Shown here piece by piece: positions 1 through 64,000 of a stretch of 64,000 nt of DNA. A program made the translations under genes and the position numbers. The stretch is from Gammaproteobacteria bacterium (GTDB lineage Bacteria; Pseudomonadota; Gammaproteobacteria; Steroidobacterales; Rariloculaceae), in contig JAQWRR010000018.1 in NCBI GenBank assembly GCA_029243585.1, positions 2,059-66,058 on the forward strand, written 5' to 3'. Position 1 is the stretch's first letter; each line of letters opens with the position of its first letter. The notes beneath the pieces were generated by a model, which worked only from the letters and a program-made list of their open reading frames with translations, was not told where the DNA came from and did not search any database.

Positions 1-80
1 CGGCAAAATCGTAATTGCAGCCATTTATGAACCCCTTTGAGGGGGCAAAAACCATAAGCCTCAGCCTATAGAGACGAACC

Positions 81-2816
81 ATGAAACAATCAATTATTTT
101 TCTCTGCTTAGTTACCTTTACCAGGATTATCTGCGCCCAAGAAGTGGAGCTTGATATCCCCTTTGAGGAATTCTATTTAGATAATGGGCTACGTGTCATT
201 GTCCATGAAGACAGAAAAGCGCCAATAGTTGCTGTAACACTCTGGTATCACGTCGGCTCAAAAAATGAGATTGAAGGAAAAACAGGCTTTGCCCATCTTT
301 TCGAACACCTTATGTTTAACGGTAGCGAAAACTATAACGATGAGTATTTTGCGCCCTTTCAACAAGTAGGGGCCACTAGCATGAATGGCACAACAAATTC
401 TGATCGTACGAATTATTTTCAGACCGTGCCCACAACAGCCCTAGATCTTGCAATGTGGATGGAATCAGATCGCATGGGACAACTACTTGGGGCCATAGAT
501 CAAGAAAAACTTGACGAGCAGCGTAGCGTTGTTCAGAACGAAAAACGCCAAAGAGAAAACCAACCTTATGGGAGAGCTTTTGACTACATAACTGAAAACG
601 TCTTTCCAAATGGACACCCTTATTCTTGGACGACAATCGGATCAATGGAAGACTTAAATGCCGCCAGTCTTGAGGATGTGTATCTATGGTTTCAAAACTA
701 TTATGGCCCAAACAACGCAACGCTAGTTCTAGCAGGAGACGTGGATGTTGAAACCGCTAAAAATACAGTCCAGCGGCACTTTGGTCATATCCCTCCTGGT
801 CCGCCAATAGCACGAATGGAAACGTGGGTACCTTCGCTTGACCAAGAAAGAAGGATGACGATAGAAGATCGTGTTCCACAACCCAGAATTTATAAAACCT
901 GGCCAGTCCCTGAATGGGGAAGTGAAGACTCAGAGTGGCTATCGCTCGCCGATGCTATCCTGAGTAAGGGTGCAAATTCTCGCCTCTATCAACGCTTGGT
1001 TTATGAAGAACAAATAGCAACTGATGTTGGTGGTTATCTATTTCTTGGTGAAATTTCTGGCGCTTATGCCGTCTGGGCAACAGCCCAACCTGGCCAAGAC
1101 TTAGATGAAGTTGAGAGGATCATGAATGAAGAAATCGAACGCTTTATCGATGATGGTCCAACTCAAGAAGAACTTGACCGTGTAATAACTCAGACGCGTG
1201 CTAGCCTAATTCGTGGTATTGAGCGGGTAGGAGGGTTTGGTGGAAAGTCAGGGATTTTAGCGGAAAGCGCAGTTTTTGGTGGTCGTCCTGATGCCTACAA
1301 AGACTCCCTAGGCATTATTAATTCTGTTAGACCAGTCAATGTCCGTGATGTAGCTCGTGAATGGCTGACCAAGAAAGCTTTCGTGCTTGAAATAAACCCT
1401 TTTGAAGAACAACTCATGGCCTCCGGGGAAGATGTTGATCGATCCGAGCCACCAATACCCAATACTTTCCCTGAATCTGCTTTTCCAACACTTGAGCGTG
1501 CAGAACTTTCAAATGGTATGCGTCTTATTGTTGCTCGTCGTGATGCAATCCCGGTGATCAACTTTAGTTTGCAACTAAACTCTGGTTACGCGTCTGATCA
1601 ATTTGCAAGTCCTGGTACTGCAAATATGGCTATGACTATGCTGGATCAGGGAACGGAATCACTTGAAGCATTGGAGATTAGTGAAGAATTAGCTGGATTG
1701 GGAGCTCAACTGAGAACAGGAGCTAATATTGATTACTCTTTTGTGAATCTTTCAGCACTAAAAGAAAATCTTGAGGAATCTCTAAAAATCTATAGTGATG
1801 TAATTCTTAATCCAACTTTTCCAGAACAGGAATTGGTCCGCCAAAAAAGACTCAGCATCTCACATATTCAACGCGAAAAAACAACGCCCATGAGCATGGC
1901 TCTGAGGATTTTTCCAGCCCTAATTTATGGCGAAGGGCATGCTTATTCTCTCCCCATGACTGGTTCGGGTACAGAAGAAGCTATTACTAATCTTTCTAAC
2001 ACTGACCTACAAACATTTCATGAAACTTGGTTTAGACCTAATAACGCAACAATGATTGTTGTTGGTGATACCAGCCTGGAAGAGATAGTGCCCATACTAG
2101 AATCGTTTTTTTCAAACTGGGCTAGCAATGAAATACCACAAAAAAATATTCCTCCGGTTGAGCTCCCAGAATCATCTAGAATTATCCTTGTAGATCGCCC
2201 AGGTTCTGAACAGAGCATCATAATTGGCGGTCAAATTGTATTTGCTAAATCGGACGAAAGAGAACTAGCACTACAAACCTTTAATGACATATTTGGAGGC
2301 AGCTTCACTTCGCGTATTAATATGAACCTTAGAGAAGATAAAGCATGGTCATATGGTGTGCGTTCAATGCTTGTTGACACCATGAACCAAAGACCATTTA
2401 TTGTTTATGCTCCAGTGCAAAGCGATCGAACTGCAGACTCACTTATAGAACTTGACAGAGAACTTCGTGAGTTACTCAATGATAGGCCGGTCAATGATGA
2501 AGAAGTAGCTACGTCTAAGAAACGAAATACACTTACCCTGCCTGGAAGATGGGAAACAGCACAAGCCGTGGCTAGCGATATTGCACAAATGGTACGTTTT
2601 ACGCTACCGGATGATTACTGGGAACAATATGCTGACCTAGTCAGTGATGTGAGCGTTCAAGAAGCAAATTCTGCTGCTAGAAATCAACTCAAACCAGACC
2701 AATTAACTTGGGTTGTAGTAGGTGATCTGGCGGAAATTGAAGATGAGGTACGTGCACTAAATCTTGGTGAGTTAGCCTTAATGGACGTTGACGGAAACAT
2801 ACTAGGCCCTCAGTAA
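81..2816 (+). CDS. Secreted M16-family zinc metallopeptidase (insulinase/PqqL-like, double-length)
   Basis: N-terminal signal-like segment (MKQSIIFLCLVTFTRIICAQ). Inverted zinc motif HxxEH in FAHLFEHLMFNGS, with a downstream Glu in VVQNEKRQRE. The 911-aa length indicates two tandem M16 active/inactive domain pairs. Confidence 0.9.
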   Translation: MKQSIIFLCLVTFTRIICAQEVELDIPFEEFYLDNGLRVIVHEDRKAPIVAVTLWYHVGSKNEIEGKTGFAHLFEHLMFNGSENYNDEYFAPFQQVGATSMNGTTNSDRTNYFQTVPTTALDLAMWMESDRMGQLLGAIDQEKLDEQRSVVQNEKRQRENQPYGRAFDYITENVFPNGHPYSWTTIGSMEDLNAASLEDVYLWFQNYYGPNNATLVLAGDVDVETAKNTVQRHFGHIPPGPPIARMETWVPSLDQERRMTIEDRVPQPRIYKTWPVPEWGSEDSEWLSLADAILSKGANSRLYQRLVYEEQIATDVGGYLFLGEISGAYAVWATAQPGQDLDEVERIMNEEIERFIDDGPTQEELDRVITQTRASLIRGIERVGGFGGKSGILAESAVFGGRPDAYKDSLGIINSVRPVNVRDVAREWLTKKAFVLEINPFEEQLMASGEDVDRSEPPIPNTFPESAFPTLERAELSNGMRLIVARRDAIPVINFSLQLNSGYASDQFASPGTANMAMTMLDQGTESLEALEISEELAGLGAQLRTGANIDYSFVNLSALKENLEESLKIYSDVILNPTFPEQELVRQKRLSISHIQREKTTPMSMALRIFPALIYGEGHAYSLPMTGSGTEEAITNLSNTDLQTFHETWFRPNNATMIVVGDTSLEEIVPILESFFSNWASNEIPQKNIPPVELPESSRIILVDRPGSEQSIIIGGQIVFAKSDERELALQTFNDIFGGSFTSRINMNLREDKAWSYGVRSMLVDTMNQRPFIVYAPVQSDRTADSLIELDRELRELLNDRPVNDEEVATSKKRNTLTLPGRWETAQAVASDIAQMVRFTLPDDYWEQYADLVSDVSVQEANSAARNQLKPDQLTWVVVGDLAEIEDEVRALNLGELALMDVDGNILGPQ

Positions 2817-2907
2817 TTTTATGACATAAAAAGCTTGAAAATTTTGTGTCTATATGAAAAATAACTGCTTGTACCTAGGCGTTAAAAAATAAATATGCGT
2901 AACATAA

Positions 2908-3855
2908 GTGATGACAATAATGATTGATTGCCAAGAACTAAGTAAACAATACGGATCACTTGTTGCTGTCAATAAACTAACTTTCCAAGTCCAGCCAGGC
3001 GAGGTTCTAGGCTTTCTTGGGCCTAATGGAGCTGGAAAAACGACAACGATGAGGATCATTGCGGGTTTCTTGCCGCCAACTTCTGGCAAAGCCACTGTTT
3101 GCGGCTTTAATATTGAAACTGAAGCTACTCAAGCAAAAAAAATGATTGGCTACCTTCCAGAAGGTGCTCCAAGCTACCCTGAAATGACGGCTAGATCATT
3201 TCTTGAATTTATCGCCGATTCCCGCAATCTTAAGGGCTCAGAACGACTACATAGGCTGGATGAAGTGTACGAATTACTACATTTAAAACATGTGCTTGAT
3301 CAGAAAATTGATACCTTGTCTAAGGGATATACCCGTCGAGTTGGTCTTGCACAAGCAATTCTTCATGATCCAAAGGTTTTAATACTCGATGAACCCACAG
3401 ATGGCTTAGACCCTAATCAAAAATATGAGGTAAGAAAACTTATCAACAAGATGTCGGAGAATAAAATTATTATTATCTCAACGCATCTTTTGGAAGAAGT
3501 CGATGCTGTGTGTAATCGAGCGATCATTATTTCTGATGGCCAGATACTCGCAGACGATACTCCGAAAAACCTAGAAGCTAAGTCTAAATTTCACAATGCG
3601 GTATCAATAAAACTTTCAGAACCTTCTCAACTTAACGCAGTACGCGAGGCAATCAACTCTTTACCAGAAATCATTAGTACGGAAGTTGATGAACACAGCA
3701 ATCAACTTATAGCGTTTCCTGATAGTGGAAAGATACCGCTGCAAGCCATCACAGAACTTGGCGCTACAAAAGGTTGGGAATTTTCAGAACTCCACCTTGA
3801 ATCAGGTCGATTAGACGAGGTATTCAGAACTATTACAGGGGGAGCGGCTGCATGA
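2908..3855 (+). CDS. ABC transporter ATP-binding protein (ABC-2/GldA-like)
   Basis: Walker A GPNGAGKTT, signature-like LSKGYTRRVGLAQ, Walker B VLILDEPTDGLD. Its stop overlaps the start of the next gene. The true start could be GTG 2908 or ATG 2911/2920. Confidence 0.9.
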   Translation: MMTIMIDCQELSKQYGSLVAVNKLTFQVQPGEVLGFLGPNGAGKTTTMRIIAGFLPPTSGKATVCGFNIETEATQAKKMIGYLPEGAPSYPEMTARSFLEFIADSRNLKGSERLHRLDEVYELLHLKHVLDQKIDTLSKGYTRRVGLAQAILHDPKVLILDEPTDGLDPNQKYEVRKLINKMSENKIIIISTHLLEEVDAVCNRAIIISDGQILADDTPKNLEAKSKFHNAVSIKLSEPSQLNAVREAINSLPEIISTEVDEHSNQLIAFPDSGKIPLQAITELGATKGWEFSELHLESGRLDEVFRTITGGAAA

Positions 3856-4586
3856 ATGGAGTACTTACTATTTTGCGCCGTGAATTACGAGGCTACTTCT
3901 CTACACCACTTGCCTACGTTTTTATCGTTATTTTCCTAGTCCTTTCAGGATGGTTCACCTTTAATTTTGGTAATTTTTATAATGGTGGGCAAGCAAGTCT
4001 GGCGGCATTTTTCAATTACCATCCATGGCTATATCTATTCCTTGTGCCCGCTCTTTCTATGCGTCTTTGGGCAGAGGAAAGAAAAACTGGAACCATAGAG
4101 TTATTACTAACTCTTCCGTTAGAAATCTGGGAATCTGTTACGGGAAAGTTTCTAGCCTCTTGGCTATTCACAGGAATGGCTCTTTTTTTTACATTCCCAA
4201 TATGGATCACAGTCAATTACCTAGGCAATCCTGATAATGGCGTTATTTTTGCTGCTTACTTAGGTAGCTTTTTGATGGCTGGTGGATTTTTGGCTATCGG
4301 TTCATTTATATCTGCTACAACCAATAATCAAGTTATTGCTTTTATCCTTACGGTAGTCATCTGCTTTATATTTCTACTGGCAGGATTTCAGCCAATACTA
4401 AGTCCCTTGGTTGGATGGGTGCCTCAAGCCATCATAGATTCCATTGCCAGCTTAAGTTTTTTGACTCATTTCTCCAGCATAAGCAAAGGAGTTATAGACC
4501 TGCGTGACCTAGTTTATTTTGCGTTACTTATCAGCACATTTCTTTATGCGAATGTATTAACACTGAATATCAAAAAAGGCAGCTAG
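3852..4586 (+). CDS. ABC-2 type permease (GldF-like)
   Basis: About 6 hydrophobic segments. ATGA-type overlap with the upstream ATPase. Its position between the ATPase and the GldG-like gene matches the GldA/F/G layout. Confidence 0.8.
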   Translation: MNGVLTILRRELRGYFSTPLAYVFIVIFLVLSGWFTFNFGNFYNGGQASLAAFFNYHPWLYLFLVPALSMRLWAEERKTGTIELLLTLPLEIWESVTGKFLASWLFTGMALFFTFPIWITVNYLGNPDNGVIFAAYLGSFLMAGGFLAIGSFISATTNNQVIAFILTVVICFIFLLAGFQPILSPLVGWVPQAIIDSIASLSFLTHFSSISKGVIDLRDLVYFALLISTFLYANVLTLNIKKGS

Positions 4587-4593
4587 ATACACC

Positions 4594-6498
4594 ATGAGCA
4601 CTCAGACACAGCGAAAAATTGGAACAGCCTCACTAGTACTTTTAGGATTGGTATTCATTGCCGCTGTTACTGCAAATAACGCCCTACTGAGTGGTTTACG
4701 ATTCGATTTGACAGAGAACAACCTCTACACAGTATCCCCTGGAACTCGTGCGCTCCTATCGAACATTGAAGAACCAATTAACCTTTATTATTTTTTCTCG
4801 GATACCGAGACATCAGATATTACACCGCTTAGAAATTTTGCTACTCGAGTTCGAGAATTATTGGAAGAGTTAGATGCTGTAGCTGGAGAAAATTTAAATT
4901 TAAACATAATCGATCCAGTTCCGTTTTCTGAGGACGAAGATAGGGCTGCCCAGTTTGGATTACAGCCCATTAATCTAGGGCTCGGACAGGCTATTTATTT
5001 TGGGCTTGTAGGGACTAACAGTGTTGGCGAAGAAGAAATCATTAGCATTTTTAATCCCGACCGAGAGCGATTTCTTGAATACGAAATTGCAAGAATGGTT
5101 TATAGCCTTGCACGACCCGAAAAAGTTGTTGTGGGACTCCTCGCTGGTGTACCTATGACGCCTGGATTTGACCCACAGATGCAGCGACCTACTGAACCAT
5201 GGGTTATTTATACCCAGGCAGAACAACTGTTTGAAGTCCGTACTCTTTCATCGTCTCTAACAACTATTGAAGAGGAACTTGATGTTCTATGGCTAGTACA
5301 TCCTAAAGGCCTTGGACTTGAAGCGCTATATGCCATTGATCAGTTTATTCTTCGTGGCGGTCGTGCCCTTATATTCCTCGACCCATTTGCTGAAATTGAT
5401 ATGCTTAATTCCGGTGGAGATCCGGCTGCAATGGCGGCTGGAAGCAGCTCCAATCTTGATCCTTTGTTGGATGCGTGGGGCATCGGTTTCACTGATACTG
5501 AGGTTGTAGCAGATAACCAGTTAGCTCTTAGCATAAGCACTGGAGCCGGTTTAAGGCCCATAAGACATCTTGGTTTGCTTGGTCTTAACAGCGCTGCAAT
5601 GGACAATGATGACGTTATTACAGATGGTCTTAGCACCCTCAATTTAGGTAGTACTGGACATTTCACTCTGCTAGATGGAAGTACAGCAGAAATTGAACCT
5701 CTTCTTACCTCAAGTTTAGATGCTGCTCTCTTACCTGCGATACAGGTCCAAATGTTGTCGGATCCAGAAATGCTCCAGGACGGTTTTGTGCCCACAGGTG
5801 AGTCGTATATTCTAGCTGCTCGTATTTCTGGCCAATTAACCACTGCATTCCCCGATGGACAGCCCCAAGACATAATTCCAGATTCTGAAGTTGACGCTTC
5901 GATTCCAGAACCATCTCCAGCCCCCAATAACCACACAAACTCTATTGAGAACGCAAATGTCATTCTAGTCGGAGACGTTGATTTCCTAAGTGATCGACTA
6001 TGGGTGCAAAGACAAAATTTCCTAGGTCAACAGTTAACAACGGCTTTCGCAAGTAATGGAGATTTTGTAATTAATTCTCTCGATAATTTATCTGGTAGTG
6101 CCGAACTAATTGGTATTCGTGCACGGGGTACATATTCTCGGCCATTTACGCGAGTCGAAGCACTCCGAAGAGATGCAGATGCTCAATTTCGTCAAACCGA
6201 GCAATTACTTCAAGCTGAACTTACTGAAACTGAAACCAGACTAGCTGAACTACAGGCTGCTAGAACCGATGAGGGAGCGCTCTTAGCTAGCCCAGAACAA
6301 CAAGCTGAAGTTCAACGTTTTTTAGATCAACAAGTACGTATTAGACAGGATCTTAGAGCAGTACAACGAAACCTTGACCAAGACATTGAGCGATTAGGAG
6401 TTATTCTACAGGCTATAAACATAGTGGTCGTACCTTTGCTTTTGACTTTATTTGCCCTAGGAACGGTCGCTCTGAGAAGAAAACGGACAGGCACATAA
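4594..6498 (+). CDS. GldG-like ABC-transporter auxiliary component (large periplasmic protein with N- and C-terminal membrane anchors)
   Basis: N-terminal TM segment, long soluble region, C-terminal coiled-coil (QTEQLLQAELTETETRLAELQ) and a final TM segment. Starts 8 nt after the permease stop. Architecture is typical of the GldG/ABC_transp_aux family. Confidence 0.7.
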   Translation: MSTQTQRKIGTASLVLLGLVFIAAVTANNALLSGLRFDLTENNLYTVSPGTRALLSNIEEPINLYYFFSDTETSDITPLRNFATRVRELLEELDAVAGENLNLNIIDPVPFSEDEDRAAQFGLQPINLGLGQAIYFGLVGTNSVGEEEIISIFNPDRERFLEYEIARMVYSLARPEKVVVGLLAGVPMTPGFDPQMQRPTEPWVIYTQAEQLFEVRTLSSSLTTIEEELDVLWLVHPKGLGLEALYAIDQFILRGGRALIFLDPFAEIDMLNSGGDPAAMAAGSSSNLDPLLDAWGIGFTDTEVVADNQLALSISTGAGLRPIRHLGLLGLNSAAMDNDDVITDGLSTLNLGSTGHFTLLDGSTAEIEPLLTSSLDAALLPAIQVQMLSDPEMLQDGFVPTGESYILAARISGQLTTAFPDGQPQDIIPDSEVDASIPEPSPAPNNHTNSIENANVILVGDVDFLSDRLWVQRQNFLGQQLTTAFASNGDFVINSLDNLSGSAELIGIRARGTYSRPFTRVEALRRDADAQFRQTEQLLQAELTETETRLAELQAARTDEGALLASPEQQAEVQRFLDQQVRIRQDLRAVQRNLDQDIERLGVILQAINIVVVPLLLTLFALGTVALRRKRTGT

Positions 6499-6500
6499 CG

Positions 6501-7544
6501 ATGACTAATCGCACCTTAATAGTCCTTGCTGGAACTTTTTTAATTTTGAGTATTCTTGCGTTAGTCGGACAACGCAATCAAGAACCGACAAGCATGGTAA
6601 CTAATCTATTATTTAATGGATTACTGGAGGAACTTAATAGTGTCGAGTTAATTGAGCTTGCTGAAAGGGGTAATACAGTTGTTACTACACTTAATTTAAG
6701 TACAGACGGGTGGACTGTTACTGAACGTAGTGGTTATCCAGCTAATACGCAAAAAATTAATCGTATGTTACTAACTCTTGCTGAGGCACGAATACTAGAG
6801 GAAAAAACATCAAGGCCTGAATGGCATGACCGACTAGGCGTTGAATCAATAGAAAGAGAAGATGCAGGGGGTCTTGGCATCCGATTAGTTGGGCCAGATC
6901 TTCCAGTGAACGTCATAGTTGGAGATTCTGCTGGAGATAACCAAATTTATGTTCGGAAAGCAGACCAAACACAAAGTTACCTGATCGATAGAGACCCTGA
7001 AGCAGGTAGGTCTCCTACAGACTGGTTGGATACAGAAATATTATCTATCTCCACAAATCGAATACAGCAAGTTAAATTACAACACCCTGATGGTGAAGTT
7101 TTAACTATCTTTAAAAATGACTCGGATCAATCAAATTTCACTGTTTCTGATATTCCTGAAAATCGTGAACTTCAATATGAAAGCATTGCAAATACGATTG
7201 GCAGTACGCTCTCTGGCCTTTCCCTACAGGATGTAGAATCACATGATAGTTTCGAAGGAGATATAACAGTAGCTGAATTTCGTACTTTTGACGGATTGAT
7301 TTTAATAGTTGAATCTATAAGACAGGATGACGAAGGTTGGGTTGCCCTGAATCTAGATCATGATGATTCAAATAACTTTTCGAATGAAGAGGTCGTTTCC
7401 GATGATAGCTCCTCTGAAGAAATGGAAATGATTGAGTTAGGTCAAAAACTTAATGGGTGGAAATATCGCATACCTACCTATCAATTTAATCAGCTTACTA
7501 GAAGAATGGATGATCTGCTTCGTCCACTACCAGATGATTCTTAG
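6501..7544 (+). CDS. DUF4340-like membrane-anchored protein, last gene of the GldAFG-like operon
   Basis: Starts 3 nt after the GldG-like stop. Single N-terminal TM segment and an acidic C-terminal region. A gene of this type usually follows gldG-like genes. The family assignment is from memory only. Confidence 0.55.
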   Translation: MTNRTLIVLAGTFLILSILALVGQRNQEPTSMVTNLLFNGLLEELNSVELIELAERGNTVVTTLNLSTDGWTVTERSGYPANTQKINRMLLTLAEARILEEKTSRPEWHDRLGVESIEREDAGGLGIRLVGPDLPVNVIVGDSAGDNQIYVRKADQTQSYLIDRDPEAGRSPTDWLDTEILSISTNRIQQVKLQHPDGEVLTIFKNDSDQSNFTVSDIPENRELQYESIANTIGSTLSGLSLQDVESHDSFEGDITVAEFRTFDGLILIVESIRQDDEGWVALNLDHDDSNNFSNEEVVSDDSSSEEMEMIELGQKLNGWKYRIPTYQFNQLTRRMDDLLRPLPDDS

Positions 7545-7568
7545 TAAACGATAATTTATGGCATAAGT

Positions 7569-7589
7569 GCTCTTTTTCGATTAAAGAGC
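7569..7589 (+). terminator. Possible intrinsic terminator after the GldAFG-like operon
   Basis: Perfect 7-bp stem GCTCTTT (7569-7575) / AAAGAGC (7583-7589) with a 7-nt loop, followed by CTTATTT. The stem is AT-rich, so the call is weak. It overlaps the stop of the minus-strand relic ORF. Confidence 0.35.
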
Positions 7590-8069
7590 CTTATTTAAAG
7601 ATTTAATTTCATGGGAAACTTTAACTTCTTTAGTTTTAAAAAAGAGCTCATGATTTTTTTCTACTATATCTAGGTCATATAGGTAATTAACCATAAGGCC
7701 TAGAGACTCAGAAACCCCTTTTTTAGAATTATCAGCATTTAAGTTAATTTTTTCTAATATAGACTCAGGAACTTTTTTACAAAGAGCCACTTCAACGAAT
7801 ATTAGAGGTTCATCTGGTATTAAAGGATGAAAAAAAGCAAAGCATTTTCTATCTGAAGGAGCGAGCCTAGCCCTTAAATCATCCCATGAATTAATTGCTT
7901 GAACAGCTTCATAGGCAATGATTTTTTCTAGGATGCTTGCAGGAGTAGACCAATCTATTTTCTCTAATACAAGAAAGGAAGGATTAAACCAATATTTGAA
8001 TAATTTGAGTAAGCTTGTTTCAAATGAATCAAGGCTTTTATGATTAAGGTTTTTGATTCTTGATCGCAA
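7581..8069 (-). pseudogene. Malonyl-CoA decarboxylase relic, lacking the N-terminal domain and with the central catalytic segment deleted
   Basis: DWSTPASILEKIIAYEAVQAI...RKCFAFFHPLIPDEPLIFVEVAL matches the conserved mid-region of malonyl-CoA decarboxylases. GLMVNYLYDLDIVEKNHE matches their C-terminal motif. Only about 35 aa separate these two blocks, whereas roughly 200 aa separate them in intact enzymes. The ORF opens with a TTG just after an in-frame stop at 8124-8126. The segment is noticeably AT-rich. Confidence 0.7.
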
Positions 8070-8220
8070 AGTACCAAAGAATATAGCGGAAAAGATATTA
8101 TCTTTTATTAATCTTGGTTGTTTTCACTTTCTGTAGGTTCTTCTAAGGTTTAGAATTACAAGGTTACGGTGGTGCCAGTACTCCAAATTGGCGTAAAAAA
8201 ATCCTACGGATTAATAGATT

Positions 8221-10584
8221 TTGACGTTTGAAATCGGACTTGTTCTTACCATTTTGGTTATATCGCTAGCTCTATTTGTTAGCGAAAAAATCCGTATGGA
8301 CGTTGTAGCCTTAATGGTATTAGGGGCACTAGTTCTAACTACATTAGTAACCCCTGAAGAAGCTGTAGCTGGATTCTCTAACCCCGCTGTAATAGCTGTA
8401 TGGGCAATGTTCATATTAAGTGATGGTTTGACTAGAACCGGTATTGCTAATGTGATTGGTCACACGGTTTTAAGGCTTGCAGGTAGACAAGAACGTCGCA
8501 TGATCATTGTGATTATGTTAACCGCTGGAGGCCTTTCTGCTTTTATGAACAATATTGGGGTTGCAGCATTAATGCTACCCGTAGTAATCGAAATCGCTAG
8601 ACGTACTCGAATCGCAGCTTCCCGATTACTTATGCCGTTAGCTTACGGAAGTCTACTGGGTGGTCTCACTACAATGATCGGAACACCACCAAATCTTCTA
8701 ATCAGTGGTGCACTCCAGCAAGCAGGTGAAACCACCTTCGGGTTGTTTGATTTCACGCCAATAGGTATAGCTGCCCTGGTATCTGGCACCCTCTTCATGG
8801 CTATAGCAGCTCGCTATCTACTGCCAAAGGCCAAAGAAGAAGCAACACAAAAACGAAGTCAACGTAATCTTCGCACCCTATATGGGCTGCATTCACGTGC
8901 ATTTGAAATGCGTGTACCTGAAGATTCTATTCTTGTTGGAAAAACACTCGGTCAAAGCCGAATAGGTGCAGCAGCAGGTTTGATTGTCATTGCTATAGAG
9001 CACAAAGGTAAAACCGAACTGATGCCATCACGTCAAACCGTGCTGAAAGGGGGACAAAAACTTACAGTCCAAGGAAGACTTGATCGGTTCCGAGAGTTTC
9101 AACGCTGGAGTGAGTTAGTAATTGAACGCGAAGCCCCAGTTCTTCAGGGCTTAATGGCGGGACAAGTAAAACTGGCTGAAGTTGTTGTGGCAAATAATTC
9201 GCCACTTGTTGCAAAGCTATTACATCACTCGGAGTTCCGTAAAACACATGGGGCTAATGTGCTTGCAATTCGGCGTGGCGACTTGGTTCGTCGTGTGAAT
9301 CTAGCCTATGTCCCGCTTAAACCTGGAGACATTCTGCTGCTGCAAACTAGTTCGGACACATTAGAAGAACTACAACGCTCCACTGAATTTTCTGAGTGCC
9401 ACGAGGTGAATGAAGAAGACTTAAGTGAGAAATATCGTCTACAAGAACGTATTTTTGTGGTCCGAGTACCGCGTGAATCTCAGTTAGCAGGAGACACTCT
9501 TATGCGAAGCCGAATCGGCGACGCTTTCGATTTCCGTCTGCTAGCCCTCTTTCGTGAGGGAGAGCTACGAATAATGCCAGAATCGGATCAGTCTCTCCGT
9601 AGTGGAGACCTACTGTTGATACAGGGTCGGGAAGAGGACCTAGACGTTCTTAGAGGGCTTCAAGAACTTAAGGTAGAGAGGGGCTCTCCTACGGACTTTC
9701 ATGCATTTGAATCAGATCGCCTAAGCTTGCTTGAAACCACCTTAGACCCACGCTCTACACTTGCAGGACAGCCATTATCTGAGGTTAATTTCCGTGACAA
9801 ATATGGCTTGGAATTAGTAGCTGTTTGGCGAAAAGGCGAGGCGATCCGATCAAACCTTGATCAGTTAATTCTACAGTCAGGTGATGCTCTATTAGTCCTT
9901 GGGCCAAGAGAAAAACTAAGAGTTCTAGAGAAAGACCCCGAATTTTTGATTCTGACACCAATCACTCAGAGAACTATAGATACTACCCGGGCACCACTTG
10001 CCGGCGGAATAATGCTGACGGTTGTTGGAACGGTCCTAATTGGTTGGCTTCCTATCTATATAGCAGCAATTATTGGTGGAACATTAATGGTGCTAACGCG
10101 TTGCCTAACTATGGAAGATGCCTATCGCGCGATCGACTGGCGGGCCATCTTTTTGATTGCTGGAATGCTGCCTCTAGGAACGGCTATGGAACAATCAGGA
10201 GCAGCAGAATTTTTAGCGCAGCAAACAATGAGCCTATTAGGGCCAATGGGGCCTTGGTGGGTAATAGCAGGCCTCTATCTTGTAACGGCTGCTGGGACAA
10301 TGATAATTCCAACAGCAGCGCTTGTTGTACTCATGTCTCCAATCGTTCTATCAGCTAGCGCTGATCTAGGAGTCGCACCTCAAACTGCAATGATGGCTGT
10401 AGCAATGGCTGCATCGGCTAGTTTCACAAGTCCAATATCTCATCCTGCTAATATTTTAGTTATGGGGCCTGGTGGCTACAAGTTCGCTGACTATATTAGA
10501 CTTGGCCTACCTTTAACGATTGTTGTATTCATAGCTGTGATGTTGGTACTACCTTTACTTTGGCCACTAAGCCCTGTTACTTGA
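8221..10584 (+). CDS. SLC13/DASS-type anion permease with four central RCK_C (TrkA-C) domains
   Basis: N- and C-terminal polytopic halves flank about 370 cytoplasmic residues. These contain four repeats of the RCK_C pattern (hydrophobic strand, xxGKTLxxSxI, GDxLxxxG). TTG start according to the ORF track. Confidence 0.8.
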   Translation: MTFEIGLVLTILVISLALFVSEKIRMDVVALMVLGALVLTTLVTPEEAVAGFSNPAVIAVWAMFILSDGLTRTGIANVIGHTVLRLAGRQERRMIIVIMLTAGGLSAFMNNIGVAALMLPVVIEIARRTRIAASRLLMPLAYGSLLGGLTTMIGTPPNLLISGALQQAGETTFGLFDFTPIGIAALVSGTLFMAIAARYLLPKAKEEATQKRSQRNLRTLYGLHSRAFEMRVPEDSILVGKTLGQSRIGAAAGLIVIAIEHKGKTELMPSRQTVLKGGQKLTVQGRLDRFREFQRWSELVIEREAPVLQGLMAGQVKLAEVVVANNSPLVAKLLHHSEFRKTHGANVLAIRRGDLVRRVNLAYVPLKPGDILLLQTSSDTLEELQRSTEFSECHEVNEEDLSEKYRLQERIFVVRVPRESQLAGDTLMRSRIGDAFDFRLLALFREGELRIMPESDQSLRSGDLLLIQGREEDLDVLRGLQELKVERGSPTDFHAFESDRLSLLETTLDPRSTLAGQPLSEVNFRDKYGLELVAVWRKGEAIRSNLDQLILQSGDALLVLGPREKLRVLEKDPEFLILTPITQRTIDTTRAPLAGGIMLTVVGTVLIGWLPIYIAAIIGGTLMVLTRCLTMEDAYRAIDWRAIFLIAGMLPLGTAMEQSGAAEFLAQQTMSLLGPMGPWWVIAGLYLVTAAGTMIIPTAALVVLMSPIVLSASADLGVAPQTAMMAVAMAASASFTSPISHPANILVMGPGGYKFADYIRLGLPLTIVVFIAVMLVLPLLWPLSPVT

Positions 10585-10600
10585 ATTCTGCCAACCTAAA

Positions 10601-11572
10601 CTAGGGTAACAAGACCGAAGATCCTATTGTTCGACGTGATGTTAACGCACGATGCGCATCAGCAGCATCGCAAAGATCAAAACACTGACCAGTTTTGATG
10701 TCGATATGCCCACCAAGCACCTGTTTAAATAAATCAGCACAACCCGCTTCTAGATCCTCTCTATTTTTCACATAAGTCCAAAGACCAGGCCTCGTAACAT
10801 AGAGTGAATCGCGTTTAGCAAGCTCTAATAAATTAAGTCCCTCGACAGGCCCTGATGCATTCCCAAAACTAACCAAAAGCCCCCTCGGCCTAAGACAATC
10901 TAATGATGTAATAAGGGTGTCTTTTCCTACCGGATCATAGACCACTGGAACACCCTCACCTCCTGTCAAGTTTCTCACCTTGGTCACTATGTCATCTGTT
11001 GTAAGTAATACGGTTTCGCATCCATGGTTCAGGGCTAGCTGTCTTTTTTCCTCTGTACTGACAACACCGATAACATGTGCTCCTAGTTTACGGGCCCATT
11101 GAGCAGCAATAAGTCCAACACCACCAGCTGCCGCATAGAGAAGTATCCACTCTCCAGGCTGGACAGAATATGTTTGACGTAATAGATACCAGCTTGTTAA
11201 TCCCTTAAGCATCATGCTTGCAGCAATCTCATCGCTTATGTCCTCTGGAAGCTTCACAAGCCACTTCGCAGGCATTATTCGCTCCTCAGAATAGGATCCT
11301 TGGGGGCCCATGGCATAGGCAACTCGATCCCCAGGAGCAACATGATGAACATCTGGACCAACACTGGTAACAATGCCAGAGGCCTCTGTTCCTAAACCAC
11401 TGGGTAGATCTATGGGATACAGTCCGGAACGACGGTAGGTATCAATAAAGTTAAGGCCAACTGCCTTATGGACAATCCGAGCCTCTCCAGGCCCAGGCTC
11501 TCCTAAATTAATTTCTACCCATTTTAAAACCTCAGGGCCGCCGAATTCTTTTACCTGAATTGCACGAATCAT
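10601..11572 (-). CDS. qor: NADPH:quinone oxidoreductase (zinc-independent MDR family)
   Basis: MDR-family layout with the GLNFID motif region and the nucleotide-binding AAAGGVG loop. 323 aa, typical for Qor. Confidence 0.8.
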   Translation of the reverse strand: MIRAIQVKEFGGPEVLKWVEINLGEPGPGEARIVHKAVGLNFIDTYRRSGLYPIDLPSGLGTEASGIVTSVGPDVHHVAPGDRVAYAMGPQGSYSEERIMPAKWLVKLPEDISDEIAASMMLKGLTSWYLLRQTYSVQPGEWILLYAAAGGVGLIAAQWARKLGAHVIGVVSTEEKRQLALNHGCETVLLTTDDIVTKVRNLTGGEGVPVVYDPVGKDTLITSLDCLRPRGLLVSFGNASGPVEGLNLLELAKRDSLYVTRPGLWTYVKNREDLEAGCADLFKQVLGGHIDIKTGQCFDLCDAADAHRALTSRRTIGSSVLLP

Positions 11573-11639
11573 TTCTCGCTTACCTATCTAGAAAAGTTAA
11601 GATGACTATACTCAACAAAAATTGGAAATAAATAAATCC

Positions 11640-12860
11640 ATGACAAAAAACTTTGTCATCGTTGGAGGTGGTCAAGCTGCTGCCCAAGCCATACAAACAT
11701 TACAACAAAACAAGTATGAGGGAAGCATTACACTTGTCGGGGAAGAAATTTACCCCCCCTATCAACGTCCACCACTCTCTAAAAAATATATGGCAGGCGA
11801 GCTTCAACGCGAACGCCTTTTCCTACGCCCATTAAAATTCTATGAGAGCAACAATATTGATCTTGAATTAGGTGCCCGTGCAATAGAGCTTGATCTGGGA
11901 AGCTCTCATGTAAGGCTAAATAATGATCGCCTTTTAAAATTTAATGGTCTGATGCTCGCCACCGGTAGCAAGGTACGTCGACTTAAAGTACCTGGATCAG
12001 ACCTGGACGGTATTCACTATGTTCGTACCTTAGCAGACGTGGATGAGATCTTACCTAAGTTAAAAACAGCTAAGAAACTAGTGATTATTGGCGCAGGGTA
12101 TATTGGTTTAGAAGTCGCAGCAGTTTCAATTTCATCAGGTCTAGACGTAATAGTACTAGAAGCGACAGACAGAGTAATGAAACGTACCGTATCTACTGAG
12201 GTATCTAACTTCTATTCTAGATACCATTCAAAAGCAGGAGTTAATTTAAAATATTTGACCACTGTTAGTCATTTTGAGGGGGATAAAAAAGTTACAGCAG
12301 TCGAGACCGCTGACGGACAAAAACTAGCTTGTGACTTAGTGGTAGTTGGTATTGGAATAGAACCAGAGGTTGAGCTAGCAGAAACCGCAGGTCTGCCATG
12401 CAAAGATGGAATTATCGTAGATGAATTTGCCTGTACGGAGGGCCAAAATATCTTTGCCGCTGGAGACTGCACAAATCATCCAAACCAATTGCTCAGCAAA
12501 AGAATCCGACTCGAGTCGGTTCAAAATGCAATTGATCAAGCAAAAGCAGGTATACAAACTTTTCTTGGTGAAAAGACACCATATAAAACAGTTCCATGGT
12601 TTTGGTCAGACCAATATGATCTAAAACTTCAGATTGCCGGGTTATCGGAAGGTTATGATCAGATTCTTGTGAGAGGCAGTCCTAAGAAAGCCCCTTTTGC
12701 CGTTTTTTACATACGTGCCGGTCGGGTCGTTACGGTTGAAGCGGTAAATTTACCTCAGGCATTTATGATTGGTAAACGACTGATCTCGACTGGCATCAAG
12801 GTAGAGCGTAAAAAACTAATAGATTTAGATTTTGATTTAAAGGACCTTATTAAAATTTAG
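11640..12860 (+). CDS. FAD-dependent pyridine nucleotide-disulfide oxidoreductase (ferredoxin/rubredoxin-NAD+ reductase-like)
   Basis: FAD-binding VIVGGGQAA, NAD-binding VIIGAGYIGLE, and AAGDC near the second FAD contact. I prefer ATG 11640 over the upstream TTG at 11622. Confidence 0.8.
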   Translation: MTKNFVIVGGGQAAAQAIQTLQQNKYEGSITLVGEEIYPPYQRPPLSKKYMAGELQRERLFLRPLKFYESNNIDLELGARAIELDLGSSHVRLNNDRLLKFNGLMLATGSKVRRLKVPGSDLDGIHYVRTLADVDEILPKLKTAKKLVIIGAGYIGLEVAAVSISSGLDVIVLEATDRVMKRTVSTEVSNFYSRYHSKAGVNLKYLTTVSHFEGDKKVTAVETADGQKLACDLVVVGIGIEPEVELAETAGLPCKDGIIVDEFACTEGQNIFAAGDCTNHPNQLLSKRIRLESVQNAIDQAKAGIQTFLGEKTPYKTVPWFWSDQYDLKLQIAGLSEGYDQILVRGSPKKAPFAVFYIRAGRVVTVEAVNLPQAFMIGKRLISTGIKVERKKLIDLDFDLKDLIKI

Positions 12861-12898
12861 CGCTATACCAGAATAAGCGTTCTAACCTGGACTTCTAT

Positions 12899-14467
12899 CT
12901 ACTGAAAATAATCCTCAAGATAATCTCCAAATGACTGCTTGGTTTGTTTCTCTAACTGTTGCTGCTCTGTTAATGATACTTTTGTAAGCTGGGTGAATAG
13001 CTCTTGTTTTTTGTCATTCAGAGGCAAATCTGAAAAGTATTGCTCGTGGGCCTTTGAGCATTCCAAAGTAAAATCTATAAAACTTGCTCCTGTTTCCATC
13101 ATATGAGCAAGTATCCGTGCTGATGGCGTAAGTTCTGGGTCCTTAATAGCAGAAACCCCAGAATCCACAGCTTTTAAATAGTCCTCTGCTCCTGTATCTA
13201 ATATTGCAGCAACACTGCGAATTGGTTCCAAAGTTTCCATTGCCCAGGATTCAAATGACACTTCTCTGCCATTTCGCGGTAACTTCAACCCCTTACGACG
13301 TCCCTCCTGAGCAACTAGCATATCCCTCATATCAATCTCCGCTTGTTCTTTCGGAGTGATTGGAGGACTCTCAGTAAGTAAGCAGTAGATTAAGAATGCT
13401 TCCATAAAACAAAGCTGTCTCTCATTAACACCAACTGGATCCATCATGCTCAAATCCAAAGTTCTTACCTCTAGATACTCAACCCCAGACTTTTTAAGTG
13501 CCAATATGGGGCGGTTGGTTTTATCAGCTAATGGTTTTGGGCGTATGGAACTGTAGTACTCATTTTCGATTTGTAAGGTGTTTGTATTCAATTGTCTATG
13601 CTGACCATCCACAAGCACACCAATTTCTTTATATTTTGAATTGGGCGTTGTCACTGCTGCTCCAAGACCAGAAACATACTCGTCCAGTGAATTTGCAGAG
13701 ATCCCAAGTGATGCTTGTGATTTGTTTCTATACCCTATTCCACTCATCCTAAGCGATGTGCTAAATGGTCCATACCAAGTCGTAGAATCTAACTCTTCTA
13801 TAACTGGGTTAGGCCTTTTCAAAAAGGACTTGCTAAGTGCGGGCGAAGCTCCATACAGATAGATCAACAGCCATGCAAAACGACGGAAATTTCTGATGAG
13901 ACCCATGTATTGACTAGAAATGAACTCCTTTAGCTCTTGGCTGCTTTGCTCACGATCGATATAGGGCTTCCAAAACTCAACTGGGAGAGAATAATTGAAG
14001 TGTATCCCCGAGATAGCCTGCATTTTTTTTCCATACCTATGCCCTAGACCGTTCCGATACACTGTCTTGAGCATTCCTTGGTTAGATGTTCCATAGTCTG
14101 CAACAGGAATCTCCAATTCAGGCGGCATCAGACATGGCATGCTCTGAGCCCAAAGCAACTCACACTGCATGTTTTGCATTACAAAAGCATGCAAATCACT
14201 TAGAAAGTCTACAGTCTCACTATTGGTGGGTGAGGGGGGGGTTACAAACTCTAGCATTGCCTCAGAGTAATCGGTTGTCAGATAGGGGTGAGTCAATGCA
14301 GAGCCAAGGCCTTCTGGGTGAGACCAACGAGAAAGATACCCTTTACGGTCCACCCGAAGACTCTCTTTCTCAAGACCACGCAAACCCCGCTGAAGCAACT
14401 CAGCATTACCTAGGTTAGACAACCACCTCAGTCGCAAATTAAACAAGCAATTCCCCATGTGTATCAA
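12899..14467 (-). CDS. gshA: Glutamate-cysteine ligase
   Basis: Collinear with remembered E. coli GshA (RGLEKESLRV..., HPEGLGSALTHPYLTTDYSEAMLEFVTPP). About 520 aa. Confidence 0.9.
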   Translation of the reverse strand: MIHMGNCLFNLRLRWLSNLGNAELLQRGLRGLEKESLRVDRKGYLSRWSHPEGLGSALTHPYLTTDYSEAMLEFVTPPSPTNSETVDFLSDLHAFVMQNMQCELLWAQSMPCLMPPELEIPVADYGTSNQGMLKTVYRNGLGHRYGKKMQAISGIHFNYSLPVEFWKPYIDREQSSQELKEFISSQYMGLIRNFRRFAWLLIYLYGASPALSKSFLKRPNPVIEELDSTTWYGPFSTSLRMSGIGYRNKSQASLGISANSLDEYVSGLGAAVTTPNSKYKEIGVLVDGQHRQLNTNTLQIENEYYSSIRPKPLADKTNRPILALKKSGVEYLEVRTLDLSMMDPVGVNERQLCFMEAFLIYCLLTESPPITPKEQAEIDMRDMLVAQEGRRKGLKLPRNGREVSFESWAMETLEPIRSVAAILDTGAEDYLKAVDSGVSAIKDPELTPSARILAHMMETGASFIDFTLECSKAHEQYFSDLPLNDKKQELFTQLTKVSLTEQQQLEKQTKQSFGDYLEDYFQ

Positions 14468-14580
14468 ACTATTTTACAGTCTAACCAACAGGTCTCTAAT
14501 ACGCAGGGACTTCATTTGGTGTCATCACAATGCTTAAGGTATAGTTCGCTACATCAAGTTAGTGAGATTAAGGTAAGCAT

Positions 14581-14925
14581 ATGAATGTCCTGCGGTTTCT
14601 TATCCCTCTTTTTATTGTCAGCTCAGTCGCGTCTGCTCAAGATTGTGATTATCCACCCTTGGTATCAATTCCAGCTGGCGCAGACTCCACCATGGATGAT
14701 CTATTGGCAGCCCAAGGGTCTATACGAGAATACATGGCATCCATGAACGAGTACTTGGACTGCGTTAATGATGAATTAACTGCTGCGGGAGATGATGCCC
14801 CGGCAGAATATAAAACTATTATGCTTAGCAGACACAATGCAGCTGTTGCCGAAATGGAGACTGTTGCAGAGGACTTTAATATAGAAGTTCAAGCATATAG
14901 AGAGGCTAATCCAGAAGGAGGCTAA
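14581..14925 (+). CDS. Small secreted/periplasmic hypothetical protein
   Basis: Clear signal peptide (LFIVSSVASAQ), two Cys residues, and a helical acidic mature part. I recognise no family. Confidence 0.5.
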   Translation: MNVLRFLIPLFIVSSVASAQDCDYPPLVSIPAGADSTMDDLLAAQGSIREYMASMNEYLDCVNDELTAAGDDAPAEYKTIMLSRHNAAVAEMETVAEDFNIEVQAYREANPEGG

Positions 14926-15129
14926 TATTCCCTGATCGTCTTATCAGCCTTTGACAGCCGGAGTTTTTGTAGAGCAATTCAAGAATTCATCTTATCTATG
15001 TAATTTTTTGCATAAGATATTTTATGAGTGCCTACTAAAGGCTCTGACTGAACTTCAACCCGTGCTAAAATCCCTGGCCCTGTATATATATTGGGTCCTT
15101 ATGACCCACAGCGGAGCATGTAAACCACT

Positions 15130-16128
15130 ATGACAGATTTAGCAGCTAAACCAACCCCAGTACGAGTTGCCATCACCGGTGCTGCGGGACAGATAGGTTA
15201 TCAACTAGCCTTCAGAATAGCCTCTGGTCAATTACTTGGACCAGATCAGCCAGTTATTCTCCAACTCCTTGAGATACCTCCTGCTATGGATGCATTAAAA
15301 GGTGTAGCTATGGAGTTAGATGATTGTGCTTTCGACACACTTGATTCAATAATCATTACTGATCAAGGCCAAAAAGGCTTTGAAAATACAGATTACGCTT
15401 TATTGGTAGGTGCTAGGCCTCGCAGTGCAGATATGGAGCGTAAAGATTTATTGGTAGCAAATGCTCAAATCTTTTCAGCACAGGGTAAAGCACTAAATGA
15501 AGTTGCGAACCGTAATGTAAAAGTATTAGTAGTAGGGAACCCAGCCAATACTAATGCGTTGATAGCTCGCTCAAATGCTCCTGATCTTGACCCTAAAAAC
15601 TTCACTGCTATGACACGCTTAGACCATAATCGAGCAAAAGCGCAACTTGCAGACAAGTGTGATGCTCATGTATCAGAAGTGCGAGGAATGATAATCTGGG
15701 GAAACCATTCAGCTACTCAGTATCCGGACATCGCACATTCAACGGTTTCAGGATCGCCAGCCCCTGATCAGGTCTCTCTCGATTGGTATCGAGAAACCTT
15801 TATTCCTACAGTACAACAACGGGGCACGGCCATTATTAATGCACGTGGAGCCTCTTCCGCTGCCTCAGCTGCTTCTGCGGCAATTGATCACGTGAGGGAT
15901 TGGGCTATTGGTACTGTTGGAGATGATTGGGTTAGCATGGCCGTAGCTTCTGACGGAAGTTATGGCATTAAGGATGGTGTTGTCTACTCCTACCCTGTTA
16001 AATGCGGCGGAGATGGAACCTATCAAATCGTTCAAGGGTTAGATATAGATGACTTCAGCCGTGAAAAAATGGATTCTACAGATGACGAGTTACGAGCAGA
16101 ACGTGAGAATGTAGAGGAGCTTTTGTAA
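15130..16128 (+). CDS. mdh: Malate dehydrogenase (LDH-like MDH, long-type)
   Basis: [14 protein letters not shown] dinucleotide fold, substrate Arg region GARPR, and the catalytic IWGNHS motif. Confidence 0.95.
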
Positions 16129-16154
16129 ATCTACTTCATGAATGAGATTTACTA

Positions 16155-18641
16155 ATGGAAGTATTATTCTGGCTAATCACAATTCTATTTGCTTCTCTGG
16201 CGCTTGCTTATAAAAGAGTCAATCTGAAAACATCAACAGCCGTTCTTGGCGTTGTTTTAGTTGCCTATACTGTCTTATCTGATAGCTTCACTCTGCTGAA
16301 TATCATTCTATGGCCTGTATTTTTTGCGCTGGCATTATTAAATGTTCAGTCTCTCCGACGTGAACATATCAGCACAAAAATTCTGGAATTATTTAGCAGT
16401 ATGCTGCCTACAATTTCAAAAACAGAGCGTGATGCTCTGGAAGCAGGTAACGTATGGTGGGAGGGCGAGCTTTTTTCTGGTTTTCCCAATTGGGAAAAAC
16501 TTAATGAACTGCCAGCCGCAAAATTAACAGATGAAGAACAAGCCTTTCTAGATGGCCCCACTGAGGAACTTTGCAGTCTCCTGAAAGAATGGGAGATTAC
16601 TCACAAGCTATTAGATATGCCCGAAAACGTATGGGCTTTTATCAAAAAGAATGGGTTCTTCTCAATGTTAATCCCAAAAGAGTATGGAGGACTTGAGTTT
16701 TCCCCGGTCGGGATCTCGATGGTCTTAACAAAAATCGCGTCTAGAAGCGCTACTGCAGCTTCCACTATTGGCGTACCTAATTCTCTTGGCCCAGCTGAAC
16801 TTTTACTTCATTACGGCACAGATAAACAAAAAAAATACTGGCTTCCCAAACTTGCAAGGGCAGAGGAAATTCCATGCTTTGCATTAACCTCAACACGTGC
16901 TGGCTCGGACGCGACAGGAATAACAGATAGTGGAGTAATTTGCCGAGGACAGTATGAAGGTAAGGAGGTCATCGGAATCCGGCTGAATTGGGATAAACGC
17001 TATATCACGCTTGCACCAATAGCGACGGTACTCGGTCTTGCTTTCAAGCTATACGATCCAGATCACCTCATCGGAGAACAGGAAGAATACGGAATCACCG
17101 CGGCCTTGATTCCAACAAATCTGCCCGGGATCAATATAGGTCGTCGTCACTTCCCAATCAACATACCCTTTCAGAATGGTCCAACCCAGGGCAAGGACGT
17201 TTTTGTGCCTCTTGATAACCTCATAGGAGGTCCAAAAATGGCGGGAGAAGGGTGGCGAATGCTGGTTGAACAACTATCTGCTGGACGCGGTATTGTTCTT
17301 CCAAGTAATGCCCTTGGTAATGCTATGTCGGGTATATATGCAGCTGGAGCCTACGCCAGAATACGTCAGCAGTTTAATCTTCCCATAGGAAAGTTTCATG
17401 GTGTGGGAGAAGTCCTCGGCCGAATGGCAGGGTACACCTACATAATGACAGCTGCATCCCGCGTAACCTGTGCTGCACTAAATGCAGGTGAAAGACCGGC
17501 AGTGCCAACTGCAATTCTTAAGTACCACAATACTGAGATGGGCCGTATTGTCGCAAATGATGCAATGGACATTCACGGCGGTAAGGGCATTATGTTGGGG
17601 CCTAAAAACTACCTAGCTAGGGATTATGAATCCATTCCCATCGCAATTACTGTCGAGGGAGCAAATATTTTAACTCGTAATCTGATTATATTTGGACAAG
17701 GTGCAACTCGTTGCCATCCATTTGTTTTAGAAGAAATCGAAGCAGCCAATGATGATGACACTGATGCTGGCTTAGAAAGATTTGATAGCCTTATTTTTGC
17801 TCACCTAGGACACATAATCTCCAATGCGGTTAGATCTTTTGTGATGGCTTTGACCCACTCTCGTTTTACGAGTGCTCCAGTTAAGGGTCCGACTCGACGT
17901 TATTATCAGCATATCAATCGCTATAGCGCATCCTTCGCACTTGCTGCTGATGCGGCAATGATGACTCTTGGTGGATCACTAAAAAGGAAAGAGCTCATCT
18001 CTGCGCGTCTAGGTGATGTTCTCAGCTATCTATACCTTGCGTCGATGGTTCTAAAACACTATCAGGATCAAGGGAGGCCCACAGCTGACCTCCCAATAAT
18101 TGAATGGAGTTGCCGCAATCTGCTTTATCGCGCACAAGAACAGCTTCACGGGCTTCTCTGTAACTTCCCTAATCCTTGGGTAGCTCGCATATTGAGAGTA
18201 TTGGTTTTCCCCAGAGGTAGAACTTACTCTTCTCCCTCCGACGAGCTGGGCCAGGAAATTGCAGAACTCGTCATGAAACCAACAAGTACTCGTAAACGTC
18301 TTTGCCATTGCATCTATGAAAAAGTAGAGCCTAGCAATTATCCAGTATTGCTGCAGGAAGCTCTAGAACTAGCGGAACAAGTTAAATCTGCTGAGCGTAA
18401 AGTCTCTAATGCTCACCGAGCAGGTCAAATAGAATCAAAATCCTTATATGAACAGATTAATGAGGCCAAAGAACGTAGCATCCTTACCGAATCAGAAGCG
18501 AGTCAGCTTCATGAGTTTGATGCCAAAGTAATGGATCTACTTGCCGTTGATGATTTCCTCCCTTCCGACCTTGTTTATAAGTCAACTACTACGACAAAGA
18601 AAAAAAGGGTATCTACAAAAAAGAAAATAAAAAATTATTAG
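16155..18641 (+). CDS. fadE: Long-type acyl-CoA dehydrogenase (FadE-like)
   Basis: 828 aa with N-terminal membrane segments, an ACAD core (TSTRAGSDA..., EGANILTRNLIIFGQG) and the FadE-type C-terminal domain. Lys-rich tail. Confidence 0.85.
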   Translation: MEVLFWLITILFASLALAYKRVNLKTSTAVLGVVLVAYTVLSDSFTLLNIILWPVFFALALLNVQSLRREHISTKILELFSSMLPTISKTERDALEAGNVWWEGELFSGFPNWEKLNELPAAKLTDEEQAFLDGPTEELCSLLKEWEITHKLLDMPENVWAFIKKNGFFSMLIPKEYGGLEFSPVGISMVLTKIASRSATAASTIGVPNSLGPAELLLHYGTDKQKKYWLPKLARAEEIPCFALTSTRAGSDATGITDSGVICRGQYEGKEVIGIRLNWDKRYITLAPIATVLGLAFKLYDPDHLIGEQEEYGITAALIPTNLPGINIGRRHFPINIPFQNGPTQGKDVFVPLDNLIGGPKMAGEGWRMLVEQLSAGRGIVLPSNALGNAMSGIYAAGAYARIRQQFNLPIGKFHGVGEVLGRMAGYTYIMTAASRVTCAALNAGERPAVPTAILKYHNTEMGRIVANDAMDIHGGKGIMLGPKNYLARDYESIPIAITVEGANILTRNLIIFGQGATRCHPFVLEEIEAANDDDTDAGLERFDSLIFAHLGHIISNAVRSFVMALTHSRFTSAPVKGPTRRYYQHINRYSASFALAADAAMMTLGGSLKRKELISARLGDVLSYLYLASMVLKHYQDQGRPTADLPIIEWSCRNLLYRAQEQLHGLLCNFPNPWVARILRVLVFPRGRTYSSPSDELGQEIAELVMKPTSTRKRLCHCIYEKVEPSNYPVLLQEALELAEQVKSAERKVSNAHRAGQIESKSLYEQINEAKERSILTESEASQLHEFDAKVMDLLAVDDFLPSDLVYKSTTTTKKKRVSTKKKIKNY

Positions 18642-18774
18642 GATAGAGGCTATAGTACTAATGGCCTATAACGATAAATAGACTAGATTTTTCTATAGAA
18701 ACAAATGTCTGTGCTACATTAAATTATGTAGCTCTTGAAACTAGAATACCGAGCAAGTTTAGAGGAACAACCAA

Positions 18775-19272
18775 ATGCATATTCGAACTATTATTATTTT
18801 GACAGGTAGTATCTTGCTACTTGCATGTGGGCGCCAATCACCTGAGACGCCAACCACTACACCAGAACCTCAACCAACAACCTCAGTAGCATCAGAACAA
18901 CCAGCAGCTATGCCCCGTAATCCATCACCAGACGGTGCTATGGTCTACATAATTTCTCCTAGTAACGGTGCTGAAGTTACAAGTCCAGTCAACATTCTAT
19001 TTGGGCTAGAGGGCGCAGGTATTGCACCTGCAGGTACTGATAGACCAAATACAGGACATCACCATCTGCTTGTAGATACTGAACTTGTCAATCTAAATAT
19101 GCCTGTACCAGCAGATGAGCAAAATATTCATTTTGGTGGAGGTCAAACTGAGACAATTATTGAGCTATCACCAGGCCAACATACCTTGCAACTCGTCTTG
19201 GGCGATTATCTACATATTCCACACGATCCGCCTCTTCTTTCTGAACCAGTTACCATTATGGTTACGGAGTAA
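18775..19272 (+). CDS. Lipoprotein, DUF4399-like
   Basis: Lipobox LLLAC, a Pro/Thr-rich linker, and the GHHHLLVD motif that I associate with DUF4399. The family call is from memory. Confidence 0.55.
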   Translation: MHIRTIIILTGSILLLACGRQSPETPTTTPEPQPTTSVASEQPAAMPRNPSPDGAMVYIISPSNGAEVTSPVNILFGLEGAGIAPAGTDRPNTGHHHLLVDTELVNLNMPVPADEQNIHFGGGQTETIIELSPGQHTLQLVLGDYLHIPHDPPLLSEPVTIMVTE

Positions 19273-19335
19273 TAGAAAGCTAAGCGGCTAAAGTGTGAAT
19301 AATTAAACGGTAATAGACCCTCAGGAGCGCCATAA

Positions 19336-20457
19336 GTGTATACACAGTTCTATGGCCTGAGAGAGAGACCGTTCTCAATCACTCCAGATCCAAGATACTT
19401 GTATATGAGTCAACGCCATGCGGATGGGCTGGCTCATTTAATTTATGGTATCTCACAAAGCGGAGGGTTTATTCAGCTAACTGGGGAAGTAGGCACCGGG
19501 AAAACGACCTTGGTACGGAGTTTGTTTGAGCAATTGCCTAACGAAGCGGATCTTGCAGTTATTTTAAACCCTGAACTCACGACACAAGATTTTTTAGTTG
19601 CAATTTGTGAAGAACTCAATCTTGAATCACCAACACACTGTTCTCCTAAAGTCTTGGTGGATCAAATCAATAAATACCTTCTTGAAGCACATGCCCGAGG
19701 AAGGCGTACAGTATTAATAGTTGATGAAGCTCAAAATCTGGGAACAGATGTTTTAGAACAAGTCCGTTTGCTCACCAATCTAGAAACTCCACAACAAAAG
19801 TTACTGCAAATCATACTTATCGGACAGCCAGAATTACGAGAAATCTTATCGCGAGAAGATATGCGGCAATTGGCGCAACGTGTTACTGGCAGGTATCACC
19901 TAGAACCTTTAGGTTCCGAAGATACTAGCAAATATATTAATCATCGTATGAAGGTGGCAGGGGCATCTGATGGAATTTTTTTGCCAGCTGCAATTCGCGA
20001 GATTTACAGAAGTTCTAAAGGTGTACCTCGATTAATAAACGTTATCAGTGATCGCGCATTACTCGCAGGCTATTCTCAGGATAAAACTAATATAGACAAG
20101 CATCTGGTCCGGCGTGCGGCAGCAGAAGTCTATGGAAAAAATATAGTGTCACAATGGCAACGATGGTTTGTTACCCTCTTGGCAGTCGGTGGCGTTGCGC
20201 TTCTCGCACTGGGTTTAGGCCAATGGTTTCTCACTAAATATGATATTTCATTAGAACCACATTCTGCCGTAGAGGTTGAAACTTCTGACCTAGCATTTAG
20301 TACTGAAGCAATCGAAGTAATTGCGGTAGAGGATTTCGAGGTACCTGAAACTACACTTTTAGGACTAGAAGATTATCTTTCAGACTCCTCAATATCAAAA
20401 GATATAAATACTGATCTAAAGACGCCCAACACACCATTTTTATCTAGGATTCCCTGA
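19336..20457 (+). CDS. ExeA/GspA-like AAA ATPase (general secretion pathway protein A family)
   Basis: FYGLRERPFSITPDPRYLY opening, Walker A GEVGTGKTT, Walker B LIVDEAQNL, then a single TM segment and an acidic tail. GTG start. Confidence 0.8.
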   Translation: MYTQFYGLRERPFSITPDPRYLYMSQRHADGLAHLIYGISQSGGFIQLTGEVGTGKTTLVRSLFEQLPNEADLAVILNPELTTQDFLVAICEELNLESPTHCSPKVLVDQINKYLLEAHARGRRTVLIVDEAQNLGTDVLEQVRLLTNLETPQQKLLQIILIGQPELREILSREDMRQLAQRVTGRYHLEPLGSEDTSKYINHRMKVAGASDGIFLPAAIREIYRSSKGVPRLINVISDRALLAGYSQDKTNIDKHLVRRAAAEVYGKNIVSQWQRWFVTLLAVGGVALLALGLGQWFLTKYDISLEPHSAVEVETSDLAFSTEAIEVIAVEDFEVPETTLLGLEDYLSDSSISKDINTDLKTPNTPFLSRIP

Positions 20458-20458
20458 A

Positions 20459-21076
20459 ATGTCCTTCATACTGGATGCTCTTAAAAAATCAGAAAACGAA
20501 CGCCAGCAATCTGCAGTGCGTCGTATAAGTGAGATGCCTACTGTCATCCACCGCAATAAGACACCTCTATGGATGATTGGGACTATTATTGGGCTAACAG
20601 CCGGGGTTTTTTTACTAGGATGGGCTTGGCTAAATGATGTAAGACCCCTCAACCAAACAGTAGATGTTGTTGCTAAAAATAGCTTAGGCCAATCACCACA
20701 AGTTAACTTCACTGAGGCCTTAGACCCTATAAGTCCAGAATCAGAAAATAACCTAGGATTAGAACTTGAATCAGATCTAAACGTAGCTACACCAGAACAA
20801 CCTCTTACAGCAGAAAGCTCTCCAGCGGCTTTAGCGCCTGATACTTCAGCCATTCCCAGTATGTCAGATCTACTCTCATATGGAGTTCAGATTCCAAACT
20901 TAACCTTAGAGCTCCATGTTTTTAGCCCATCTCCAGCTGATCGTTTTGTGTTTATAAACTCATCAAAATACTTAGAAGGAGAAAATATCACTGAAGGGAC
21001 AAGTATTATTGAAATAACTGAGGAAGGGGTAATTATTACTCATGAAACCCAATTATTTTTGTTACCTCGCCAGTGA
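20459..21076 (+). CDS. GspB/ExeB-like protein (general secretion pathway protein B family)
   Basis: MSFILDALKKSE opening, one TM segment, and a C-terminal LTLELHVFSPSPADRFVFINSSKYLEGENI...GVIITHE block typical of the T2SS-B C-terminal domain. Starts 2 nt after the exeA-like stop. Confidence 0.7.
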   Translation: MSFILDALKKSENERQQSAVRRISEMPTVIHRNKTPLWMIGTIIGLTAGVFLLGWAWLNDVRPLNQTVDVVAKNSLGQSPQVNFTEALDPISPESENNLGLELESDLNVATPEQPLTAESSPAALAPDTSAIPSMSDLLSYGVQIPNLTLELHVFSPSPADRFVFINSSKYLEGENITEGTSIIEITEEGVIITHETQLFLLPRQ

Positions 21077-21190
21077 TAAACAGGCTTCAATTAGTGATGG
21101 TTTTATCAGAAAAGTTTATGTTGCAGCAAGATACAAGAAAAGATTATAGGGACAAAATAAGTTTTTCTTCTTAATGAGCATCCGAATTTC

Positions 21191-22009
21191 TTAAGTGCGG
21201 ATTCCAATACCACGACGTAGAAGGAAAAGCGCTAGTCCAAACAACCCAAATACTGCTACTAGTATGATGATGAAAGCGGTACTAAGAGGAATATCAGAAG
21301 ATCCAAGCATTCCATATCTAAAGGCATTCACCATGTAAAGAATAGGATTCACCAAAGCAACCTTTTGCCAAAAAGGGGATAACAGGGTGATAGAAAAAAA
21401 TACTCCCCCAAGATAAGTCAAAGGTGCAAGTACAAATGTGGGTATGATAGATATATCATCAAAACTATTAGCAAAAATAGCGTTCAGTAATCCTGCTAAT
21501 GAAAACACTATTGCAGTCAATATAACGACGGAAATAGTGACTAGTGGGTAAACAACACTCAAGTCTGTAAAAAACGATGCGACAATAGTTACTAGTGCCG
21601 CTACTGCAAGACCCCTAGCAACACCACCTGCAACATACCCTATTATGATGGTAGTAAAATCCAAGGGAGATACCAGCAGCTCTTCTAGATTTAGTTGTAA
21701 CTTTCCAGAAAAAAAGGAGGACACAACATTTCCAAAAGAATTTGTAATTACTGACATCATGATAAGGCCTGGTGCAATAAATGTTGTATATGGCACACCC
21801 CCCATCTCGCCAATCCGGCTACCAATAAGACTGCCAAAAATTATGAAATAGAGCGTCATCGTTATTGCTGGAGGAACAATAGTTTGCACCCATATACGTA
21901 GCACCCGACGTACTTCTTTAGTAACTATGGTTCTTAACCCCACCAGATTTATTTGAATAAGGTCAGGATTTTTAGGGATTTTATCTAACAAAGTATTACC
22001 ATCAAGCAC
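21191..22009 (-). CDS. yadH: ABC-2 type transporter permease YadH
   Basis: Near-collinear with remembered E. coli YadH (RIWVQTIVPPAITMTLYFIIFGSLIGSRIG..., VPGLIMMSVITN..., FDDISIIPTFVLAPLTYLGGVF). GTG start. Confidence 0.9.
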   Translation of the reverse strand: MLDGNTLLDKIPKNPDLIQINLVGLRTIVTKEVRRVLRIWVQTIVPPAITMTLYFIIFGSLIGSRIGEMGGVPYTTFIAPGLIMMSVITNSFGNVVSSFFSGKLQLNLEELLVSPLDFTTIIIGYVAGGVARGLAVAALVTIVASFFTDLSVVYPLVTISVVILTAIVFSLAGLLNAIFANSFDDISIIPTFVLAPLTYLGGVFFSITLLSPFWQKVALVNPILYMVNAFRYGMLGSSDIPLSTAFIIILVAVFGLFGLALFLLRRGIGIRT

Positions 22010-22025
22010 ACCAGTACAAGCAACA

Positions 22026-23009
22026 TTAGTTTGATTGCTCCTGAGCTATACCAGCGGAATCTTTAAGTTTTGACTGCTGAGAAATTTTAATATTTAAGTT
22101 TTTATTCTCAACAAGACGCATAAATAGTTCTTCAAGTCTATTTGATCGAGTTCTCATGCTAGATACATGCAATGACTGATTAGAAATCGCATTAAAAAGA
22201 CCATTGAGCCCCTGATCTTTAGCTACCTCAACCTCAATCTCATGGTTATTTCTGAGTCGAACCTCATACCCTTCTATGACTGGAGGGTTTTGCATAAAGT
22301 CCCTCATAGTTAAGACGAAAACCTCTCGTTGTAACTTGCTAACAACATTCGCCATGGCATCATTCTCTATTAGTTTACCCTCATCAATGATTGCTATATT
22401 TCGACATAGACTCTCAGCTTCCTCCAAATAGTGGGTAGTAAGAATAATTGTCATTCCAATATCATTGATTTCTCTCATCAGTTCCCACATAGATCTTCGT
22501 ATTTCTATATCAACTCCCGCCGTGGGTTCATCAAGAATTAGCAATCGAGGTTCATGAACTAGCGCTCGAGCAATCATCAATCGGCGTTTCATTCCTCCTG
22601 AAAGATTACGTGCAATATCATCTCTACGATCCCATAAATGAACGGCCTTTAAATATTTCTCAGCACGTTTTTTTGCTATGGATCTAGGAACACCATAATA
22701 ACCAGCTTGATTAATTAAAATATTCTCGTTCTTCTCAAACATATTGAGATTTACTTCTTGAGGCACAATTCCAATACAGGCCTTTGCTGCCTCGCACTGT
22801 TCATCCATATTGTGCCCAAAAACAGACACGGTTCCGCTGGTTTTATTGACTAAAGACGTAACAATACCTATCACTGTTGTCTTACCTGCACCATTAGGAC
22901 CAAGCAATGCAAAAAAATCTCCTTCCTGCACCGTAAGATCAATGCCAGAAAGAGCCTCTGTGCCATTCTTATAAACTTTGCGAAGTTTTTTAAGACTTAG
23001 TGCGTCCAG
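22026..23009 (-). CDS. yadG: ABC transporter ATP-binding protein YadG, probably CTG-initiated
   Basis: Walker A GPNGAGKTT, signature LSGGMKRRL, Walker B LLILDEPTAGVD. The reading frame continues upstream of the ORF-track start as LDALSLKKLRKVYKNGTEALSGIDLTV, which aligns with the E. coli YadG N-terminus. There is an in-frame stop at 23025-23027. Confidence 0.85.
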   Translation of the reverse strand: MDALSLKKLRKVYKNGTEALSGIDLTVQEGDFFALLGPNGAGKTTVIGIVTSLVNKTSGTVSVFGHNMDEQCEAAKACIGIVPQEVNLNMFEKNENILINQAGYYGVPRSIAKKRAEKYLKAVHLWDRRDDIARNLSGGMKRRLMIARALVHEPRLLILDEPTAGVDIEIRRSMWELMREINDIGMTIILTTHYLEEAESLCRNIAIIDEGKLIENDAMANVVSKLQREVFVLTMRDFMQNPPVIEGYEVRLRNNHEIEVEVAKDQGLNGLFNAISNQSLHVSSMRTRSNRLEELFMRLVENKNLNIKISQQSKLKDSAGIAQEQSN

Positions 23010-23221
23010 TGCTCTGTACCTTGGTTACAAAAAAATCAATATACTACTTCATTATCTATAGGCAAAAAAATTAGGTATGAAGGTAATTGGTGTCTGCAGA
23101 ATGATACGCTGTTATCACTATGGCGTACTGTAAAGTTTTCAAATTATTGAACTAAAACCTTTCATTGATGTTTTGGGCTTAGAAATGACAAATTTTCTTA
23201 ATAAAAGCGGAACCTAATTAC

Positions 23222-23962
23222 ATGTGTCTAGTAGCATTTGCCTTTGGTGTTTCCAAAGATTACCCATTAATATTTGCAACTAACCGAGATGAATTACACG
23301 CAAGGCCTACTTTAAGGGCCAAGTGGTGGGAAGATCATGAGCATATACTCGGAGGGCGAGATCTCCTCGCTGGAGGCACATGGCTAGCGGTAGACCAAAC
23401 AGGTCGGCTAGCTGCAGTAACAAATATACCGTCGAATCAAGATGTCATATTCGAAAAATCACGCGGACACTTGGTTAGAGACTATCTCATCGGCCAGAGC
23501 CCTATTGATCAGTTTATATCCACACTTGATGGTGGTGGTGGGTATGCGCCTTATAACTTACTGGTTTTTAATGGCGTTAATATGCTTTATTCAAGCAATA
23601 AAGTACCTGAAAAATTACTATCTCCAGGCACATATGCAATTAGTAATGCTCCAATGGGAACGCGTTGGCCAAAGATACATTATGCTGAATCGATTATTAG
23701 ATCTGCATTAACTAGTGCCACTCCAGAAAATGATTTGTTTGAGATGCTTGAAAACCAAGACTCTCAGAGCCTTGAAGAAAATTCACTCGACTATGATGAT
23801 CGTCAGTCACGTACCTTTATTAATAATAAGTTGTTTGGAACACGCTCTTCAACGGTTATAGTTATCTCAGGTACAGGCGAGGTTAATTTTATTGAGCGTC
23901 TTTATAATCCGGATGGCAGACGCTTAGAAGAAAATAAATACAGATTTAATCTTGGTTTTTAA
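23222..23962 (+). CDS. NRDE-family protein (TANGO2/DUF833-like)
   Basis: MCLVAFAF opening with the N-terminal Cys, and the literal NRDE motif (FATNRDELHARP). Confidence 0.75.
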   Translation: MCLVAFAFGVSKDYPLIFATNRDELHARPTLRAKWWEDHEHILGGRDLLAGGTWLAVDQTGRLAAVTNIPSNQDVIFEKSRGHLVRDYLIGQSPIDQFISTLDGGGGYAPYNLLVFNGVNMLYSSNKVPEKLLSPGTYAISNAPMGTRWPKIHYAESIIRSALTSATPENDLFEMLENQDSQSLEENSLDYDDRQSRTFINNKLFGTRSSTVIVISGTGEVNFIERLYNPDGRRLEENKYRFNLGF

Positions 23963-24626
23963 ATTGTTTTTCTAACCATTCTTTTATGTCGGCCACCTCC
24001 TCTTGGCATATAGAATGTTCCATAGAGTAAGTACGCCAATCCACTTGGTAGCCTTCGGATTTCAAAATTTCTTTTGAGCGTTTGCCGTAGGACTCAGGCA
24101 CTGTAGGGTCCATACTTCCATGAGCCATAAAAATAGGCGTTAGCTTATTAGCATCTGTTTTCTTTGATGAAAATTTCTTTGCTAGTGGCAAATAACCCGA
24201 TAGCGCAATGATTCCCGCAAGTGGATTCATTTTTGTTAAGCCAGTGTATAGCGCCATAGCGGCCCCTTGAGAAAATCCGACAAGAAATAACCGAGTTGAA
24301 GGTATACCTCGCTCAGCTTCTATTCCGATCAGTTGTAAAATTTCGGAAGAGCTTTTGCGAATACCATGCTCATCTTCCAATCCTCCACGCTCAAGAGAAA
24401 AAATGTCATACCAAGCCCTCATTGGGTAATTGCCATTGATAGTAACGGGTCGAATAGGGGCATGTGGAAAAATAAAACGAGCAGATTCAGATAAATTAAG
24501 TTGTGGAATTATTGATTCAAAATCATGTCCATCTGCCCCCAAACCATGTAGCCAAATTATGCTCCAAGATGGATCTATGCCGGTTTCTATTTCTAGGGTT
24601 TCAAGCTTAGTAGTACTCGTTTTCAT
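23946..24626 (-). CDS. Carboxylesterase/phospholipase-type alpha/beta hydrolase
   Basis: IIWLHGLGADGHDF, nucleophile elbow GFSQGA, and a late HG..D/H triad region. I prefer the start at MKTSTT (24626). The 3' end overlaps the convergent NRDE gene by 17 nt. Confidence 0.8.
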   Translation of the reverse strand: MKTSTTKLETLEIETGIDPSWSIIWLHGLGADGHDFESIIPQLNLSESARFIFPHAPIRPVTINGNYPMRAWYDIFSLERGGLEDEHGIRKSSSEILQLIGIEAERGIPSTRLFLVGFSQGAAMALYTGLTKMNPLAGIIALSGYLPLAKKFSSKKTDANKLTPIFMAHGSMDPTVPESYGKRSKEILKSEGYQVDWRTYSMEHSICQEEVADIKEWLEKQFKNQD

Positions 24627-24678
24627 TAATAAAGTATGAATGATTATCCGTCTATATAACAAAAAAGCGTATTTTATT

Positions 24679-24723
24679 TGCATTATTTGCGCATAATTAA
24701 TAATATATGCGCAATTTTATTCA
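24679..24723. promoter_or_regulatory. Candidate ArgR operator (ARG-box-like dyad) in the esterase/argR divergent region
   Basis: Perfect 9-bp inverted repeat TTGCGCATA (24687-24695) / TATGCGCAA (24706-24714). It is flanked symmetrically by TGCAT (24679-24683) and ATTCA (24719-24723), which are half-sites of the TGAAT-N4-ATTCA ARG box. It lies 12-56 nt upstream of the argR ATG. Confidence 0.45.
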
Positions 24724-24734
24724 TACAAGAAACA

Positions 24735-25199
24735 ATGCCTATAACTATCCAACAACAAGGTCGACGCCAATTGATTATGGAACTATTAGCGAATCACCAT
24801 ATTCATAATCAGGCTGAATTGGTTAAATTACTTCGCGTTCAGGGCTATGACGCGACTCAATCTAGCGTAAGTCGTGATCTTCGCGATCTAGGAGCAGCTA
24901 AGCTAAAAGGCGGGTATAGCTTACCCGAACGTTCAGACCAGGATAATGAACAGTCCTTAGGAATGGTTTCGGAGTTCGTGAGAGCCCTTAGATCAGCTGG
25001 GCCAAATCTAATTGTAATAAACACAGCTATTGGCGCGGCCAACCGAGTTGCACTTGTTTTGGATAGAGTTAGTTGGCCAGAAATTGTAGGTACGGTTTCT
25101 GGAGATGACACAATCTTTGTTGCGACGACAGGTATGGCAGCACAAAAACGTCTTGTAGCTCGATTACGAGGCTCTATAAGTAGTGCTGAATTGCAATGA
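24735..25199 (+). CDS. argR: Arginine repressor
   Basis: Winged-helix N-terminal domain (QAELVKLLRVQGYDATQSSVSRDLRDLG) and C-terminal oligomerisation/arginine-binding motifs (TAIGAANRVA, GTVSGDDTIFV). I prefer ATG 24735 over the TTG at 24678. Confidence 0.9.
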   Translation: MPITIQQQGRRQLIMELLANHHIHNQAELVKLLRVQGYDATQSSVSRDLRDLGAAKLKGGYSLPERSDQDNEQSLGMVSEFVRALRSAGPNLIVINTAIGAANRVALVLDRVSWPEIVGTVSGDDTIFVATTGMAAQKRLVARLRGSISSAELQ

Positions 25200-25218
25200 A
25201 AAATATGGGTTCTAAATT

Positions 25219-26436
25219 ATGAAAAATAACAACTCACCAATAGTACTAGCGTTTTCTGGCGGACTAGATACATCCTTTTGTGTCCCATGGCTTATGGATA
25301 CATATGAACGTCCAGTAGTCACTGCAACAATCAATACAGGCGGATTAACAGCTGCCGATGCAGACGCCCTATCGGAACGTGCTCATGCATTAGGAGCAAA
25401 AGAACATTTTCTAATAGATGCCCGAGAAGAGTTCTTTAACGAAGTTTTAAAATTCCTCATTATTGGGAATGTCCGACGCGGTCAGCTTTACCCGCTCTGT
25501 GTCGGCTCTGAAAGGGGAATCCAAGCGAAATGTTTAGCTAATCTTGCCAGCAAAATTAACTCATGTACCGTAGCTCATGGTTGTACGGCAGCAGGGAACG
25601 ACCAGGTTCGATTCGAGATAGTATTAAAAGCGTTAGCGCCTCAACTCGAAGTGATAGCCCCTGTCCGAGATCATTCTTGGGCGAGGGCAGATCAAGTAGA
25701 GTACCTCGGCAGCCGTGGGCTACCTTTGCCTTCTGCTGGATCCTCATATTCAATTAATCGTGGGCTATGGGGTGTGACTATAGGCGGTACTGAAACTCTA
25801 ACTTCTGAGCAAAGCATCCCAGAATCTGAATGGATCTTGAGTGCTGGTGCACTAGATAAGCCTCCAGCACGAGAGGAATTATCAATTGAATTCTCACAAG
25901 GAGTCCCAGTTAGTCTAAACGGACAGGCATTTCCACCAGTACCCCTCATAGAGAAACTGGAAAGTATTGGCTCAAAGTTTGGAATTGGGCGTGGAATTCA
26001 TCTTGGAGATACCATACTAGGAACTAAGGGACGGGTTGCTTTCGAGGCGCCTGCAGCAGAAATTCTTCTAACCTGTCATCGAGAGCTAGAAAAGCTGACT
26101 CTCTCAGGACTTCAACAACGCATTAAAGATCAAGTAAGTCAGTCTTACGGTGATTTTGTTCATGAGGGCAAGCAGCTTGATCCAGTCTGTCGGGATATAG
26201 AGGCGTTACTTGAATCTTCACAAAACCATGTAAATGGCATTGCTTACTGTCTCCTAGGACCAGGACATGTCTTTGTAAGTGGAGTGGAGTCTCCTCATTC
26301 ACTCATGTCCGCGAGTAAGGGTCAATATGGTGAATCTGCGGGTGAGTGGACAGCCGAGGATGCTGTAGGATTCTCTCGAATATTAGCAATACCCGGGATG
26401 CTACATACTCGGTCTAAAGCAAACGGGGGAGATTAA
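25219..26436 (+). CDS. argG: Argininosuccinate synthase
   Basis: AFSGGLDTS ATP-pyrophosphatase motif. About 400 aa, in arginine operon context. Confidence 0.92.
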   Translation: MKNNNSPIVLAFSGGLDTSFCVPWLMDTYERPVVTATINTGGLTAADADALSERAHALGAKEHFLIDAREEFFNEVLKFLIIGNVRRGQLYPLCVGSERGIQAKCLANLASKINSCTVAHGCTAAGNDQVRFEIVLKALAPQLEVIAPVRDHSWARADQVEYLGSRGLPLPSAGSSYSINRGLWGVTIGGTETLTSEQSIPESEWILSAGALDKPPAREELSIEFSQGVPVSLNGQAFPPVPLIEKLESIGSKFGIGRGIHLGDTILGTKGRVAFEAPAAEILLTCHRELEKLTLSGLQQRIKDQVSQSYGDFVHEGKQLDPVCRDIEALLESSQNHVNGIAYCLLGPGHVFVSGVESPHSLMSASKGQYGESAGEWTAEDAVGFSRILAIPGMLHTRSKANGGD

Positions 26437-26438
26437 TC

Positions 26439-27512
26439 ATGCGTCCCTTTATCGTAGATAAGATTGCATCGGTAGCAATTGGCACAGAAATTGGTCGAGA
26501 AATCCGAACTAGCGCTGAAATTCCCTGTGAAGAAGGTGTGCTAGTAGCAGTTGAGGTCCTAAATAATAAGTCACGCTATAACACCTTAGAGCTAACAAGC
26601 GGACGTATGGCTCAAGTGAAACGAGGAGACATAATTGTTGGGGCTCTTGGACACCGTAAGGCCCTTTTTGGATACTCCGGACATCTACCAGAAAAGCTCT
26701 CTCCAGGCGATATTGTTCAATTACTAAACCTAGGTGGTGTATTAGGAGTTTGCGATTCTGTAAACCCGAATCAAGGGAAACCTTTCGACTGCCGAGTGCT
26801 AGGTGTTGTACTTGACTTTCCTTATCTTGGCGAACGAATCGGCGTACCAGCACGAGTAAATAATGTGCCTATTAAAGATCTATCACCACTTAGTCTAGCC
26901 GATACCCCTATAGTAGCTTTTGCCGGAACCTGCATGGATTCTGGAAAAACGGCTGCAGCATGTGCTGTGATAAGCCGCTTTTCGCAACGAGGACTAACCG
27001 TGGATGCATTTAAATCAACGGGAGTTGCTCTGCAACGTGACATTCTTGCCATGGAGGATGCAGGTGCTCGTAACACAAGAATTTTTACTGATCATGGTGT
27101 TGTTTGTACAACATCCGATAATGCCCCGGAGTTGACTCGCAAACTTATGGTTGGGCTTGCTTCTGAAAAACCGGATGTGATTGTATTTGAGCTTGGGGAT
27201 GGAATGCTTGGTGCCTATGGAGTTGAGGCGATCCTGCTAGATCCAGAAATAAATAAGGCTCTAAGTGGTGTAGTGCTGTGTGCTAACGACCCAGTGGGCG
27301 CTTGGGGTGGAGTCAAACTTCTTCGAGAAGAATTTAATATCGAGCCGATTGCAGTAACTGGCCCAGCCACTGATAACTTGGTTGGAATTGAAATTATCGA
27401 ACAACGTATCAAGGTTCGTGCGGCGAATGCACTTACACATGGTGCTGACTTGGGTGACTTGATACAAGATCAGATAGGACTTGCCCCAAAACAAGTTGAG
27501 GTTTCTCCATGA
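26439..27512 (+). CDS. Uncharacterised protein X with a dethiobiotin-synthetase/DUF1611-like P-loop domain, embedded in the arg operon
   Basis: Starts 2 nt after the argG stop, and its stop overlaps the argC ATG (ATGA). GTCMDSGKT (nt 26925-26951), a downstream KSTG and PDVIVFELGDG resemble the BioD/CobQ/DUF1611 fold pattern. The N-terminal 150 aa or so are unassigned. Confidence 0.6.
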   Translation: MRPFIVDKIASVAIGTEIGREIRTSAEIPCEEGVLVAVEVLNNKSRYNTLELTSGRMAQVKRGDIIVGALGHRKALFGYSGHLPEKLSPGDIVQLLNLGGVLGVCDSVNPNQGKPFDCRVLGVVLDFPYLGERIGVPARVNNVPIKDLSPLSLADTPIVAFAGTCMDSGKTAAACAVISRFSQRGLTVDAFKSTGVALQRDILAMEDAGARNTRIFTDHGVVCTTSDNAPELTRKLMVGLASEKPDVIVFELGDGMLGAYGVEAILLDPEINKALSGVVLCANDPVGAWGGVKLLREEFNIEPIAVTGPATDNLVGIEIIEQRIKVRAANALTHGADLGDLIQDQIGLAPKQVEVSP

Positions 27513-28570
27513 ATGAAACACTACCCGTAATTTTATTGGGCGGCTCAGGATATGTTGCGGGCGAACTTCTGCGACTGATTGCTTTGCACCCCCGACTTGA
27601 ATTGGCACATGTAATCTCCAGTAGCCGACAGGATGAGCCTATTGCAGACGCCTTCGGACACCTAGCTGCCATTTATCCAACAAAAAAATTTACCTCAATA
27701 AAACAGTGCACCGAAAGGCTAGAAGAATTTCCTCATTGGATAACTATTTCAGCCGCTCCCCATGGAGCATCAGCTGGCTTGATAGATCAATTTCTGCAAA
27801 ACGCGGAAAAAACCAAAGTACGCATGACTGTAATTGACGCGTCTGCAGACTTCCGGCACCCATCTTCAGAACGTTTTATGGAGATTTATGGACAAGCGCA
27901 TACAGCTCCCCACCGACTCGATTCTTTCAGCTGCGCAGTACCAGAACACTTGGAGGTTCTTAATACGCCCCATGCTGTTCAGCCTGGCTGTTTTGCCACA
28001 TCAATGCTTTTAGCCATTGTTCCACTGATTAAGTTGGGGCTCGTTGAACCAGAGTTTTTTGTCAGCGCAATAACAGGCAGTACAGGAGCGGGACGTGTTC
28101 CAAGGGATACAACACACCACCCAATGCGCCAAAGTAATTTATTTGCCTACCAGCCTCTACAACACCGACATGACCCTGAGGTCTGTGACATTGTGCATGC
28201 TTGCACCGGGAGTGATATTAAATTGCACTTCGTTCCCCAGTCTGGTCCCTTTTCGCGCGGAATACACGCGACGGTCTTTGCGCCATGTGCTGGAAAATCT
28301 GACCAAGAATTGATTGCTACACAACTAGCAGAATTTTATCAAAACTCTGACTTCGTAAACATTGTGTCTATGCCCCCCAAACTCAAAGATATTGTAGGCA
28401 CTAATAATGCCGCCCTAAGCATCAATGTCGATAAAGGTGCGGTAGCTGTCTGCTGCGTAATTGATAATCTTGTTAAAGGGGCAGCCGGTGGTGCAATTCA
28501 GTGGGTAAACCGACTAGCTGGCTGGCCAGACTCTGAGGGTCTTATTATTGCTCCGGCAGGATGGGTGTGA
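27509..28570 (+). CDS. argC: N-acyl-gamma-glutamyl-phosphate reductase
   Basis: N-terminal GGSGYVAGELLRL Rossmann motif, catalytic Cys in QPGCFATS, and operon context. Confidence 0.9.
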   Translation: MNETLPVILLGGSGYVAGELLRLIALHPRLELAHVISSSRQDEPIADAFGHLAAIYPTKKFTSIKQCTERLEEFPHWITISAAPHGASAGLIDQFLQNAEKTKVRMTVIDASADFRHPSSERFMEIYGQAHTAPHRLDSFSCAVPEHLEVLNTPHAVQPGCFATSMLLAIVPLIKLGLVEPEFFVSAITGSTGAGRVPRDTTHHPMRQSNLFAYQPLQHRHDPEVCDIVHACTGSDIKLHFVPQSGPFSRGIHATVFAPCAGKSDQELIATQLAEFYQNSDFVNIVSMPPKLKDIVGTNNAALSINVDKGAVAVCCVIDNLVKGAAGGAIQWVNRLAGWPDSEGLIIAPAGWV

Positions 28571-29730
28571 TGATAACTCCACAAACAGCCAATCTGACCG
28601 AGGTTTACCCTCTAGTGCCCTTCCAACCGATAACCGGTCAGGGCGTTTTTCTCCGAGATGCCCAAGGGCGTGAAGTATTGGACCTCTACGGAGGTCATGC
28701 TGTTGCATCCTTGGGTTACGGTCACCCACGCCTTACATCAGCAATCAAAAAACAAGCAGAAAAACTTTTATTTCAAAGTAACCTTGTTGCAATGAATATC
28801 CGCGACGAGGCTGCAGAAAAGCTCGCTGATTTTGCACCTGATGACCTATCACGGGTTTTTTTCGTCAATAGCGGCTCAGAAGCGAATGAGAACGCTTTAA
28901 GGATCGCACTCCAGTCTACTGGACGTTCCAAAATCATAGCAGTGGAACATGCGTTTCACGGACGCACAGGTGCGGCAGCAGCAGTTACATGGGGTGCTAA
29001 AACAAGCTGGTATGGTTTTCCACATACCCCTTTCGATGTCACATTCGTACCGCGGAATGATGTAGCAGCACTGCGTGAGGCAGTTGACAATAATACTGCG
29101 GGAATAATCATCGAACCGGTACAAGGAGTTGCAGGCGCCTTTGATTTCTCCAAAGAATTTTTAGTCGCAGCACGTGAATCATGCGATCAACATAGCGCTA
29201 TGCTAATTCTAGACGAAGTTCAGACTGGTGTGGGCCGTTTAGGTACACCATTTGGGGCAGATCTTTTTGGGGTAACACCTGATTTACTAACCACCGCTAA
29301 AGCATTAGGTGGCGGTGTCCCTTGTGCAGCAATACTTATGACTGATAGCTTAGCTAAAGACCTTGGGCCTGGGGCCTTGGGCTCAACATTTGGCGGAGCG
29401 CCACTTGCCTGCGCAGCAATTAAAACTGTGCTTGAAATAATTGAGGAGGAAAATCTTTTAGCTAATATTAAAAAAATAGGGGATTTAATCCGTAACAAAT
29501 GTGTTTTCGGACCAATCCAAGAAGTACAGGGTGCTGGCTTCTTAATTGGTCTAAAAACCAAACCACGAGCAGCCCATGTTAGGGATGCCTTACTTCGCTG
29601 CGGAATCCTTACAGGAACAAGTTCAGACCCACATGTATTGCGCTTGTTGCCTCCATTTATTCTCGAAGAGCAGCACGTAAACCTGCTCTTGCAAGCTCTA
29701 GAGGAGTTTAAAAGTGAAACGCTTCAATGA
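28561..29730 (+). CDS. argD: Acetyl-/succinyl-ornithine aminotransferase (class III PLP)
   Basis: GSEANE, DEVQTG, and the TTAKALGGG PLP-lysine region. Overlaps both argC and argF'. Confidence 0.9.
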   Translation: MGVMITPQTANLTEVYPLVPFQPITGQGVFLRDAQGREVLDLYGGHAVASLGYGHPRLTSAIKKQAEKLLFQSNLVAMNIRDEAAEKLADFAPDDLSRVFFVNSGSEANENALRIALQSTGRSKIIAVEHAFHGRTGAAAAVTWGAKTSWYGFPHTPFDVTFVPRNDVAALREAVDNNTAGIIIEPVQGVAGAFDFSKEFLVAARESCDQHSAMLILDEVQTGVGRLGTPFGADLFGVTPDLLTTAKALGGGVPCAAILMTDSLAKDLGPGALGSTFGGAPLACAAIKTVLEIIEEENLLANIKKIGDLIRNKCVFGPIQEVQGAGFLIGLKTKPRAAHVRDALLRCGILTGTSSDPHVLRLLPPFILEEQHVNLLLQALEEFKSETLQ

Positions 29731-30715
29731 TCTAACTGACTTTTCCACGCAGGAAATCAAATCTCTACTCAAACTAGCTAGCCGACTTGAGCAAAAACCA
29801 GAGCCTCGTGCCTTAGAAGGAAAGGTTCTCTCCTTGCTTTTTTTGAGCCCTTCCTTGCGAACACTGGCGTCATTTCAGGCGGCCATGTCTAAACTTGGGG
29901 GTAGCTCATTTGTCATTTCACCTGATATGTCTATCCATGGTCTGGAAACACGGCCAGGTATTGTCATGGACGGTGAGGCAGCAGAACATATTCGCGAAGC
30001 AGTACCGGTTATAGCCTCCTATGGTGATGCCATTGGAATCAGAGCATTTGCCGAACGCAAAAACCTTGAGCAGGATCTAGCCGATCGGGAGTTTGAGAGT
30101 CTCGCTTCACTAGCAAATGTTCCACTAATCAACATGGAATCTGCTATTCAACACCCGTGTCAAAGCCTAGCTGACTGGAAAACCATGGATGATTTGAAAA
30201 TACCTAGCAATGGCGGACGCTTCGTTCTTTCTTGGGCATATCACCCAAAGGCTTTACCGTTAGCTGTGCCATCTTCAACAGTCCGAATGGCTGCTCAACG
30301 CGGCATGGATGTTGTTGTGCTTCGTCCTCCTGGCTTTGAACTACCATCGAAAATTATGCAGGATGCCAAAAGGCTTGCTACTGAAAATGGCGGTAACGTT
30401 TCAGAAACTGATAATCGTCACGAGGCCATGGAAGGCGCAAACGTGATCTATGCGAAGTCATGGTCATCAACCTCTCATTATGGCGATCGATTAGGGGATC
30501 AGGCACTGCGAGAAAATCTTTTAGATTGGTGTGTTGATGAACCTTGGTTTGACAACTCTCGAGAAGATTGCCGCTTTATGCATTGCCTTCCTGTTCGCCG
30601 AGGCGTAGTCGTAGCTGATCGGATACTAGATGGACCTCGCAGTGTAGTGATTCAAGAGGCAAATAATCGCATGAAGGCACAGATGGCTGTACTTCACCGG
30701 ATGCTAAAAGGTTAA
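29714..30715 (+). CDS. argF': N-acyl-L-ornithine carbamoyltransferase (ArgF' type, acetyl- or succinyl-ornithine specific)
   Basis: Transcarbamylase motifs SLRT, HPCQ and HCLP are present, but there is no DxxxSMG ornithine loop. It has YAKSWS instead and is collinear with remembered Xanthomonas acetylornithine transcarbamylase. GTG start. Confidence 0.8.
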   Translation: MKRFNDLTDFSTQEIKSLLKLASRLEQKPEPRALEGKVLSLLFLSPSLRTLASFQAAMSKLGGSSFVISPDMSIHGLETRPGIVMDGEAAEHIREAVPVIASYGDAIGIRAFAERKNLEQDLADREFESLASLANVPLINMESAIQHPCQSLADWKTMDDLKIPSNGGRFVLSWAYHPKALPLAVPSSTVRMAAQRGMDVVVLRPPGFELPSKIMQDAKRLATENGGNVSETDNRHEAMEGANVIYAKSWSSTSHYGDRLGDQALRENLLDWCVDEPWFDNSREDCRFMHCLPVRRGVVVADRILDGPRSVVIQEANNRMKAQMAVLHRMLKG

Positions 30716-30721
30716 CTAAAT

Positions 30722-31651
30722 ATGCCACGATTAAGTCAAAACGAAAGGGCTATTGCTGTGAATTCTCTGAAACGTGCTACACCGTATATACGAATGTTTA
30801 AGCGTAAGGTTTTTGTCCTCAAAGCAGGTGGTGATGCCTTCGCAACGATAGAGGGAACGCGCGCCATAATGGAACAGGTGGGAATTCTCCATGATGTGGG
30901 AATACGCGTCATCGTAGTACATGGCGGAGGGCCTCAATCCACTGAGCTATCCAAAGCACTAGGCGTATCGGCCGAGTTTATTGATGGCCGCCGGGTGACT
31001 GACAAAAATGCTCTCGAAGTTGCAATGATGGTTCTAAATGGACAAATCAATACACGACTTCTAGCCGCATGCCGTGATCTTGATATACCTGCTGTTGGTA
31101 TCAGTGGTGTAGATGCTGGCCTCATCAAGGCCCACAAACGACCACCAGTTCTTAGTGATACAGGTGGAACCGTAGACTATGGGTTCGTTGGCGATATCGA
31201 TGAAGTCGACCCTAGCATTCTACTAAAGCAGTTAGATAACGATCTCATTCCAATAATTAGCCCTCTATCGGCTGACGAATCAGGTACATTGTTGAATATC
31301 AATGCAGATACTGTAGCTGCAGCTGTGGCTGTGGCTCTCGAAGCAGAAAAACTGATACTGGCTACTGGAGCTCCTGGGATTTTGGAATCAATAAATGATC
31401 TCCGCTCCGTGATCTCATATCTGGACATAGCGGGCCTAGAAAAATTACGTAGCGAAGGGTGCCTCTCCGATGGAATGCTACCCAAGGCTGCTGCAATTGA
31501 AAGTGCTCTTGCCGGAGGAGTTCCACGTGTCCATGTGATTTCATATGATCTTCCAGACAGCCTTCTGCTTGAAGTTTTCACAAATGAAGGCATGGGAACT
31601 CTCGTTGTTAATGACATCCAGAATCTCACGCCTGCTGAACAACAGGGGTAG
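30722..31651 (+). CDS. argB: N-acylglutamate kinase
   Basis: VLKAGGDA, VVHGGGPQ and INADT motifs of the amino-acid kinase family. At 309 aa there is no fused synthase domain. Confidence 0.92.
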   Translation: MPRLSQNERAIAVNSLKRATPYIRMFKRKVFVLKAGGDAFATIEGTRAIMEQVGILHDVGIRVIVVHGGGPQSTELSKALGVSAEFIDGRRVTDKNALEVAMMVLNGQINTRLLAACRDLDIPAVGISGVDAGLIKAHKRPPVLSDTGGTVDYGFVGDIDEVDPSILLKQLDNDLIPIISPLSADESGTLLNINADTVAAAVAVALEAEKLILATGAPGILESINDLRSVISYLDIAGLEKLRSEGCLSDGMLPKAAAIESALAGGVPRVHVISYDLPDSLLLEVFTNEGMGTLVVNDIQNLTPAEQQG

Positions 31652-31657
31652 AGCTCG

Positions 31658-32848
31658 ATGGCACGATTATGGGATAAGGGTAAGCCGCTGGATGAACGAA
31701 TACTTAAATTCACTGTCGGGGAAGATCATAAGCTCGATGAGCGATTACTTAAATATGACGTACTTGCTTCCATCGCCCACACTCAAATGCTCGAGGAGCA
31801 AGGATTACTAACGTCTTTAGACTCTAAAGCAATCTGTGGTGGTTTAAAAAAACTACATAAACAGCATTCTCAGGGCCAATGGTCCATAAGCTTAGAAGAG
31901 GAAGATGTTCATGGGGCATTAGAAGCACGTCTCATAGAGCTCATTGGCCCAGCTGGCGGAAGAATGCACTTGGGACGTTCCAGGAATGATCAGGTGCTCG
32001 TAGCACTGCGACTATATCTGAAAGATGCAACTAACACTCTTCAGTTAGGAGCAGAAGCCGTATCAGATGCTTTAGAGGCTCTGGCCAAACGTCAGGGAGA
32101 TATTCCTCTACCTGGTTATACACATATGCAACCAGCCATGCCCAGTTCTGTCGGCCTCTGGGCTAAAGGCTTCTCAGCAGAGATTCGTGATGATGCCCGA
32201 GGCCTAAACGTTGCAAAATCACGAGCCGACTTTAACCCACTGGGCTCAGCGGCAGGATATGGCACACCAGGAATCAATATCAATCGCGAATCAACGACGA
32301 AACAATTGGGTTTTTCATCTGCTCATGAACCTGTAACTGCGGTCCAACTTAGCAGGGGCAAAGCTGAGGCTACTCTTACATTTGAAATAGCGCTGTTGCT
32401 TGGAGACCTTAGTCGTCTCGCGTCAGACCTATTACTGTTTTATACAAGCGAGTTTGCATTCGTAAGCCTCCCACATGAAATGACTACTGGCTCTTCGATA
32501 ATGCCGCAAAAACGTAATCCAGATGTGCTTGAACTAGTCCGTAGTACGCAGGCTGTTGCAACAGGTGCCTTGACTGAGATTCTAAGCATTACAACAAAAC
32601 TCAATTCTGGATATCAACGTGACTTACAGCGAGTTAAAGCTCCCTTATTCCGAGTCATTGACCTTGCAAATGACGCATTAGGAATCATGGAATACACACT
32701 CGAAGGAATCACCTTCAAACCAGAGAATATACATCTGGATTCTGAACTTAATGCAGCAGAACAGGCAAATCGATTGGCTATAGAAGAGGGTATTCCCTTC
32801 CGAGAGGCTTACCAAAAAATTGCTAGCTTACTTGATAAAATTGACTAA
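31658..32848 (+). CDS. argH: Argininosuccinate lyase (short form)
   Basis: Fumarase/aspartase superfamily signature GSSIMPQKRNPD. The N-terminus is of the Bacteroidetes/Xanthomonas kind (LWDKG...FTVGEDHKLD). It ends shortly after GIPFREAY, so it lacks the usual C-terminal extension. Confidence 0.88.
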   Translation: MARLWDKGKPLDERILKFTVGEDHKLDERLLKYDVLASIAHTQMLEEQGLLTSLDSKAICGGLKKLHKQHSQGQWSISLEEEDVHGALEARLIELIGPAGGRMHLGRSRNDQVLVALRLYLKDATNTLQLGAEAVSDALEALAKRQGDIPLPGYTHMQPAMPSSVGLWAKGFSAEIRDDARGLNVAKSRADFNPLGSAAGYGTPGININRESTTKQLGFSSAHEPVTAVQLSRGKAEATLTFEIALLLGDLSRLASDLLLFYTSEFAFVSLPHEMTTGSSIMPQKRNPDVLELVRSTQAVATGALTEILSITTKLNSGYQRDLQRVKAPLFRVIDLANDALGIMEYTLEGITFKPENIHLDSELNAAEQANRLAIEEGIPFREAYQKIASLLDKID

Positions 32849-32882
32849 TAGCTTTGCACTGCTTGCATAAAAAATAACTCTA

Positions 32883-33074
32883 ATGCAATTCAATAATAAA
32901 ATTTACTTGGTTATTTGTTTGTTTTGTCTAATGCTTAATGGATGCGGACAAAAAGGGCCTCTGACTCTTAATTCTATATATATAGAACAGGAAGAACAGG
33001 AAGAACAGGAAGAACAGGAAGAACAGGAAGAACAGGAAGAACTTACGGAAAATGCTTCTAATAGCAATCCTTAA
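32883..33074 (+). CDS. Small lipoprotein of the LptM/YifL type with an (EEQ)n repeat tail
   Basis: Lipobox LNGC followed by GQKGPL, the hallmark CGQKGPL of YifL/LptM-like lipoproteins. The remainder is an acidic low-complexity repeat. Confidence 0.6.
   Translation: MQFNNKIYLVICLFCLMLNGCGQKGPLTLNSIYIEQEEQEEQEEQEEQEEQEELTENASNSNP
32985..33042 (+). repeat. In-frame 9-bp tandem repeat (GAAGAACAG)n, about 6 copies
   Basis: Read directly from the sequence: GAACAG, then five perfect GAAGAACAG units (32991-33035), then the partial unit GAAGAAC. It encodes EQ(EEQ)5EE inside the small lipoprotein gene. Confidence 0.95.
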
Positions 33075-33098
33075 AGACATGGGGCTAAAGACGGTTCA

Positions 33099-35813
33099 GT
33101 GAAAGACTCTCCAAAATCATCAAAAAAGTCTACCGATAAGCCATTCGTTTTAGTCGATGGATCCTCTTACCTTTTTCGTGCTTATCACGCACTCCCTGAA
33201 TTTATCTCTAGCAAAGGTGAGCCAACAGGTGCGATTCTCGGGGTTCTGAACATGCTCTATAAGTTGCTAGATGATTTTAACCCGCAACGTATTGCCATAA
33301 TCTTTGATGCACCTGGGAAAACTTTTAGAAACGATTTATATGATGAATATAAAGCTAATCGCCCTCCCATGCCGGAAGATCTGCGACCACAGATTGAACC
33401 TCTTTTGGAAGCTATTGAAGCCATGGGCTTACCAGTATTAAGAATTGGAGGTGTAGAAGCAGACGATGTAATCGGAACTCTTGCTAGCCAAGCAAGTAAA
33501 TTAGAAATTTCTACTATCGTTTCAACATCGGACAAAGATATGGCTCAATTGGTTGATAAGAACATCATGCTTATCAACACTATGAGCGACACAAAAATGG
33601 ATGCTGATGGAGTATATGAAAAATTTGGTGTTAGACCAGACCAAATTGTGGACTATCTAACGCTAGTGGGAGATACCTCGGATAACATTCCTGGCGTTCC
33701 AGGTGTTGGTCCAAAAACTGCTGCTAAATGGTTGAAAGAATATGACGATCTTGCAACTCTGGTATCTCATGCAGATGAAGTAGGTGGAAAAGTTGGTGAA
33801 AGACTACGTGAAACCATTAGCGCTTTGCCGTTATACAAAAAGTTAGTAACAATTGTTCGTGATGTGGAGTTATCTGTCGAAATTAAAGACCTAACACTCC
33901 ATAAACCGAACAAAGAAAAACTCTATTCACTATTTGAACGCTTAGAACTGAGGGCACTTTTAAGAAAGTTAGGAGCCGAACCTGTTGACATAGAAGATCA
34001 TTCAAAAATAATTACGTATGAAACAATCTATACAGATACGCAACTTGATGAGTGGCTTTCAAAAATAAAAAATGCTGATTTAACAGCTATCGATACAGAG
34101 ACAACCAGTCTTAATTACATGCAAGCTGAAATAGTGGGGCTCTCATTAGCTATAGAGGCTGGTAAAGGTGCTTATATTCCATTAGCTCATCGTTATGCAG
34201 GAGCTCCTGAACAGCTAGATAGAGACAAGGTACTAAAAATCCTGAAACCATGGTTAGAAAGTCCAGCAAAAAAAGTTGGGCACCATCTCAAATACGACGC
34301 GCATATATTCTTTAATTATGGAATTTTCCTGAAAGGGATCACTTACGACTCGATGCTAGAATCATTCGTACTTAATTCCACAGCAACACGCCACGATATG
34401 GGATCAGTAGCGTCAAAATATCTAAAGAAAAAAACCACAAAATATGAAGAAGTAGCAGGAAAAGGCGCTAAACAAATTTGCTTTGACCAAGTCGATATTG
34501 AGACTGCAGCGCATTATGCCGCAGAGGATGCGGACATTACCTTTCAAATTCACGAGAACCTATGGCCAAAGCTCAACGCAATCCCTGAGCTCAAAAAACT
34601 CTATACAGAGATTGAGCAGCCATTAGTTAATGTTCTACAGAAAATGGAGTACACGGGGGTTTTAATAGATGTAAAAATACTACGCCACCAGAGCCAGCGA
34701 TTAGCTGAGACGATCTCTGAAACAGTAGCTGCTGCACATACTGAAGCTGAAGGGCCTTTCAACTTAGATTCTCCAAAACAATTACAGGAAATTCTCTATG
34801 AACGCCTAAAACTGCCGGTGCTTGGCAAAACTCCAAAAGGACAACCGTCAACAGCAGAAAGTATCCTTCAGGAACTCTCCGGTGAATACACACTGCCAAA
34901 CCTTATTTTAAAGTACAGAGGTTTATCTAAACTTAAATCTACCTATACAGATAAACTTCCACTTGAAGTAAACTCGAAGACAGGTCGTATTCACACCTCC
35001 TACCATCAAGCAGTAGCAGCCACAGGAAGGTTATCCTCCTCAAATCCTAATCTACAGAATATACCTATCCGCACAACGGAGGGTCGAAAAATCCGACAAG
35101 CTTTCATAGCGCCTGTTGGATACAAGCTGCTTGCAGCAGATTACTCCCAGATAGAATTAAGAATAATGGCTCACCTATCTCAAGATGAGGGTCTACTTGG
35201 AGCGTTTGCTAATGATCAAGACATCCATCAAGCAACTGCCGCAGAAGTATTTGGAGTAGATAAGAACAATGTCACAAATACTGAACGCCGATCTGCAAAA
35301 GCAATCAACTTTGGACTAATCTATGGGATGTCAGCATTTGGTCTAGCCAGACAGCTTAGAATTGAACGCTCTGCGGCTCAAGAATATATAGACAGCTATT
35401 TCAAGCGATACCCTGGGGTAAAGGAATATATGGATCAAACTCGCGAGAATGCACGTCAAAATGGATATGTTTCAACCGTCTTTGGACGACGCCTATATCT
35501 ACCAGAAATAAACTCAAAAAATCATCAAAGACGGCAATATGCTGAACGTAGCGCCATCAATGCGCCTATGCAGGGTACTGCAGCAGATATTATTAAACTT
35601 GCCATGCTACAAGTTGATAAATGGCTCCAAAAAAAGGGCCTTGATGCCCGTCTTATCATGCAAGTTCATGATGAACTAATACTTGAGGTTCCAGAAGCAG
35701 ATGCAGAAAAATATGCGCAAGAAATAATTAATATTATGGAAAGCGCGGCAGCGCTAGATGTGAGACTAAAAGTTGAATGTGGAATTGGTGATAACTGGGA
35801 TGAAGCCCATTAA
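33099..35813 (+). CDS. polA: DNA polymerase I
   Basis: 5'-nuclease domain (LVDGSSYLFRAYHA), 3'-5' exonuclease domain (IDTETTSL), and polymerase motifs A (LLAADYSQIELRIMAH), B (RRSAKAINFGLIYG) and C (QVHDEL). GTG start. Confidence 0.97.
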   Translation: MKDSPKSSKKSTDKPFVLVDGSSYLFRAYHALPEFISSKGEPTGAILGVLNMLYKLLDDFNPQRIAIIFDAPGKTFRNDLYDEYKANRPPMPEDLRPQIEPLLEAIEAMGLPVLRIGGVEADDVIGTLASQASKLEISTIVSTSDKDMAQLVDKNIMLINTMSDTKMDADGVYEKFGVRPDQIVDYLTLVGDTSDNIPGVPGVGPKTAAKWLKEYDDLATLVSHADEVGGKVGERLRETISALPLYKKLVTIVRDVELSVEIKDLTLHKPNKEKLYSLFERLELRALLRKLGAEPVDIEDHSKIITYETIYTDTQLDEWLSKIKNADLTAIDTETTSLNYMQAEIVGLSLAIEAGKGAYIPLAHRYAGAPEQLDRDKVLKILKPWLESPAKKVGHHLKYDAHIFFNYGIFLKGITYDSMLESFVLNSTATRHDMGSVASKYLKKKTTKYEEVAGKGAKQICFDQVDIETAAHYAAEDADITFQIHENLWPKLNAIPELKKLYTEIEQPLVNVLQKMEYTGVLIDVKILRHQSQRLAETISETVAAAHTEAEGPFNLDSPKQLQEILYERLKLPVLGKTPKGQPSTAESILQELSGEYTLPNLILKYRGLSKLKSTYTDKLPLEVNSKTGRIHTSYHQAVAATGRLSSSNPNLQNIPIRTTEGRKIRQAFIAPVGYKLLAADYSQIELRIMAHLSQDEGLLGAFANDQDIHQATAAEVFGVDKNNVTNTERRSAKAINFGLIYGMSAFGLARQLRIERSAAQEYIDSYFKRYPGVKEYMDQTRENARQNGYVSTVFGRRLYLPEINSKNHQRRQYAERSAINAPMQGTAADIIKLAMLQVDKWLQKKGLDARLIMQVHDELILEVPEADAEKYAQEIINIMESAAALDVRLKVECGIGDNWDEAH

Positions 35814-35830
35814 AGGAGGCAAAATAAAAC

Positions 35831-37672
35831 TTATCCTGTTGCCCTAGCTGCAGATAGAAGACGAGCATTACGTTTTCTATCCGTTTCCTTCAAATACATC
35901 TTACGTAAACGAATACTCTTTGGTGTTATCTCTACCAATTCATCATCATCAATAAATTCGAGTGCTTGCTCTAATGAAAGTGTAATAGGTGGAGTAAGCA
36001 ATAAGTTTTCATCTGTTCCAGCGGCACGAATATTAGTCAATTGTTTTGCTTTTGTTGGATTAACTGTTAGATCACTCTGACGACTATGTATTCCTATAAT
36101 CATGCCTTCATAAACATCAGCGCCATGCCCAATAAATAAAGATCCCCTTTCTTGCAAAGTGAAAAGCGAATAAGCAAGAGCCTTACCAGCAGCCATAGAG
36201 ACAAGGACTCCATTTGAGCGCCGGCCAATATCATCATCTATGCATGGCTCATATTGCTCAAATGCATGATAGATTAATCCTGTGCCAGCAGTTGCAGTGA
36301 GGTATTCGGTACGAAAACCAATAAGCCCGCGAGCAGGAATACTATATTCCAATCTAACCCGGCCCCTACTATCAGGGGTCATAGTCTCAAGCTTTCCTTT
36401 GCGCTCAGCAATCCGAGACATAACAGCGCCTTGGTAATCTTCATCAAAATCAACAGTAAGCCGTTCCCAAGGCTCCATACGTTTTCCATCTATGTTTTTA
36501 TAGATCACAGCTGGACGTGAAACTGCAAGCTCATAACCTTCTCTTCGCATCGTTTCTATCAAGACGCCAAGATGTAGTTCACCACGACCTGAAACAATAA
36601 ACTTTTCTGGATCGTCCGTCGGTTCAACTCGCAACGCAACGTTACGTTTCAATTCCTGGTCAAGTCGAGCGCTTATTTGACGACTTGTTACAAACTTACC
36701 TTCTGTTCCAGAAAAGGGTGATTTGTTAACTTGAAATGTCATGCTGATGGTAGGTTCATCAACATTTAAAGGAGGTAACGGTTCCGGGTTATTTAGATCA
36801 CAAATAGTATCGGAAAGAAGAAGATCTGATATGCCACTAAAAACGATTATATCCCCAGCCTGTGCTGATTGAATTGATTCTCGCTGAAGTCCATGAAAAC
36901 CATAAATCTCCATAATTTTTCCGTTGCTCTTACTTCCATCTGCACGGACAACACATACTTGTGAGTTTGCTTCCATCCGACCACGCGTAATTCGTCCAAT
37001 CCCAAGTGCCCCTACATAAGAATTGTAGTCAAGGCTAGATACTTGCACTTGAAGAGGTCCATCAGATGCTACTTTCGGTGGGGGAACGTGAGAAGTTATA
37101 GCACTCAATAAAGGTGACATATCAGTGGCTTGTATTGCTAGGTCATGCGTTGCATATCCATTCAAAGCTGAAGCATAAATCACAGGAAAATCAAGCTGTT
37201 TATCACTAGCGCCCAAGCGGTCAAATAGGTCGAAAGTTTGGTCAAGAACCCAATCAGCTCGGGCCCCATCACGATCAATTTTATTAATTACAACAAGCGG
37301 TATAAAACCACGTTCAAATGCCTTCTGTGTAACAAAACGTGTTTGCGGCATTGGCCCCTCAACAGCATCAACCAGCAAGAGAACTCCATCAACCATGGAT
37401 AAAACTCTCTCAACCTCACCACCAAAATCTGCATGGCCTGGAGTATCAACAATATTTATACGCCAATCATTCCAAGTAATAGCGGTATTCTTTGAAAGAA
37501 TAGTGATTCCGCGCTCACGCTCAAGATCACCGGAATCCATAATACGGTCGGGTATAGCAGCTCGCTCACCTAAAGTTCCAGATTGCTGTAAAAGACGATC
37601 TACTAGGGTGGTTTTACCGTGATCAACATGCGCGATGATGGCTATATTTCGAAGGTGCTTCATATTGGACAT
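35831..37672 (-). CDS. typA: Translational GTPase TypA/BipA
   Basis: AHVDHGKTTL, DTPGHADF and NKID G-motifs. 613 aa with the EF-G-like domain order. Confidence 0.95.
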   Translation of the reverse strand: MSNMKHLRNIAIIAHVDHGKTTLVDRLLQQSGTLGERAAIPDRIMDSGDLERERGITILSKNTAITWNDWRINIVDTPGHADFGGEVERVLSMVDGVLLLVDAVEGPMPQTRFVTQKAFERGFIPLVVINKIDRDGARADWVLDQTFDLFDRLGASDKQLDFPVIYASALNGYATHDLAIQATDMSPLLSAITSHVPPPKVASDGPLQVQVSSLDYNSYVGALGIGRITRGRMEANSQVCVVRADGSKSNGKIMEIYGFHGLQRESIQSAQAGDIIVFSGISDLLLSDTICDLNNPEPLPPLNVDEPTISMTFQVNKSPFSGTEGKFVTSRQISARLDQELKRNVALRVEPTDDPEKFIVSGRGELHLGVLIETMRREGYELAVSRPAVIYKNIDGKRMEPWERLTVDFDEDYQGAVMSRIAERKGKLETMTPDSRGRVRLEYSIPARGLIGFRTEYLTATAGTGLIYHAFEQYEPCIDDDIGRRSNGVLVSMAAGKALAYSLFTLQERGSLFIGHGADVYEGMIIGIHSRQSDLTVNPTKAKQLTNIRAAGTDENLLLTPPITLSLEQALEFIDDDELVEITPKSIRLRKMYLKETDRKRNARLLSAARATG

Positions 37673-37847
37673 AGTGATAAAGAAACTGCGGAGGGGCGCG
37701 CATTATAGAGCTAGTTCCAGTAATTTCCTCTAGTATGCTGAAACAACCACTTAGAGTGGGATGAACTCAACAGACACTATACAGTGGTAGATAGATTTTG
37801 CGCAGCAAATAAACCTGATGCGGGGTCTTTAGCGCTTAATATGCTAG

Positions 37848-38441
37848 TTATTCCTCGTTAATTATTAACCACTTCTGCATAAGCGCCTGCGCTTCGCTAA
37901 CACCTCTCTTCTTTGTTCCAGAAAAAAGAATCAACGGAACCTTAGAGGGTACAGATTTTTTGGTATTCATTAACTGTTCAAGGCTGGAGCTATTACTTAG
38001 CTTATCGGCTTTGGTCAATAAAATAGCAACAGGAACCCTAGAACTTTCGCCCCAATCAAGCATTGTTTGATCTAAATTATTTAGTCCTCGACGTATATCT
38101 ATCGTCACAATCAATCCGGCTAATGATGTCCGTTCCAAAAAATAAGATTCAAGTAATTTGCGCCAATGTTTTTGTACTGACTCGGGCACCTTTGCATAGC
38201 CATAGCCTGGCAAATCAACTACTCGACGTTCCATGCCTAAATCAAAAAAATTAATAAGCTGAGTGCGGCCAGGGGTCTTACTTATTCTTGCAAGTTTACG
38301 TCTTTGCAAAATTGCATTTATTGCTGTTGATTTGCCCGAGTTGGAACGCCCAGCGACAGCAATCTCCAGCCCAAAATCTGCTGGGAACTGATTAGGCTCA
38401 TGAGCACTCTTTATGAAAGTAGAGGTAAACGGGTTATTCAT
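37848..38441 (-). CDS. engB: Ribosome-biogenesis GTPase YihA/EngB
   Basis: GRSNSGKST, DLPGYGYA and TKADK motifs. Conserved neighbourhood with polA and dsbA. Confidence 0.92.
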   Translation of the reverse strand: MNNPFTSTFIKSAHEPNQFPADFGLEIAVAGRSNSGKSTAINAILQRRKLARISKTPGRTQLINFFDLGMERRVVDLPGYGYAKVPESVQKHWRKLLESYFLERTSLAGLIVTIDIRRGLNNLDQTMLDWGESSRVPVAILLTKADKLSNSSSLEQLMNTKKSVPSKVPLILFSGTKKRGVSEAQALMQKWLIINEE

Positions 38442-38615
38442 GTGTGCTTATCTACTATACAAAACTTGTTAATACTGACTTCTATTTTATTAGTGTACAA
38501 TTTACGGCCGCCTTGAAGGTGACAGACCAAAGGCAAGGGGACAGTAATTATGAGCTGTGATGGTCTACGTTTAAAGTCTGCGCTAAGAAGATACGGTGCT
38601 TAGAGGAATCCCGAA

Positions 38616-39290
38616 ATGACAACAAAAAAATTAGTACATCAAATATTTACGGCCACATTAACAATGGCCGTACTACTAATAGGACAGCCCATTTTTGCTC
38701 AGGGTGATGCTGCAAACACCTCGGATAGATTTCAACTTGGCACACACTATGACCGACTTTCTCCAACCCAACCAACCAGCTCCAGCCCAGATCAGGTAGA
38801 GGTTGCAGAGGTTTTTTGGTACGGCTGTCCACACTGCTACACTTTTGACCCTTTCCTGGAGAATTGGAAGTCCGACCTACCGGATAATGTTAGCTTCGTG
38901 AGAATTCCAGCTGTTTGGAACCCTCTTATACAGTTACACGCACGCGCGTATTATGCTGCAGAAGCTTTAGGCAAGAGCGAAGAAATGCATGCGGCATTTT
39001 TCAGAGAAATCCATGTGAATGGTAACTACCTCGACTCAGAAGCAGCACTACAAACTTTCTTTGGTCAATTCAATGTAAGTCCGGAAGAATTTACTAACAC
39101 CTTTAACTCTTTTGCGGTACATACGAAGCTTCAAAGAGCAGATGAACTTTCAAGGCGTTACCGTATAGCGGCCGTACCAACGGTTATTGTTAATGGAAAA
39201 TACACGACAAATGCCACGTCAGCCGGTAATTACGAAACCCTTATTGAGCTGATCCGAGAGCTTGTCACCTCTGAATCTTCAGGAAATTAA
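38616..39290 (+). CDS. dsbA: Thiol:disulfide interchange protein DsbA
   Basis: Signal peptide and the active site FWYGCPHCY. Length is typical for DsbA. Confidence 0.9.
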   Translation: MTTKKLVHQIFTATLTMAVLLIGQPIFAQGDAANTSDRFQLGTHYDRLSPTQPTSSSPDQVEVAEVFWYGCPHCYTFDPFLENWKSDLPDNVSFVRIPAVWNPLIQLHARAYYAAEALGKSEEMHAAFFREIHVNGNYLDSEAALQTFFGQFNVSPEEFTNTFNSFAVHTKLQRADELSRRYRIAAVPTVIVNGKYTTNATSAGNYETLIELIRELVTSESSGN

Positions 39291-39365
39291 TTTATATCTA
39301 AATTAATATCAGACTGATATATATGGAGTTTCCAGAAACTCAATACATGAGATCGTAAAGCAATC

Positions 39366-41291
39366 TTAGATAATTGGTTTACTCCGAATAGAAACTTTAT
39401 AGAGATAAAAAGCAATCGCGAACGTCACAAGCAGGCCGACTACTCCTGGTAGCTCTACTGACAATGCAATTACATTGGGGTTACCCGTAACAACAATGGG
39501 AATTGCCATTAGGATGCCAATTAACGCCTCACCTGTTATCAGGCCGGATGCGAATAAAGTGCCGTTCTTTAAGGAAGCGCCATCGGTACCGTTGACCCTA
39601 TTACTACGATTAGCAAAATAGGCTAATAAGCCCCCCACAAGTATTGCCGTAGATAATTGCAGTGGCAAATAAATTCCTACAGCCACAGCTAGAACTGGCG
39701 CACGCCAACTGCTGCCACGCGTCTTAAGCGTTTGGTCTATAGCAATTATTACTATGCCTATTACAGCGCCTATAAGAACCATACCCCAAGGCAATCCTGA
39801 ACCGAAGACACCTTCTGTCACAGATGCCATCAGCGTAGCTTGGGGAGCAAGTAAAGCATTCGGCTGTTCTAGAGATGGCGTTCCAATACCATACGCTCTC
39901 AATAAAAGATTTAAAATCGGCGCCATAACTAACACAGCGGAAATAACTCCAACGGCCTGCATGCATTGCTGACGCCAGGGTGTTGCACCCAACAGGTAGC
40001 CTGCTTTTAAATCCTGTAGATTATCCCCAGCAATCGCTGCTGCACTGCAAACTACCGCCCCGACCATAATGGCAGCGGCAGGACCCGCAACAGAATCACT
40101 TCCCATTAGCCAAAAAAGCAGAAGCGAGGTGAAAAGTATTGTTGCAATCGTAATGCCAGAAATTGGATTGTTTGAGGAACCAACAAGACCGGCCATATAA
40201 GCTGCCACTGAAGAAAATAAAAAACCTGTAATTACCATGATGAATGTCATAGTAATTGCAATACCAAAACTACCTACAATAGATTGATATAAGAAAAAAA
40301 TTGGAACTAAAAATATTACTATCGTCCATAAAACAAGACTCATAGGCATATCGTGTTGTCTATGATCATAGTGGAGCGCCTCGCTTATAAGTTTGGAGTT
40401 CAGCCCACTTTTAATTCCAGATAGTAACGTCCCACGCATAGAAATCAGAGCCCCGATGCCTCCAACTAACATAGCCCCTACACCGAGATAACGTATTTTT
40501 GATGTCCAAATGCTATAAGCCAAATCCGATGGATTCGCTCCTTCAGAAAAACTAGTTATTAGGGCAGGATCAGTACCAAGAAAAAATGCAGAGTAAATCG
40601 GAATCGCTAGGTACCAAGAAATCGCTCCGCCTATAAAAACTAGAATAGCTATATTGAGACCCACTATAAAACCAACGCTAATAAGCGCGGGTGATAAATT
40701 TATTCCAACATAAGCGATAGCGCTACTAGAGCCCAGGTAGCTTGCCGTCTGAGTAGCTCCTGGCCAAAGCCGCAGCCCTGTCTCGGCTAATTTAGCCAAG
40801 GCACCTAAAACAGCTGCTATACCAAGGTATTGTGCGCCTTGTGCGCCGCTTACCCCAATCTTAAGAACTTCTGCCGTTGCTGTACCTTCTGGGTATCTGA
40901 GCTGTTCCTCCACAATTAGCGAGCGGCGCAATGGAACCGTGAAAAGCACGCCTAATAAACCCCCAAGCCCAGCTATAACACTTACCCACCAATACTCAAA
41001 AACATCCCAATATCCAAGAATGATAAGAGCCGGTAATGTGAAAATAACTCCCGCTGCAATTGACTCTCCTGCTGATGCTGCAGTTTGCACTATATTATTT
41101 TCAAGAATATTAGACTCTTTAAACAATTTTAGAATAGCCATGGATATCACTGCTGCAGGAATAGATGCGGAAACAGTTAGACCAGCAAAAAGACCTAAGT
41201 AAGCATTAGCTCCTGCCAAACTCATTGATAAAGCTATCCCTAGAAAAATCGCCTTCAGGGTAAGTTGGGGCATTAGTTTTTCTTCTGACAT
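39366..41291 (-). CDS. OPT-family oligopeptide transporter
   Basis: 641 aa with about 16 hydrophobic segments. The Gly/Ala-rich pattern and length are typical of bacterial OPT proteins. The family call is from memory. Confidence 0.7.
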   Translation of the reverse strand: MSEEKLMPQLTLKAIFLGIALSMSLAGANAYLGLFAGLTVSASIPAAVISMAILKLFKESNILENNIVQTAASAGESIAAGVIFTLPALIILGYWDVFEYWWVSVIAGLGGLLGVLFTVPLRRSLIVEEQLRYPEGTATAEVLKIGVSGAQGAQYLGIAAVLGALAKLAETGLRLWPGATQTASYLGSSSAIAYVGINLSPALISVGFIVGLNIAILVFIGGAISWYLAIPIYSAFFLGTDPALITSFSEGANPSDLAYSIWTSKIRYLGVGAMLVGGIGALISMRGTLLSGIKSGLNSKLISEALHYDHRQHDMPMSLVLWTIVIFLVPIFFLYQSIVGSFGIAITMTFIMVITGFLFSSVAAYMAGLVGSSNNPISGITIATILFTSLLLFWLMGSDSVAGPAAAIMVGAVVCSAAAIAGDNLQDLKAGYLLGATPWRQQCMQAVGVISAVLVMAPILNLLLRAYGIGTPSLEQPNALLAPQATLMASVTEGVFGSGLPWGMVLIGAVIGIVIIAIDQTLKTRGSSWRAPVLAVAVGIYLPLQLSTAILVGGLLAYFANRSNRVNGTDGASLKNGTLFASGLITGEALIGILMAIPIVVTGNPNVIALSVELPGVVGLLVTFAIAFYLYKVSIRSKPII

Positions 41292-41340
41292 TGGAGCGCT
41301 TCTCTCTTGTCTTATCTTGTAGACTGATAAGTTTCTTGAA

Positions 41341-42837
41341 CTAGTTACTGTCTCCAGCCAAACGCTTTAGATAGCCTGAGGCAAGCATCAAGATTAATCC
41401 AGCTCCCACGGTCATCATAACTAGTTGCAAATATAAGCTAGGCATTTCATCCACTGCATCAGACCTAAATTCTCCTGCAAAAAGCCCTGCCAATATGCTC
41501 CCCAAAGACAAAGACAAGAACCAAACACCCATCATCTGTCCGACTAGTCGGCGTGGTGCAAGCTTTGTAATTGCGCTCATACCTACTGGGCTTAATGCAA
41601 GTTCTCCCATTGTCATCAATAAGTAAGTAAATATTAGCCAGGATGGCAATACCTGTTGCCCCTCAGCAACTAGCGATGCTGCCCCAATCATTACTATAAA
41701 ACCGATGCCAAGAATTATTAACCCTATTGCAAGCTTCAATGGTGAGCTTGGGTCCATATGTCGTCTTGCAAGAGCCACCCAAAACATTGAATACAGAGGC
41801 CCTAAAAGAATGATAAAGACTGGGTTTGCAGACTGAAACCAGCTGGCTGGTATAACAAAACTACCAAACTCTCTGATCGTATAACGTTCAGCGAATAGGT
41901 TTAGAGAAGAACCCGCTTGCTCCGAACCAACCCAAAAAACGGTAGCAGCACTGATTAAGACAAAAATTAATGCCATTTTTCGGCGCTCACTGTCAGTCAG
42001 CCCACTGAAACCGAAGATGTACAAAAAATAAGCCGCGGCTACAGTAACAATTACATAGGTGGCTCCTTGGGCTAAAAGAATTGCGTCATATTTAATCCAA
42101 CCCATAACTCCTGCTATAAAGAGGTATGCAACCAAAACGATACAAGCAGTGATGATTGTCCATGCATAACGTCTAAATCGATTACTCTGGTTAACCGTTG
42201 GATCAGGTTCTCTGCCAGCGCTCCCTAAATGGTGGCGTGTCAAATGAAATTGAATCAATCCAAACAACATGCCAAAACCCGCTGCTGCAAATCCATAATG
42301 CCAGTTTTGAAGCGCCAACCAACCGCAGACTAGTGGTCCTAGCGCAGCACCAAGATTGATGCCCATATAAAAGATAGTAAATCCACTGTCACGACGCGGA
42401 TCATCTTGTTCATAAAGGTCTCCAACTATCGCTGTGATATTAGGCTTTAGAAGACCCGTTCCAAAAACTATAACTATTAGTCCCAGAAAAAAAATCACAT
42501 CACTGGGAATAGCCAAAATAAAATGCCCAGCCATAATGATGATGCCACCGACCCATACGGCACGCTGTGCGCCCATCAATCGATCTGCAATCCATCCGCC
42601 TGGAAGTGACCCAAGAAAAACTGCCGCTGTATATAGGCCATAGATAGCCGTTGCATTTTGATCAGATAATGCGAGCCCTCCATCCTCTATCGCTGCTATC
42701 ATAAAAAGAACTAGCAATGCACGCATACCGTAGTAGCTGAAACGTTCCCACATCTCCGTCATAAATAGAGTTGCAAGGCCTCTGGGATGACCGAATAGGT
42801 CTTTTTGTCCTACGTGAGTAGATGTGTGGTTGCTCAT
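41341..42837 (-). CDS. Proton-dependent oligopeptide transporter (POT/PTR2, DtpA-like)
   Basis: PTR2 signature region GHPRGLATLFMTEMWERFSYYGMRALL and a 14-TM layout. I prefer ATG 42837 (MSNHTS), which is 13 nt downstream of the tatC stop. The longer ORF would overlap tatC. Confidence 0.88.
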   Translation of the reverse strand: MSNHTSTHVGQKDLFGHPRGLATLFMTEMWERFSYYGMRALLVLFMIAAIEDGGLALSDQNATAIYGLYTAAVFLGSLPGGWIADRLMGAQRAVWVGGIIIMAGHFILAIPSDVIFFLGLIVIVFGTGLLKPNITAIVGDLYEQDDPRRDSGFTIFYMGINLGAALGPLVCGWLALQNWHYGFAAAGFGMLFGLIQFHLTRHHLGSAGREPDPTVNQSNRFRRYAWTIITACIVLVAYLFIAGVMGWIKYDAILLAQGATYVIVTVAAAYFLYIFGFSGLTDSERRKMALIFVLISAATVFWVGSEQAGSSLNLFAERYTIREFGSFVIPASWFQSANPVFIILLGPLYSMFWVALARRHMDPSSPLKLAIGLIILGIGFIVMIGAASLVAEGQQVLPSWLIFTYLLMTMGELALSPVGMSAITKLAPRRLVGQMMGVWFLSLSLGSILAGLFAGEFRSDAVDEMPSLYLQLVMMTVGAGLILMLASGYLKRLAGDSN

Positions 42838-42850
42838 AGTTATCAAAAAA

Positions 42851-43630
42851 TTATCTGTCTGTTGAATCTGATTTATCAGCACTAGCTGAAACATCAGCCT
42901 GCTTTCCAAGCACCCTTGCTAGGATAAGACCGGCTTCATAAAGAAGGTAAACTGGAACCGCCAGAAGCGTCTGGGAAATAGCATCTGGGGGCGTAAGCAG
43001 CATACCCATAACGAATGCACCCAAAAAAACATACGCTCGAGCTTTTCCAAGCACCTCTAATGAAACAAGACCACTCCAAACAAGCATTACCGTAGCAATC
43101 GGCACTTCGAACGCCAGACCAAACGCAAAAAAGATAGTCAAAATAAAGTCTAGATATGAGCTTATATCCGTCATCATCGTAACGCCCTCAGGCGAAACAG
43201 CTGCAAAAAAACCGAACATCAATGGGAAAACAACAAAATATGCGAACGCAACGCCCGAATAAAAAAGAACAATGCTTGAAATAAGTAGAGGAGAGGCAAA
43301 CCTTTTTTCTTTTCGATAAAGCCCAGGCGCTATAAAACCCCAAACCTGATAAAGAATTACTGGCATTGATAGAAATACCGCTACAAAGAGCGAAGTTTTA
43401 AATGGAGTAAGAAAAGGTGATGCAACTTGCGTAGCAATCATGGTAGCGTTTTCGGGTAGGCGCTCCATCAATGGGGTTGCTACTATCGTAAAAGTTTGCT
43501 CAGCAAATGGAATCAAGCATACAAAAATCAAAAGTATAGAGAGCGCTGAACGAATTAAACGCGATCTAAGTTCCACCAGGTGTGAAACCAAGCTACCCTC
43601 AGCAAGCTGCTCCTCACTCTCCATGCTCAT
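42851..43630 (-). CDS. tatC: Twin-arginine translocase subunit TatC
   Basis: HLVELRSRLI opening, 6 TM segments, and position after tatA and tatB. Confidence 0.93.
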   Translation of the reverse strand: MSMESEEQLAEGSLVSHLVELRSRLIRSALSILLIFVCLIPFAEQTFTIVATPLMERLPENATMIATQVASPFLTPFKTSLFVAVFLSMPVILYQVWGFIAPGLYRKEKRFASPLLISSIVLFYSGVAFAYFVVFPLMFGFFAAVSPEGVTMMTDISSYLDFILTIFFAFGLAFEVPIATVMLVWSGLVSLEVLGKARAYVFLGAFVMGMLLTPPDAISQTLLAVPVYLLYEAGLILARVLGKQADVSASADKSDSTDR

Positions 43631-44079
43631 GGATGCTTTATCTGATCTTCCTGGACACTTTCATCGATTGCGTTTGCGTTAGTACTGTCAGGCGTTGACA
43701 TTATTTTATTTTCCCCAGGATTATCTTCGTTTTTCTCAACTTTCTGACTGTTCTTACCATCCGTTTCTAAAGAACCTTCTAAAGTCTCGTTTACATCTCT
43801 AGGAGCACTACTCATAGACCCTTTAGAAACAGAGGGCGTAACGCCACTGGACTGAGGTTGACTCCCCATGGGTTTTGGCGGATTAGTTGGTGCACGCTTC
43901 TTAAACTCTTCCATTTCCAACTCTCTCTGAAGCTGACGTCTAAGCTCGCTAGCAGTTCTACGGGCCCGACCCACCCACCTACCAATCTGCGCTGCCACTC
44001 GCGGCATACGCTCCGGGCCGAGTATCATTAACCCGACTCCAAAAATCAGAATTACTTCCCAGAATCCAACGTCAAACAT
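43627..44079 (-). CDS. tatB: Twin-arginine translocase subunit TatB
   Basis: [27 protein letters not shown]-terminus followed by an amphipathic helix. Overlaps tatC. Confidence 0.9.
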   Translation of the reverse strand: MFDVGFWEVILIFGVGLMILGPERMPRVAAQIGRWVGRARRTASELRRQLQRELEMEEFKKRAPTNPPKPMGSQPQSSGVTPSVSKGSMSSAPRDVNETLEGSLETDGKNSQKVEKNEDNPGENKIMSTPDSTNANAIDESVQEDQIKHP

Positions 44080-44339
44080 TAGGTCTCGCTGCTCTTGCTC
44101 GTATCTTTCTGCTCAACAAATTCAGCATCGGCATCCCCCGCCTCAAGTTGCGGGCTCTCATCTTTCGTGTCATCCGTTGTTGCAGTACCCTCGTCATCGT
44201 TATCCATGGCCTTTCGGAAGCTCTTAAGCCCGGCACCCAAATCACCACCCACTGACTTCAGTCGCTTAGTACCAAAAATCAGCAAAACAATAAGCAAAAC
44301 GATTAGCAGCTGCCAGAGGCTTATCCCACCAAATCCCAT
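44079..44339 (-). CDS. tatA: Twin-arginine translocase subunit TatA
   Basis: [28 protein letters not shown]-terminus. 86 aa with an acidic tail. Confidence 0.92.
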
Positions 44340-44395
44340 TTCAGCTCTCCAGTAAAAACTTAGGGGTCAATAATACGCGAAAGCGGGCTTTCAGC

Positions 44396-44857
44396 TTAGA
44401 CTAAATCACTATGAGGCATAACTCGAAGCAAAAAAGTCACTGGACCCTCGTTACAAAGACTGACTTGCATAGTCTTCCCGAAACAGCCAGAAAACACTGG
44501 TACTGCAGATTTTTCACCACAACTGACTAGATGGTCGAAAAGTTCACTACTTAACTTTGGTGAAGCAGCCCGTGAGAATCCAGGCCTTGTTCCCTTGTTT
44601 GTGTCTGCTACCAAAGTAAATTGTGGCACAAGAATCATGCTACCCCCAGCCTCCTGGATATTAAGGTTCATACGATCTTGATTATCTGGAAACACTCGGT
44701 ATGTTAGAAGCCTATCCAAAAGACGGTTCGTTTGCTCAACCCCATCATCTCTCTCAATTCCGACCATTACTAGTAGTCCTAGATCAATTTGCGCAACAAT
44801 TCGACTGTCCACCATCACACTAGCTTGGCTAACACGTTGTAATAACCCAATCACCAA
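44396..44857 (-). CDS. dtd: D-aminoacyl-tRNA deacylase
   Basis: IGLLQRV opening, SQFTL-like VPQFTLVADT, and the C-terminal NEGPVTFLL motif. Non-ATG start. Confidence 0.9.
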   Translation of the reverse strand: MVIGLLQRVSQASVMVDSRIVAQIDLGLLVMVGIERDDGVEQTNRLLDRLLTYRVFPDNQDRMNLNIQEAGGSMILVPQFTLVADTNKGTRPGFSRAASPKLSSELFDHLVSCGEKSAVPVFSGCFGKTMQVSLCNEGPVTFLLRVMPHSDLV

Positions 44858-45005
44858 TATTTCTCTCTATTTTTAATTGATTTTAAACAGTTTTATTTGA
44901 CACCTTAAGGACCAGACAAAAAATCAGCATAAAAAACAAAACACTTCTTATAAATAAAGTTGTTAAAATATCCCACTTTTATCTTAATTTATTTATTTAT
45001 TAGTT

Positions 45006-45050
45006 AATTTTTACCACTTATATATTAATTATCTAAAAGTGGTAAAAATT
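45006..45050. promoter_or_regulatory. Perfect 14-bp inverted repeat (candidate regulator-binding site) in the dtd/azurin intergenic region
   Basis: AATTTTTACCACTT (45006-45019) and AAGTGGTAAAAATT (45037-45050) are exact reverse complements separated by 17 nt. They sit in the longest non-coding stretch of the window (44858-45303), which is very AT-rich. Confidence 0.4.
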
Positions 45051-45303
45051 TACAACTTTACTTTGATAGGACCATTAAATGCCTCCAACTGAGCATTAAC
45101 TACTAAAGAGTTACCATTTAGCAAAAAACGGTCATTAGCAATGTTCTGTTAAGATGCCCTTCCGGAGTTCAGCTTGTCACTATCATGAGCTAAAATCTGT
45201 TAATTAAACGGCCAAATCTACAGGACAATCTTATTGTCTGTTTAAAAGTGTTAATAGCATAAATTCAGCAACTAAGGCTAAACTCTATGAGGTATAAAAT
45301 TAA

Positions 45304-45753
45304 ATGAGAGGTTATTTTGCCACCTTTGTTTTTATAACATTACTAATATTCAATGGAAGCGCTTTAAGCCAAGAGTGCTCTCAAACCATCGAGGGTAATG
45401 ATTTGGTTCAGTATAGCCTTGCTGAGATTGTTGTGAGCTCAGCGTGTGAACAGTTCACAGTAACCTTAGAGCATGTAGGGCAGTTACCTGCCAATGTTAT
45501 GGGACATAACTGGGTATTAACATCTACCGCCGATTACATGCCTGTAGCAGCGAATGCGCAAGCCATGGGCCCGCCCAGTTATTTGCCAGAGAGCGACCCT
45601 AGAATTATTGGTGCAACTGATATGATTGGCGGAGGTCAAGAAACTTCTGTCACATTTGATGTTTCTGCTCTTGAACTGGGTGGGGACTATACATATTTCT
45701 GCTCTTTTCCTGGGCATAATGTCCTAATGAACGGCAAGCTTATTATTGAGTAA
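45304..45753 (+). CDS. azu: Azurin (type-1 blue copper protein)
   Basis: Signal peptide. Collinear with remembered P. aeruginosa azurin: ECS..IEGND, C.QFTV.L.H.G.LP.NVMGHNWVL, and the copper ligands in YFCSFPGHNVLMNG. Confidence 0.93.
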   Translation: MRGYFATFVFITLLIFNGSALSQECSQTIEGNDLVQYSLAEIVVSSACEQFTVTLEHVGQLPANVMGHNWVLTSTADYMPVAANAQAMGPPSYLPESDPRIIGATDMIGGGQETSVTFDVSALELGGDYTYFCSFPGHNVLMNGKLIIE

Positions 45754-45799
45754 TAATGCATGCTAAATTCGTAAATAGTCGCCTCAAGGATTCATAAGC

Positions 45800-47152
45800 A
45801 TGGTTGTAGCAATTGCGATAATCTTATTGGTTGTGGGTAGCGTTCTGTTCCACTTCTTAAGCCCTTGGTACTTCACTCCACTTGCCTCCAATTGGGAACT
45901 AATTGACTTTACTGTAAGTATTACATTCGTTGTCACTGGTATCGTATTTGTTGTTACTAATCTTTTCATGGCTTACTGCATAATCCGTTACAGGCACCGC
46001 AAAGGACATAGAGCAGACTACAATCCTGAGGATACCAAACTAGAAAGTTGGCTCACTATAATCACAACATTGGGAGTTGCAGCAATGCTAGCTCCTGGAC
46101 TTGCGGTATGGGGCGACTTTGTCACGGTTCCAGATGATGCAGCGGAATTCGAAGCGGTTGGGCAACAGTGGCATTGGACGTATCGTTTCCCCGGCGAAGA
46201 TCAGCAATTTGGAAATGTAGATATACGTCACATTACCGAAGATAATGCTTTTGGAATGGACCCAGAGGATCCTGCAGGCCAAGATGATGTTCTTGTAGAA
46301 AGCCCGATTGTTCATCTTCCGGTTGACCAACCAACTCGAGCATGGCTTCGTTCAAAAGATGTTCTCCATGATTTTGCTGTGCCGCAGTTTCGCGTAAAAA
46401 TGGACCTGGTGCCTGGTCATGTTTCTTATACCTGGTTCACGCCTACTGTTGTCGGGGAATACGAAATCCTTTGTGAAGAACTTTGCGGAATGGCTCATTT
46501 CGCCATGAGGGGTAGGGTAGTTGTTGATGAGCCAGATGATTTCGATGCTTGGTTAGAGGAACAACCAACCTACTCGGAACTCGTGGCTCAAGGGCCGGGC
46601 GACCCAACACTTGGTCAGGCAAGTTACGGTTTGTGTGCTGCTTGTCATGGCCCACAAGGTGGTGGCATGCAGGCCCTTAATGCTCCTCGAATTGCAGGCC
46701 TTAATAAACGTTACGTGGAACGACAGTTGGGCTACTACCGTGACGGCGTACGTGGCACGCATGAATTAGACACTGCCGGTGCAATGATGCGTCCTATTTT
46801 AGCTGCACTGCCAAACGAAGCTGCGATACGCAATGTAGCAGCATATATAGAAACTCTGGCGCCTGAAACTCCTCCAGCTAATGTATCAGGGGATATCGAA
46901 CGAGGTGCCGAACTTTATGCAAATTGCGTGTCCTGCCATGGGGAGAATGGACAAGGCATCTGGACTATGAATGCACCTGCGTTAGCTGGGCAACATGACT
47001 GGTATATAGCAACTCAACTAAGAAATTTCAGGGAAGGAATTCGTGGAGCACACCGTATGGATCTTTATGGTGACCAGATGATGATGCTAGCTGATGCCCT
47101 ACCTCACGAAAAAGACGTTAACGATATTATCGCTTACCTTAATACCTTATAG
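45800..47152 (+). CDS. Cytochrome c oxidase subunit II fused to a C-terminal dihaem cytochrome c
   Basis: Two N-terminal TM segments, a CuA site (HDFAVPQFRVK...CEELCGMAHFAM), and two CxxCH motifs (CAACHG, CVSCHG). Confidence 0.92.
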   Translation: MVVAIAIILLVVGSVLFHFLSPWYFTPLASNWELIDFTVSITFVVTGIVFVVTNLFMAYCIIRYRHRKGHRADYNPEDTKLESWLTIITTLGVAAMLAPGLAVWGDFVTVPDDAAEFEAVGQQWHWTYRFPGEDQQFGNVDIRHITEDNAFGMDPEDPAGQDDVLVESPIVHLPVDQPTRAWLRSKDVLHDFAVPQFRVKMDLVPGHVSYTWFTPTVVGEYEILCEELCGMAHFAMRGRVVVDEPDDFDAWLEEQPTYSELVAQGPGDPTLGQASYGLCAACHGPQGGGMQALNAPRIAGLNKRYVERQLGYYRDGVRGTHELDTAGAMMRPILAALPNEAAIRNVAAYIETLAPETPPANVSGDIERGAELYANCVSCHGENGQGIWTMNAPALAGQHDWYIATQLRNFREGIRGAHRMDLYGDQMMMLADALPHEKDVNDIIAYLNTL

Positions 47153-47236
47153 ATCACTCAACCGTCATTTCATAATGAATAAAAAAACTAAAACTCAGCA
47201 TCTAAGCATAGACTTTAAGTCTGAAAGGAATCACTG

Positions 47237-48997
47237 ATGGCTTATGTTGCATTTGCAGATAACGATACTCACTCACATGATCCAGATACATTTATTTCAA
47301 AATATATTTGGAGTCAAGACCATAAGGTAATTGCAATACAGTATGGAATTACGGCAATAAGCGCCGGCATAGTTGCTCTCGTTCTATCGCTTTTGTTTCG
47401 ATTACAACTAGGTTTTCCAGATAGTTTTTCACTTGTCCAACCTAATGAGTATTACCAGTATGTGACCATGCATGGGATGATCATGGTTGTTTATCTGCTG
47501 ACAGCACTGTTTCTCGGAGGTTTTGGAAACTATCTAATCCCGTTAATGTGCGGTGCCAGAGATATGGTATTTCCGTACCTAAACATGCTCAGCTTCTGGT
47601 TTTATCTGTTGAGCGTCATCGTCCTTATGGCGAGCTTCTTTGTCCCTGGTGGGCCTACGGGTGCAGGTTGGACACTTTACCCACCACAGTCCATTAGTCC
47701 TGGAACGCCTGGTGTTGGAGGCGGCATTGTATTAATGATCCTATCACTGGCGATCTTCATCATTGCCTTCACGATGGGCGGATTAAACTATGTCACAACC
47801 GTGCTTCAGGCACGGGCCCGCGGTATGACATTAATGCGAATGCCTTTAGCAATCTGGGGAATCTTTGTAGCTACAATTCTAGGCCTACTAGCATTTCCTG
47901 CTTTGCTTGTAGCAGCCATAATGATGTTGCTAGACCGAGTTATAGGAACTAGTTTTTTTATGCCGGAAATGCTCTCTATGGGCGACGCCACAGAATATGG
48001 CGGTGGAAGTCCAATTCTTTTTCAGCATCTATTCTGGTTCTTTGGTCACCCTGAAGTATATATCGTAGCCTTACCAGCTTTCGGCATGGTATCTGATGTG
48101 CTAAGTGTGCATGCACGTAAAAACATTTTTGGATACCGAATGATGGTCTGGGCTATTGTCGCTATTGGCGCGCTTAGTTTTGTCGTCTGGGCACATCATA
48201 TGTATGTAAGTGGAATGAACCCCTATTTTGGATTTTTCTTTGCCACAACAACACTAATTATTGCTGTACCAACGGCACTAAAAGTGTACAACTGGATCCT
48301 AACCCTATGGCGGGGTGATATTCACCTTACGGTACCAATGCTCTTTGCTATCGGCTTCATATTTACCTTTATCCATGGCGGACTAACAGGCTTATTCTTG
48401 GGAAATGTAACTGTTGATTTACCTTTATCAGATACATATTTTGTAATCGGACACTTCCACATGGTGATGGGAGTATCGCCAGTCTTAGTTCTATTTGCAG
48501 CAATTTATCATTGGTTCCCAAAAATTACTGGGCGTATGTTTCACACAGGACTTGGGAAGTTGCACTTCTGGCTAACGTTGCTAGGCGCTTATTCGATCTA
48601 CCTGCCCATGCATTACCTAGGAATTCTAGGGCTTCCGAGACGATACTTTGCCTATGGAGATACGGATTTCATTCCAGAATCAGCTAATCTGATGAATGCT
48701 GGAATCACTATTGCAGCATTGCTTGTTGCTGCTGCTCAATGCCTTTTCTTCATTAATGTCATATGGAGTCTTATGAAAGGTAAAAAATCTGGTCCAAACC
48801 CTTGGCGAGCGGCTTCATTAGAATGGCAAACCCCCGATACACCACCGAAACATGGAAACTGGGGTGAGCAATTGCCCGAGGTTCATCGCTGGCCTTACGA
48901 TTATAGTGTGCCTGGAGCAACTCAAGATTTTATTCCACAAACCGTACCAGCTAATTCTGGAGATGCACCACAAAATGAACAGGAAGTGGAAGACTAA
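47237..48997 (+). CDS. Cytochrome c oxidase subunit I
   Basis: Haem-copper oxidase core: WFFGHPEVYI, VWAHHMY and GHFH motifs with 12 or more TM segments. Confidence 0.96.
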   Translation: MAYVAFADNDTHSHDPDTFISKYIWSQDHKVIAIQYGITAISAGIVALVLSLLFRLQLGFPDSFSLVQPNEYYQYVTMHGMIMVVYLLTALFLGGFGNYLIPLMCGARDMVFPYLNMLSFWFYLLSVIVLMASFFVPGGPTGAGWTLYPPQSISPGTPGVGGGIVLMILSLAIFIIAFTMGGLNYVTTVLQARARGMTLMRMPLAIWGIFVATILGLLAFPALLVAAIMMLLDRVIGTSFFMPEMLSMGDATEYGGGSPILFQHLFWFFGHPEVYIVALPAFGMVSDVLSVHARKNIFGYRMMVWAIVAIGALSFVVWAHHMYVSGMNPYFGFFFATTTLIIAVPTALKVYNWILTLWRGDIHLTVPMLFAIGFIFTFIHGGLTGLFLGNVTVDLPLSDTYFVIGHFHMVMGVSPVLVLFAAIYHWFPKITGRMFHTGLGKLHFWLTLLGAYSIYLPMHYLGILGLPRRYFAYGDTDFIPESANLMNAGITIAALLVAAAQCLFFINVIWSLMKGKKSGPNPWRAASLEWQTPDTPPKHGNWGEQLPEVHRWPYDYSVPGATQDFIPQTVPANSGDAPQNEQEVED

Positions 48998-49672
48998 GTG
49001 AATATCTCTCTACTTTTCGTTGCGCTCGGTGTAGCACTAATGGTTTGGTGCTTATTAATCAGCCAGCTGCAAACAAAGCCTTGGGTCAGCAAAGGCCTGG
49101 TACAGGAACAAGGTGCTGTGTCCTTGCCTGCACCTAGGGTTGGGCTTTGGGTTTTTCTGGCTGTCATAACAAGCTTATTTGGATTATTCGCTGTGGTCTA
49201 CAATATGCGTGCTGAATTTCCAGACTGGCGTCCACTACCTGATCCAAACCTGCTCTGGTTTAACACCGCGCTATTGATTCTAGGGAGTATCGCGCTTCAA
49301 CGTGCTCGAAGTGTCTCAGAAAAGCCTAATCTGGACGGCTTAAAATGGAGCCTGACTACGGGCGGTCTATTAACGATTGGATTTCTTTTTGGCCAACTCA
49401 TAGCGTGGCGGCAGCTTACTGGTTCAGGCTATGCTTTTACTACCAACCCCGCAGACGCTTTTTTCTACCTGCTTACTGGTATACATGGCCTTCATTTACT
49501 AGGTGGTCTCTGGTTTTGGGCTCGCGCTAATCTTAAGGTCTGGGGAAATGTAGCGATGTATAGTATTGAAGAAGTTGCTCATTTACGCTTGAGCGTACAG
49601 CTATGCTCAGTCTACTGGCACTATCTACTTTTGATCTGGCTGATTTTATTTGGCCTTTTGCTATCAACATAA
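48998..49672 (+). CDS. Cytochrome oxidase subunit III-like protein (CoxO-like, first of two)
   Basis: The GTG start immediately follows the subunit I stop. Subunit III motif region FYLLTGIHGLHLLGG. Confidence 0.75.
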   Translation: MNISLLFVALGVALMVWCLLISQLQTKPWVSKGLVQEQGAVSLPAPRVGLWVFLAVITSLFGLFAVVYNMRAEFPDWRPLPDPNLLWFNTALLILGSIALQRARSVSEKPNLDGLKWSLTTGGLLTIGFLFGQLIAWRQLTGSGYAFTTNPADAFFYLLTGIHGLHLLGGLWFWARANLKVWGNVAMYSIEEVAHLRLSVQLCSVYWHYLLLIWLILFGLLLST

Positions 49673-49686
49673 AGGATTGAATTTGT

Positions 49687-50376
49687 ATGGGATCAAACGT
49701 GACTGAATCTCAGACTGCAACCCTACCAGAAGGGCTTCAAGGACTTACACACGACTGGTCATCTGATAAACAGGCGTTCTATGTTCCATGGGGAAAAGCC
49801 ATGATGTGGTTCTTCCTATTGAGTGATACTTTTATTTTTGGCTGCTTTTTAACGTCCTACATGAACGTGCGGATGTCCACGCGTGTGCCTTGGCCTAACC
49901 CAAGTGAGGTTTTCGCTCTTAGTTTTGGTGGTGAGCCTATCCCATTAATACTGATTGCCATAATGACATTTGTTCTTATTACAAGTAGTGGCACCATGGC
50001 CCTTGCTGTGAATTATGGGTACAAACAAGACCGCGCTAAAACTGCTGCATTAATGTTCGTAACTGCTGCCTTCGGTGCAATATTCGTGGGCATGCAGGCA
50101 TTCGAATGGACAAAGCTAATTGTGGATGAGGGTATTCGCCCTTGGGGTAATCCAATGGGTGCGCCACAGTTTGGTGCAAGCTTTTTCATGATCACAGGAT
50201 TCCACGGATTACACGTATCAATTGGTGTGATTTATCTAGCCGTTGTCGCACTAAAAGTTCTTAAGGGAGATTACGAAGCATCAGGCAATTATGAAATTGT
50301 TGAAATAACTGGTCTTTATTGGCACTTTGTTGACCTCGTTTGGGTTTTCATCTTCGCATTCTTTTATCTTTGGTAG
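49687..50376 (+). CDS. Cytochrome c oxidase subunit III (CoxP-like, second of two)
   Basis: FFMITGFHGLHVSIGV and the YWHFVDLVWVFIF motif typical of subunit III. Confidence 0.85.
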   Translation: MGSNVTESQTATLPEGLQGLTHDWSSDKQAFYVPWGKAMMWFFLLSDTFIFGCFLTSYMNVRMSTRVPWPNPSEVFALSFGGEPIPLILIAIMTFVLITSSGTMALAVNYGYKQDRAKTAALMFVTAAFGAIFVGMQAFEWTKLIVDEGIRPWGNPMGAPQFGASFFMITGFHGLHVSIGVIYLAVVALKVLKGDYEASGNYEIVEITGLYWHFVDLVWVFIFAFFYLW

Positions 50377-50384
50377 GAAATAGT

Positions 50385-50741
50385 ATGGCATCTGAAGGAC
50401 ACCAAGAGCACCCATTAAGCATTTACCTGTGGATTTGGGTATTACTATTTGTGATTAGTACGTTTTCGTATCTTGTTGATTATATTGGATTCGAAGGTTA
50501 CCTAAGATGGTCGTTAATTATTGTGTTTATGTTAGCTAAGGCGGGGCTAATCATTGCGATTTTCATGCATATGATTTGGGAGCGTCTGGCGTTAATCTAC
50601 GCCATACTTGCCCCACCTCTTTTGCTTTCTTTTTTTATTGGTTTCATGGCAATAGAAGGTGACTACACACTTCTAACTCGACTGAATTTTTTTGGTGAAA
50701 CAAATTTTGTCGCGCAGCATCATACCGAAGAAGTGCACTAA
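50385..50741 (+). CDS. Small membrane subunit IV-like protein of the oxidase cluster
   Basis: 118 aa with 3 TM segments, starting 8 nt after the subunit III stop. Size and position match prokaryotic oxidase subunit IV. I prefer ATG 50385 over the upstream TTG, which would overlap subunit III. Confidence 0.6.
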   Translation: MASEGHQEHPLSIYLWIWVLLFVISTFSYLVDYIGFEGYLRWSLIIVFMLAKAGLIIAIFMHMIWERLALIYAILAPPLLLSFFIGFMAIEGDYTLLTRLNFFGETNFVAQHHTEEVH

Positions 50742-50750
50742 AGGATCACT

Positions 50751-51011
50751 ATGCCTTGGACAATAATTAGCCTCATTATTTTTCTTGCTCTCTGGGCTTT
50801 AGCCTGGAAAAGCCAGCCAAAGCTAGCTCTTGGTATCTTTATCGGTTTATGCCTAGGGGGCCTGTCCGCCTCTTATCTTGGTCCCTATGAATCTTTAGCC
50901 GACGTTCCTATCTGGCTGCCTCCACTGCCTTTTATTACAGTGACCGTAGTGCTATTAATATATGGTTTGCTCGCTTGGCGGATTTCAACCGACGACAAAA
51001 AATCAAACTAA
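50751..51011 (+). CDS. Small hypothetical membrane protein trailing the oxidase cluster
   Basis: 86 aa with 2-3 hydrophobic segments, starting 9 nt after the preceding stop. I recognise no family. Confidence 0.5.
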   Translation: MPWTIISLIIFLALWALAWKSQPKLALGIFIGLCLGGLSASYLGPYESLADVPIWLPPLPFITVTVVLLIYGLLAWRISTDDKKSN

Positions 51012-52375
51012 CGCCCGTAAAAAAAGGTCGGTAGCCATGTTGCTAGCTCGGGAACAAATGCCAGAACAGTTAGTGCTAATAGTTGTATCGCAATAAATGG
51101 CATAACACCTCGATAAATATCTGTCGTCTCTACAAAATCTGGGGCAACACCTCGTAAATAAAATAGTGCGAACCCAAATGGTGGCGTTAAAAATGATGTT
51201 TGCAAATTAATTGCGATCATCACGCCAAGCCAAATGGGGTCAATTCCCATAGTTAATAATATTGGCCCAACAATAGGCACTACAACAAAAGTTATTTCGA
51301 TGAAATCAAGTATGAAGCCAAGAAAAAACATAAGAAGCATGACCGTCAACATAGCTCCAAAAATACCCCCAGGGAGCCCAAGCAAAAGCTCATGGACTAA
51401 GCTATCACCACCATAACCACGAAAAACCAAAGAAAAAATTGATGCTCCAATTAATATCAAAAAAACCATGCTACTAACACGAACGGTACTTTCCATGACC
51501 TCTTTTAGTCTTTGGAAAGAAAACTGTTTTTTAACTACTGCCAAGAAAAGAGCGCCAATAGCGCCCACGCCCGCTGCCTCTGTGGGTGTAGCCAAACCAG
51601 CGATGATTGATCCAAGTACTGCGAGGATAAGTATTAGTGGTGGTGCTAATGCAAGCACTATCTCTGTGAGGCTAATCGTCTCAGAATCTGAGTGGGCCGG
51701 CATAGTGCTAGGCTTTAAGAATGCAAGAAAAAGCAGATATGTGATGTACAAACTAACGAGCATCAAACCCGGCATTAGCGCGCCTAAGAACAAATCTCCC
51801 ACGGAAACAGTATCCGGCGAAAAAATCCCTTGGTCTAACTGAGACTGGCTATAAGCTGAAGAGAGCACATCTCCAAGCAAAACAAGAACAATAGATGGAG
51901 GAATAATCTGTCCAAGAGTCCCTGAAGCACAGATAGTCCCTGTTGCAACAGCTGGGTCGTATCCACGACGCAACATTGTTGGAAGAGACAGTAATCCCAT
52001 TGTGACTACTGTTGCACCTACGATACCAGTGCTAGCTGCAAGCAACATACCAACGATGGTGACTGAGATTCCCAACCCCCCGGGTAACCTTCCAAATAAC
52101 AAACTAAGGCTATTCAAAAGACTCTCGGCAATCCGAGCACGCTCAAGCGTAATCCCCATAAAAACAAACAGCGGTACCGCCATTAACGTTTCATTACCCA
52201 TTATGCCAAATATGCGATTAGGCATGGTCCCTAGGAAAGCGTAGTCAAAAGAACCCAGTAAAACCCCAAACCAAGCAAAAATTAATGCGATGCCCCCCAA
52301 AGAAAACGCTACTGGGTACCCCGCTAACAATACAATAACTGCAACAGCAAACATCAATAATGCAATCCACTCCAT
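51008..52375 (-). CDS. dctM: TRAP transporter large permease subunit (DctM family)
   Basis: 455 aa with about 12 TM segments, typical DctM composition, and an overlap with the upstream DctQ-like gene. Confidence 0.85.
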   Translation of the reverse strand: MEWIALLMFAVAVIVLLAGYPVAFSLGGIALIFAWFGVLLGSFDYAFLGTMPNRIFGIMGNETLMAVPLFVFMGITLERARIAESLLNSLSLLFGRLPGGLGISVTIVGMLLAASTGIVGATVVTMGLLSLPTMLRRGYDPAVATGTICASGTLGQIIPPSIVLVLLGDVLSSAYSQSQLDQGIFSPDTVSVGDLFLGALMPGLMLVSLYITYLLFLAFLKPSTMPAHSDSETISLTEIVLALAPPLILILAVLGSIIAGLATPTEAAGVGAIGALFLAVVKKQFSFQRLKEVMESTVRVSSMVFLILIGASIFSLVFRGYGGDSLVHELLLGLPGGIFGAMLTVMLLMFFLGFILDFIEITFVVVPIVGPILLTMGIDPIWLGVMIAINLQTSFLTPPFGFALFYLRGVAPDFVETTDIYRGVMPFIAIQLLALTVLAFVPELATWLPTFFYGR

Positions 52376-52923
52376 TAGACTAATTCGCTCTTTGAATTAT
52401 GCGGGTCTTCACTTACAGTTCTTTTATTGCTTAGTACTAAAACAGAAGAAATTAGGTTTGCAATTCCTTGTAAGGTGAGTAATACAGCAGTGAGCGGAAT
52501 GATGCTCTTAAGTATTGGGACGAACGGATATGGTAGTCCCCCAGCTTCCCGTGAAGACTCTCTTATGGCCCAAGAAATTGATACATAGTCCCAACTTGAT
52601 ATCACAAGAAAAACCGTTACTGGCAAGAGAAAAAATATTGTACCTACTAGATTAACAATAGCTTTATTACGATTAGAAAGACCACGGTAAAAAATATCAA
52701 CTCGGACATGCTCATCATTTTTCAAAGTGTAAGCAGCACCAATCATGAATACCATTGCATGCATCCAGATTATGCTTTCCTGCATAGCAATCCAACCAAG
52801 ATCAAACACATAACGAAGAACAACGATAATAAAGGTTCCAACAACCATAAAAATCGTGAGCCACGCTACAGTTGAACCCATGAATTCCACAAACCACTCT
52901 AAGGCTTTTCTGGTTTTTTGCAT
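52375..52923 (-). CDS. dctQ: TRAP transporter small permease subunit (DctQ family)
   Basis: 182 aa with 4 TM segments. It has a 1-nt overlap with dctM, the canonical Q-M arrangement. Confidence 0.75.
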   Translation of the reverse strand: MQKTRKALEWFVEFMGSTVAWLTIFMVVGTFIIVVLRYVFDLGWIAMQESIIWMHAMVFMIGAAYTLKNDEHVRVDIFYRGLSNRNKAIVNLVGTIFFLLPVTVFLVISSWDYVSISWAIRESSREAGGLPYPFVPILKSIIPLTAVLLTLQGIANLISSVLVLSNKRTVSEDPHNSKSELV

Positions 52924-52960
52924 TGCCTTCCTTAACTACATTTTCTAGTCGCACTGAAAG

Positions 52961-53284
52961 CTAGTTAGCGTTTTGTAATCGCTTCAGAAAAACCTTCATT
53001 TCACGCGAGGCCTGTATATCGCCATGCTGGGTAGCCACCCTGATTCCTTTGTGATAGCTGTCAATAGCCTCTTCCACAAGACCTGCTTCTACTTGTACTT
53101 TTCCAAGTAACTTCCAAGCAGCTGAAAATTCAGGGTCCTGGACTACCGCGCTCCTAAGGTGATCAATTGCCTGAGATGTCTCTTTCAACTTCGCATACTC
53201 AGCCCCAAGGGCAAAACGTAAGCTTGGGCTATCAGTTCCCCCAATCAGTATAGCCTCAAGGCGATCAACAGCAGTCATTATCAT
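52961..53284 (-). CDS. Small TPR-repeat protein
   Basis: TPR-like helices (LRFALGAEYAKLKETSQAIDHLRSAV, AAWKLLGKVQVEAGLVEEAIDSYHKGI). I prefer ATG 53284, which forms an ATGA overlap with the trkH stop (53281-53283). Confidence 0.6.
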   Translation of the reverse strand: MIMTAVDRLEAILIGGTDSPSLRFALGAEYAKLKETSQAIDHLRSAVVQDPEFSAAWKLLGKVQVEAGLVEEAIDSYHKGIRVATQHGDIQASREMKVFLKRLQNAN

Positions 53285-54732
53285 GGTTTCCAGAATGTGG
53301 GGGTAATCAACACAAGTAATGTAAAAATCTCCAATCGGCCTAGGAGCATTCCACAAACTGCTGACCATTTGCCAACGCTGCCAATATCAGAAAAACCTAT
53401 AGACACCTGCCCTAATCCTGGGCCTAAGTTATTAAGAGTAGCTGCTACTGCAGCAAACGACGATACTGGATCAAGCCCACTTGCCAACTGAACAATCAAA
53501 AGCATGCCAAAAATAACAACATAAACCGCAAAAAAACCCCAAACAGCATTAATCACTCGATGATTAACGCTCATTGAGCCAAGTTTTACAGGAATCTCGG
53601 CGCTTGGGTGGACTAATCTTTGAACTTCAGCCAAGCCCTGTTTGTACATGAGCAGCCATCGTACTACTTTCATTCCCCCGGCTGTCGATCCAGCACACCC
53701 CCCGATAAAGCTGGAAAGTATTAATATTATAGGGAGAGCTCCTGGCCACACAGAAAAATCAGCTGTAGTAAACCCGGTTGTTGTACCAATTGAAACAACC
53801 TGAAATAGCCCTTTTGTAAAGGTCTCTGACAATGTTGAGTAGTACCCGCTTAAGTAAAGATAAACAAGTACAGAGACACTAACGAAACCAAGAACTTTTA
53901 CATAGGCGCGAAACTCTGGGTCCAGTAAATAGTTGCTTAGGGATCGATGCCGCCATGCAAGAAAATGAAGAGAAAAATTTACGCCAGCTATAAACATGAA
54001 AATAACAGCAATCATATCGATTAGCGTACTATTGAAATGTCCAATACTTGTGTCATAAGTAGAGAAACCTCCAATTGCTACTGTGCTGAATGCATGACAA
54101 ATAGCATCGAAAAAATTCATGCCTGCAGCCCAGTAAGAAGCTCCGCATAAGATGGTGATACCAAGATAGACATACCATAGAGCCTTAGCTGTTTCCGTAA
54201 TACGTGGTGTTAACCGACTATCCTTAACAGGCCCTGGTGTCTCTGCACGGTATAACTGCATACCCCCTACACCCAATATAGGCAAAACTGCAACCGCAAG
54301 AACAATTATTCCTAAACCGCCAAACCATTGAAGTTGCTGACGGTAAAACAGAATTGATTTGGGTAGGGTATGTAAATCAGATAGTACAGTAGCGCCGGTT
54401 GTTGTTAAGCCAGATACAGATTCAAAGACCGCATTAGTAAATGTCATCTGAGGGTATTCAACTAGCAAAAATGGTGCCGCACCAAACAAGCTTAGAACGA
54501 TCCAAAAAAGTGCTACTACTAAAAACCCATCACGCAAACGCAGCTCACGCTTTTCATGGCGAACAGGCCACCAAATAACTAGGCCTGATCCAAGAATAAT
54601 CAAGAAAGATCCAATGAAAGCTGGCCAAGCATTATCGGAAAAAATAAGCGAGACTAACACTGGTATTAACATAGCGCTGCTGAACATAGTCAACAGCAAT
54701 CCCAAGATTCGCTGAATAGCTGATCTAGTCAT
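53281..54732 (-). CDS. trkH: Potassium uptake protein TrkH
   Basis: 483 aa with repeated M1-P-M2 units containing GLTTTGAT, TVAIGGFS and IGTTTGFT selectivity-filter-like motifs. Confidence 0.92.
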   Translation of the reverse strand: MTRSAIQRILGLLLTMFSSAMLIPVLVSLIFSDNAWPAFIGSFLIILGSGLVIWWPVRHEKRELRLRDGFLVVALFWIVLSLFGAAPFLLVEYPQMTFTNAVFESVSGLTTTGATVLSDLHTLPKSILFYRQQLQWFGGLGIIVLAVAVLPILGVGGMQLYRAETPGPVKDSRLTPRITETAKALWYVYLGITILCGASYWAAGMNFFDAICHAFSTVAIGGFSTYDTSIGHFNSTLIDMIAVIFMFIAGVNFSLHFLAWRHRSLSNYLLDPEFRAYVKVLGFVSVSVLVYLYLSGYYSTLSETFTKGLFQVVSIGTTTGFTTADFSVWPGALPIILILSSFIGGCAGSTAGGMKVVRWLLMYKQGLAEVQRLVHPSAEIPVKLGSMSVNHRVINAVWGFFAVYVVIFGMLLIVQLASGLDPVSSFAAVAATLNNLGPGLGQVSIGFSDIGSVGKWSAVCGMLLGRLEIFTLLVLITPTFWKP

Positions 54733-54767
54733 TTTTAGAAAGAGCTATACTAATGTTCATTAGAGGT

Positions 54768-56138
54768 TCAACCCACCTCAAACAAACGCTCTACCTCATC
54801 AATTTGACGACGATCTAATATAAATAAAATAACATGATCATCTGACTCTATCACCGTATCATGATGAGCCATCATCACATCATCACCACGGACAATAGCG
54901 CTGATAGTTGCTCCAAGAGGAAGTCTAATATCTTCTATAGCTTTTCCAATAACTCGGGACTCGCTGGCATTTCCATGGGCGATAGCTTCAATTGCTTCGG
55001 CGGCACGTTGCCTCAGCGAGTGAACTTTAACTACGTCTCCTCGTCGCACATGAGCAAGCAGCGTACCTAAAGTGATTTGTGGTGGAGAAATCGCAACATC
55101 TATGGTGCCGGCGGCCACTAATTCTGTATAGGCTGGTTTATTTATAACAGCCATGACCTTGTGAGCTCCAAGCCTTTTTGCAAGCATTGCTGAAAGTATA
55201 TTGGCCTCATCTGCATTAGTTACAGATACAAAAACATCTGCGCTGTCTATATTCTCTTCTAATAAAAAAGTCTCATCAGTTGCATCACCCTTAAGCACCA
55301 TAGTTTTATTTATTTTTTCAGATTCTGAAACGACTTTAGCACGCTCCGATCGACGCTCTATTAACTTTACATCATTTGAATCTTCTAAAGCCTGTGCAAG
55401 CCGAACACCAACGTTACCGCCACCTGCAATCACCACGCTTCTAATAGGCTCATCAAGCTTGCGCATCTCGCTAAGTACAGCTCGAATATCTTTTCGAGCC
55501 GCAATAAAAAAGACTTCGTCATCTTCTTCAACAATAGTATCACCTTCCGGGATAATGCCTTCACCACCCCGATAGATTGCGACAACACGACACTCTACAT
55601 TTGGGATATGCTGAGATAATTCTTTGAGTGGATGACCGATTAACGCTCCACCTTCGTGTGCGCGAACAGCAACTAGCCTAACCTTGCCTTCCGCAAATTC
55701 AAGAACCTGCAATGCGCCAGGAAAATGAATCAACTCTTCAATATGCTCAGTAACTAGTTCCTCTGGACTTATAATGAAATCAACTGAAAAAACCCCATTT
55801 TTAAAAAGTGCTTGATGGTTTGTATACTCGGTTGCACGAATCCGTGCTATCCGCCTAGGAGTATCAAAAAGGGTATGAGCAACTTGGCACGCAGTCATAT
55901 TAATTTCATCGCTATTTGTAAGCGCGATGATCATATCGGCATCTTTAGCACCAGCTCGCTCTAAAACCTCGGGGTGAGATGCATTACCTACTACTGTTCG
56001 AGCATCTAACCGTTCCTGAAGTTTTTTCAGCACTACCTCATCTTGATCAACAATAGTGACCTGATGAGCCTCCTCACCTGCTAAACTTTCGGCGGCAGTT
56101 TCACCAACCTGCCCAGCACCCAGAATTAAAATATTCAT
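54768..56138 (-). CDS. trkA: Potassium uptake protein TrkA
   Basis: Two RCK_N Rossmann motifs (ILGAGQVG, IAGGGNVG), each followed by an RCK_C domain. 456 aa. Confidence 0.95.
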   Translation of the reverse strand: MNILILGAGQVGETAAESLAGEEAHQVTIVDQDEVVLKKLQERLDARTVVGNASHPEVLERAGAKDADMIIALTNSDEINMTACQVAHTLFDTPRRIARIRATEYTNHQALFKNGVFSVDFIISPEELVTEHIEELIHFPGALQVLEFAEGKVRLVAVRAHEGGALIGHPLKELSQHIPNVECRVVAIYRGGEGIIPEGDTIVEEDDEVFFIAARKDIRAVLSEMRKLDEPIRSVVIAGGGNVGVRLAQALEDSNDVKLIERRSERAKVVSESEKINKTMVLKGDATDETFLLEENIDSADVFVSVTNADEANILSAMLAKRLGAHKVMAVINKPAYTELVAAGTIDVAISPPQITLGTLLAHVRRGDVVKVHSLRQRAAEAIEAIAHGNASESRVIGKAIEDIRLPLGATISAIVRGDDVMMAHHDTVIESDDHVILFILDRRQIDEVERLFEVG

Positions 56139-56169
56139 GATGGGATATAGTCTTAAATCGAGGCGTAGT

Positions 56170-58347
56170 TTACATCAGTTCGAGATTTGCATATGCAATA
56201 ACTAACCATTTTGTCCCTACTTGCTCAAAATTAACCTGAACACGAGTATTGGAACCACTCCCTTCAAAGTTTAGAACAATACCGTCTCCAAATTTTTTAT
56301 GCCTAACTCGTTGACCAAGATGTACGCCAGGGGGTTCCTCAATAAATTTTTTCTGTCTATATGCTGGCTTAGATTCTGTCTGCCTGTAAACTGGCCTAGA
56401 TACAGAAAGTGTAGGCCTCACTTCTTCTAAAAGTTCTTGTGGAATTTCTTTAATAAACCTTGAGGGAATACCAAAGTTATCCGTACCATGTAAACGTCTC
56501 TGTTCAGCATAGGTCATCACAACTTTTTCTCTGGCTCTGGTCAACCCTACGTAACATAAGCGACGCTCTTCTTCTAATCCACCCGCATCATTTATAGACC
56601 GTTGATGAGGAAACAACCCCTCCTCTAGACCAGACAGGAAAACCAATGGAAACTCCAAGCCTTTTGCTGAGTGTAAAGTCATCAATTGAACACTATCCTC
56701 GAAAGCTTCGGCCTGAACATCCCCTGACTCTAATACCGCATAGGAAAGAAATTCTACGAGTGGTGGTAAATCTGAATTGTCATCACTGATAAATCCACGA
56801 GCCGCACTAACCAGTTCCTCTAGATTCTCTACCTTAGTTTCACCACGAACATTACCATCCCGACCATGATGTTTTATTAGGCCGCTTTCCCCAGTAACAC
56901 GAGTAACCTGCTCATGCAGAACCAGGTTACGAGTATCCTGATCCAATCTTTCCACCAACTCAAGAAACACGGAGAGCGCTAAACTGGAGCGCTTGGCAAT
57001 TTCTCCAGCTTTAATGAGTGCATCAGCTGCATACCAAAGGCTTAGGCCTGTGCGCGCTGCCTCACCACGTACAGCCTCCATAGTGCGTGCTCCAATTCCA
57101 CGCGGTGGCATATTAACTGCGCGTTCAAATGAAGGATCATCATTTCTATTAGCAATAAGCCGCATATAGGCTAATGCATCCTTGATCTCTGCACGCTCAA
57201 AAAACCTTAGTCCACCGTATACTCGATAAGGTATTCCAGCGGCAAGAAGTGACTCCTCAAATACTCTTGACTGAGCATTGGACCGATAAAGTATCGCAAT
57301 ATCACTTCTTGAGTTTCCTTGTCCGATGTAATCGGTAATTCGATTAATTACAAACTCAGCTTCATCTCTCTCATTAAAAGCAGAGTAGAGAGTTAATAGC
57401 TCTCCAGCTTCTCCGTCCGTCCATAGTTTTTTACCTAGACGAGAACTATTATTAGTAATGACCGCATTAGCCGCATTCAATATATTTGCTGTAGATCGGT
57501 AATTCTGTTCTAGCCTGATTACCTTAGATCCCTGAAAATCTTTCTCAAAAAAATGTAGATTCTCAACACGCGCTCCTCTCCACCGGTAAATTGATTGATC
57601 ATCATCACCAACGAAAAAAGGTGTTGCTTGTGTTCCTGCTAGAAGTTTTAACCATTGGTACTGAATTGTGTTGGTATCTTGAAACTCATCTACAAGTAGA
57701 TGTTCAAATCGGGATCTATATTTATTAAGTATGTCAGCCCTTTCTCTTAGCAACTCCAAAACACGTAAAAGTAGTTCACCAAAATCTACAACCGAGGACT
57801 CAGCACATGCTTTTTCATAGCGCGCATAGATTTCTATCATCTGCTTGCGAGCAGAATTACCTTCATCATCAATACTGCCAGGCCGTAGACCCGCATCCTT
57901 TTGTGCGTTTATGAACCACTGCACTTCTCGAGGGTTATAGTTATCTTCATCAATGCCTAGTTTTTTAAACAATCGGCGAATCATGCGGAGCTGATCCTCC
58001 GAATCCATAATCTGAAACGCCTCTGTTAATCCACTTTCCTGCCAGTGCATTCTTAGTAATCGGTGTGCCAAGCCATGAAAAGTACCTATCCAAAATTGCT
58101 TGGTTGGAACCCCTAGAAGCATCTCAATCCTTTGGTGCATCTCCATGGCTGCTTTATTTGTGAATGTGACGGCACAGAGCTTTTGTGGTGATAAGCCCTC
58201 AACACTAATCAGCCAGGCTATTCGATGAACTAGAACTCGGGTTTTACCGCTACCAGCCCCAGCTAATACCAGTGTCGGCTGCCCAGGTGTAGTCACTGCC
58301 TCCCTCTGCGCATCGTTGAGTGGGTCGATAATCGCGGTAACGTCCAT
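56170..58347 (-). CDS. uvrD: DNA helicase II
   Basis: N-terminus nearly collinear with remembered E. coli UvrD (LNDAQREAV...VLAGAGSGKTRVLVHRIAWL...AVTFTNKAA). SF1 motifs DEFQDT and LEQNYRS. 725 aa. Confidence 0.93.
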   Translation of the reverse strand: MDVTAIIDPLNDAQREAVTTPGQPTLVLAGAGSGKTRVLVHRIAWLISVEGLSPQKLCAVTFTNKAAMEMHQRIEMLLGVPTKQFWIGTFHGLAHRLLRMHWQESGLTEAFQIMDSEDQLRMIRRLFKKLGIDEDNYNPREVQWFINAQKDAGLRPGSIDDEGNSARKQMIEIYARYEKACAESSVVDFGELLLRVLELLRERADILNKYRSRFEHLLVDEFQDTNTIQYQWLKLLAGTQATPFFVGDDDQSIYRWRGARVENLHFFEKDFQGSKVIRLEQNYRSTANILNAANAVITNNSSRLGKKLWTDGEAGELLTLYSAFNERDEAEFVINRITDYIGQGNSRSDIAILYRSNAQSRVFEESLLAAGIPYRVYGGLRFFERAEIKDALAYMRLIANRNDDPSFERAVNMPPRGIGARTMEAVRGEAARTGLSLWYAADALIKAGEIAKRSSLALSVFLELVERLDQDTRNLVLHEQVTRVTGESGLIKHHGRDGNVRGETKVENLEELVSAARGFISDDNSDLPPLVEFLSYAVLESGDVQAEAFEDSVQLMTLHSAKGLEFPLVFLSGLEEGLFPHQRSINDAGGLEEERRLCYVGLTRAREKVVMTYAEQRRLHGTDNFGIPSRFIKEIPQELLEEVRPTLSVSRPVYRQTESKPAYRQKKFIEEPPGVHLGQRVRHKKFGDGIVLNFEGSGSNTRVQVNFEQVGTKWLVIAYANLELM

Positions 58348-58374
58348 GGTAAAAAACAGTCTTAGATTTGAGAG

Positions 58375-59289
58375 CTACTCAGGCCAGATGAAGGGCATAT
58401 AATGATCTGCCAACAGGAAACAAAATAATGCCATCAAATAACTGATTGAATAACCAAATGTTTTCATGGCCATATCTTCGTCACGACCCCACTTTAACCG
58501 GATCGCATAATAGAGAAATCCAGCGCCCAGTAGTACCGCAGCAAACAAATACAAAACGCCAGTCATTCCAGTTATATAAGGCAGCACAGAAATAATAATT
58601 AATAGAATTGAGTAATACACAATGAAGGATTTTGTGACCTCTGGTCCGTGAGTGACGGGCAACATCGGCACACCTGCTTTTGCATAATCGTCCCTGCGCG
58701 CTACTGCTAAGGCCCAAAAATGAGGTGGAGTCCATGTAAAAATTATTAAGAACAATAACAACGCATATCCACTAACTTCGTTAGTTACCGCTGTCCAACC
58801 AAGCACCGGAGGAGAAGCACCAGCCGCACCACCTATGACTATATTTTGTGGTGTTGCTCTTTTTAGATAGACCGTATAAACCACTGCATACCCAATAAGA
58901 GAAAGAAAGGTTAGCGCCGCGGTAAGAACATTAATAAAAAAAATAAGTATCGCTATGCCAACAAAACCAAGTGCTACAGCAAAAATCAAGGCATCTCTAT
59001 CATTGATTAGTCCCTTGGGCATAGGTCTATCACGAGTCCGTTGCATTTCTGCATCTAAACGTTGATCAAGAATATGGTTTACAGCAGCGCCAGACGCAGC
59101 AGAAAGCCCAATACCCAGGCTAGCAAACAGTAATATTTTCCAATCCACTGATCCGGGCGTAGAAAGAAACATCCCAACGATGGCAGTAAAAACCAGAAGT
59201 TGTACTACGCCAGGCTTAGTTAGAACGTAATAATCACGCCAACTAGCTGTTACTGGCGAGTCAGCTGTTTCTAATTCTTTGGTTAGCAT
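58375..59289 (-). CDS. ctaB: Protohaem IX farnesyltransferase (haem O synthase)
   Basis: UbiA-superfamily motifs (NHILDQRLDAEMQRTRDRP). About 300 aa with 8-9 TM segments, directly downstream of ctaA. Confidence 0.9.
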   Translation of the reverse strand: MLTKELETADSPVTASWRDYYVLTKPGVVQLLVFTAIVGMFLSTPGSVDWKILLFASLGIGLSAASGAAVNHILDQRLDAEMQRTRDRPMPKGLINDRDALIFAVALGFVGIAILIFFINVLTAALTFLSLIGYAVVYTVYLKRATPQNIVIGGAAGASPPVLGWTAVTNEVSGYALLLFLIIFTWTPPHFWALAVARRDDYAKAGVPMLPVTHGPEVTKSFIVYYSILLIIISVLPYITGMTGVLYLFAAVLLGAGFLYYAIRLKWGRDEDMAMKTFGYSISYLMALFCFLLADHYMPFIWPE

Positions 59290-60253
59290 TTAGAACCATT
59301 ATTAACAATAAAGCTCCCACACCATTGTGGGCAACTGCAACTGCAAGAGGAGCACCGTATAAAACTATACTTATTCCTAGGATCACCTGGGCCAAAAGAG
59401 TTGTTAGCAACCCAAAACTATCAAATTTAAGCCCTGGTCTCCTGAACATCAACCATCCTAAAACACTAAGTACAAAAAATGTCACAATCGCACCCAGTCG
59501 ATGTGTGAAATGGATAGCTACCCGAGCCGGATTGTCTAGCACTCCTCCTTCATAGTCTATGCCCACACCCCTCCACATAACGAATCCTTCATGAAAATCG
59601 GTTATTGATGGCCACCATTGAGTTTGGCAAGTGGGAAAATCAGGGCATGCCAAAGCAGCATAGTTAGCGCTCGTCCAACCACCCAAGGAAATTTGAAGGA
59701 GAAGTATCACCAAAGCTACTAGCCCTAGGTTTTTTAAAGACCGAGTCTGAGAAGACGCCCTTAAATCAGATGTTCGCCATCTTCCAAGCCAAAATAAGAG
59801 TCCCAGTGTAGTGAACCCACCCAGCAAATGGGCCATCACAACCACGGGTTTCAGGAGTAGCGTAACTGTCCACATACCCAAAATTCCCTGAAAAATAACT
59901 ACCCCTAGTAGAACAAAAGGTAGGCGTATAGGTTGTTTTGGATCATGACGATTGAGCCAAGCCATACCTGCTAACAAGACACACAAAAAACCAAGGCCGC
60001 TTGCAAGATAACGATGAATCATCTCACGCCATGCTTTACCAACTTCGAGAGGACGTCCTGGAAAACCAGAAAGTGCATCCGCACGCTCTAATGGACTATC
60101 GGGAACAAAAAATTGTCCATAGCAACCAGGCCAATCTGGACAACCAAGCCCCGCATCTGTCAAACGGACCCAAGCTCCTATGGTCACAACCAGGAAAGCA
60201 AGAAAAAGTCCGCCACGAGCTAGTTTTAAAAAATAAGCATTCAACCTAGACAA
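59261..60253 (-). CDS. ctaA: Haem A synthase (COX15/CtaA)
   Basis: Polytopic, with paired conserved His-containing helices (HRYLA, HLLGG, HFTHRLGA, VAHNG) and a CPDWPGC motif. Overlaps ctaB. Confidence 0.85.
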   Translation of the reverse strand: MSRLNAYFLKLARGGLFLAFLVVTIGAWVRLTDAGLGCPDWPGCYGQFFVPDSPLERADALSGFPGRPLEVGKAWREMIHRYLASGLGFLCVLLAGMAWLNRHDPKQPIRLPFVLLGVVIFQGILGMWTVTLLLKPVVVMAHLLGGFTTLGLLFWLGRWRTSDLRASSQTRSLKNLGLVALVILLLQISLGGWTSANYAALACPDFPTCQTQWWPSITDFHEGFVMWRGVGIDYEGGVLDNPARVAIHFTHRLGAIVTFFVLSVLGWLMFRRPGLKFDSFGLLTTLLAQVILGISIVLYGAPLAVAVAHNGVGALLLIMVLNANQRIRNS

Positions 60254-60833
60254 CCCGCCTAATGGCTATAAGTCTCTTAAGATCACGAAGGACCCCCTGT
60301 TGTTCGGCATCAGGTGGATAACCAAAAACAAGCTTTCCATTAGGATTAACTATATAAATACGGCCTTCCATCAGTAAATCCTCACCCAGAACTCTCCTCA
60401 ACGAAGCCGCTGTAGAACCTTTGATGCTCCCAATAATGAGGCCATCAGGGAACTTAGGTATGCTCAATGAGGCAATATCCTTCCCGCCATACAAATAAAC
60501 CAACTGTATATCTTCAAGTTCATTTGAAGCGGCAAGTTGTACACCTTCCAATACATTAAGACTATGCAAACAATTCTCACCACAATCAGAAATATGAGCG
60601 TAGATTAAAGACCAACGCCCACGTGCCCAATCAGACTCTAGAATACCGCCACTATTAAGCTCTAAACTGGACTCAGGCAATATAACCGTTGACTTATATC
60701 GTTCTCCATAAGGCGGTTGTATTTGAGGTAACCATCCAAGCTCCAATGGTCCAAAAATTGCTACGGCGACTAGCACAGGTGGCCCAAAAAATAGCACGGC
60801 TAAGATGCGTGATTCCCAGGATCGTTTTCTCAT
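60246..60833 (-). CDS. Membrane-anchored SCO1/SenC-like thioredoxin-fold protein (divergent)
   Basis: N-terminal TM segment. GRWSLIYAHISDCGENC resembles the SCO GKWxLVYFGFTHCPxxCP region with CxxxC retained. The later IYIVNPNGKL strand has no obvious copper-ligand His. Overlaps the ctaA start. Confidence 0.5.
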   Translation of the reverse strand: MRKRSWESRILAVLFFGPPVLVAVAIFGPLELGWLPQIQPPYGERYKSTVILPESSLELNSGGILESDWARGRWSLIYAHISDCGENCLHSLNVLEGVQLAASNELEDIQLVYLYGGKDIASLSIPKFPDGLIIGSIKGSTAASLRRVLGEDLLMEGRIYIVNPNGKLVFGYPPDAEQQGVLRDLKRLIAIRRVV

Positions 60834-61006
60834 GACTTACAGTACAGGTTCTCGATACCAGCTAAAAATCCATGGCTAATAGGCGCAGTGTCTTCATTCT
60901 TCAAATGGTTAACCGCAATGAATAAACTTATCGCCCTTATTACGAGCAATATGCAGCCATTAGGCATTAAGGCTACAGAATGGAAATTGTACCAGAATTG
61001 CTCCGG

Positions 61007-61924
61007 TTAACTCGTGTCATCTGCATCAACTGACTGACGCTCACTCGGTAGTGCTTCAGTAATATCTTCGATAGGTATGCTAACAACCTTAGCATTGGAT
61101 TTTGTTGAGTTAGCCAAGCCCCAAGCAAGTCCAAAAACTAGCTCAATACTGATAGAAAGTGATCCCTCTACTCTGCACGCCTCTAACTGACTACAAAAAC
61201 TCTCCCAACGACCAGGACTAGTAAACTGCATCCTTCTACCGAAAGCCATATTGGTCGCACCGGTAGCCCTTAAATCTTCGAAAAGCCGTTCACGAATTTG
61301 GTAAGTTAATTTGAACCGATCAGTATCCATTACAGGCTCAGTCAATCCTGATCGTACTGCTGTATCTCCAAGATCATGCATATCAAAAAAACCATGAACA
61401 TGTATATGTTCATCAATCCCCATCCAGGCATGGCGAATTTCTTGAAATGTATCTGGCCCTACAGTTGCAAATACCATTAAGCCACCATCGCACAATACCC
61501 TTGCAGCCTCTTGAAATAGCCCCTGGGGATCACACCAAGGCAGTATTAGGTTCGCAAATATCAAGTCCACCGTATCATCTAAAAGTGGCAGTTTTTCTGC
61601 ATCTCCTACTAGCGAAGTTACAGAATCTAGGCTGCTACAACGGTTTTTGGTAATGCTTGCCATAGGTGCTGCAAGATCAATAGCAAGAACTTTAGCATTA
61701 GGATATAACGCGTTTAGTTCTATAGTTCCCTTGCCAGTTGCCGACCCAAGGTCTAATACTCGGCGTGGCTTTAACTCAAAGAACGGTAATCGTTCAAGCA
61801 TGCTGCTTCGGGCCTCAGAATGGATAACATCTGCACTATCAAAGGTAGGGGCTGACCTAGCAAATCGTCCTAAAACTAGTCTCCTATCTGGCAAACCGAT
61901 AAGCCGTGATTGATCTTGAGTCAT
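61007..61924 (-). CDS. bioC: Malonyl-ACP O-methyltransferase-like SAM-dependent methyltransferase
   Basis: SAM motif I VLDLGSATG. Class I methyltransferase layout (ANLILPWC, DGGLMVFAT). Lies immediately downstream of bioB. Confidence 0.7.
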   Translation of the reverse strand: MTQDQSRLIGLPDRRLVLGRFARSAPTFDSADVIHSEARSSMLERLPFFELKPRRVLDLGSATGKGTIELNALYPNAKVLAIDLAAPMASITKNRCSSLDSVTSLVGDAEKLPLLDDTVDLIFANLILPWCDPQGLFQEAARVLCDGGLMVFATVGPDTFQEIRHAWMGIDEHIHVHGFFDMHDLGDTAVRSGLTEPVMDTDRFKLTYQIRERLFEDLRATGATNMAFGRRMQFTSPGRWESFCSQLEACRVEGSLSISIELVFGLAWGLANSTKSNAKVVSIPIEDITEALPSERQSVDADDTS

Positions 61925-61968
61925 AGATCAAAAAATTAAGCAGTAAAACTTGGAATGAAACTTGATGG

Positions 61969-62991
61969 TCAGCTCACATTTTTTGCGGGTTCAGGCTTGA
62001 GGCCTAGTTTAGAAAAAAGTGCCTGGTCTGCTTCGTGCTCTGGATTTTCAGTAGTTAGCAATATATCGCCATAAAAGATTGAATTGGCGCCTGCAGCAAA
62101 ACATAGCGCCTGTAATTCATCTGTAAACTCTCCACGTCCTGCCGAAAGACGCACATGTGAACGTGGCATAAGAATTCGTGCAACCCCAATGGTCCGAGCA
62201 AATTCTAGGCCATCAACACAACCCTTCTCAGCTAGCGGCGTTCCAGGAATGGGCACAAGTTGGTTAATAGGTACACTTTCTGGCTGGGGTACAAGTGTAG
62301 ATAGCGTATGAAGAAGAGAAACGCGATCAGAACGATTTTCTCCCATTCCAATAATGCCACCACAACATACTTTCATCCCTGCCGCCCTAACATGTTCTAG
62401 TGTATCGAGCCGATCTGAAAAGCTACGGGTAGTTATAATTTTTGGATAATAAGACTCTGATGTATCTAGGTTATGGTTATAAAAATCTAGCCCTGCACAA
62501 GCAAGCTGCTCAGCTTGCGTTTGAGTTAACAATCCTAGCGTTGCACAAGTTTCCATTCCCATGGCTTTAATTTCCGTAATCATCTGGGCAATTTTCTCTA
62601 CCTGCCTATCTTTCGGGCCTCGATAAGCAGCTCCCATACAAAAGCGTGTGGCTCCAGCAGCTTTGGCCTCCCTCGCAGCCAACCTCACTTCGTCAAGCGA
62701 CATAAGGTTTTCGGTTTCTACATTAGTGTCATACCGAATGCTTTGTGGGCAGTACGCACAATCCTCTGGGCATCCTCCTGTTTTAATAGATAACAATGTG
62801 GAAATTTGCACAGCATTAGCATCAAAATTTTTCCTATGCACCCATTGAGCTGCATACAGAAGGTCATTTAAAGGTAAATCAAATAATGCTTCAACGGCCG
62901 AAAGTTCCCAGTCTGTTTTAGCTTCTCCTGTAATCAGCAATTCACCAACTTCTAGTTGGCAAGTTTTATTGTTTGTGTTTTCAAAAAGCAT
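61969..62991 (-). CDS. bioB: Biotin synthase
   Basis: Radical-SAM cluster motif [19 protein letters not shown] and the C-terminal 2Fe-2S ligand region. Confidence 0.95.
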
Positions 62992-63019
62992 AAGGTTATA
63001 AGTTTAAACCGTCCATAAT

Positions 63020-63949
63020 TTAACTAACAAACAAGTAATCCAACACGATACCAGTTAAAACAAACAAACCGAGAGTAGCGTTATTTTTAAATGCATTAAA
63101 GCAGCGCAGAGAATCACGATTTCTAATAAGATACTGCTGATAAATAAACAATATCGCGGTAATACCAATACCACTCAGAAACCAACCTCCTAAATTTGCA
63201 CTTTGTCCCACAAGAATCATTCCCACAAGAAACATCAACTGTAAGACACCGATAAATATTCTATCTAAATTACCAAAAAAAATAGCGGATGACTTGACCC
63301 CGATTTTTAAATCTTCATTACGATCTGCCATCGCATACTCAGTATCATAAATCACTCCCCATATTATCGTGTTGATAAATAAGAGCCAGCCGACTCTAGG
63401 AACGAATTCCAACTGAGCAGCAAAAGCCATAGGTACACCCCAAGCGAAAGCCACACCAAGCACTAATTGAGGAAACGAGATAAAACGTTTGCTGAAAGGA
63501 TATAGGATTGTAATTAATGCTCCGGCAACAGCAAAGCCTTGAGTTAACCTGTTCATTGTAAGCACTAACGCAAAGCCTACTAACATCAACATTATGAAAA
63601 GCTTAATAGCGTCTCTAACGTTAATTTGTCCCGCCGCAAGAGGCCTGTCTTTAGTGCGCTCAACATGAGAATCTATATTGCGATCAGCATAATCATTAAT
63701 AATGCACCCGGCAGAACGTAGAATTACAGTACCTATTATAAAAACAACAAGCACATACTCATCAGGCCGGCCTTCACCGGCAATCAAAAGCGCCCATAAA
63801 GTAGGCCAGAGTAACAACCAAATCCCTACGGGTTGATGTAATCTCATGAGCCTTAAATAAGCTTTACGCTGTTTAAAGATAGCGCCTAACTGTTTTTTTG
63901 CTTGCTCCAAAAATCGGCTCATTAACTGTCTGCTATGAGTTAGCATCAT
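63020..63949 (-). CDS. ubiA: 4-hydroxybenzoate polyprenyltransferase
   Basis: UbiA prenyltransferase motifs NDYADRNIDSHVERTKDRP and a second Asp-rich block YDTEYAMADRNED. About 9 TM segments. Confidence 0.9.
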   Translation of the reverse strand: MMLTHSRQLMSRFLEQAKKQLGAIFKQRKAYLRLMRLHQPVGIWLLLWPTLWALLIAGEGRPDEYVLVVFIIGTVILRSAGCIINDYADRNIDSHVERTKDRPLAAGQINVRDAIKLFIMLMLVGFALVLTMNRLTQGFAVAGALITILYPFSKRFISFPQLVLGVAFAWGVPMAFAAQLEFVPRVGWLLFINTIIWGVIYDTEYAMADRNEDLKIGVKSSAIFFGNLDRIFIGVLQLMFLVGMILVGQSANLGGWFLSGIGITAILFIYQQYLIRNRDSLRCFNAFKNNATLGLFVLTGIVLDYLFVS

Positions 63950-64000
63950 AGCAATTCTTTTGTATGAGTCTTTAGGTAATCAACCAATTTAAACCTTCGC

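Follow-up and report, generated by a model that had tools for sequence, protein, structure and literature searches.

A hypothetical P-loop protein encoded in an arginine operon is a predicted N-succinyl-L-glutamate synthase

The arginine operon of a marine gammaproteobacterial MAG raises the question of how its pathway begins. A gene for a protein of 357 residues, here called X (26439..27512, forward strand), lies between canonical arg genes, and the enzymes usually responsible for acylating glutamate are not encoded beside it. We analysed this operon within a window of 64 kb, the whole stretch of DNA under study, and compared X with its relatives in other genomes. From the reading frame, its linkage, its predicted fold and a recent preprint, we judge it reasonably probable that X makes N-succinyl-L-glutamate and so takes the place of ArgA or ArgJ, to which it is not orthologous, in the first committed step of arginine biosynthesis.

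The arginine operon and its unassigned gene

ORF calls combined with Pfam and NCBIfam searches of the window gave the gene order argR-argG-X-argC-argD-argF'-argB-argH, with all genes on the forward strand. The cluster opens with the arginine repressor gene argR (24678..25199; PF01316, PF02863; TIGR01529, E 1e-32), whose true start is probably further downstream than the TTG that opens the longest ORF; in 72 of 80 related loci argR precedes argG. It is followed by argG, encoding argininosuccinate synthase (25219..26436; TIGR00032, 288 bits, cutoff 268). Downstream of X are argC (27509..28570; TIGR01850, 266 bits, cutoff 234) and the acylornithine aminotransferase gene argD (28561..29730), which is assigned by PF00202 (E 4e-95) and scores below the cutoffs of the argD-family NCBIfam models. 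The N-acylornithine carbamoyltransferase gene argF' (29714..30715) exceeds the cutoff of NF003384 (336.6 bits against 288), in keeping with the original prediction that the operon encodes an acyl-ornithine route. The N-acylglutamate kinase gene argB (30722..31651; TIGR00761, 214 bits) specifies 309 residues with an N-terminal extension and no acetyltransferase domain, and the series is completed by argH, a short argininosuccinate lyase of 396 residues (31658..32848; TIGR00838, 303 bits, model positions 11–386 of 455).

The junctions from argG to argF' are tight, as had been claimed. The argG stop codon TAA occupies 26434–26436, and the ATG of X begins at 26439 after a 2-nt spacer; the TGA of X (27510–27512) and the ATG of argC (27509–27511) overlap in an ATGA at 27509–27512. 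The arrangement is one of translational coupling of X to both argG and argC. Further downstream, argC shares 10 nt with argD (28561–28570), and argD shares 17 nt with argF' (29714–29730) if the GTG of the longest ORF is taken as the putative argF' start. A scan for promoters and terminators found fewer promoter-like sites in the operon than in shuffled sequences, and about as many terminator-like sites as expected by chance.

X is deposited at NCBI as MDG2315500.1 with the annotation "hypothetical protein", and its 90% identity cluster includes a member from Ca. Rariloculaceae. Its homologues form more than 7,459 clusters at 90% identity and are annotated as hypothetical throughout the databases, with no Pfam family of their own. 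Nothing in X rises above the Pfam or NCBIfam cutoffs; the single weak match is to the MobB P-loop (E 3e-4), and neither collection finds a GNAT, kinase-like, ArgJ, M20 or AstE/AspA domain. A direct search of X against the sequences of the PDB returned nothing at E ≤ 10. The absence of any model above threshold agrees with the earlier view that X corresponds to no canonical arginine enzyme, and profile searches likewise assigned it to no well-characterised family outside arginine metabolism. A chance ORF was ruled out because X is conserved and its predicted fold is confident. Among relatives, X has a median identity of 66.7%, ArgG one of 65.3% and ArgC one of 49.4%, so that X is conserved like the core enzymes.

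Genomic linkage and the missing first step

In all 80 related species-level genomes the neighbours of X are arg genes, with ArgG immediately upstream in 75 of these loci and ArgC immediately downstream in 78. Steroidobacteraceae MAG orthologues, 64–67% identical to X, occupy the same operon slot, and there the arg clusters are contiguous, with the X orthologue as their only non-canonical gene. In a metagenome scan built from five sequences, about 72 of 80 loci of a distant clade (33–43% identity to X) were linked to arg genes in differing orders, namely argR-argG-argH-X-argC..., argG-argF'-X-argC... and argG-X-argC-argF'-argB-argE-argH. Single relatives at 30–38% identity adjoin argH, argF, or argG and argC, and a few family members (L141, L143, L146 and P0245) stand apart from arg genes. 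The expectation that homologues elsewhere would be tied to arginine genes is therefore borne out among near and distant relatives, and the place between argG and argC, usual among the near relatives, is one of several in the distant clade.

The enzymes that X might replace were sought in the same regions. Pfam found no GNAT, ArgJ, M20 or AstE domain in 40 other ORFs of the window, and tblastn of Escherichia coli ArgA and ArgE against all 64 kb, which alone covered six ORFs (starting at 19336, 20459, 21191, 22026, 33099 and 47237), matched only the kinase domain of ArgB. These searches confirm the original prediction that the window holds no ArgA, ArgJ, GNAT or ArgE gene. Across the 80 related genomes, no ArgA GNAT domain and no ArgE- or AstE-type gene was detected within about 10 kb of X. 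Other X clusters do carry a deacylase beside X, of the M20 ArgE-like kind at nine loci and of the AstE/AspA family at five. Because X coexists there with M20- or AstE-type deacylases, the acylation of glutamate is the sole step left unassigned in those clusters.

The nature of the acyl group is suggested by ArgF'. Its segment MDGEAAEHI aligns with MDGDTEEHI of PDB entries 3l02 and 3kzc and places Ala90 (codon 29981–29983) at the position of Glu92 in the Xanthomonas AOTCase, where glutamate denotes specificity for acetylornithine. Alanine occupies this position in all 68 related loci compared, and the ArgF' proteins of the distant clade have T, Q, P, S, A or V, never Glu. Because ArgF' carries alanine at the Glu92 position, the pathway probably runs on succinylated and not on acetylated intermediates, and ArgF' is predicted from its sequence to be specific for N-succinylornithine. 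Of the two acyl groups that had been proposed for this pathway, succinyl is thus the one favoured, and acetyl is less likely.

The same function has already been put forward, as a prediction, in the GapMind 2026 preprint (bioRxiv 10.1101/2024.10.14.618325) for ACG33_RS14135 of Steroidobacter denitrificans, an organism that grows without arginine and has neither ArgA nor ArgE. The preprint reports that, genome-wide, homologues of ACG33_RS14135 never coexist with ArgA homologues. Like X, ACG33_RS14135 is a hypothetical protein of about 350 residues inside an arg cluster of a Steroidobacter-related gammaproteobacterium, with no ArgA nearby and a linked ArgF' that has a residue other than Glu at position 92; X differs in coming from a marine MAG. 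From this description and from the operon slot shared by the Steroidobacteraceae MAG orthologues, we infer that the two proteins are orthologous. ACG33_RS14135 was absent from the best 120 matches of a Steroidobacteraceae query. We also considered whether X had been miscalled as dgcN in a report on Woeseiales from 2025, and dropped the idea because X would not be picked up at the identity to DgcN required there, more than 30%.

Taken as a prediction, the original proposal that X is a non-orthologous N-acylglutamate synthase is supported by its linkage, by its co-occurrence with deacylases and by the preprint. X would succinylate L-glutamate on its amino group, and ArgB, ArgC and ArgD would convert the resulting N-succinyl-L-glutamate to N-succinylornithine. 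ArgF' would carbamoylate this intermediate to N-succinylcitrulline, and a desuccinylase presumably encoded elsewhere would release citrulline for ArgG and ArgH. Candidates for this desuccinylase are a paralogue of DapE and the Abhydrolase_2 esterase encoded beside argR. X would thereby share its pathway step with the classical N-acetylglutamate synthases (ArgA of the kinase-like plus GNAT type, bifunctional ArgJ, the short GNAT form and the Xanthomonas ArgA/B fusion), to which it is unrelated in sequence and fold.

No gene for the step at issue can be recognised across a large set of Gammaproteobacteria from the environment, namely Steroidobacteraceae, Woeseiaceae, Rariloculaceae and Chromatiales-like MAGs, and other lineages with acylornithine carbamoyltransferases show the same gap. 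The only credible candidate to fill it is X. If the function is confirmed, genome-scale models would lose a gap in this pathway and thousands of annotations would be corrected. A second, unrelated fold would join the N-acylglutamate synthases, and it would become clear whether succinyl-CoA or ATP plus succinate supplies the acyl group. Since the preprint already states the idea, the value of the present analysis lies in independent confirmation and in a sharper, partly dissenting view of the structure.

The fold of X and the source of the acyl group

The AlphaFold model of X (pLDDT 95.5) comprises two domains. The N-terminal domain (residues ~1–130, 26439..26828; pLDDT 93.9) consists of strands only according to DSSP assignments of the models, and its invariant or nearly invariant residues are S11, G33, E51, G71, R73, G81, P84, G100, G103 and G122. 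Foldseek found no match for it in the PDB, solved DUF1611 proteins included, with a best E of 1.1. The first 150 or so residues had been described as a separate, unrecognised domain; that description fits this all-β unit of about 130 residues, which we regard as a candidate amino-acid-binding domain.

The C-terminal domain (residues ~157–357, 26907..27509) is an α/β P-loop domain of the BioD/CobQ/MobB (SIMIBI) type, as indicated by Foldseek and by weak Pfam and NCBIfam matches. Its P-loop GTCMDSGKT (G163–T171, 26925..26951) aligns with GTDTEVGKT of BioD. G169, K170 and T171 are nearly invariant across the X family, and the cysteine of GTCM is variable. Two further motifs follow, KSTG (residues 192–195) and PDVIVFELGDG (residues 245–255). 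The former begins with the family-invariant K192 (codon 27012..27014), the latter contains the nearly invariant E251 (codon 27189..27191) within ELGDG, and hhalign pairs K170/T171, K192 and E251 with K15/T16, K37 and E115 of BioD. In BioD, Glu115 is a Mg2+ ligand.

When the model was submitted to Foldseek, a comparison that the original prediction had called for, BioD ranked first (E 5.6e-7; TM 0.59 on the target), followed by SRP GTPases and HypB. The X-family profile in turn matched the P-loop and KxxxG segment of BioD sequences in the PDB, and the BioD-type P-loop fold proposed for the second half of X is thereby upheld. The hhalign alignment of X with BioD reaches a probability of 58% over about 100 residues. 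X does not attain the cutoff of TIGR00347 (BioD), which gives weak matches in 14 of 55 family members (best E 1e-4). Weak Pfam matches across the family are to MobB, the most frequent, CbiA and DUF1611_C; the weak NCBIfam matches are to mobB, CobB, bioD and cobQ. BioD itself has a single domain of about 225 residues and belongs to bio operons, whereas X has an additional domain of 130 residues and an arginine context. The cobyrinic and cobyric acid amide synthases CobB and CobQ share with X a SIMIBI P-loop of the same subgroup, but they carry a glutamine amidotransferase domain and act on corrinoids, and the matches of X to their profiles span about 40 residues.

A relationship of X to DgcN, the D-glutamate N-acetyltransferase of the DUF1611 family (PDB 7XRJ), has been proposed on structural grounds. 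The support given in the preprint includes a Foldseek match of 7XRJ to proteins of the ACG33_RS14135 type, and the preprint cites DgcN as an enzyme acting on glutamate with acetyl-CoA (bioRxiv 10.1101/2024.10.14.618325). The two proteins are alike in having two domains, about 350 residues, a C-terminal BioD-like P-loop and, as proposed for X, glutamate as a substrate and N-acylation from an acyl-CoA. They differ in that X lacks DUF1611_N and has an all-β N-domain, and in that X is predicted to act on L-glutamate with a succinyl donor in biosynthesis, whereas DgcN belongs to D-glutamate catabolism. In our comparison, 7XRJ was not among the best 50 of 161 Foldseek matches with E ≤ 0.001 (those 50 all had E < 1e-4), no match to DgcN was found in 55 X-family members, and PF17396 (DUF1611_N, Rossmann-like according to Pfam) was detected in none of the 55 at E ≤ 0.1. 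PF07755 (DUF1611_C) has no match in X and matches 27 of the 55 weakly, at a best E of 1.3e-5 that falls below the gathering score. Plasmid-borne proteins retrieved by tblastn and labelled "DUF1611 domain-containing" by PGAP belong to the X superfamily (hhalign probability 99.8%) and have no match among the DUF1611 structures solved so far. In three such relatives PF07755 is absent or stays under its 25-bit cutoff, at profile positions 11–55 of 201; because it is reached only below cutoff, these proteins are unfit as a bridge between X and DUF1611. Of the suggested kinship with the DUF1611/DgcN fold, the weak P-loop matches to DUF1611_C stand, while X in these comparisons comes no closer to it than to BioD, CobQ or MobB and lacks the DUF1611 N-terminal domain.

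How the succinyl group is supplied depends on how this fold is read. In the synthase that we favour, the BioD-like P-loop domain would bind the acyl donor, most likely succinyl-CoA, through its ADP-containing portion by analogy with DgcN, and the N-terminal β domain, through E51 and R73, would position glutamate at the domain interface. Because BioD ranks first and the similarity to DgcN is not special, an ATP-dependent ligase mechanism, the second option of the original proposal, stays under consideration. X would then resemble BioD and CobQ in chemistry, converting succinate to succinyl phosphate, which the amine of glutamate would attack to yield N-succinylglutamate, ADP and phosphate without acyl-CoA. 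The P-loop Lys/Thr pair, K192 and E251 of X suit the use of ATP no less than dependence on CoA. These residues, equivalent to those of BioD, are invariant or nearly so in the family, and the weak NCBIfam matches are to amide-forming, ATP-dependent enzymes, with no acyltransferase among them; CobB and CobQ, which activate a carboxylate with ATP for amide formation, exemplify the chemistry required. Against a ligase, the known N-acylglutamate synthases all use acyl-CoA or transacylation, and DgcN, the sole characterised glutamate-acting enzyme with a related P-loop, relies on acetyl-CoA as cited in the preprint. The P-loop residues could equally bind the diphosphate of CoA, and the BioD matches are weak and confined to about 100 residues. 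We consider the ligase unlikely, though worth serious attention.

We hold it doubtful, to a like degree, that X, instead of being an acyl-CoA transferase of the DgcN type, founds a new enzyme class in which a structurally novel β domain is joined to a BioD-like ATPase and an acyl phosphate formed from free succinate with ATP reacts with glutamate to give N-succinylglutamate. If this were true, arginine biosynthesis would have a CoA-independent entry, and relatives of X would have been reused in natural-product clusters linked to RimK and to carbamoyltransferases.

Recycling, accessory and deacylase functions

An ArgJ-like transferase that takes succinyl from N-succinylcitrulline or N-succinylornithine and passes it on to glutamate would fill the ArgA and ArgE gaps at once. 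The absence of both gene types from the window and from the surroundings of X in the 80 genomes is consistent with such recycling, as is their joint absence from S. denitrificans (bioRxiv 10.1101/2024.10.14.618325). A weaker indication comes from the ArgB of the operon, whose N-terminal extension resembles that of arginine-sensitive kinases. In known cases, arginine-sensitive ArgB kinases with such an extension accompany recycling pathways. Recycling is, however, not a family-wide need, because other X clusters carry an M20 or AstE-type deacylase. The P-loop fold offers no known precedent for amide-to-amine transacylation, and in the X family no invariant Thr, Ser or Cys stands out as a nucleophile, the cysteine of GTCM being variable. 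We therefore regard a recycling transferase as improbable.

It is similarly improbable that X is no enzyme at all and acts as a nucleotide-dependent accessory factor for arg enzymes, which would regulate them, serve as their scaffold or act as a metallochaperone of the HypB, UreG or MobB kind. Such a role would suit the frequency of MobB among the weak matches and the presence of HypB and SRP GTPases among the structural ones. Neither the NKxD guanine motif nor a metal-binding Cys/His motif is conserved in the X family, and a G3E metallochaperone was rejected because its motifs are absent. The enzyme-like conservation of X and its second conserved domain with invariant E51 and R73 also argue against an accessory factor, which would moreover leave organisms that make arginine without a candidate for the first step.

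Lastly, although ArgE is missing from this cluster as well as from S. denitrificans, we rejected the reading of X as an N-acylcitrulline deacylase substituting for ArgE, which is very improbable given the P-loop NTPase-type fold with no metal-hydrolase features and the anti-correlation with ArgA (bioRxiv 10.1101/2024.10.14.618325), because X shares its operons with deacylases of both the M20 ArgE-like and the AstE families.

Gene X and its arginine operon

The X gene (26439..27512, + strand) encodes a 357-residue protein, starting at an ATG that follows the argG TAA (ending at 26436) after a 2-nt spacer and closing with a TGA (27510–27512) overlapped by the argC ATG (27509–27511). Downstream, argC shares 10 nt with argD, and argD shares 17 nt with argF′, the argF′ start being the longest-ORF GTG. 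Pfam and NCBIfam searches identified the neighbors as ArgR, ArgG, ArgC, ArgD, an acylornithine-type carbamoyltransferase (ArgF′; NF003384, 336.6 bits, cutoff 288), ArgB and ArgH. The original prediction had described the ORF, its junctions, the overlaps and the ArgB, ArgC, ArgD, ArgF′, ArgG and ArgH content exactly. It had also found X to match no canonical arginine enzyme, and X indeed reached no curated Pfam or NCBIfam threshold, its sole match being a weak one to the MobB P-loop (E 3e-4). The absence of ArgA, ArgJ, GNAT and ArgE genes that it had noted for the window was borne out by Pfam, which detected none of these, nor AstE, in the 40 other ORFs, and by tblastn, in which E. coli ArgA and ArgE as queries matched nothing in the entire window except the ArgB kinase domain. 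The 309-residue ArgB lacks an acetyltransferase domain according to Pfam and NCBIfam.

ArgB (30722–31651) carries an N-terminal extension of ~28 residues ahead of its kinase domain, a feature of arginine-sensitive hexameric acetylglutamate kinases. ArgH (31658–32848) is short, its 396 residues matching positions 11–386 of the 455-position TIGR00838 model, with the C-terminal ~60 residues absent. An Abhydrolase_2 phospholipase/carboxylesterase gene (23946–24683, − strand; PF02230, E 2e-57) is divergent from argR and keeps this position in 40/80 related loci; simple synteny may explain this, or the gene may be a candidate for the clade's N-succinylcitrulline desuccinylase. Elsewhere, a 162-aa ORF (7581–8069, − strand) aligns in two stretches with just a portion of the malonyl-CoA decarboxylase C-terminal domain (PF05292, E 2e-41) and is probably a gene fragment or has a mis-called start.

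Family and genomic linkage of X

X has the same sequence as NCBI MDG2315500.1 (annotated "MAG: hypothetical protein [Gammaproteobacteria bacterium]"), and its 90% cluster contains a Candidatus Rariloculaceae MAG member. Searching 5.8 billion proteins brought up over 7,459 related clusters, the best 120 of which (at least 70% identity, ~357 aa) are all "hypothetical" with no precomputed Pfam domain; querying with a Steroidobacteraceae sequence led to the same result. An exhaustive search yielded 1,372 50%-identity representatives at E ≤ 0.001, with full-length relatives down to ~30% identity. Alignment of 55 diverse members revealed the conserved motifs LE (with E51), LGxRxAL (with R73), NxGGVxG, GTxMxxGKT, KxTGVxxxRD (with D201 and the invariant K192), FxDxGxPST, ExGDG (with E251), CAxDxxGAWG and GPxTDN.

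Taking one genome per species, we found X relatives in at least 472 species and analyzed the best 80, all Gammaproteobacteria MAGs (Woeseiaceae, Steroidobacteraceae, Rariloculaceae, Chromatiales and Thioalkalivibrio). Arg genes flank X in 80/80, almost always in the order argR-argG-X-argC-argD-argF′-argB-argH; the gene directly before X is argG in 75 loci and the one directly after it is argC in 78. Median identities in this set were 66.7% for X, 65.3% for ArgG, 67.2% for ArgB, 62.7% for ArgH, 55.3% for ArgD and 49.4% for ArgC. With a clade 33–43% identical to X as seed, a metagenome scan returned 80 loci, ~72 of which place X among arg genes in differing orders, including argR-argG-argH-X-argC-argD-argF′-argB, argG-argF′-X-argC-argD-argB-argH and argG-X-argC-argF′-argB-argE-argH. 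Single look-ups of relatives at 30–38% identity found them adjoining argH, argF, or argG and argC. That the linkage withstands rearrangement strongly supports a role of X in arginine synthesis.

Two metagenome contigs encode a 1,373-aa in-frame CarB::OTCase-type carbamoyltransferase fusion (L111, 4698–8816, − strand; L114, 3970–8088, − strand), with OTCace_N at 1069–1205 and OTCace at 1211–1364 and without the ArgF′-specific loop; in both, argH-argG-[carB::argF]-carA is divergent from X-argC-argB-argD.

Pathway step and acyl group

Within ~10 kb of X in the window's own clade we found no ArgE, AstE or ArgA GNAT homologues. In the distant clade, nine clusters with X contain an M20 ArgE-like gene (25–31% identity to E. 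coli ArgE; Pfam M20 confirmed on two), and five others (L145, L149, L152, L153 and L167) have a succinylglutamate desuccinylase/aspartoacylase (AstE/AspA)-family gene (PF24827) between argB and argH; E-values were 1e-22 to 1e-27 in L145, L152 and L167, whose copies were scanned. This AstE/AspA-family gene likely encodes a non-M20 N-succinylcitrulline desuccinylase, of a family that the preprint on GapMind 2026 (bioRxiv 10.1101/2024.10.14.618325) does not name. These deacylase-bearing clusters have genes for every step from kinase to lyase plus the deacylase; glutamate acylation alone remains, and no gene but X lacks an assignment. X is therefore not an ArgE substitute.

Aligning the window's ArgF′ with Xanthomonas N-acetylornithine carbamoyltransferase structures paired MDGEAAEHI with the wild-type MDGDTEEHI, so the Glu92-equivalent is Ala, as in 68/68 related loci; the best-scoring PDB sequence was the E92A mutant. 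No Glu occurs at this position in the distant clade, where the residues are T (23), Q (10), P (8), S, A or V. Specificity shifts to N-succinylornithine when Glu92 is replaced with A, P, S or V, according to Shi et al (2007), as cited in bioRxiv 10.1101/2024.10.14.618325. Judged by this residue, the pathway is probably succinyl-based despite the NCBIfam name of ArgF′.

The same function has been put forward before. According to the 2 July 2026 version of the preprint (bioRxiv 10.1101/2024.10.14.618325), Steroidobacter denitrificans grows in minimal medium yet lacks ArgA and ArgE, and its arg cluster contains the hypothetical protein ACG33_RS14135 (A0A127FCT3), whose homologues lie in arg operons "virtually always" and in no case co-occur with ArgA homologues; among the linked ArgF′ proteins, residue 92 is A, P, S or V in 90%. 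Its function is given there as an explicit prediction, with no complementation or assay reported. Because X is the sole non-canonical gene in the contiguous arg clusters of Steroidobacteraceae loci, its operon slot allows orthology with ACG33_RS14135 to be safely inferred. The original idea thus re-derives a published prediction, and its novelty is low, since family and hypothesis have already been published as a prediction.

The original reading of X as a non-orthologous N-acylglutamate synthase is supported by the arg linkage, the single step left and the succinyl-type ArgF′. We consider it fairly probable that X is an N-succinyl-L-glutamate synthase using succinyl-CoA as donor.

Fold and mechanism of X

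An AlphaFold2 model of X built from the 55-member alignment was very confident (pLDDT 95.5, pTM 0.92), with beta strands only in residues 1 to ~130 and an alpha/beta P-loop domain in residues ~157–345, where the motifs noticed originally are present (GTCMDSGKT, 163–171; KSTG, 192–195; PDVIVFELGDG, 245–255). Foldseek against the PDB ranked dethiobiotin synthetase BioD first (3of5, E 5.6e-7, TM 0.59 on target), ahead of SRP/FtsY GTPases and HypB, and the family profile matched BioD among PDB sequences (E 2.6e-4) through the P-loop and following KxxxG segment. In hhalign, K170/T171, K192 and E251 paired with E. coli BioD K15/T16, K37 and E115, the ATP/Mg2+ residues of that enzyme. The N-domain modeled alone (pLDDT 93.9) had no significant Foldseek match in the PDB (best E 1.1, TM ≤ 0.26), in keeping with the separate, unrecognized domain proposed earlier; the only sequence hint in residues 1–130 (26439–26828) is a match to EF-G domain 2 that stays under threshold (E 0.01). 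By its model, X joins a P-loop domain of BioD/CobQ/MobB type to a beta domain whose fold has no known match.

The preprint's only mechanistic support is a remote Foldseek match to the D-glutamate acetyltransferase DgcN (PDB 7XRJ, E 1.4e-7, rmsd 5.6 Å; bioRxiv 10.1101/2024.10.14.618325), whereas 7XRJ was absent among the best 50 matches listed for X, all with E < 1e-4. Scans of the 55 members gave weak and short matches only, to MobB (31), CbiA (30), DUF1611_C (27) and AAA_26 (9) in Pfam and to mobB (40), CobB (17), bioD (14) and cobQ (12 and 9) in NCBIfam, with no DgcN model among the leading NCBIfam families. The profiles thus favor DUF1611 no more than CbiA, MobB or BioD, and the DUF1611_C matches are confined to the P-loop segment. 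Since the X N-domain matches no PDB structure, it is unlike that of solved DUF1611 proteins, and on this architecture we reject DUF1611 membership. Of the kinships originally proposed, those with BioD and CobQ held, and that with DUF1611 and DgcN proved no closer than these in our comparisons. Compared with what the preprint implies, the structural analysis suggests a greater distance of X from DgcN and a closer relation to BioD-like enzymes that use ATP.

BioD's lead, the lack of DUF1611 preference, the unmatched N-domain and the full BioD ATP/Mg residue set conserved in the family keep in play an ATP-dependent ligase, making N-succinylglutamate from free succinate and ATP via an acyl phosphate by CobB/CobQ-type chemistry. 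It would serve the same pathway role, and we regard it as rather unlikely beside the succinyl-CoA-dependent synthase.

Relatives outside arg clusters occur in contexts that all involve amino-acid modification or ligation and fit an amino-acid N-acylating or ligating enzyme of either mechanism. Plasmid-borne superfamily members of Priestia megaterium (NZ_CP085446.1, L173) and Bacillus paranthracis (NZ_CP116206.1, L175) lie in apparent natural-product clusters. TPP-dependent decarboxylase-like genes and an OTC/ATC-like carbamoyltransferase are present in both, and in Priestia they are joined by a PEP-mutase family protein, an M20 peptidase and two ATP-grasp L-amino-acid ligases (Pfam-confirmed). 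PGAP's name for the copies from Bacillus, Sulfitobacter and Paracoccus is "DUF1611 domain-containing protein"; when scanned, those from Sulfitobacter and Paracoccus scored under the Pfam cutoff, and the DUF1611 N-terminal domain was absent from all proteins scanned. Another branch, on Roseobacter-group plasmids, adjoins an ABC ATPase. The Bacillus cluster, in which the second TPP half is annotated "hypothetical", also contains a TauD dioxygenase, an MFS transporter and, downstream of the X homologue, a 394-aa hypothetical gene. On two low-GC metagenome contigs without arg genes (L141, 2234–4215; L143, 7985–9906), X homologues of 38–39% identity are divergent beside two tandem RimK-type ATP-grasp (glutamate ligase) genes, suggesting a different, glutamate-related use of the family.
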